Source: a virus
Taxonomy: Duplodnaviria; Heunggongvirae; Uroviricota; Caudoviricetes
Direction: 5' to 3' (one strand)
DNA: 6,281 nucleotides
Virus record (IMG/VR): IMGVR_UViG_2675903559_000013
Coordinates: 1-6,281 of that record
Part shown: positions 1 to 6,281 of the stretch, one piece after another
How positions within the stretch are numbered: position 1 is the first letter of the stretch
How the letters are laid out: each line of letters begins with the position of its first letter
The notes under the pieces: model-generated
Databases searched by the model: none
What the model was told of the DNA's origin: nothing
Seen by the model: only the letters and a program-made list of their open reading frames with translations
Translations under genes and position numbers: made by a program

Positions 1-43
1 ACGGAACGGTATCTGATGGCCACGGGATTGGTGCACCGACTGG
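1..43. repeat. Near-identical 43-bp junction repeat, copy A (encodes [14 protein letters not shown])
   Basis: acggaacggtatctgatggccacgggattggtgcaccgactgg differs from 3941-3983 at one position. Weaker similarity continues to about 61 / 4001 (PPAEFYPVG vs LPPESYPVG). Confidence 0.75.
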
Positions 44-1825
44 ATAAAACTCTGCAGGAGGATGAGCCGAGGTGTAAAGCTGCGCCCACGGCGACCAGTT
101 TGCGTCGGTCGTATCCCGTCGTGAACGAATAAATGCCGGAGCATGAGCACCGCTTGTACCACTCCAGCCGATGAGTAACTCACCTTCGCCAACGGCTGTC
201 ATCCCTTTCAGGTGAATGATATTTCCATACGCTGTTGGATATCCGTTGTTATACACCTCGTATAACTCAAGACCTGCTGCCCCCTGCGTATTGTCTGTCA
301 GCGCGGCTACCCGACCTTTTGAAGCCAGATTAACTGATGATACTGCTGTTCCACCTGACGGTAGCGCCCCGATCTCTGATGCCGTTGGCTTATTTCTGGA
401 GTTATAGTCCCTTCGCCAGCCAGGTGAATAATCTGTTCCGTGATTAATATAGGTAAACTGGGCGTTGGTTGTTCCGCCACCGCTGGATGTGGTCGGAGTG
501 GTAATGCGGATCGTCATCGCTGACTTTATCCCCATTACTTCAATGACAGCTCCGGCGAGATGAATATTACCGCAGCCAGTATCAGTAATGATTTTATTAT
601 TGCCATAAGACCAGGAACCCTTGCACATCCAGTATGGATGGTTAAATGCTCCCTGAGAATCCAGCCACTCGATAAACTGTGCAGTCGTCCAGTTTCCTGT
701 TGTTGTGCTTACTGACCCACCGAAGGCACGGCAGGCACCAATATTTTTCGTAAAGGTGTCTTTGCCAGGGATATCCGCACCGTTCTGATCTTTCTGCAGA
801 CGTTTCTCAGCATTGTCATTGGCTGCTTTTACTGCCTTTGGCGTTGCCGCCAGCGTTTCAGACGTGCTGTTGGTCGCGCTGCTTAGCTGGATTATCCCTT
901 TCTGTGCTGTCGTTGCATCCTGTGCGGTGTATTTCCCGTTAGCCAGGTCATACGCGGCCTTAACGGCTTTTGGTGTTGCCGCCAGTGACTCGGAAGTGCT
1001 GTTAGTCGCACTACTGAGCTGTACTATCCCCTTTTTCGTCGTGCTCGCATCCTCAAGCGCCACGGCGGATGCAATATCCTCTGCCCGTTTTGCCGCTGTC
1101 TCAGCGCGCGTTGCTGCAGATTCCGCCGTACTTTTGCTCTGAGCTGCTGCCGTCGCACTACCAGCAGCCTCTGTCGCCTTCGTGGATGCCGTCGTGGCGC
1201 TGCCCTTCGCTGCTGACGCCTGTCTGGTCGCCTCATCTTTTGAAGCAGACGCCGATGATGCCGATGACGCCGCCGAACTGGCGGACGATGCGGCAGCCGT
1301 TTTTGAGGATTCTGCACGGGTTTCCGACGCTTTCGCGTTCGTTTCGGATGTCTTCGCTGCGGAAGCTGACCTCGCTGCTGCCGTGGCCTGCTCAGTGGCT
1401 TCGCCAGCCTTCGTTGTGGCTGTTGAAGCAGACGATGCGGCACTTTCTGCCGATTTTCCGGCGGCGGTGGCACTGGCTGAGGCCTGCCCGGCACTTGTTG
1501 ACGCGGCACTGGCAGACGACGCAGCCGCTGTTTTTGAGCCTGCCGCAGCTGAGGCACTCTGTCCCGCTGCCGTTTCAGAAGACCTGGCGTTCGTCTCGGA
1601 CGTTTTGGCCGCCTTCGCAGAATTTGCAGCCGCCGTCGCCGAGGAAGCTGCGCTACTGGCGCTTGATGATGCGTTCGTTTCTGATGATTTCGCTGCCTCT
1701 TTTGAGGCCGCCGCATCCCGGGCTGAGGTGGCTGCTTCTGACGCCTTCGTGGTCGCGGCGGATGCAGAAGTGGCTGCTGATTGTTGTGACGCTGCCGCAT
1801 TCGTTTCTATGCAGGGGATATTGAT
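1..1825 (-). CDS. Second side tail fibre paralog (stf-like), open at its 3' end beyond the window start; no canonical start codon for its first ~254 codons, so it may be a gene fragment or recombination cassette
   Basis: Not in the ORF track because it has no stop within the window. I translated the minus frame (codons at 3k+2) codon by codon from 1825 to 2 with no stop, about 608 codons. It encodes the Ala/Ser/Thr-rich shaft repeat ([15 protein letters not shown]...), two tail-fibre repeat motifs ([26 protein letters not shown] and [26 protein letters not shown]), a distinct central domain ([49 protein letters not shown]...) and the conserved junction [20 protein letters not shown]. The first in-frame ATG/GTG/TTG from the 5' end is GTG at 1061-1063; a gene caller would probably start there. 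Confidence 0.6.
768..1807. repeat. Direct repeat copy A of the stf shaft/tail-fibre-repeat region (about 1040 bp)
   Basis: Aligns with 5167-6074 at offset 4399 below the indel and 4267 above it. Hand comparison of two 60-nt windows gave 3/60 and 5/60 mismatches. This copy carries an extra 132 bp (44 codons). Confidence 0.85.
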
Positions 1826-2401
1826 TTATGGTTGACTTGGCCACTCGATATCTGGAGATAGTGATGTATCAACACGGTTCAGCAACACCCGATACTTTTT
1901 CCAGGCTTCAAGCAACGAGGTTTCTTCCTCCGTTGCGATTTCCAGATCTGCAGCATCCTGAAGCGGCGCAATATGCTCACTGGCTACCTGCATCAGGCTG
2001 TTTTTTGTTTCTTCCGCCTCCCGGATCCGGAATAGTTTTTCTGCTTCTGCATCTTTCACCCAAGCTGTACCGTTCCACTTCTGATATTCCCCTTCCGGCG
2101 ACAACCAAGTAACATTTTCCGGTAACGGACCGAGTTCAGAAATAAATAACGCGTCCCCTGATGCCACGTCATAAACCGTTTTACCCCGATGATCTTCAAC
2201 GAGATGCCACGATGCATCATCACCGTTGAAAACAGCCACGAAGCCTGCCGGAATATCTGGCGGTGCAATATCGGTACTGTTTGCAGGTAGACCTGTATGA
2301 GGTGGAATGTATGCATCACCTTCACCAATAAATTCATTAGTTCCGGCCAGCAGATTATAAATTTTTATGGTCCGTGGTTGTTCAGTCATTCTAAAATCCA
2401 T
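1826..2401 (-). CDS. tfa: Tail fibre assembly protein (lambda Tfa-like chaperone)
   Basis: The translation from the ATG at 2399-2401 reads [58 protein letters not shown]..., near-identical over most of its length to lambda Tfa as recalled. The track begins at GTG 2407, but that GTG is part of the Shine-Dalgarno AGAGGTG (2405-2411), so the ATG three nt after it (2399-2401) is the likely start. Stop is TAA at 1826-1828. Confidence 0.9.
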
Positions 2402-2404
2402 GTT

Positions 2405-2411
2405 CACCTCT
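2405..2411 (-). promoter_or_regulatory. Shine-Dalgarno (AGAGGTG) for tfa
   Basis: The minus strand reads TAG-AGAGGTG-AAC-ATG: the macro-gene stop TAG is immediately followed by AGAGGTG, then a 3-nt spacer, then the tfa ATG. Confidence 0.6.
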
Positions 2412-3300
2412 ACTTAATATCAGAGACAGAATATTGTTTATTGAGCGTATGGGTGGGAGCACCAATAACGATGCTACTTCCGTGGCTATGTGCGCCAGAG
2501 GTGAGATTGCCTACGGGATTTTCTGGATTAAACCGGTGTGTATGCGAATCAGGGCGAGAGCGATTATTAGTCAGCACGTCATCAGCCTGATGCACATGGC
2601 TAATACAGAACTGCCCGGAACGTGAGCAATACGTCCGATAATCGCCGCATCCAATATATTTAGTATCCGCATAACGGCAAACAGAATTACCCGGACAGTA
2701 TGCATATGTGCCAAATACTGCCGACTGGCGGGAGTGTGCGTATTCCCAGTTAATTGATTCTGTTTTCTTATTAAAGTTATCCCATGCCTGCTTCATTTGC
2801 CGGGCAACGCTTTCAAACGGAACCTGACCACATCCGGCCCCCATTGCAGGGAATACCACCGTCTTTATTTTCCTGTCTGTCGTTGCGTTTTTATTGTGCT
2901 GAAAGATGGCAAGCAGAGCGGCCCAGGTTGCATTATATACAGCGTCTGTTCCGTCAATTGTCAGCGGAACACGCATTGTTGGCGCATGTACCAGCCAGGG
3001 GTGATGATTATGCCCCGTTTCAATTACAAATGCAGAACCTACAGGCTGTTCGCCTAGATATTCACGAAGAATATGATTCTGAACGCGGGACTGTAACTGA
3101 GTACCGAAGAATGCGGTAATGGCGGCATCAACGCCGCCATCCATCAGGCCGAAACTATTTGCCGCACTTACCATGCAGTCAAATTCTCTGATTGTTTCAA
3201 ATGGCTTTCCGACAATATTCACATTATCTGCGGTTGCAAATACCCGCTTAAATGCTTCAGCCATTTCTGTTACTGGTGCAGAAAGAATGAGCGTAATCAT
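2410..3300 (-). CDS. Macro-domain protein (ADP-ribose-binding/hydrolase fold) with a Cys/His-rich C-terminal extension; function unknown
   Basis: 296-aa ORF. Macro-domain signature motifs: [21 protein letters not shown] (aa 41-61; compare YmdB/MacroD D-x-I-V-N-A-A-N...G-G-G-V-D-G-A-I), [21 protein letters not shown] (aa 88-108) and [14 protein letters not shown] (aa 148-161; compare S/VAFPAISTGVYGYP). The C-terminal ~110 aa has 5 Cys (C202, C208, C218, C225, C232) plus His-rich stretches. Start ATG at 3298-3300 overlaps the stf TGA stop (ATGA), with GAGG at 3306-3309 five nt upstream. Stop is TAG at 2410-2412. Confidence 0.82.
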
Positions 3301-6281
3301 GCAAGCCTCACAATATAGTTAAATGCGATGTTTTTGACGGTGTTTTCCGCGTTACCAGCAGCGTTAACGGTGATGGTATGTCCATGTGAACCAATCGCAA
3401 CGGAGTGCGTGTGTGCACCAATACCGACAGTATGTGCGTGTGCACCTGCAGATGCTGCTGTGCCGGACAGTGAGTGGCTATGATTACCATCTGTACTGGT
3501 ATTAGCTAACCACCCCGTAGACATACCTACTGAGCCTTGTACACCCCAGGTATTTTGACCTGAGCTTGTATAACCATATTGATAAGTATCTTTAAAAACA
3601 CTGGGGTTAAATCGACGGCCATCTCTATGGCTGTGATTACCAGCTGCATTCGTGCTGCCACTTAAACTATGGGTATGCGCACCAGTGTTATTCGTGGATT
3701 TAGTGCCGTAATCAAACGACGATGTGGTTTTCGTCCCCAAATCCGTACTGGATGCGCTGGCGCTGTGGGTATGCGATTTAATGCCATCCTGTTCCTGAGA
3801 CAATACGGCACGACCACTGGCGGGCTTGCCCTTAATCGTCCAGCCACGCAAATCAGGGATCACGCCTGACGGATAAGCGGCAGCAAGTTTCGGGTAGGCA
3901 GATTTGTCAAAAGTCTGCCCCTGCATCAGGGCATAACCAGACGGAACGGTATCTGATGGCCACGGGATTGGTGCGCCGACTGGGTAGCTTTCTGGTGGAA
4001 GATTTTTCGAGGTATAAACTTCTGCCCAGTCTTCCTCAAAACCATAGCCATCTCTTGAAGAACGGTAGAACAGACCACCATTTCTGTAATGCGCCTTCAT
4101 CTGCAGGGTCCGGCAACTTCCGACTCCGGTATAGAAGTTAACCAGAATATAGCTGTCGCCAGAGCGGGTGACATTGTAAGCGCCTGATTCGGCATTCCAG
4201 GGAACGCCACCATCCGCATCGGCATATGTATCCGTTGCCCTTCTGGCAAAAGCAGCCACATGCGCGGCGGTTAAAGTAATATCTTTGGAACCATCAAACT
4301 CAACACCAGAAACCCGTCTTGGCGTTTGCAGCTTTGTTGCTGTTAATGCATTACCGTTCAGACTTGCGGACAGTTTGGTTCCAATAACCAGTTCGCCGGT
4401 TGCGTTATCAATAGCAAACGGTCTTAATGTATTCCAGCCACCATAAACATCACCTTGATTGGTAAGCAGCAGGTAAGTTTTAGCGCCATCATTACGCCAT
4501 AATGCCCCATACTCCCCACCTATCATTCGAATCTGATTACCACCACGCGCTACAATTTCGTCTGTGGCAAAAAGTTTTTTGCACGACAAGTTATCGTTAA
4601 CGATTAACGAATGAGACTCATAAAAACCACGCCCACTCTTAAAATCAAGGATAACGTCCGCCGCGATACATTCAGTCGCCGGATTTGTTGCCCCAAACTT
4701 ATAGGTCGTATCATTAACAACGAGATCAGCACCAGGTGCGGATATTGACAGGCCATCTTCGATAAACGCAAAAACAGGGAAAGCAGCGCCATCAACATAG
4801 AACACAGAGCGCAAATCATCGCCCTTATTACTCATCATTATTGAGTGGATGGCTCGTTCATTGTTTTGATATTGCCAGAACATTCCATAAGCATAACGCC
4901 CCCTGTCAGTCCAGCCACCAGGCATAACAAATCCGTTAAACTCGCAGTTATTCATCGGATCGCCTGCGGTTCGCGTTGCCGTGGTGATAATGACCCTTGA
5001 TGCCAGTTCGCTTACTGAGCCAGCAGAACGCATAACAACAACAGGGTAATATTTTCCAGATATTGCACCTGCAGGAGCGTTAACCCGCACATAACGCATA
5101 CCACGCTTATCAGCAAAGTCTGTTTTACTGACCGCGTTAATGTTGTTCAGGAAGCGTCCCTTATCGGGTATATCAGCGCCGTTCTGGTCTTTCTGCAGAC
5201 GTTTCTCTGCATTGTCATAGGCTGATTTTACTGCCTTTGGCGTTGCCGCCAGCGTTTCAGACGTACTGTTGGTCGCACTGCTGAGCTGTACTATCCCCTT
5301 TTTCGTCGTACTTGCATCCTCAAGCGCCACGGCGGATGCAATATCCTCTGCCCGTTTTGCCGCTGTCTCGGCGCGCGTTGCCGCGGATTCCGCCGTACTT
5401 TTGCTCTGTGCTGCCGCCGTCGCACTGCCAGCTGCCTCTGTCGCCTTCGTGGATGCTGTCGTGGCGCTGCCCTTCGCTGCGGACGCTTGTCTGGTCGCCT
5501 CATCTTTTGAAGCAGACGCCGATGATGCCGATGACGCCGCCGAACTGGCGGACGATGCGGCAGCCGTTTTTGAGGATTCTGCGCTGGTTTCCGACGCTTT
5601 CGCGTTCGTCTCGGATGTCTTCGCTGCGGAAGCAGACCTCGCTGCTGCGCTGGCCTGTTCAGTGGCTTCGCCAGCCTTCGTTGTGGCTGTTGAAGCAGAC
5701 GATGCGGCACTTTCTGCCGATTTTCCGGCGGCGGTGGCACTGGCTGAGGCCTGCCCGGCACTTGTTGACGCGGCACTGGCAGACGACGCAGCCGCTGTTT
5801 TTGAGCCTGCCGCAGCCGAGGCGCTCTGTTCCGCTGCCGTTTCAGAAGACCTGGCGTTTGTCTCAGACGTCTTTGCCGCCTTCGCGGAATTGCCTGCCGC
5901 CGTTGCCGAGGAAGCGGCACTACTGGCGCTTGATGATGCGTTCGTTTCTGATGATTTTGCCGCCTCTTTTGAAGCCGACGCATCCCGGGCTGAGGTGGCA
6001 GCTTCTGACGCTTTCGTGGTCGCGGTGGATGCAGAAGTGGCTGCTGATTGTTGTGACGCTGCCGCATTCGTTTCTAACGTTTTCGCCGCACCGGCACTGG
6101 TAGCCGCCGCGCTTTTTGAGGACTCTGCAGCGGCAGCACTTTTTGAGGCTTCAGTGGCCTTTGTTGATGCCGTTCCTGCGCTGGAAGACGCTGACTGAGC
6201 CGACGAAGCGGCCTGTCCGGCTGACGTGCTGGCTGCACGTGCTGAATCTGCAGCATCAGTCGCATGGGTTGCCGCCTCACG
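3297..6281 (-). CDS. stf: Side tail fibre protein (lambda Stf-like), 5'-partial; the N-terminus lies beyond the window end
   Basis: The track ORF 3297..5330 ends ...[47 protein letters not shown], matching the lambda Stf C-terminus as recalled. It also carries [26 protein letters not shown] (tail-fibre repeat motif) and [35 protein letters not shown] translated the same frame upstream of the track's GTG (5328-5330) codon by codon to 6281 and found no stop and no ATG/GTG/TTG; it encodes Ala/Ser/Thr-rich ...AAKTSETNA... repeats typical of the Stf shaft. The track start at 5330 is therefore only the first in-frame start codon, not the real start. Stop is TGA at 3297-3299. Confidence 0.92.
3306..3311 (-). 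promoter_or_regulatory. Shine-Dalgarno (GTGAGG) for the macro-domain gene, embedded in the last codons of stf
   Basis: The minus strand reads AACTATATTGTGAGGCTTGC-ATG-A: GAGG lies 5 nt upstream of the ATG, and the ATG overlaps the stf TGA stop, consistent with translational coupling. Confidence 0.55.
3941..3983. repeat. Near-identical 43-bp junction repeat, copy B, inside stf at the central-domain/C-terminal-domain boundary
   Basis: acggaacggtatctgatggccacgggattggtgcgccgactgg; direct orientation relative to 1-43. Confidence 0.75.
5167..6074. repeat. Direct repeat copy B of the stf shaft/tail-fibre-repeat region (about 908 bp)
   Basis: Same alignment as above. Homology ends at ...cgtttcta (1807 / 6074), after which copy B continues as stf coding sequence whereas copy A abuts the tfa stop 18 nt later. 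Confidence 0.85.

Follow-up and report, generated by a model that had tools for sequence, protein, structure and literature searches.

A start-less tail-fiber frame downstream of tfa is probably the displaced 3' part of a resident stf gene split by a phage-plasmid cassette

Genes and features of the locus

We analyzed the whole 6,281-nt stretch of IMG/VR virus record IMGVR_UViG_2675903559_000013 (hereafter, the window), in which all genes lie on the minus strand (Table 1). An expressed side tail-fiber gene (stf) enters from beyond the window and is followed by a macro-domain ORF, the tail-fiber assembly gene tfa, and a second stf-like frame that has no start codon. Two parental sequence types are distinguished below: R, the resident lambdoid stf allele (like IMG/VR locus L036), and D, the stf-macro-tfa module of N15-like phage-plasmids (like L016), where L036 and L016 are database proxies for the parental alleles and not the true parents. 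The expressed stf is a hybrid, being of the R allele at 6281–5920 and of the D allele from 5919 downward, where it has an "A-type" central domain, a Collar, and an HxH-rich tip; Pfam assigned Gp34_trimer, Collar, and Phage_fiber to it.

A macro gene likewise separates stf from tfa in N15-like phage-plasmids and some chromosomal prophages. The macro protein of the window had no match in PADLOC, and the PDB gave remote macro-domain matches only. The identical Tfa protein is present on N15-like contigs, where an exact-protein look-up placed a convergent sopB next in every case, and exact look-ups of the Tfa and macro proteins returned N15-like contigs only, with tfa followed by sopB. The rest of the start-less frame, positions 1–1652, showed 98.7% ungapped identity to intact stf in the best-matching Escherichia coli complete genomes, and 639 records covered at least 80% of it. 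In the R-like locus L036, stf continues and is directly followed by a 193-aa ORF (its own tfa), where the window tfa matches at 92%.

Table 1. Coordinates of genes, segments, and sites in the window
Feature	Position	Strand	Remarks
Expressed side tail-fiber gene stf, hybrid R/D	3297..6281	−	994 open codons; 5' end past 6281; stop TGA 3299–3297
Macro-domain ORF, 296 aa, in inserted D block	2410..3300	−	PF01661, E = 8.6e-19; ATG overlaps stf stop (ATGA)
tfa, tail-fiber assembly protein, 191 aa, D block	1826..2401	−	PF02413, E = 1e-43; alternative GTG 2407; stop TAA 1828–1826
Spacer, 16 nt past tfa stop	1810..1825	−	1810–1820 is the tfa-proximal arm of the tfa/sopB terminator palindrome
Novel non-homologous joint Y/X	1809..1810		Terminator palindrome center joined to 2nd base of stf codon 207
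First ~52 stf codons of start-less frame, D-derived	1653..1809	−	Only base 1809 differs from D references
R-derived rest of resident stf	1..1652	−	Ala/Ser/Thr repeats, two Phage_fiber_2 repeats, "B-type" central domain; exits window at 1
First in-frame canonical start of start-less frame (GTG), codon 255	1061..1063	−	Counterpart in expressed copy is GTG 5328–5330
Contiguous D block, 4,267 nt	1653..5919	−	14/4267 mismatches (99.67% identity) vs. contiguous L016 segment
Direct repeat, downstream copy, 863 nt	947..1809		4,267 nt spacing to partner
Direct repeat, upstream copy, 863 nt	5214..6076		Partner of 947–1809

The start-less frame

Translation from 1828 to 2 yielded the tfa stop and then 608 sense codons with zero stops, in agreement with the original prediction, made from the sequence alone, that about 608 codons stay open past the tfa TAA. 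The prediction that no ATG, GTG, or TTG precedes GTG 1061–1063 was equally accurate. With 0 such codons among its first 254, the frame has no start with a ribosome-binding site of its own; the sole Shine-Dalgarno-like motif, GAGG, lies 14 nt upstream of GTG 1061, which is poor spacing, and the later in-frame starts are ATG 626–628, 533–535, and 515–517. In the expressed upstream copy, too, the first in-frame start met on going down from 6281 is GTG 5328–5330; the absence of start codons is a property of the Ala/Ser/Thr repeat.

The lambda-type N-terminal domain of Stf, said earlier to be missing, is indeed absent: the Pfam search of the second frame found Phage_fiber_2 repeats alone (E = 1e-37) and no PF08400 (phage_tail_N), the tail-attachment domain of a functional Stf. 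The frame aligns to the intact 1,008-aa Stf of locus L024 from codon 207 on, the first 206 codons being missing, and matches positions 205–496 of the phrog_3299 profile. Homology to stf had been placed 18 nt past the tfa stop; this is correct for the protein, in which it begins with ETNAAAS, whereas at the DNA level it begins at 1809, 16 nt past the stop.

The fiber repeats and receptor-binding region of the second frame are intact, with 98.7–99.4% ungapped identity to intact stf genes. Only 5 positions of 1–1809 were private in comparison with the first 27 loci, with zero indels and zero stops, and the event therefore looks recent. A 608-codon open frame goes far beyond random expectation, its chance being approximately (61/64)^608, and the openness reflects a recently intact gene. 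By contrast, one frame in three would match the tfa stop by chance, and the in-frame relation to the TAA is incidental.

The novel joint and the lost terminator

Homology of the tfa side to N15-like elements stops at 1810 and stf DNA homology begins at 1809, with no microhomology at the joint. In L001, the tfa/sopB terminator reads TATCCCCTGCA-T-TGCAGGGGATA and was scored as bidirectional with a 10-bp stem, and the full palindrome was kept in 30/30 copies in the fetched loci. The window retains the 1810–1820 arm (TGCAGGGGATA, plus strand) but lacks the opposite arm and the base at the center; terminator and structure scans found no terminator-like site and no significant fold at the joint.

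The joint is unique among the collections searched. Exact scans for the joint 35-mer or the 22-mer ATTCGTTTCTATGCAGGGGATA gave no match in genome contigs, IMG/VR viral contigs, or JGI metagenome contigs. Megablast of 1650–1990 showed the joint in none of 5,426 complete E. coli genomes and in no PLSDB plasmid, and it was likewise missing from 185k species representatives. Among 90 related loci holding both the tfa 3' end and stf repeats, the order of tfa followed by stf repeats occurred in 0. One candidate, H51 (E. coli FG31-1), in which stf and tfa pieces lie near each other, proved to be a prophage remnant that has undergone deletion and keeps the normal gene order.

Base 1809 is an "A", a rare R-type allele that is also present at 6076, whereas 13/13 D-like loci otherwise perfect over 1653–1808 carry G at this base. 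A variant palindrome center was ruled out as the source of this "A", as the center is T in 30/30 copies.

Parentage of the segments

We read parentage site by site, and also compared each segment with every fetched locus that matched it over its full length. A gene-conversion test between the two copies against L024 was uninformative; the rare "A" allele led to L036, a better R reference. In L024, R-like and D-like sites are mixed, and stf alleles are highly mosaic in the repeat region. Positions 5920–6281 had 0/362 mismatches to L036-type loci and 19 to L016, while 5214–5919 had 1 to L016 and 55 to L036. Downstream of tfa, 1653–1808 had 0/156 mismatches to L016 and to 12 other D-like loci (7 to L036), 947–1652 had 4 to L036 (48 to L016), and 1–946 had 0 to L036, giving 4/1652 for the whole of 1–1652. 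Positions 5920–6281 and 1–1652 are two halves of one R stf allele, with 4 mismatches in 2,014 nt. On a broader scale, 1810–5919 was 99.7% identical to L016, and 1810–6281 was 98.7% identical to pAH01-1 (NZ_CP055252.1).

The D block between the two halves is a circular permutation of a donor segment bounded by stf codon 207 and the tfa/sopB terminator center, and its length equals the repeat spacing. The intervals in which R and D switch (1653–1690 and 5920–5957) are each 38 nt and occupy mutually homologous positions. A simple insertion with a purely resident downstream copy fails, because seven sites at 1691–1759 are donor-type. The two repeat copies differ at 56 positions (93.5% identity) and share exact runs, the longest being 158 nt (1392–1549 = 5659–5816), and the 50 nt adjoining the joint are identical in both. 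When the D block was excised in silico, a 2,014-nt open stf with 0 stops and 4 mismatches to L036 remained.

Origin of the arrangement

We consider it probable (roughly 0.7) that the start-less frame is the displaced 3' part of the resident R-allele stf, split by a foreign 4.3-kb fiber cassette from an N15-like phage-plasmid. A single reciprocal homologous crossover within the Ala/Ser/Thr-repeat region would have put the D cassette into R stf; the cassette carries stf from codon 207 with its "A-type" central domain and C-terminal tip, the macro gene, tfa, and half of the tfa/sopB terminator. It would have acted as a circle closed at the non-homologous 1809/1810 joint; equivalently, D may have served as the template for repair of a break in R stf, with a single illegitimate switch of template at the hairpin. 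We infer one of the two, a circular intermediate or a template switch. The product would read, in order, the R 5' part with the D cassette (the hybrid stf), macro, tfa, the joint, 52 D codons, and the rest of R stf. Three marks of Campbell-type integration were found at the locus: the insert is contiguous and permuted, the switch position is the same homologous one on both sides, and excision restores the target. Neither a free circle nor a donor carrying the joint turned up, and four D-like sites (1430–1508) inside the otherwise R-like downstream copy count against this explanation. In addition, a pure Campbell model needs a D parent with a variant, a filler base, or a later conversion, because base 1809 is "A" and all D-like references carry G.

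The original prediction had suggested a tandem-duplication junction. Its core, the end of tfa joined to stf-internal sequence, stands; a simple in-situ duplication does not, because the alleles differ and the 4,267-nt cassette is foreign. Near-identical units in particular can be rejected: the repeats have 93.5% identity, and one central domain is A-type, the other B-type. The comparison with relatives, proposed as a way to the ancestral junction, gave proxies for the parental R and D alleles, but the joint itself was in no collection searched. A more elaborate history, which we regard as unlikely, is that an illegitimate sister exchange between the terminator center and stf codon 207 duplicated stf(3')-macro-tfa within a single genome and that homologous recombination with a B-type stf later replaced most of the downstream unit; in a variant, one illegitimate D(Y)–R(X) join and one homologous crossover were followed by a gene-conversion patch. 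Such a course accounts for the rare "A" at both 6076 and 1809 and for the identical 50 nt beside the joint, and suits the mosaicism of stf alleles exemplified by L024. It needs more events, however, and leaves two things unexplained: that the R-to-D switch of the upstream copy and the D-to-R switch of the downstream copy share one homologous 38-nt interval, and that a single known allele is rebuilt from the two R parts. An assembly or library chimera, in which a strain with a separate N15-like plasmid and a lambdoid prophage had them wrongly joined in the contig, seems distinctly unlikely. In its favor, the parents are typical of two different elements, the joint is unique, and the start of the window coincides exactly with a 34-nt repeat of 3941–3974, suggesting a contig ending at repeats. 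Nevertheless, a graph assembler could not create the joint because there is no shared k-mer at it, and a chimera would not give a D block equal to the repeat period, reciprocal switch points, or a clean in-silico restoration.

Expression and switching

The downstream piece is presumably not expressed as a fiber, because it has no start codon, ribosome-binding site, or tail-attachment domain. Readthrough of the tfa TAA (giving a Tfa-fiber fusion), reinitiation, or internal initiation at GTG 1061 could in principle translate it, given the frame shared with tfa, the 608 codons without a stop, and the loss of the terminator hairpin, owing to which late transcripts probably run on into the second frame. 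Readthrough and internal initiation had been put forward earlier as a less likely option, and they found no support. Among E. coli stop codons UAA leaks least, and here it stands in the context UAA-A with a fold z-score of −0.6 and no stimulatory structure downstream; near the stop, the only near-cognate codons are AUC and AUA. The GAGG stands 14 nt away from GTG 1061, a codon that the expressed copy has as well. Furthermore, the frame relation has a prior of 1/3, the junction is a unique accident with no relative sharing the arrangement, and any product would have no N-terminal attachment domain. We therefore give translation of the second frame a next to negligible probability. On the preferred reading, the start-less frame is a one-off recombination scar, not a new mode of gene expression.

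Recombination between the 863-nt direct repeats could pop out the cassette and restore a working B-type stf, and we infer reversion by this route. To this extent, the earlier suggestion of a silent cassette is mechanically possible, as in-silico deletion restores the gene, but an evolved system was not borne out, as the joint is in no collection searched and 0/90 loci have the order. Such a system, a start-less B-type cassette kept to change receptor specificity as a pilS/vls-like or Mu/P1-like host-range switch, is highly improbable. The direct repeats, with exact runs of at most 158 nt, allow deletion of the RecA or Red type, and no decay is seen in the cassette; recency, however, accounts for the latter equally well. 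Searches of the 5,426 complete E. coli genomes, PLSDB, the 185k species representatives, IMG/VR, and the JGI metagenomes did not find the joint, and stf repeats did not recur downstream of tfa in the related loci (0/90). Switching would also go one way only, and the window has no inverted repeats, Din-type crossover site, or invertase. It is likewise very unlikely, though conceivable, that heteroallelic tandem cassettes form a recombinase-independent host-range switch based on homologous recombination, in which lysogens or replicating phage regularly pop out the 4,267-bp A-type cassette. If true, progeny would carry the B-type fiber with its own tfa, and the excised circle could re-insert in other stf genes, making tail-fiber cassettes mobile by Campbell-type integration.

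Relation to known systems

The arrangement, read as a resident stf split by a foreign cassette, would be an unusually legible recombination product, with both parental alleles, the 38-nt crossover interval, and the joint to the base all readable. It would be a natural example of a phage-plasmid and a lambdoid prophage swapping receptor-binding modules by mixed homologous and illegitimate recombination, in which a duplicated intermediate holds the old specificity in reserve. In annotation, such frames would be displaced gene halves, to be called partial genes or pseudogenes and not readthrough extensions of tfa.

Tandem duplications with a novel joint were reportedly described in phage lambda and bacteria by Emmons and colleagues and by Anderson and Roth. 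They are unstable, as homologous recombination between the copies removes one unit, and the extra 4.3 kb here should be tolerated by cos packaging. As in such duplications, a direct repeat unit is bounded by one non-homologous novel joint; unlike them, the copies in the window are heteroallelic (93.5%) and the unit comes from another element than its flanks, which corresponds to a duplicative insertion of foreign DNA. The locus shares with Campbell-type integration, in which a circular DNA homologous to the target enters by a single crossover, the circularly permuted donor segment, the same crossover interval on both sides, and a target split into 5' and 3' parts that excision restores, but differs in involving no site-specific integrase or att site. 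A Campbell circle here would be unable to replicate and would have arisen as a by-product when an N15-like genome underwent an illegitimate deletion.

Experiments have demonstrated that lambda exchanges stf/tfa sequence with resident prophages by homologous recombination (De Paepe et al. 2014, PMC3945230). In both those cases and the window, the genes are the same, recombination fell within diverged stf, and the outcome is a hybrid fiber gene with a new receptor-binding part. The published exchanges were replacements through two homologous crossovers with no duplicated remnant, whereas the window has one non-homologous joint and keeps the old 3' half.

A start-less C-terminal fiber cassette beside tfa-like genes, expressed only after rearrangement, also recalls Mu G/Gin, P1 C/Cin, e14 P/Pin, and p15B Min. 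Those cassettes are inverted, with 26-bp crossover sites and a reversible serine invertase, whereas that of the window is in direct orientation. No inverted repeats of at least 20 nt were found within the window, nor any serine invertase ORF, and the invertase crossover core AAACCNNGGTTT was absent even at 1 mismatch. An invertase switch was rejected on the absence of inverted repeats and of the crossover core in the window; related chromosomal prophages do carry a serine invertase after tfa. The N15-like telomere phage-plasmids of E. coli (e.g., pAH01-1, NZ_CP055252.1) have in common with the window the stf-macro-tfa region and the 16 nt past tfa, as far as the terminator center. Every N15-like locus examined has the full palindrome and a convergent sopB after tfa, whereas the window has stf-internal sequence there.

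Results and Discussion

All genes in the window are encoded on the minus strand (see table). As the original prediction stated, the frame downstream of the tfa TAA remains open up to the window edge, its first in-frame ATG/GTG/TTG is the GTG at 1061-1063, and it lacks the N-terminal Stf attachment domain. This GTG is codon 255, and the frame contains Phage_fiber_2 repeats. Alignment with intact Stf proteins began only at codon 207, and the phrog_3299 profile was matched at its positions 205-496. The gap between the tfa stop and stf homology is indeed short, but DNA homology starts at 16 nt rather than 18 nt; every other factual statement of the prediction was confirmed. The absence of start codons is not special, because the expressed upstream copy, over the homologous region, also lacks them up to the corresponding GTG (5328-5330), and being in register with the tfa stop has a prior of 1/3. 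The Ala/Ser/Thr-repeat DNA (813-1835 and 5269-6280) also contains many long ORFs outside the gene frame, on either strand; they are mirrored between the two copies of the repeat and seem to be artefacts of composition rather than genes.

Features of the window and mismatches of its segments to the resident (R, L036) and donor (D, L016) references
Feature	Window position	Strand	Remark	Mismatches to R	Mismatches to D	Parent
stf (side tail-fibre gene)	enters at 6281; TGA 3299-3297	-	994 codons inside window
macro-domain ORF	3300-2410	-	296 aa; start on overlapping ATGA
tfa	2401-1826	-	TAA at 1828-1826
Second frame	past tfa TAA to window edge	-	608 codons without stop
Extra ORF	1024-1800	-
Extra ORF	1069-1824	+
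Extra ORF	1182-1835	+
Extra ORF	5269-6198	+
Segment	5920-6281			0/362	19	R
Segment	5214-5919			55	1	D
Segment	1810-5213			no full-length alignment	12	D
Segment	1653-1808			7	0/156	D
Segment	947-1652			4	48	R
Segment	1-946			0	no full-length alignment	R

The two stf copies share direct repeats (947-1809 and 5214-6076) spaced by 4,267 nt. A fresh in-situ duplication was ruled out by their identity of merely 93.5% (56 mismatches, exact runs of at most 158 nt). We counted mismatches segment by segment against L036, a lambdoid J-lom-stf-tfa locus with an intact stf, and L016, an N15-like stf-macro-tfa module; the pattern also holds against every fetched locus with a full-length match to the given segment. 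Donor-type DNA therefore forms a single contiguous block (1653-5919), whose 4,267 nt equal the repeat period and whose boundaries both fall within one homologous 38-nt interval (1653-1690 = 5920-5957). Read as 1810-5919 followed by 1653-1809, the block matches a single contiguous stretch of the donor, from stf codon 207 to the centre of a palindrome, at 99.67% identity, and its in-silico deletion left 2,014 nt with an open frame and 4 mismatches to the intact L036 stf.

Window 1810-6281 aligned without gaps, at 99.3% identity, to stf-macro-tfa of N15-like telomere phage-plasmids (L016 and pAH01-1, L001). In these, tfa is followed by a perfect 11+1+11 palindrome, TATCCCCTGCA-T-TGCAGGGGATA (L001 5989-6011), and then by convergent sopB; the palindrome was scored as a bidirectional intrinsic terminator and was identical in 30/30 copies among the fetched loci. 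The window keeps only the tfa-proximal arm (1810-1820) and base 1809 is already stf-internal (second base of codon 207), which places the joint at the exact palindrome centre, with no microhomology. Scanning revealed no remaining terminator-like hairpin or significant fold at the joint. The joint is unique: no spanning match was found among 5,426 E. coli complete genomes or PLSDB plasmids, its 22-mer was not found in 185k species-representative genomes, IMG/VR, or JGI metagenomes, and of the 90 related loci in which a tfa 3' end and stf repeats co-occur, none placed co-oriented repeats downstream of tfa.

A single reciprocal (Campbell-type) crossover leaves as its signature a circularly permuted donor block between the two parts of one target gene, with the crossover at the same position on either side, and we infer that such an event produced the arrangement. 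It would have joined the resident stf to a 4,267-bp circle closed at joint 1809|1810. A circle of this kind is expected to arise as a by-product when an N15-like genome undergoes an illegitimate deletion between stf codon 207 and the terminator hairpin; the position of the joint suggests breakage at the hairpin loop as a plausible cause. Equivalently, in one event, the donor could have served as template for repair of a double-strand break in the resident stf, with synthesis switching template at the hairpin and resuming at codon 207 before second-end capture. Experiments have shown that lambda and resident prophages exchange stf/tfa by homologous recombination that tolerates divergence (PMC3945230). 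The proposed tandem-duplication junction is partly supported: it is a junction, but of a heteroallelic duplicative insertion rather than a simple duplication. Duplication followed by allelic replacement accounts for the 'A' common to 6076 and 1809, but leaves the coincident switch points unexplained. A chimeric assembly is unlikely, given that no k-mer is shared at the joint and that the structure is internally consistent. The insertion looks recent, since window 1-1809 contains no indel or stop and just five private positions relative to the first 27 related loci.

Site 6076, homologous to the joint, carries A in place of G, changing stf codon 207 on the coding strand from TCA (Ser) to TTA (Leu), and this rare allele is present both in the expressed copy and as the last stf base at the joint (1809). 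None of the 1,951 E. coli complete-genome records with a match had the 73-mer around 6076 exactly, and among IMG/VR stretches the A allele occurred in 11 and the G allele in at least 120; intact R-type stf genes such as L036 were identified through the A allele. At 1809 all D-like references have G; the R-type 'A' of the window may have already been in the donor after an earlier exchange with a co-resident prophage, may be a filler base, or may stem from conversion by the upstream copy. In the otherwise resident-type downstream copy, four bases are of donor type (1430, 1433, 1442, and 1508); they lie in or adjoin a 158-nt run (1392-1549) identical between the repeats, and may represent a short gene-conversion tract between the repeats or a difference in the true parent.

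The second frame most likely has no function in its present form, having neither a start nor a usable Shine-Dalgarno sequence. Readthrough, one suggested route to expression, was rejected on the basis of the UAA stop and the absence of a stimulatory structure, and any product would lack the domain attaching Stf to the tail. Late transcripts probably run into the frame because the terminator is destroyed. Recombination at any point in the 863-nt repeats would remove the cassette and reconstitute a stf with the B-type central domain, that of the displaced part; in R-like loci this gene has its own tfa behind it. The suggested silent cassette is therefore a possible consequence of the arrangement. 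An evolved switching system is argued against by the unique joint, by the cassette lying in direct orientation, and by the finding of neither an invertase gene nor crossover sites within the window.

The window starts at the exact point where B-type and A-type (expressed stf) central domains rejoin a common C-terminal Collar/HxH region (1-88 versus 3941-4028, first 34 nt identical), a coincidence that points to a repeat as the contig or window boundary. In two related loci (L009 and L011), what follows the B-type domain (C-terminus, macro gene, and tfa) is identical in kind to what follows the A-type domain; the central domain is therefore a module that can be exchanged, with recombination flanks conserved on either side. 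Tail-fibre module exchange and duplication with a novel joint are already known, and the window is a new instance of them; its modest interest lies in how unusually well the recombination intermediate is resolved.

The macro gene, whose ATG overlaps the stf stop, is kept at the stf/tfa position in N15-like phage-plasmids and some chromosomal lambdoid prophages. Its macro domain spans residues 44-169, and the last ~100 aa are rich in Cys and His and carry HxH-like motifs with a faint resemblance to the fibre tip. PADLOC returned no match for the protein, PDB only remote macro ones, and PHROG a family of unknown function; it could be a virion-associated or anti-defence ADP-ribose hydrolase.

Several public contigs of ~91-95 kb (L003-L011) carry sopA-sopB-tfa-macro-stf twice as a mirror image (e.g., L003 13655-20361 versus 6034-12740). 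Such contigs are about twice the size of an N15-like genome and are most simply explained as a linear hairpin-telomere plasmid assembled through the telomere into an inverted dimer. In related chromosomal lambdoid prophages and phage Kati (L022, L023, L025, and L026), a gene for a Pin-like serine recombinase lies behind stf(-macro)-tfa, and STEC434 has an additional tfa fragment farther along; such genes may be left over from invertible fibre segments, which are missing in the N15-like versions.

Follow-up and report, generated by a model that had tools for sequence, protein, structure and literature searches.

The 43-mer that occurs twice in the window (the whole 6,281-nt stretch of phage DNA analysed here) is very probably the edge of a gp37/Stf-type tip that two tail fibre genes have in common, one copy of which is seen at position 1 by way of a contig break. 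On this reading two side tail fibre genes of one E. coli strain, stf1 from an N15-like linear phage-plasmid and stf2 from a Qin-like lambdoid prophage, would carry the same tip module, and the assembler, unable to pass the repeat, would have stopped the stf2 contig 43 nt into the shared tip. Only 43 nt would be visible, and these starting at position 1, because the stf2 contig stops inside a longer repeat. All genes of the window are located on the minus strand, and its features are as follows.

1 to 43, minus strand: second copy of the 43-mer, the predicted first 14 codons of the stf2 collar domain, cut by the contig end (position 1 ends CXBG01000283.1)
44 to 760, minus strand: stf2 "B-type" central domain, of the Qin-like prophage type (100% identical to a prophage fibre of E. 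coli NH-21)
947 to 1808, minus strand: stf2 shaft, Ala/Ser-rich with fibre repeats (93.5% identical to 5214 to 6075, ungapped, over 862 nt)
1809, unstranded: scaffold gap, where the public record reads N and the window A, the sole difference from CXBG01000283.1; it splits piece B (1 to 1808) from piece A (1810 to 6281)
1810 to 1819, unstranded: second arm of the hairpin directly after tfa, TGCAGGGGAT; the apex marks the start of contig piece A (full hairpin in plasmid pAH01-1)
1826 to 2407, minus strand: tfa, tail fibre assembly chaperone (Pfam Caudo_TAP, E=1e-43; PHROG 105)
2410 to 3300, minus strand: macro-domain gene between stf1 and tfa (Pfam Macro, E=8.6e-19)
3297 to 6281, minus strand: stf1, side tail fibre gene, N-terminus lost at the contig end (colinear with N15-like phage-plasmid contig L007)
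3297 to 3983, minus strand: predicted gp37-type tip of stf1 (collar, His-box needle, head), 228 aa plus stop codon (2XGF, E=5.5e-86; Collar, E=3.7e-12)
3941 to 3983, minus strand: first copy of the 43-mer, within the complete stf1 tip (in the 994-aa fragment, the Collar match begins with residue 769)
3984 to 5150, minus strand: stf1 "A-type" central domain, including a domain like the T4 gp34 C-terminal trimerisation domain (Pfam Gp34_trimer, E=2.9e-27)
5214 to 6075, minus strand: stf1 shaft region homologous to the stf2 shaft (repeat of 947 to 1808)

The two copies of the 43-mer are in direct repeat and have a sole mismatch at position 35 (A versus G), as had been stated in an earlier note on this DNA; the mismatch falls in a glycine codon (GGT/GGC) and is synonymous. 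The chance expectation for such a match was 0 (200 dinucleotide-preserving shuffles), and on the minus strand both copies encode the same peptide, which includes PVGAPIPWP. Similarity between the two fibres is not lost abruptly at position 43, with 28 of the 45 bases at positions 44 to 88 identical to their stf1 equivalents. The domains upstream of the repeat had been described as unrelated; this holds for the bulk of the central domains, but not for a short homologous lead-in, the 30 residues just upstream of the motif being 43% identical between stf1 and stf2 (E=0.003 in a single comparison).

The second fibre gene, stf2, is 5'-truncated, running from 1808 to 1 and off the end of the window. 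Among 5426 complete E. coli genomes, 800 have a match to at least 80% of its B-type central domain. Within the homologous shafts, the 49 nt from 1760 to 1808 are an exact repeat of 6027 to 6075. The lambda-type Stf N-terminal domain phage_tail_N (PF08400) was present in near-identical full-length relatives, the N-terminus of stf1 lying beyond 6281. Long ORFs (217 to 309 aa) cover the Ala/Ser-rich shaft in other frames and on the opposite strand, between 1024 and 1835 and between 5269 and 6198; these are by-products of a GC-rich periodic composition and not genes. The Gp34_trimer match in stf1 is a second T4-like module in a lambdoid side fibre, its counterpart being in the T4 proximal long fibre.

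The 43-mer appears to be the 5' edge of a receptor-binding tip module that the two fibres share, approximately 690 nt long and of the T4 gp37/lambda Stf type. Residues 769 to 816 of stf1 matched the Pfam Collar profile (PF07484) over positions 1 to 57 of 57 with a score of 46.4 bits, above the gathering cutoff of 24 (E=3.7e-12), and residue 769, at the first position of the profile, is the V of PVGAPIPWP. The C-terminal residues of stf1, approximately 228 to 231 in number, matched the T4 gp37 tip (PDB 2XGF) with an E value of 5.5e-86 (query 20 to 250 against chain 27 to 242), and the alignment runs from the motif through the His-box needle to a common C-terminus. Homology to the gp37 tip extends over the collar, needle and C-terminal strands, and the putative His-box (GxHxH) motifs of stf1 (SHTHS, GAHTHS, GNHSH, GAHAH, GAHTH and GSHGH) were aligned with the gp37 boxes, which in the T4 needle serve to coordinate iron. 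Since both the Collar match and the 2XGF alignment start at the motif, it is the first strand of a folded Collar domain or gp37-type tip rather than the short conserved linker for which the earlier note had taken it. Residues 814 to 860 of gp37 resemble the gp12 collar (Leiman et al., PMC3004832), and in more than 200 phages homology is limited to the last ~215 residues, gp37 812 to 1026 (Magaziner and Salmond 2022, PMC9659904). Lambda Stf has the gp37 tip in common and binds OmpC (PMC12617516).

A chaperone gene, tfa, is found downstream of stf1 with the macro-domain gene in between. The macro-domain protein is 296 aa in length, its gene start overlaps the stf stop, and its C-terminal tail is Cys/His-rich and resembles the fibre His boxes only marginally (E=0.035). 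The protein, which may be fibre-associated or act in anti-defence, belongs to PHROG 2613 (unknown function) and is encoded in N15-like phage-plasmids and in Qin-like prophages, e.g. STEC434; a search for literature relevant to this gene found none.

The surroundings of the motif were compared in 270 instances of P[VI]GAPIPWP taken from IMG/VR, GTDB species representatives and 50%-identity protein representatives. The 95 residues upstream fell into at least 25 families without detectable mutual similarity, and downstream of the motif a collar was always recognisable. Because it follows at least 25 unrelated upstream families, PVGAPIPWP is a genuine module boundary at the protein level. The earlier note had placed the motif at a recurring domain boundary and had proposed counting the distinct domains that it joins in other fibres; the comparison bears out that placement, with one collar-type sequence downstream. 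The GTDB instances were mostly from Enterobacterales, with others from Aeromonas and Photobacterium. Many of the 70 GTDB matches came from Photorhabdus, in which three or four separate copies of PVGAPIPWP were found per genome (L204, L205 and L220 in Photorhabdus namnaonensis; L219, L227, L239 and L246 in P. caribbeanensis), suggesting that these genomes encode multiple fibre or tailocin tips.

In 34 non-redundant genes, third-position entropy was 1.42 to 1.99 bits of a possible 2 within the motif and 1.41 to 1.99 bits in the conserved collar codons downstream. Since the wobble positions of the motif are near saturation and vary as much as those of neighbouring codons, the motif is conserved purely at the protein level.

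The earlier note had proposed that the repeat is a recombination hotspot, in which case the 43-mer would be a localised site of homologous recombination with exchanges taking place preferentially inside it. Exchange itself is evident: among genes with the exact 43-mer, central types A (stf1) and B (stf2) are each paired with many tip variants, and in close relatives tips and central domains have been reshuffled, with exchanges spread over the whole conserved tip. For a hotspot it can be said that position 35, although only 9 nt away from the divergence point, occurs in all four combinations of allele and central type, and that r2 to central type, 0.65 at 9 nt, has dropped to 0.00 by 48 nt, values for tip SNPs being at most 0.12 at 48 nt or more from that point; these r2 values are descriptive only, as the IMG/VR sequences used were chosen for the exact 43-mer and are related by descent. 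Two IMG/VR hybrids (L086 and L128) switch from A-type to B-type 15 codons upstream of PVGAPIPWP, a crossover that also speaks for exchange near the motif, and the homologous lead-in thus serves as a crossover zone as well. However, background linkage within the collar is equally low (mean r2 of 0.14 below 25 nt and 0.07 at 25 to 49 nt), so that the decay at the boundary is unexceptional. Any exchange between a central domain and a tip must, moreover, end in the last shared bases, and the pattern is expected without a hotspot. With linkage equally low everywhere in the collar and no excess decay at the junction, we consider a localised hotspot in the 43-mer improbable.

The repeat itself appears to be hundreds of bases long, and its length in the window is set by where the stf2 contig stops. 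The 21 bases that precede the 43-mer in E. coli NH-21 match window positions 3920 to 3940 exactly. When 48 natural B-type genes were compared with the stf1 tip of the window, median identity was 93% over the 43-mer and the next 300 nt, and the exact run ending at position 34 was typically 77 nt long. IMG/VR loci with an exact 43-mer numbered more than 120, and in all of them the tip-side sequence was near-identical, with no more than 2 of 30 bases different. B-type fibres in intact genomes thus run on beyond position 1 into this same tip, which makes position 1 an assembly break and the coincidence of the repeat with position 1 an assembly artefact. The tip of stf2 in the source strain is inferred from relatives that are 97 to 99% identical over 1 to 1808, and would be of the same kind. 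Similarly, 6 of 120 IMG/VR sequences with the 43-mer end 32 to 75 nt past the motif, and these ends have the appearance of assembly breaks at the tip repeat. One 938-aa protein (P0001) contains the motif twice: a B-type central domain leads through collar and needle as far as the head region, where the sequence jumps to an A-type central domain with a complete tip, either by natural fusion or through a further misassembly at the tip repeat.

The window was found to be the reverse complement of an entire public record, GCA_001250655.1/CXBG01000283.1 (6281 bp), with a single-base difference. That the repeat begins exactly at position 1, as the earlier note had remarked, is true but trivial, position 1 being the physical end of the public contig. 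The ambiguous base of the record at 1809 became a plain A in the window, hiding a scaffold join. Because the record has an N at this position, the window consists of two contigs that a single N links into a draft scaffold, and positions 1, 1808, 1810 and 6281 are all contig ends. A single N is presumably the scaffolder's mark for a non-positive gap. The earlier note had cautioned that an assembly break at a repeat was possible and had proposed inspecting the source assembly upstream of position 1; the public contig CXBG01000283.1 ends there, and the caution proved right, the window being a whole draft scaffold with position 1 inside a longer repeat.

The two pieces have different relatives. 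Piece A, from 1810 to 6281, is 99.3% identical to and colinear with the N15-like phage-plasmid contig L007, and N15-like phage-plasmid relatives carry protelomerase and sopAB. An identical macro protein was found on 10 N15-like phage-plasmid contigs, with tfa followed by sopB in all 10. Piece B, from 1 to 1808, is 97 to 99% identical to Qin-like lambdoid prophage fibres, and alignments to natural loci break exactly at 1808/1810. In a by-eye comparison of strings, a natural stf2 gene (L060) continued past the equivalent of 1808 with the same bases as window 6077 to 6281. The stf1 fragment, as translated from the window edge, was found on exactly one public contig, CXBG01000283.1. Per E. coli genome, the median number of places matched by the window is 3, and three of the four contig ends, all but 1810, are within sequence of which E. 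coli genomes have several copies. The 1810 end is the apex of the hairpin that follows tfa; in N15-like phage-plasmids the hairpin is near-perfect, ATCCCCTGCA-T-TGCAGGGGAT (L001, 3990 to 4010; pAH01-1). A single-N join to such a hairpin is unusual. Two other origins of the 1809 junction had been considered, namely a chimeric read and a genuine SbcCD-like illegitimate recombination event at the apex of the hairpin; both were dropped on account of the N in the record. An attempt to derive a single assembler k-mer size from the overlaps into repeats gave inconsistent values, with 34 exact nt at position 1 and 49 at 1808.

If the two fibres were nonetheless truly adjacent, the N15-like phage-plasmid would have a promoterless, 5'-truncated stf2 right after tfa as a silent cassette, and the expressed central domain and tip would be replaced by recombination, for which the 93.5%-identical shaft and the common collar would provide the homology. 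The scaffolder did place the two contigs next to each other, leaving only a minimal gap, and the stf2 fragment runs in the direction of stf1, to which it is 93.5% identical over 862 nt. The join, however, is an N and not sequence, and the junction at 1809, searched for as a 38-mer or as 261 to 341 nt across, was found in none of 5426 complete E. coli genomes, PLSDB and INPHARED, nor in IMG/VR, GTDB representatives and JGI metagenomes. In every close relative tfa is followed by sopB, and both ends of the stf2 fragment fall within multi-copy fibre sequence, as contig ends do. True adjacency of the two fibres is accordingly very unlikely, and the replacement of expressed segments from a silent cassette deserves as little credence; the reading of the second fibre as a neighbour of the first is unsupported, a scaffold N lying between them.

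That the 43-mer is or contains the site of a site-specific recombinase, e.g. a Pin/Gin/Cin-type invertase crossover site, is hardly conceivable: stf-associated invertases have been proposed as drivers of ancient fibre exchanges, according to a statement cited within PMC3945230, and invertase genes adjoin tfa in related prophages, but the window has no invertase gene and no inverted copy of the 43-mer (both strands, up to 3 mismatches), its two copies both being direct, no inverted repeat of 20 nt or more was found around stf-tfa-pin in phage Kati, a relative that does have an invertase, and the wobble positions, which a DNA site would conserve, are near saturation (1.4 to 2.0 of 2 bits in 34 genes) with no excess conservation at the nucleotide level. 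With no inverted copies, no invertase gene and variable wobble positions, an invertase crossover site is largely refuted.

The preferred reading, a shared tip whose edge is exposed by a contig break, has close parallels. The last 228 residues of stf1 align with the T4 gp37 tip (2XGF) from the motif to the C-terminus, His-boxes included. Unlike gp37, which sits on the distal half-fibre of a myovirus, the predicted tip is here on a lambdoid side tail fibre; the head (specificity) region of stf1 also differs, with indels, and the chaperone of the stf1 locus is of the lambda Tfa type (Caudo_TAP). [quoted passage not shown] The window differs from lambda Stf/Tfa in having a macro-domain gene between stf and tfa, and its A and B central domains are unlike those of lambda. 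Contig breaks and scaffold joins at multi-copy prophage tail fibre genes are likewise found in short-read assemblies, and the window ends and the flanks of the N are mostly multi-copy sequence, the window being different only in its single-N join to the hairpin after tfa.

The evolution of tail fibre genes as mosaics, with exchange at conserved segments, was reportedly described by Haggard-Ljungquist in 1992, Sandmeier in 1994 and Tetart in 1998. In such mosaics, also treated by De Paepe (2014, PMC3945230), short conserved stretches bound the segments that unrelated phages exchange, as they do here, whereas at the present junction there is neither an invertase site nor a localised hotspot. Lambda recombines with the stf-tfa regions of Rac and Qin by relaxed homologous recombination (De Paepe 2014, PMC3945230). 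In the fibres studied here, exchange may likewise proceed by ordinary homologous recombination (Red/RecT/RecA-type) through the conserved tip and the conserved N-terminal shaft, which is 93.5% identical between stf1 and stf2. The motif would be the N-terminal boundary of a portable, self-folding tip that is assembled with the Tfa chaperone and has been fused to many unrelated shafts. The joint may always be fixed at PVGAPIPWP because a fibre fused anywhere other than at the domain boundary would neither fold with the Tfa chaperone nor be kept, and the position of the joint would then reflect selection for folding rather than special recombination-site DNA.

Both the portable gp37/Stf tip (from approximately gp37 residue 812) and the mosaicism of fibres are established, and what is new here is bookkeeping only, namely the hidden N in the scaffold and the unsupported adjacency of stf2 to stf1. 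In draft assemblies, prophage fibre genes collapse or break at the shared tip, and scaffolders can juxtapose unrelated fibre fragments. Where a "two-fibre" locus or a repeat starting at position 1 is met, the record should be checked for Ns and contig ends before it is interpreted. For fibre engineering, the natural joint is immediately before PVGAPIPWP, where at least 25 unrelated shafts are fused to the tip, and conservation there is at the protein level only.

Follow-up and report, generated by a model that had tools for sequence, protein, structure and literature searches.

In phage lambda, the tail fibre assembly gene tfa comes directly after the side tail fibre gene stf. In lambda and in the E. 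coli K-12 prophages (stfR-tfaR, stfQ-tfaQ), these modules have a fibre 3′ end and a tfa that are ~95% identical in DNA sequence to those of the locus described here, and both show a start/stop overlap of the kind that would couple translation. However, nothing is found between stf and tfa in the lambda and K-12 modules, whereas here 895 nt are present at precisely that junction. The stretch analysed, referred to as the window, consists of 6,281 nucleotides (positions 1–6,281) of the Caudoviricetes record IMGVR_UViG_2675903559_000013, and all features given below are on its minus strand. The inserted sequence carries a macrodomain open reading frame (2410..3300).

The closest described structure is that of yeast Ymx7 (YMR087W; PDB 1njr, 1txz, 1ty8), a Macro2-type ADP-ribose-1″-phosphate phosphatase. 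It is a cellular enzyme tied to tRNA-splicing by-products and has no phage or tail-fibre context. Residues N80, D90 and H145 of Ymx7 have reportedly been proposed as catalytic. The only Macro2 member studied dephosphorylates ADP-ribose-1″-phosphate and shows no de-MARylation (PMC6397177). AdfM (T4 Tk.4, PhiKZ gp104, PhiPA3 gp108) is, like the protein in the window, a stand-alone phage macrodomain protein, and it acts in counter-defence (PMC13309987; bioRxiv 10.1101/2025.11.20.689424). AdfM is DarG2-like, has a catalytic Asn and Lys (the catalytic Lys of TaqDarG being K80), strips ADP-ribose from DNA and is encoded outside the fibre operon. In contrast, the window protein is of the Macro2 type, is encoded in the late fibre operon and displays a fibre-like tail.

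The macrodomain open reading frame is intact and consists of 296 codons followed by a TAG stop. An earlier note, made from the sequence alone, had described it as a macrodomain gene with three signature motifs, and this is borne out. Pfam Macro (PF01661) matches aa 44–169 across profile positions 1–118 of 118 (E-value = 8.6e-19; 68.1 bits, cut-off 22), and the motifs are situated at aa 41–61 (window 3118–3180), 88–108 (2977–3039) and 148–161 (2818–2859). NCBIfam gives sub-threshold matches only, to ADP-ribose-binding or deacetylase models, and Caudo_TAP (PF02413), present in the next gene, is absent from this one in the Pfam search. There are more than 1700 homologues, which together with a pooled dN/dS of 0.12–0.16 in the core shows that the open reading frame does not arise by chance. 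The dN/dS is 0.26–0.35 in the Cys block and 0.43–0.55 in the tail, and purifying selection acts on the entire open reading frame. A pseudogene or a hitchhiking sequence was also considered, and is ruled out by the dN/dS values and by the presence of intact open reading frames across genera. The family corresponds to PHROG 2613 (E-value = 5e-141), where it is labelled as of unknown function. The earlier note knew of no described macrodomain gene at this position. No description of the stf-macro-tfa arrangement was found in the literature, but the position is present in databases, where the Gifsy-1 GenBank entry has a flagged Macro-domain open reading frame, STM2588.1n, and PHROG 2613 contains the family.

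The AlphaFold2 model shows a pLDDT above 94 over aa 1–190 and a mean of 83 overall. It was built on a 118-sequence alignment; an earlier model from 32 close homologues gave a pLDDT of 47 and was unusable. A three-layer alpha/beta macro fold is predicted, with 206 PDB macrodomain chains matching the model at an E-value of 0.001 or better in Foldseek. This is the outcome expected from the structural check that had been proposed for the gene. The best PDB match is yeast Ymx7 (1njr, E-value = 1.4e-11 over 201 columns, the next being 1.4e-07), and 1njr is also the best profile match of the family (E-value = 8.6e-18, the next 1.1e-11). Pfam Macro_2 (PF14519) gives 23.5 bits, slightly below the cut-off of 27, and is on record for many members of the family. 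As delimited by AlphaFold2, Foldseek, profile and dN/dS data, the core covers aa 1–195 (2716..3300) and includes an N-terminal strand-helix extension that is common to Ymx7 and the window protein. The identity between the two is only ~20%, and they share the motifs VSxxNSxGxxxGGxD, xxHxPT and PGxxTGxxxVP.

Residues N48, D58 and H105 of the window protein align with N80, D90 and H145 of Ymx7. Across 118 diverse relatives N48 and D58 are kept in 90% or more, and H105 is invariant within the phage family. All 21 invariant or near-invariant residues of the 118 relatives are retained in the window protein, and so are all conserved residues of the pocket. The third motif reads PAMGAGCG, as against the cellular consensus PGLGTGxG, and because of this departure the specificity may have shifted. 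Cellular orthologues from Cyanobacteria, Chloroflexota and eukaryotes are ~50% identical to the phage protein, which argues for an unchanged intracellular substrate pocket. The PADLOC profile of DarG gives an E-value of 0.0046 (14.5 bits) with no stretch above threshold, and DarG structures are at rank 18 in the fold search (E-value = 2.3e-06; profile E-value = 5.5e-05). Judged by its sequence and its predicted structure, the macrodomain is of the Macro2/Ymx7 clade, being closer to YMR087W than to the MacroD, macroH2A, ALC1/DarG or PARG clades, and not of the DarG/AdfM type. The reversal of DarT-type DNA ADP-ribosylation, put forward in the earlier note, receives no specific support from these comparisons. 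Breakdown of NAD-derived signals, also put forward there, is plausible.

The C-terminal 100 aa, with a Cys4 block and a fibre-type HxH sequence, are the most unusual feature of the protein and had gone unmentioned before. The Cys4 block (aa 200–238; 2587..2703) has the family-specific pattern AYCPx4C...YIGxG...TxCx6CIxxxHQ, found in 107 of 109 family members with the Cys positions invariant or almost so. In the AlphaFold2 model it displays two beta hairpins with a pLDDT of 64–83, and it is probably a metal-binding knuckle. It is followed by a His-rich tail of fibre-type GxHxH repeats (aa 239–296; 2413..2586), which is of low confidence in the monomer model (pLDDT <50). Repeat number and tail length vary in the family; one to three GxHxH repeats are present per C-terminus, and 90 of 109 tails have two or three HxH motifs, most commonly spaced by 9 as in the Stf end. 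The metal-binding HxH repeats of fibre tips, e.g. the T4 gp37 needle and Phage_fiber (PF03335), likewise show GxHxH with a spacing of 9, but in the macro protein just one to three repeats are joined to an enzyme and not to a fibre shaft, and metal binding and a trimer are putative.

An hhalign comparison of the macro tail with the fibre HxH region gives a probability of 94% and an E-value of 1.2e-7, although the likeness depends on a short, low-complexity repeat and the support is moderate. Only weak HxH matches (E-value = 0.14) are obtained when the macro protein and Stf are compared by BLASTP. A Pfam search of the C-terminus shows no match to the Cys4 block and no PF03335 in the tail. No fibre Pfam domain is present in the macro protein, whose N-terminal 195 aa form a globular macrodomain with no attachment domain or shaft. 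A profile search restricted to the C-terminal module finds fragments of the same macro family only, and the module is thus no domain for docking to fibres in general. The combination of Cys4 and HxH sequences is confined to macro copies within the fibre operon, and it is missing from Ymx7. The open reading frame encodes a macrodomain joined to a module that is found only in this family, a Cys4 knuckle with one to three GxHxH repeats of the tail-fibre type after it.

Upstream is the open frame of the side tail fibre gene stf (3300..6281), with 994 aa visible and the N-terminus beyond the window edge. It displays the Pfam domains Phage_fiber_2, Gp34_trimer, gp37_C, Collar and Phage_fiber, and shares 99% identity with a fibre of 1132 aa from pAH01-1, an N15-like plasmid prophage. 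A comparison of variants places a hypervariable fibre-tip insert (3489..3626) between conserved HxH blocks. The last 140 aa of fibres preceding the macro gene, a stretch that includes this insert, occur in 19 variants (<85% identical). The insert likely sets receptor specificity. Sequence comparison shows the fibre end (3300..3488) to be conserved, with GxHxH repeats in series, of which the final three are spaced by 9 residues. Downstream of the macro gene is the tail fibre assembly chaperone gene tfa (1826..2401, ATG at 2401; Caudo_TAP E-value = 1e-43; PHROG 105). A second, 5′-truncated stf-like frame (2..1825) begins directly after the tfa stop, in the same frame, and exits the window; it appears to be a displaced remnant of cassette exchange.

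Both junctions of the macro gene are tight, in agreement with the earlier reading. The TGA stop of stf and the ATG of the macro gene overlap as ATGA (3297..3300), which forms the left insertion boundary. The macro TAG is separated from the tfa ATG by the 8-nt Shine-Dalgarno-like spacer AGGTGAAC (2402..2409), which adjoins the right insertion boundary. Promoter-like sites number 2, against 3.6 expected from shuffles, terminator-like sites 2 against 1.8, and none flanks the macro gene. The overlap and the short spacer are consistent with translational coupling of the macro gene to both stf and tfa. Because of this coupling the macro protein would be a late product, made in step with the fibre and its chaperone, and expression with the late tail genes, as had been suggested, fits these data.

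The same fibre end and chaperone are much more often direct neighbours than separated by the macro gene, as the view of an inserted accessory gene had implied. In genomes without the macro gene, the sequence at the junction is GCATAATGG, in which the TAA of stf overlaps the ATG of tfa. An artificial join of the stf 3′ and tfa 5′ segments, with the macro gene deleted, matches as one contiguous piece of 797 nt with ~95–96% identity, and a stretch that covers 80% or more of this query is present in ~1119 of 5426 complete E. coli genomes. The frequency of homologues between stf and tfa, which the earlier note had asked for, is 128 of these 5426 genomes (~2.4%). Among 80 viral contigs with the closest Tfa (93–96% identity), stf and tfa overlap directly in 76, and the macro gene fills an 895-nt gap in the other 4. 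No other insert was found at the junction in these 80 contigs, and a general cargo hotspot at the junction with this Tfa type was rejected on that ground. Thus the macro gene is an optional and precise 895-nt insertion at the stf/tfa junction.

The macro gene is always accompanied by a single type of fibre end and a single Tfa family, and the N-terminal parts of the fibres upstream range from ~400 to ~1180 aa across three phage types. It is carried by Gifsy-1 of the Salmonella model strain LT2, by many other Salmonella prophages and by phages SEN4/5 and Chuche. The macro gene is cargo of a mobile fibre-tip cassette that is swapped among lambdoid, N15-like and P2-like temperate phages of enterobacteria.

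Relatives are also present outside of the fibre operon. The closest stand-alone relative (207 aa, 64% identity) has ParB_N and methyltransferase genes as neighbours, with a phage terminase downstream. Homologues in jumbo phages are found among non-structural genes, one of them five genes from an RNA 2′-phosphotransferase, an enzyme whose pathway yields ADP-ribose-1″-phosphate. The jumbo-phage homologues annotated as tail proteins were considered as possible virion proteins, but their gene context is non-structural. The "phage tail protein" label on macrodomain proteins, even in jumbo phages, appears to derive from gene position and not from evidence. No conserved partner is found near 74 cellular orthologues, save for a PARG-like gene in 5 loci. 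Two distant stand-alone relatives are on contigs of ~1 kb, and their neighbourhood is uninformative.

We consider the chances about even that the macro protein is an accessory counter-defence or ADP-ribose clean-up enzyme that bears a fibre-like tail but is no structural part needed by the fibre. In the infected cytoplasm it would bind and hydrolyse a soluble, 1″-substituted derivative of ADP-ribose, possibly ADP-ribose-1″-phosphate or a related by-product or immune signal that stems from NAD, and it is from this proposed hydrolysis that the counter-defence or clean-up role would follow. Phage macro and related domains have been argued to act on soluble ADP-ribose derivatives (PMC9503650). The HxH tail would most likely form a short metal-bound trimeric stalk resembling the fibre end; Tfa may assist its folding, and the tail may keep the enzyme near the fibre-chaperone complex. 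Defence by TIR/ADP-ribose signalling is triggered by folded fibre-chaperone complexes in at least one other phage group, and in Thoeris II the side tail fibre and its chaperone are a documented determinant. The Thoeris anti-defence proteins (Tad1, Tad2 and newer Tad proteins) are phage accessory proteins against NAD-derived small molecules, as is proposed here, but their folds are unrelated to that of the macro family and the parallel is one of rationale only. Several points go against this reading, among them the divergent third motif and, for the tail, the short low-complexity repeat and the low-confidence model. The presence of the C-terminal module only in fibre-operon copies suggests that the protein is physically linked to the fibre or Tfa, which a purely cytoplasmic enzyme would not need. 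Late expression, too, is odd timing for counter-defence, unless what sets off the defence is also made late.

An unlikely alternative is a fibre accessory carried on the virion. The HxH tail, folded with the aid of Tfa, would dock a macrodomain trimer on the distal fibre, where a surface ligand, e.g. a phosphorylated or ribose-containing glycan, might be bound or modified and adsorption altered; the nearest analogy would be the gp38-type adhesins on T2-like fibre tips. The fibre-type GxHxH and Cys4 sequences, the position of the gene precisely between fibre and chaperone with translational coupling, and the constant association with a single fibre-end type and Tfa family all fit such a role. 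However, the same fibre end and Tfa function without the macro gene in ~9x as many genomes, and the receptor-specificity inserts upstream are highly diverse, so that the macro gene is not bound to one receptor. The protein has no N-terminal fibre-attachment domain, and a pocket conserved with that of intracellular orthologues is unexpected in a surface lectin. No ADP-ribose-like surface ligand is known in Enterobacteriaceae, which also counts against a virion role. Less probable still is that the enzyme reverses macromolecular ADP-ribosylation, taking off ADP-ribose that a host toxin or defence system (DarT-type on DNA, CmdT-type on RNA, or a protein ART) has attached to phage DNA, RNA or late proteins. 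The AdfM proteins T4 Tk.4 and PhiKZ gp104 are phage precedents (bioRxiv 10.1101/2025.11.20.689424; PMC13309987), the MacroD/Ymx7 motif retains its Asn and Asp, and DarG and MacroD structures are among the Foldseek matches (E-value ~1e-6). But the domain is in the Macro2/Ymx7 clade and not DarG/ALC1-like, the PADLOC match to DarG is negligible, and the studied Macro2 member reportedly has no de-MARylating activity (PMC6397177). In addition, PhiPA3 carries a Macro2-clade homologue, gp271, as well as AdfM (gp108), the two being far apart, and because both are present a difference in role is implied.

A lysogenic conversion gene, or moron, seems the least probable explanation and would be quite surprising. 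The macro gene would merely be located in the variable region that ends the tail operon and would benefit the lysogen, e.g. through ADP-ribose or O-acetyl-ADP-ribose metabolism or Salmonella virulence. Lambdoid prophages are known to carry cargo genes at their stf/tfa end, e.g. lom, gogB and a pagK-like gene in the loci examined, and the macro gene is widespread in prophages of pathogens. Unlike typical morons, however, it is inside a late operon and coupled on both sides. Promoter- and terminator-like sites of its own do not exceed chance, and it is found in the isolated phages SEN4/5 and Chuche as well.

The phage counter-defence macrodomains known so far, shown only recently, are DarG-like, whereas the family in the window belongs to another clade, Macro2. 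The gene is common: ~2.4% of the complete E. coli genomes have it, as do Gifsy-1 of LT2 and many Salmonella prophages. Its function is directly testable, since there are naturally occurring pairs of alleles that differ in its presence and share a ~95% identical fibre 3′ end and chaperone. It is unusual for an enzyme to bear a fibre-type HxH tail, and this tail could reveal a new coupling of an accessory activity to tail-fibre assembly. In a more speculative form of the enzyme reading, which we think improbable, the protein would be built like a miniature tail fibre, with a GxHxH tail that forms a trimer around metal ions, aided by Tfa, and holds three Macro2 hydrolases on or beside the fibre-chaperone complex. 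If true, this would be the first enzyme-decorated side tail fibre using a macrodomain, or a "trigger-linked antidote" in which ADP-ribose-based immune signals (e.g. His-ADPR, gcADPR) would be destroyed where and when the folded fibre tip triggers TIR-type defences.

The macro gene is an optional cargo gene that is maintained by selection. It is of the Macro2 type, the clade of yeast Ymx7 (YMR087W), and sits as a precise insertion at the point where stf and tfa meet in a mobile fibre-tip cassette. The open reading frame (positions 2410..3300, minus strand) is intact and encodes 296 amino acids. The earlier note had described this reading frame, three macro-domain motifs, the ATGA overlap with stf and the spacer before the tfa start codon, and these observations of it are correct in every detail. 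The motifs are at aa positions 41–61, 88–108 and 148–161, and Pfam Macro (PF01661) covers positions 44–169 over the full profile (E-value = 8.6e-19, 68 bits, cut-off 22), which bears out the macro-domain assignment. The upstream stf frame (minus strand) stays open between the window edge and position 3300; 994 aa are visible, the N-terminus is missing, and Pfam domains Phage_fiber_2, Gp34_trimer, gp37_C, Collar and Phage_fiber are present. By Pfam, the downstream tfa encodes a tail fibre assembly protein of the Caudo_TAP family (E-value = 1e-43).

The TGA of stf and the ATG of the macro gene overlap as ATGA; between the macro TAG and the tfa ATG at position 2401 lies AGGTGAAC. This start/stop overlap and the 8 nt Shine-Dalgarno spacer imply, without proving it, that the macro protein is co-translated with the fibre and the chaperone. 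Promoters or terminators for the macro gene are not found beyond chance level, and its base composition is that of the adjoining genes. Pooled dN/dS values are 0.12–0.16 for the core, 0.26–0.35 for a C-terminal Cys block and 0.43–0.55 for the tail; selection maintains the whole open reading frame, least strictly the tail. The window open reading frame is seven codons longer than the 289 aa alleles, with a TAA stop changed to TAT (positions 6840–6920 of the phage Chuche locus vs window 2410..2440). Since the extension arises only from this change and the DNA 3′ of the lost stop is otherwise homologous between the window and Chuche, the final residues YSVSDIK are probably not functional.

A query in which the last 400 nt of stf run straight into the first 400 nt of tfa is matched as one 797 nt piece with about 95–96% identity. 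Places covering at least 80% of this query, stfR-tfaR and stfQ-tfaQ modules included, are present in about 1119 of the 5426 complete E. coli genomes. In 76 of the 80 viral contigs with the closest Tfa (93–100% identity) the stf stop overlaps the tfa start; the remaining four show an 895 nt gap that holds the macro gene, and no other inserts are seen between stf and tfa among the 80. These data uphold the earlier proposal of an inserted accessory gene. The junction reads GCATAATGG without the macro gene and GCATGATT...TAGAGGTGAACATGG with it; thus in either form the downstream gene remains tightly coupled to the stop before it.

The macro gene itself is found in 128 of the 5426 E. coli genomes, with 22 places on plasmids, and among the E. 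coli matches listed it is always under or adjoining a tail fibre gene. More than 1700 homologues are present in E. coli, Salmonella, Citrobacter, Enterobacter and Erwinia. Carriers include the N15-like plasmid prophage pAH01-1 (99.8% identical), lambdoid prophages with the order J-lom-stf-macro-tfa, the P2-like phages SEN4/5 and Chuche, and Gifsy-1 of S. Typhimurium LT2, where ORF STM2588.1n carries the record label 'contains pfam01661'. In a survey of 83 loci, the position between stf and tfa proved recurrent. In all 80 loci with enough upstream sequence, the fibre gene upstream resembles that of the window over its last 230–260 aa (54–99% identity), and its stop overlaps the start of the macro gene; a Tfa homologue is downstream in 79 loci. 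The N-terminal parts of these fibres range from about 400 to about 1180 aa.

Within the fibre, a hypervariable tip segment (3489..3626, minus strand) is situated between conserved HxH blocks. The last 140 aa of macro-linked fibres, which include this segment, show 19 variants under 85% identity. The segment is probably the determinant of receptor specificity and is exchanged independently of the macro gene; given this wide variation, there is no tie of the macro gene to one receptor. A second, 5′-truncated stf-like frame (2..1825, minus strand) follows directly after the tfa TAA stop in the same frame and continues past the window edge; its sequence repeats the Ala/Ser-rich portion of the stf upstream (740–1800 repeats 5139–6090). 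In E. coli it is matched best (97%) by stf genes that themselves have a macro gene next, and among complete E. coli genomes no collinear tfa-then-stf order was found. The frame looks like a displaced remnant of cassette exchange, or an assembly join. In the GC-rich Ala/Ser-repeat region of stf (813..1835 and 5269..6198), long open stretches of 217–309 aa are spread over several frames and both strands; these were rejected as genes, being by-products of repetitive codon composition.

A structure model built from 118 diverse relatives has a mean pLDDT of 83 (above 94 for aa 1–190, 64–83 for aa 200–240, below 50 for the last 55 residues); an earlier model from close homologues was discarded (pLDDT 47). 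The fold is that of a macrodomain, as anticipated from the sequence. Foldseek against the PDB places yeast Ymx7 (1njr) clearly first (E-value = 1.4e-11, 201 columns; runner-up 1.4e-07), and 1njr is again the top sequence hit of the family profile (E-value = 8.6e-18). In the profile alignment, Ymx7 VSPGN80SYGYLGGGFD90 pairs with window VSAAN48...58 and IIH145VPT with LVH105APT. Ymx7 is the sole studied member of the 'Macro-2 type' clade; it converts ADP-ribose-1″-phosphate to ADP-ribose and is without de-MARylating activity (PMC6397177). The DarG profile of PADLOC gives barely any signal on the macro protein (E-value = 0.0046). Published phage anti-DarT macrodomains, AdfM (T4 Tk.4, PhiKZ gp104, PhiPA3 gp108), are DarG2-like (PMC13309987; bioRxiv 10.1101/2025.11.20.689424), whereas the window protein is of the Macro2 type; PhiPA3 carries, besides gp108, a separate homologue in the window protein's clade, gp271.

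The macro core has homologues in 2355 clusters at E < 1e-3, and most of the best 150 of these are free-standing proteins some 200 aa long. Identity stays near 50% in Cyanobacteria, Chloroflexota, Planctomycetota and multidomain eukaryotic proteins, and all residues invariant or nearly so across diverse relatives are kept in the window protein. On the strength of these sequence comparisons, we read this as probable retention of an ancestral intracellular pocket for an ADP-ribose derivative. The cellular orthologues at this level of identity (e.g. L104:1776-2645, minus strand) stand alone in the genomes of Cyanobacteria, Chloroflexota and other phyla and show no conserved neighbourhood. Five cyanobacterial loci carry an upstream, divergently oriented PARG-like neighbour of bacterial type (GGG...QEE signature). 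The closest stand-alone relative (64% identical) is in a phage locus between ParB_N/methyltransferase genes and terminase, not among tail genes. Macro2-type homologues named 'tail protein' in jumbo phages (Pseudomonas phage Noxifer gp265, Klebsiella phage FBKp24 gp159) are surrounded by small non-structural genes, so the name looks propagated from the position of the enterobacterial gene. An RNA 2′-phosphotransferase, whose pathway yields ADP-ribose-1″-phosphate, is five genes away from FBKp24 gp159.

Past residue 195, members of the phage family have an extension that is absent from stand-alone relatives. It contains a Cys block (AYCPx4C...YIGxG...TxCx6CI...HQ), present in 107 of 109 near-full-length members with the cysteines invariant or nearly so, and then a His-rich tail of variable length with two to three HxH motifs in 90 of the 109. 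The modal HxH spacing is nine, and the final three GxHxH repeats in the neighbouring fibre have the same spacing. Compared profile to profile, the tail and the HxH region of the fibre match with a probability of 94% (E-value = 1.2e-7), over a short and compositionally simple stretch. HxH repeats of three chains coordinate metal ions in fibre tips, e.g. T4 gp37, and by analogy the tail would form a putative short trimeric stalk. The C-terminal module alone has no Pfam match and recovers only fragments of the same family in a profile search. Salmonella has many such C-terminal fragments, named 'hypothetical proteins' and some 100 aa long (proteins P0270–P0291), which indicates that the macro gene is often truncated or frameshifted in decaying prophages. 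In an Izhakiella australiensis contig (L091:2068-2970) the macro core is normal and the Cys block is replaced by another Cys/Gly-rich stretch, which looks like a frameshift; this copy still terminates in GAHxH repeats, and the preceding fibre has only 291 aa.

There is perhaps an even chance that the macro protein works in the cytoplasm, where as a counter-defence or clean-up enzyme it would act on a soluble 1″-substituted ADP-ribose derivative. Such a role agrees with the conserved pocket, with the non-structural settings of relatives and with the general case made for soluble ADPr derivatives as the targets of phage macrodomains (PMC9503650). The earlier suggestion of reversing DarT-type modification does not fare well, the domain being Macro2 and not DarG-like; reversal of macromolecular ADP-ribosylation in any form is disfavoured by the clade assignment and appears improbable. 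The fibre-type tail does not fit a purely cytoplasmic role, which leaves it unexplained, and it keeps alive assembly of the macro protein onto the fibre. However, the same fibre and Tfa do without the gene, the receptor inserts are diverse and the intracellular-type pocket is unchanged, so that fibre assembly is rather doubtful. A moron role is very unlikely, as the gene is coupled to its neighbours and is without independent expression signals.

For a cytoplasmic hydrolase, a concrete rationale for the fibre-operon location comes from a 2026 preprint in which the side tail fibre and chaperone are a Thoeris II determinant: speculatively, a hydrolase co-produced with a defence trigger would be a sensible antidote. 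The earlier note cited no described macro gene at this position; the literature search likewise found no paper describing or testing one, but databases already contain both the gene and its position (in the Gifsy-1 record, under the PGAP name 'macro domain-containing protein' and as PHROG 2613, 'unknown function'). What sets the gene apart from known phage macrodomain accessory proteins is its clade, its unique Cys4 and HxH tail and the way it recurs as a precise insertion within the fibre operon. It is readily testable, since there are natural pairs of alleles that have or lack it and Gifsy-1 carries a copy.

Follow-up and report, generated by a model that had tools for sequence, protein, structure and literature searches.

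A phage macro-domain protein with a conserved cysteine module and a C-terminal tail resembling the HxH needle of side tail fibres

We analysed a 6,281-nucleotide stretch of a caudoviricete virus (positions 1 to 6,281 of IMG/VR record IMGVR_UViG_2675903559_000013, hereafter the window) and identified in it a gene for a 296-residue macro-domain protein, placed between a side tail fibre gene and the gene of a tail fibre chaperone. The product would be best explained, with a probability that we put at about one in two, as a macro domain joined to a structural Cys4 knot and to a fibre-derived trimerisation tail stapled by metal ions. Macro domains and the HxH needles of fibres are each well known, but a macro enzyme with a fibre-derived HxH tail, encoded between fibre and chaperone, is undescribed. 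Literature searches on macro domains together with tail fibres, Gifsy or side tail fibres found no report on the family, and PHROG 2613, to which the gene belongs, is listed as "unknown function".

Gene layout and the macro domain

All features described here lie on the minus strand. The distal part of the side tail fibre gene stf (3297..5330) matches the Pfam families Phage_fiber_2, Gp34_trimer, gp37_C, Collar and Phage_fiber; its frame stays open for 994 codons, up to the right edge of the window, and its counterpart in pAH01-1 is labelled as a prophage tail fibre. The TGA stop codon of stf and the ATG of the macro gene (2410..3300) overlap by 4 nt (ATGA), and the stop codon of the macro gene is abutted by GAGGTG, the Shine-Dalgarno sequence of the tail fibre assembly gene tfa (1826..2401; Pfam Caudo_TAP, E 1e-43). 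No signal for a promoter or terminator of the macro gene itself was found above shuffle expectation. The gene was also considered as an autonomous prophage "moron" with its own promoter and terminator, an identity rejected on the overlap with stf and the abutting tfa Shine-Dalgarno sequence. The Stf and Tfa proteins encoded beside it look complete and canonical. Annotation labels within the macro gene family are either "macro domain-containing protein" or "phage tail protein".

Directly after tfa we identified, from direct repeats and translation, a second, 5'-truncated copy of stf (1..1822). Direct repeats within the window pair positions 947-1246 with 5214-5513 (91%), 740-921 with 5139-5320, and 1-88 with 3941-4028. 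This second copy reads as the remnant of a resident fibre gene, suggesting that a cassette of stf 3' end, macro gene and tfa arrived by recombination within the Ala/Ser-rich repeat.

Residues 1-197 of the macro protein (2710..3300) carry the N48-x6-GGVD58 and G154-A-G-C-G158 elements of a Poa1/MacroD-like macro domain. Pfam Macro (PF01661) matches residues 44-169 above its gathering score (68.1 bits, cut-off 22), and Macro_2 falls slightly under its threshold for residues 1-197. AlphaFold2 predicted residues 1-200 with a pLDDT above 90; a first run with 21 close homologues had given a poor model (pLDDT 52), and the addition of 73 stand-alone macro proteins repaired the macro domain but not the extension. 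Foldseek returned 165 PDB matches at E <=0.001, nearly all of them macro domains among the 50 listed, with yeast ADP-ribose-1''-monophosphatase (1njr) at the top (E 3.5e-11). All of the 105 sequences compared share N48, D54-G55-G56, D58, G154 and G158; the ADP-ribose-binding loops are kept, and purifying selection on the macro domain is strong (dN/dS 0.09-0.21).

The same residues 1-197 are about 50% identical to stand-alone proteins of about 200 residues in Chloroflexi and cyanobacteria, and these bacterial homologues stop at the equivalent of residue 197 or so, with the extension absent. Judged from these comparisons, the macro domain (residues 1-197) is Poa1/MacroD-like and of bacterial type and origin, and the C-terminal extension is a phage-specific add-on. 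The protein shares its fold and ADP-ribose-binding loops with Poa1p/Ymx7- and MacroD-type macro domains (ADP-ribose-1''-phosphatase, O-acetyl-ADP-ribose deacetylase), whose known members differ from it in having no Cys/His-rich C-terminal extension and in lying outside fibre operons. In the gene neighbourhoods of stand-alone bacterial homologues we found no conserved partner, one of the three adjoining an ADP-ribosylglycohydrolase gene.

Identity with DarG was rejected on several grounds. The NCBIfam model NF048014 gives 12.5 bits where 250 are required, the PADLOC DarG model covers only residues 138-176 (39 residues) at an E value of about 0.005 (0.0046), and Mycobacterium tuberculosis DarG ranks 45th among the fold matches, of which Poa1 is the top. 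Scores of the macro protein for membership of defence systems and for NCBIfam equivalogs likewise lie far under their cut-offs.

The cysteine module and the HxH tail

An initial annotation of the window had reported a Cys/His-rich C-terminal extension at 2410-2745. Translation bears this out: the interval encodes residues 186-296 and the stop codon, with the C-x5-C-x9-C-x6-C-x6-C spacing and the HxH and APTHT strings exactly as described there. The extension itself begins near residue 198 rather than at 186, since the macro fold runs to about residue 197. It comprises a family-specific Cys module, recognised by conservation in relatives (residues 198-241; 2578..2709), and a hypervariable HxH tail (residues 242-296; 2413..2577). 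Cysteines and HxH motifs are more clustered in residues 198-296 than in shuffles (p about 0.002-0.007).

The cysteines of the protein lie at positions 42, 157, 202, 208, 218, 225 and 232, and five within 31 residues occur in 0.67% of shuffles. The module reads AYC202-x5-C208-x16-C225-x6-C232-IS..H237-Q-x-D-D, and the commonest pattern in the family is C-x4-5-C-x16-C-x6-C. Among the relatives C202, C225 and C232 never vary and C208 is kept in at least 90%, and the four are invariant or nearly so in relatives from E. coli, Salmonella, Erwinia, Citrobacter and Enterobacter. C218 (2647-2649) is lineage-specific, the position being occupied by C, F, L, S or Q, and the set of five cysteines first proposed is thus reduced to four. 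HVH235 likewise fails as a conserved HxH motif: H237 is kept, within the H-Q-x-D-D motif, but H235 is not.

The Cys module is under purifying selection (dN/dS 0.13-0.52), and this, together with the conservation of its cysteines, would fit either a structural metal site or a disulfide knot. Classical zinc knuckles are of the form CxxC, and Cx5C and Cx6C spacings are atypical for zinc ribbons. The module resembles a Cys4 zinc ribbon or knuckle in its four conserved cysteines, and differs from one in its Cx5C and Cx6C spacing, the lack of CxxC and the lack of a match to any known zinc-finger family or structure. The putative metal-binding module of the initial annotation is supported by the conservation of four of its five cysteines and by the selection on the module, but has no zinc-finger counterpart in Pfam or the PDB. 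Pfam gave no match on the module. A PDB search with the C-terminal 111-116 residues returned nothing at E <=10, and a profile of 20 C-termini gave a single chance match in the PDB (E 2.8); the same 111-116 residues, searched against 1.84 billion representatives, found only fragments of their own family and one spurious repeat protein. AlphaFold2 predicted beta-hairpins in the module, at low pLDDT.

In IMG/VR the Cys module is always joined to a macro domain or to a macro remnant, and deletion variants without most of the macro domain retain both module and tail. No similarity to fibres was detected in the module. Its origin from frameshifted HxH repeats of a fibre was considered and judged unsupported, the resemblance being put down to the composition of GCN-CAY repeats. 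Read in the +1 frame, the E. coli module DNA gives GNTHT...AHMHTVRVI; blastn of the module DNA against fibres, out of frame, gave weak matches (E 0.01-9), and tblastn of fibre DNA with composition correction off reached E 0.17 for the coding strand and, in a reverse-strand match that runs through a stop codon, E 0.005.

HxH motifs occur in the macro protein as HNH at 97, HVH at 235, HTH at 253 and HSH at 271, with T-H-T at 283-285. The tail accordingly contains SHTH (2536-2544), GAHSH (2482-2496) and a degenerate GAPTHT (2446-2463). At least three HxH motifs in the last 101 residues are seen in 0.17% of shuffles of the whole protein and in 0.35% of shuffles of the C-terminus only. HTH253 and HSH271 are conserved in relatives. 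Loci with 93-100% identity differ in the third motif, which is by turns GAHTHT, GAPTHT or GTPTHT, and one HxH is broken both in the window's tail (GAPTHT) and in a sister type (GAYNHG). APTHT, which had been listed as a motif in its own right, is better described as a degenerate copy of GAHTHT, the form that near-identical relatives keep.

The tails are mosaic and hypervariable, with GAHxH units at intervals of 9, 11 or 18 residues. They range from 17 to 62 residues and from none to three HxH motifs across the relatives: of the 55 distinct tails, 52 contain one HxH or more and 38 two or more, leaving 3 without any. We distinguished at least six unrelated tail types in five genera. An Izhakiella variant has a different, equally Cys/His-rich tail that contains GAHTHS, and truncated variants were also found (P0107 and L133). 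Tail dN/dS spans 0.29-0.91. It is about 0.8-0.9 in the 296-aa lineage, which is the window's own and shows weak constraint on the tail, and in the 300-aa lineage; values of 0.29 and 0.38 for the 289-aa and 274-aa lineages point to purifying selection in two of the four lineages tested. In the AlphaFold2 monomer the extension has a pLDDT of 27-59 and the tail one of 27-45.

Relation to the fibre needle and spread of the gene

The likeness to HxH motifs in the upstream Stf, as the initial annotation had pointed out, is present. The needle region of Stf (3366..3773) contains seven HxH motifs, with GAHTHS at residue 552 and a further HxH string at 629-645, and a run of HxH with a 9-residue period (3378-3446) shares that period with macro tails. 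Comparison of macro tails with an alignment of eight fibre C-termini by hhalign gave probabilities of 95.1% and 93.8%, scores that were equalled by none and one of 200 column shuffles, respectively. In Salmonella, the type C tail IYIGAHTHTIDTGAHNHT and the fibre VYIGGHEHTMYIGPHGHV are identical in frame at 39 of 50 nt, third codon positions included. For the window's own tail, BLASTP against its Stf is marginal (E 0.065), and Pfam Phage_fiber (PF03335) has no match; in relatives its scores are 10.2-15.5 bits, under the cut-off of 20. Blastn of 2410-2745 in a "distant" mode against 5,426 E. coli genomes returned macro genes only (128 genomes) and no fibre gene, and a recent exchange between this tail and E. 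coli fibre genes was accordingly set aside.

These comparisons point to detectable homology, the macro tail descending from the strand that carries the HxH needle in Stf-type fibres; the matching portion of the fibre is this needle strand and not the receptor-binding tip. The suggestion of a recombination-derived fragment of a fibre tip is supported for the HxH tail, through the profile match to Stf C-termini and the in-frame Salmonella DNA, with the needle strand in place of the tip, but not for the Cys module; the window's tail has no blastn match to a fibre. Neither of the outcomes that the initial annotation named as speaking against its reading was observed: the family conserves Cys and His residues, and a likeness to fibres was detected, with the AlphaFold2 model of the extension still of low confidence (pLDDT 27-59).

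In trimeric fibres and spikes, Fe is bound octahedrally by HxH motifs (PMC6116203, PMC11705849). With the needles of T4 gp37 and lambda Stf, as well as R-pyocin fibres and the apex of the P2 gpV spike, the macro tail shares G-x-H-x-H repeats, hydrophobic residues two and four positions on, and 9-residue spacing, in addition to the profile-level match and the DNA match of the Salmonella relatives. It differs from them in having only two or three motifs here (none to three in relatives) within 17-62 residues, in lacking a collar, a tip domain and the conserved fibre end, in its attachment to an enzyme and not to the shaft of a fibre, and in staying under the Phage_fiber threshold; a trimer and bound metal would be attributed to it by analogy. 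One string of the macro protein also resembles an Stf string by eye, from which one may speculate about a tip-less, up-and-down mini-needle; this has no support at the DNA level.

The order fibre, macro gene, tfa, with the ATGA overlap, was found in all 70 viral contigs compared, the fibre ending in N[YF][IL]V[RK]LA in 70 of 70 loci, and a Tfa motif lies 3' of the macro gene in 71 of 72 IMG/VR loci. It is common to lambdoid, N15-like, Mu-like and phage-plasmid backgrounds. Examples among prophages are Gifsy-1, whose family member in Salmonella LT2 is STM2588.1n, a Mu-like prophage of Salmonella and an N15-like plasmid prophage; the myovirus Chuche and phage-plasmids of about 100 kb have this order too. 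Relatives are encoded on more than 100 IMG/VR viral contigs, and the reading frame of the fusion is intact in more than 100 loci. The fusion gene is present in 119-128 of 5,426 E. coli genomes (about 2% of complete genomes), indicating that it is accessory. On this distribution, the macro gene appears to travel among siphovirus, myovirus and phage-plasmid backgrounds within the fibre cassette. We additionally identified a PHROG 2613 macro gene in the structural module of Microcystis phage Mae-JY35. The name "phage tail protein" is also borne by unrelated, stand-alone macro proteins of cyanobacteria and jumbo phages; its use for the cyanobacterial proteins suggests that "tail protein" labels on macro proteins are propagated annotation.

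The position of the macro gene, directly 3' of a distal fibre gene and probably co-expressed with it, is that of the gp38 adhesins of T2 and S16 and of the Tfa/gpU chaperones. The macro protein has no sequence or domain similarity to either, gp38 being marked by glycine-rich motifs and Tfa by the Caudo_TAP fold, and a canonical Tfa is present at the locus in addition.

Competing explanations and significance

In the explanation that we prefer, an ordinary ADP-ribose-binding or -hydrolysing macro domain would have been fused to a phage-specific add-on of about 100 residues. Residues 198-241 would form a small beta-hairpin module held by the four conserved cysteines, most likely through a structural Zn site and alternatively as two disulfide-closed loops. 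Residues 242-296 would be a short G-A-H-x-H array descended from the needle strand of Stf-type fibres, in which three chains may align and bind one metal ion octahedrally per HxH layer, as in T4 gp37, R-pyocin fibres and the P2 gpV spike. The protein would, by this analogy, be a trimer with a miniature fibre-like stalk. Translational coupling to stf, the lack of its own promoter and terminator, and tfa directly after it argue that it is made together with the fibre; Tfa might, speculatively, aid the folding of its fibre-like tail, and the protein might be associated with the virion. Against the tail as a needle we count the low pLDDT of the extension, the PF03335 miss, the marginal BLASTP match, the lack of a DNA match to fibre genes in E. 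coli genomes, the tail dN/dS of about 0.8-0.9 and the broken third motif, and against the explanation as a whole also the HxH-free or truncated tails of some relatives and the atypical Cys spacing. A single-pass tail with two or three HxH layers would, to our knowledge, be far shorter than any solved needle.

Several of these observations would be expected if the tail were a functionless relic. The macro gene would then have entered the fibre cassette by recombination and gained a 3' fragment of a fibre gene, and the HxH tail would be decaying, the macro domain and perhaps the Cys module alone being of importance. The weak constraint on the tails of the 296-aa and 300-aa lineages, the flipping third motif among near-identical loci, the wide range of tail lengths with 3 of 55 tails lacking HxH, the truncated variants P0107 and L133 and the low pLDDT all agree with this, and, since the stf end and the tfa 5' end are conserved, homologous recombination there would spread whatever gene had been inserted, a cassette insertion of this kind being seen in the window. 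We nonetheless consider it unlikely. HxH motifs persist, regularly spaced, in 52 of 55 tails (two or more in 38) of at least six unrelated types and five genera; the Izhakiella tail is different yet equally Cys/His-rich, with GAHTHS; the tails of the 289-aa and 274-aa lineages are constrained (dN/dS 0.29-0.38); the frame is open in more than 100 loci; and variants that have lost most of the macro domain still hold module and tail. It is decidedly unlikely, in our estimate, that tail and Cys module act instead as a tether like the one suggested in the initial annotation, docking the macro domain on the Stf trimer or on Tfa and making it a virion-borne accessory at the fibre tip, positioned like the gp38-type adhesins after gp37. 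The invariable place of the gene between fibre and chaperone with its ATGA overlap, the mosaic and hypervariable tail, like distal parts of fibres, and the Mae-JY35 gene would suit such docking, but our literature searches found no proteomic report of virion association, and the same tail type occurs with differing fibre tips (L003 and L007), which indicates that the tail does not co-vary with the receptor-binding part. The neighbouring Stf and Tfa are moreover complete and canonical, the "tail protein" labels appear to be propagated, and the macro domain, with about 50% identity to cytoplasmic enzymes of bacteria, has lost none of the residues invariant in them, which argues for an intracellular rather than a surface substrate of ADP-ribose type.

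Phage macro domains can act as counter-defences, as does AdfM, a DarG2-like macrodomain of a chimallivirus that serves as an anti-DarT2 factor (PMC13309987). The macro domain studied here might similarly reverse ADP-ribosylation, or destroy or sequester ADP-ribose-derived immune signals, the tail merely oligomerising the enzyme or placing it by a fibre-chaperone complex able to trigger immunity. In N4-like Pseudomonas phages, side tail fibres with their chaperones determine the activation of type II Thoeris, whose signal is His-ADPR (bioRxiv 10.64898/2026.06.04.730250), and the strong purifying selection on the macro domain and the accessory status of the gene would also be in keeping with such a role. 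AdfM and our protein are both phage-encoded macro-domain proteins, and AdfM is deployed against an ADP-ribosylating defence (PMC13309987); it differs in being DarG2-like, with a catalytic Lys, in its import into the phage nucleus and in having no fibre-like tail, whereas the protein studied here is Poa1-like and fails the DarG models. Expression from a late operon would be poor timing for a counter-defence, the Thoeris observation comes from another host and phage family, and the link is one of analogy; we rate this the least probable of the readings considered. In a wider proposal, the Cys4 module and mini HxH needle would serve as an adaptor by which a trimeric enzyme that processes ADP-ribose is loaded onto the assembly line of Stf and Tfa or onto the fibre. 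The protein would then exemplify a new class of cargo in fibre cassettes, moving among unrelated phages along with receptor-binding modules, and would possibly be linked to ADP-ribose-based immunity of the kind that tail fibres and chaperones can trigger. We hold this proposal to be very doubtful, ranking it between the docked accessory and the counter-defence.

The family exposes a problem of annotation, in that the name "phage tail protein" has spread to unrelated macro proteins. Should metal ions hold the tail together as a trimer, it would rank as the shortest HxH needle in nature and offer a trimerisation tag taken ready-made from a fibre. If the macro protein rides virions or counters ADP-ribose-based defences, it would link host-range modules to counter-defence.

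The fibre, macro and tfa cassette

All genes of interest in the window lie on the minus strand. The side tail fibre gene stf runs from the right window edge down to 3297 in a frame open throughout, and its product, Stf, matches the Pfam families Phage_fiber_2, Gp34_trimer, gp37_C, Collar and Phage_fiber. The stf stop overlaps (ATGA) the start of a 296-aa ORF (3300-2410), the macro gene, whose product matches Pfam Macro over residues 44-169 (68 bits). The macro ORF stop is abutted by the Shine-Dalgarno sequence (GAGGTG) of tfa, which encodes the tail fibre assembly protein Tfa (ATG at 2401, down to 1826; Pfam Caudo_TAP). Around the macro gene we found no promoter-like or terminator-like sites above chance, indicating that it belongs to the late fibre operon and is no autonomous moron.

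This gene order was invariant. The fibre end N[YF][IL]V[RK]LA, with a stop overlapping the macro ATG, was found at all 70 evaluable IMG/VR loci, and a Tfa motif lay downstream of the macro gene at 71 of 72. The same order was identified in the N15-like linear plasmid prophage pAH01-1, in Gifsy-1 (STM2588.1n), in the myovirus Chuche, where it adjoins baseplate genes, in Mu-like and lambdoid Salmonella prophages, and in ~100-kb phage-plasmids, indicating that the cassette moves between phage types. Directly after tfa, the window holds a second, 5'-truncated stf copy (1-1835, minus strand), which begins inside an Ala/Ser-rich repeat without a start codon, has repeats in common with 5139-5513 (82-91%), then diverges into a different distal part and exits the left window edge. 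This resembles the trace left by an stf-3'/macro/tfa cassette that recombined into a resident stf. The tight linkage may reflect a function with the fibre, or merely recombinogenic conserved flanks.

Two loci showed additional genes. In E. coli STEC434 (H98, NZ_CP129383.1 3505266-3512134), the macro region contains two tfa genes together with a recombinase and a SAM-dependent methyltransferase, perhaps marking a fibre locus that is invertible or rearranged. In the phage-plasmid pLR-64-1_1 (L005, 2675-4361), where the macro gene is annotated as frameshifted, genes for an LPS N-acetylglucosaminyltransferase and an acetyltransferase, typical O-antigen-modifying cargo, lie beside tfa in the opposite orientation to the block.

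The macro domain and its relatives

At E <= 0.001, the macro protein family took in 1,719 database clusters, the best 120 all being full-length relatives or their fragments. Named members come from E. coli, E. albertii, E. fergusonii, Salmonella, Citrobacter, Enterobacter and Erwinia, and 119-128 of 5,426 complete E. coli genomes carry the gene. PHROG 2613 ('unknown function') spans residues 1-266.

Residues 1 to ~197 share about 50% identity with stand-alone proteins, 200-215 aa long, from Chloroflexi, cyanobacteria, Acidobacteria and other phyla, which stop where the extension starts (the Acaryochloris protein ends ...ISWPFAITRHNAIGAGGG). The phage protein keeps all 36 invariant columns of a 105-sequence alignment, with which AlphaFold2 modelled residues 1-200 at pLDDT above 90. 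The top PDB fold match was the yeast ADP-ribose-1''-monophosphatase Ymx7/Poa1 (1njr, E 3.5e-11), and many MacroD, macroH2A and YmdB structures came next; DarG models scored far below threshold. Thus, the N-terminal part is a macro domain of bacterial type with probable catalytic competence, and strong purifying selection acts on it (dN/dS 0.09-0.21, crude pairwise NG86). The remaining residues, 198-296, are an addition specific to the phage proteins.

The names 'phage tail protein' or 'tail protein' are also attached to macro-only proteins of cyanobacteria (P0130, P0153) and jumbo phages (H29, H33, H40, H42), and thus appear to be propagated annotation, apparently from the enterobacterial family. 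None of the sequence, context or literature evidence gathered demonstrates virion association of the macro protein. In the jumbo Klebsiella phage FBKp24, genes of nucleotide and RNA metabolism surround the macro gene, and one for an RNA 2'-phosphotransferase is five genes away, a neighbourhood that would fit Poa1-like processing of Appr>p or Appr-1''-p. Pointing the other way, Microcystis phage Mae-JY35 (L255, 3435-3992) encodes a 185-aa PHROG 2613 macro protein without the extension, whose gene overlaps its neighbours stop to start within a block encoding virion structural proteins, one of them bearing a peptidase S74 chaperone domain.

A Cys module and a fibre-like HxH tail

The Cys/His-rich extension noticed in the initial annotation was confirmed and refined. 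All listed residues are present in the translation, with Cys at 202, 208, 218, 225 and 232, HVH at 235-237, HTH at 253-255, HSH at 271-273 and THT at 283-285. Chance would rarely cluster them so tightly: shuffling placed at least three HxH in the last 101 residues in 0.17-0.35% of trials, and five Cys in a 31-residue stretch in 0.67%. From a 21-member alignment and inspection of 91 distinct C-termini, C202, C225 and C232 are invariant and C208 nearly so (AYC-x4-5-C-x16-C-x6-C-IS), C218 is lineage-specific, and H237-Q238-x-D-D is conserved and H235 is not; G251-x-H253-x-H255 and H273 are conserved at >=90%. We refer to a Cys module (residues 198-241) and an HxH tail (242-296).

The Cys module had no match in the PDB by sequence or by profile, and a HMMER search of 1.84 billion representatives returned only fragments of the macro protein family and one spurious repeat protein; it thus has no detectable relative outside this family in these collections. 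In IMG/VR, every locus with the module encodes a macro domain or its remnant. In four Salmonella prophage contigs (L235, L238, L243 and L244, about 1400-1746), macro residues 1-152 are deleted and the fibre stop is directly followed by M153-GAGCGQV..., keeping in frame the last macro quarter, the Cys module and the HxH tail. The module is under constraint (dN/dS 0.13-0.52, crude pairwise NG86), and short beta-hairpins were predicted in both AlphaFold2 runs (pLDDT 40-59). With four invariant Cys in a protein made in the cytoplasm, a structural Zn site is a candidate. However, zinc ribbons do not typically have Cx5C and Cx6C spacings, and the Cys could alternatively close two disulfide loops. 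Thus, of the metal-binding module first proposed, a conserved Cys4 module stands, which may bind zinc. Separately, the +1 frame relative to the macro ORF carries an HxH-like GNTHT...AHMHTVRVI across the module (window 2571-2714, minus strand); a frameshift origin from fibre repeats, which this suggested, is not supported, as the statistics were weak and it looks like a composition effect.

Beyond H-Q-x-D-D, family members become hypervariable mosaics, among which at least six unrelated types of tail, 17-62 residues long, can be distinguished. At least one HxH occurs in 52 of 55 distinct tails and at least two in 38, mostly as G-A-H-x-H at spacings of mainly 9, 11 or 18 residues. Seven HxH motifs, GAHTHS among them, occur in Stf. 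In profile-profile comparisons with eight fibre C-termini, two tail alignments matched at 95.1% and 93.8% probability (E 3e-8 and 2e-7, each for a single comparison), aligning to the 9-residue-period GxHxHxVxI run of Stf; 0/200 and 1/200 column-shuffled alignments reached the observed score, indicating that composition alone is insufficient. Salmonella type C/E tails additionally share 39/50 nt in frame with fibre DNA, third codon positions included (tail IYIGAHTHTIDTGAHNHT, fibre VYIGGHEHTMYIGPHGHV), favouring common descent or gene conversion over convergence. The window tail itself gave E 0.065 against its own Stf (BLASTP), its DNA did not match fibre genes of E. coli genomes, and the Pfam Phage_fiber repeat was absent from it and sub-threshold in relatives. 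The family comparisons indicate that the HxH tail is fibre-derived. The earlier idea of a recombined fibre-tip fragment accordingly holds for the fibre, but the matching part is the needle strand and not the receptor-binding tip.

A 300-aa relative in Izhakiella australiensis (L011, L012; 120-1022), with a macro domain ~70% identical and tfa again downstream, has a wholly different, GC-rich, Cys/His-bearing tail (GCDCGCG..., RHNHYIHTGAHTHS..., CHDH...).

Possible roles of the fused tail

In the fibres of T4 (gp37) and R1/R2 pyocins and the spikes P2 gpV and phi92, three symmetry-related HxH form an octahedral iron site (PMC6116203, PMC11705849). By analogy with these structures, two or three metal ions would staple together three aligned chains of the macro tail. 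The low monomer pLDDT of the extension would be expected of an obligate-oligomer segment and of disorder alike.

Under the main rival, which we consider rather unlikely, the tail would be a decaying relic left when recombination put the gene in the cassette, whose linkage would then be explicable by its recombinogenic flanks. By crude pairwise NG86 estimates, tail dN/dS is 0.29 in the 289-aa E. coli lineage, 0.38 in the 274-aa Salmonella lineage and 0.77-0.91 in the 296-aa and 300-aa lineages, the window included, indicating a near-neutral or diversifying tail in the lineage of the window. This is consistent with its broken third motif: the window GAPTHT aligns to GAHTHT of near-identical relatives, and this unit (window 2446-2463) varies between GAHTHT, GAPTHT and GTPTHT among 93-100% identical IMG/VR loci (L095-L131). 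However, the persistence of HxH across unrelated tail types argues against pure decay family-wide. In a sister type the second unit is broken instead (GAYNHG), and each variant of the broken-unit tails keeps at least two intact units.

Less likely, the extension may tether the macro domain to the fibre, as initially proposed. An anti-defence role is conceivable, as speculation by analogy: the phage macro domain AdfM counters DarT2 (PMC13309987), and whether type II Thoeris, whose signal is His-ADPR, becomes activated can depend on side tail fibres together with their chaperones (bioRxiv 10.64898/2026.06.04.730250).

In the literature searched, we found no characterisation of the macro/HxH-tail fusion family. 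The most likely reading, at a probability of about 0.5, is that a Cys4 module would act as a structural knot, and a fibre-derived tail would trimerise around metal, on a late-expressed macro enzyme. The macro protein represents a new arrangement of known parts.
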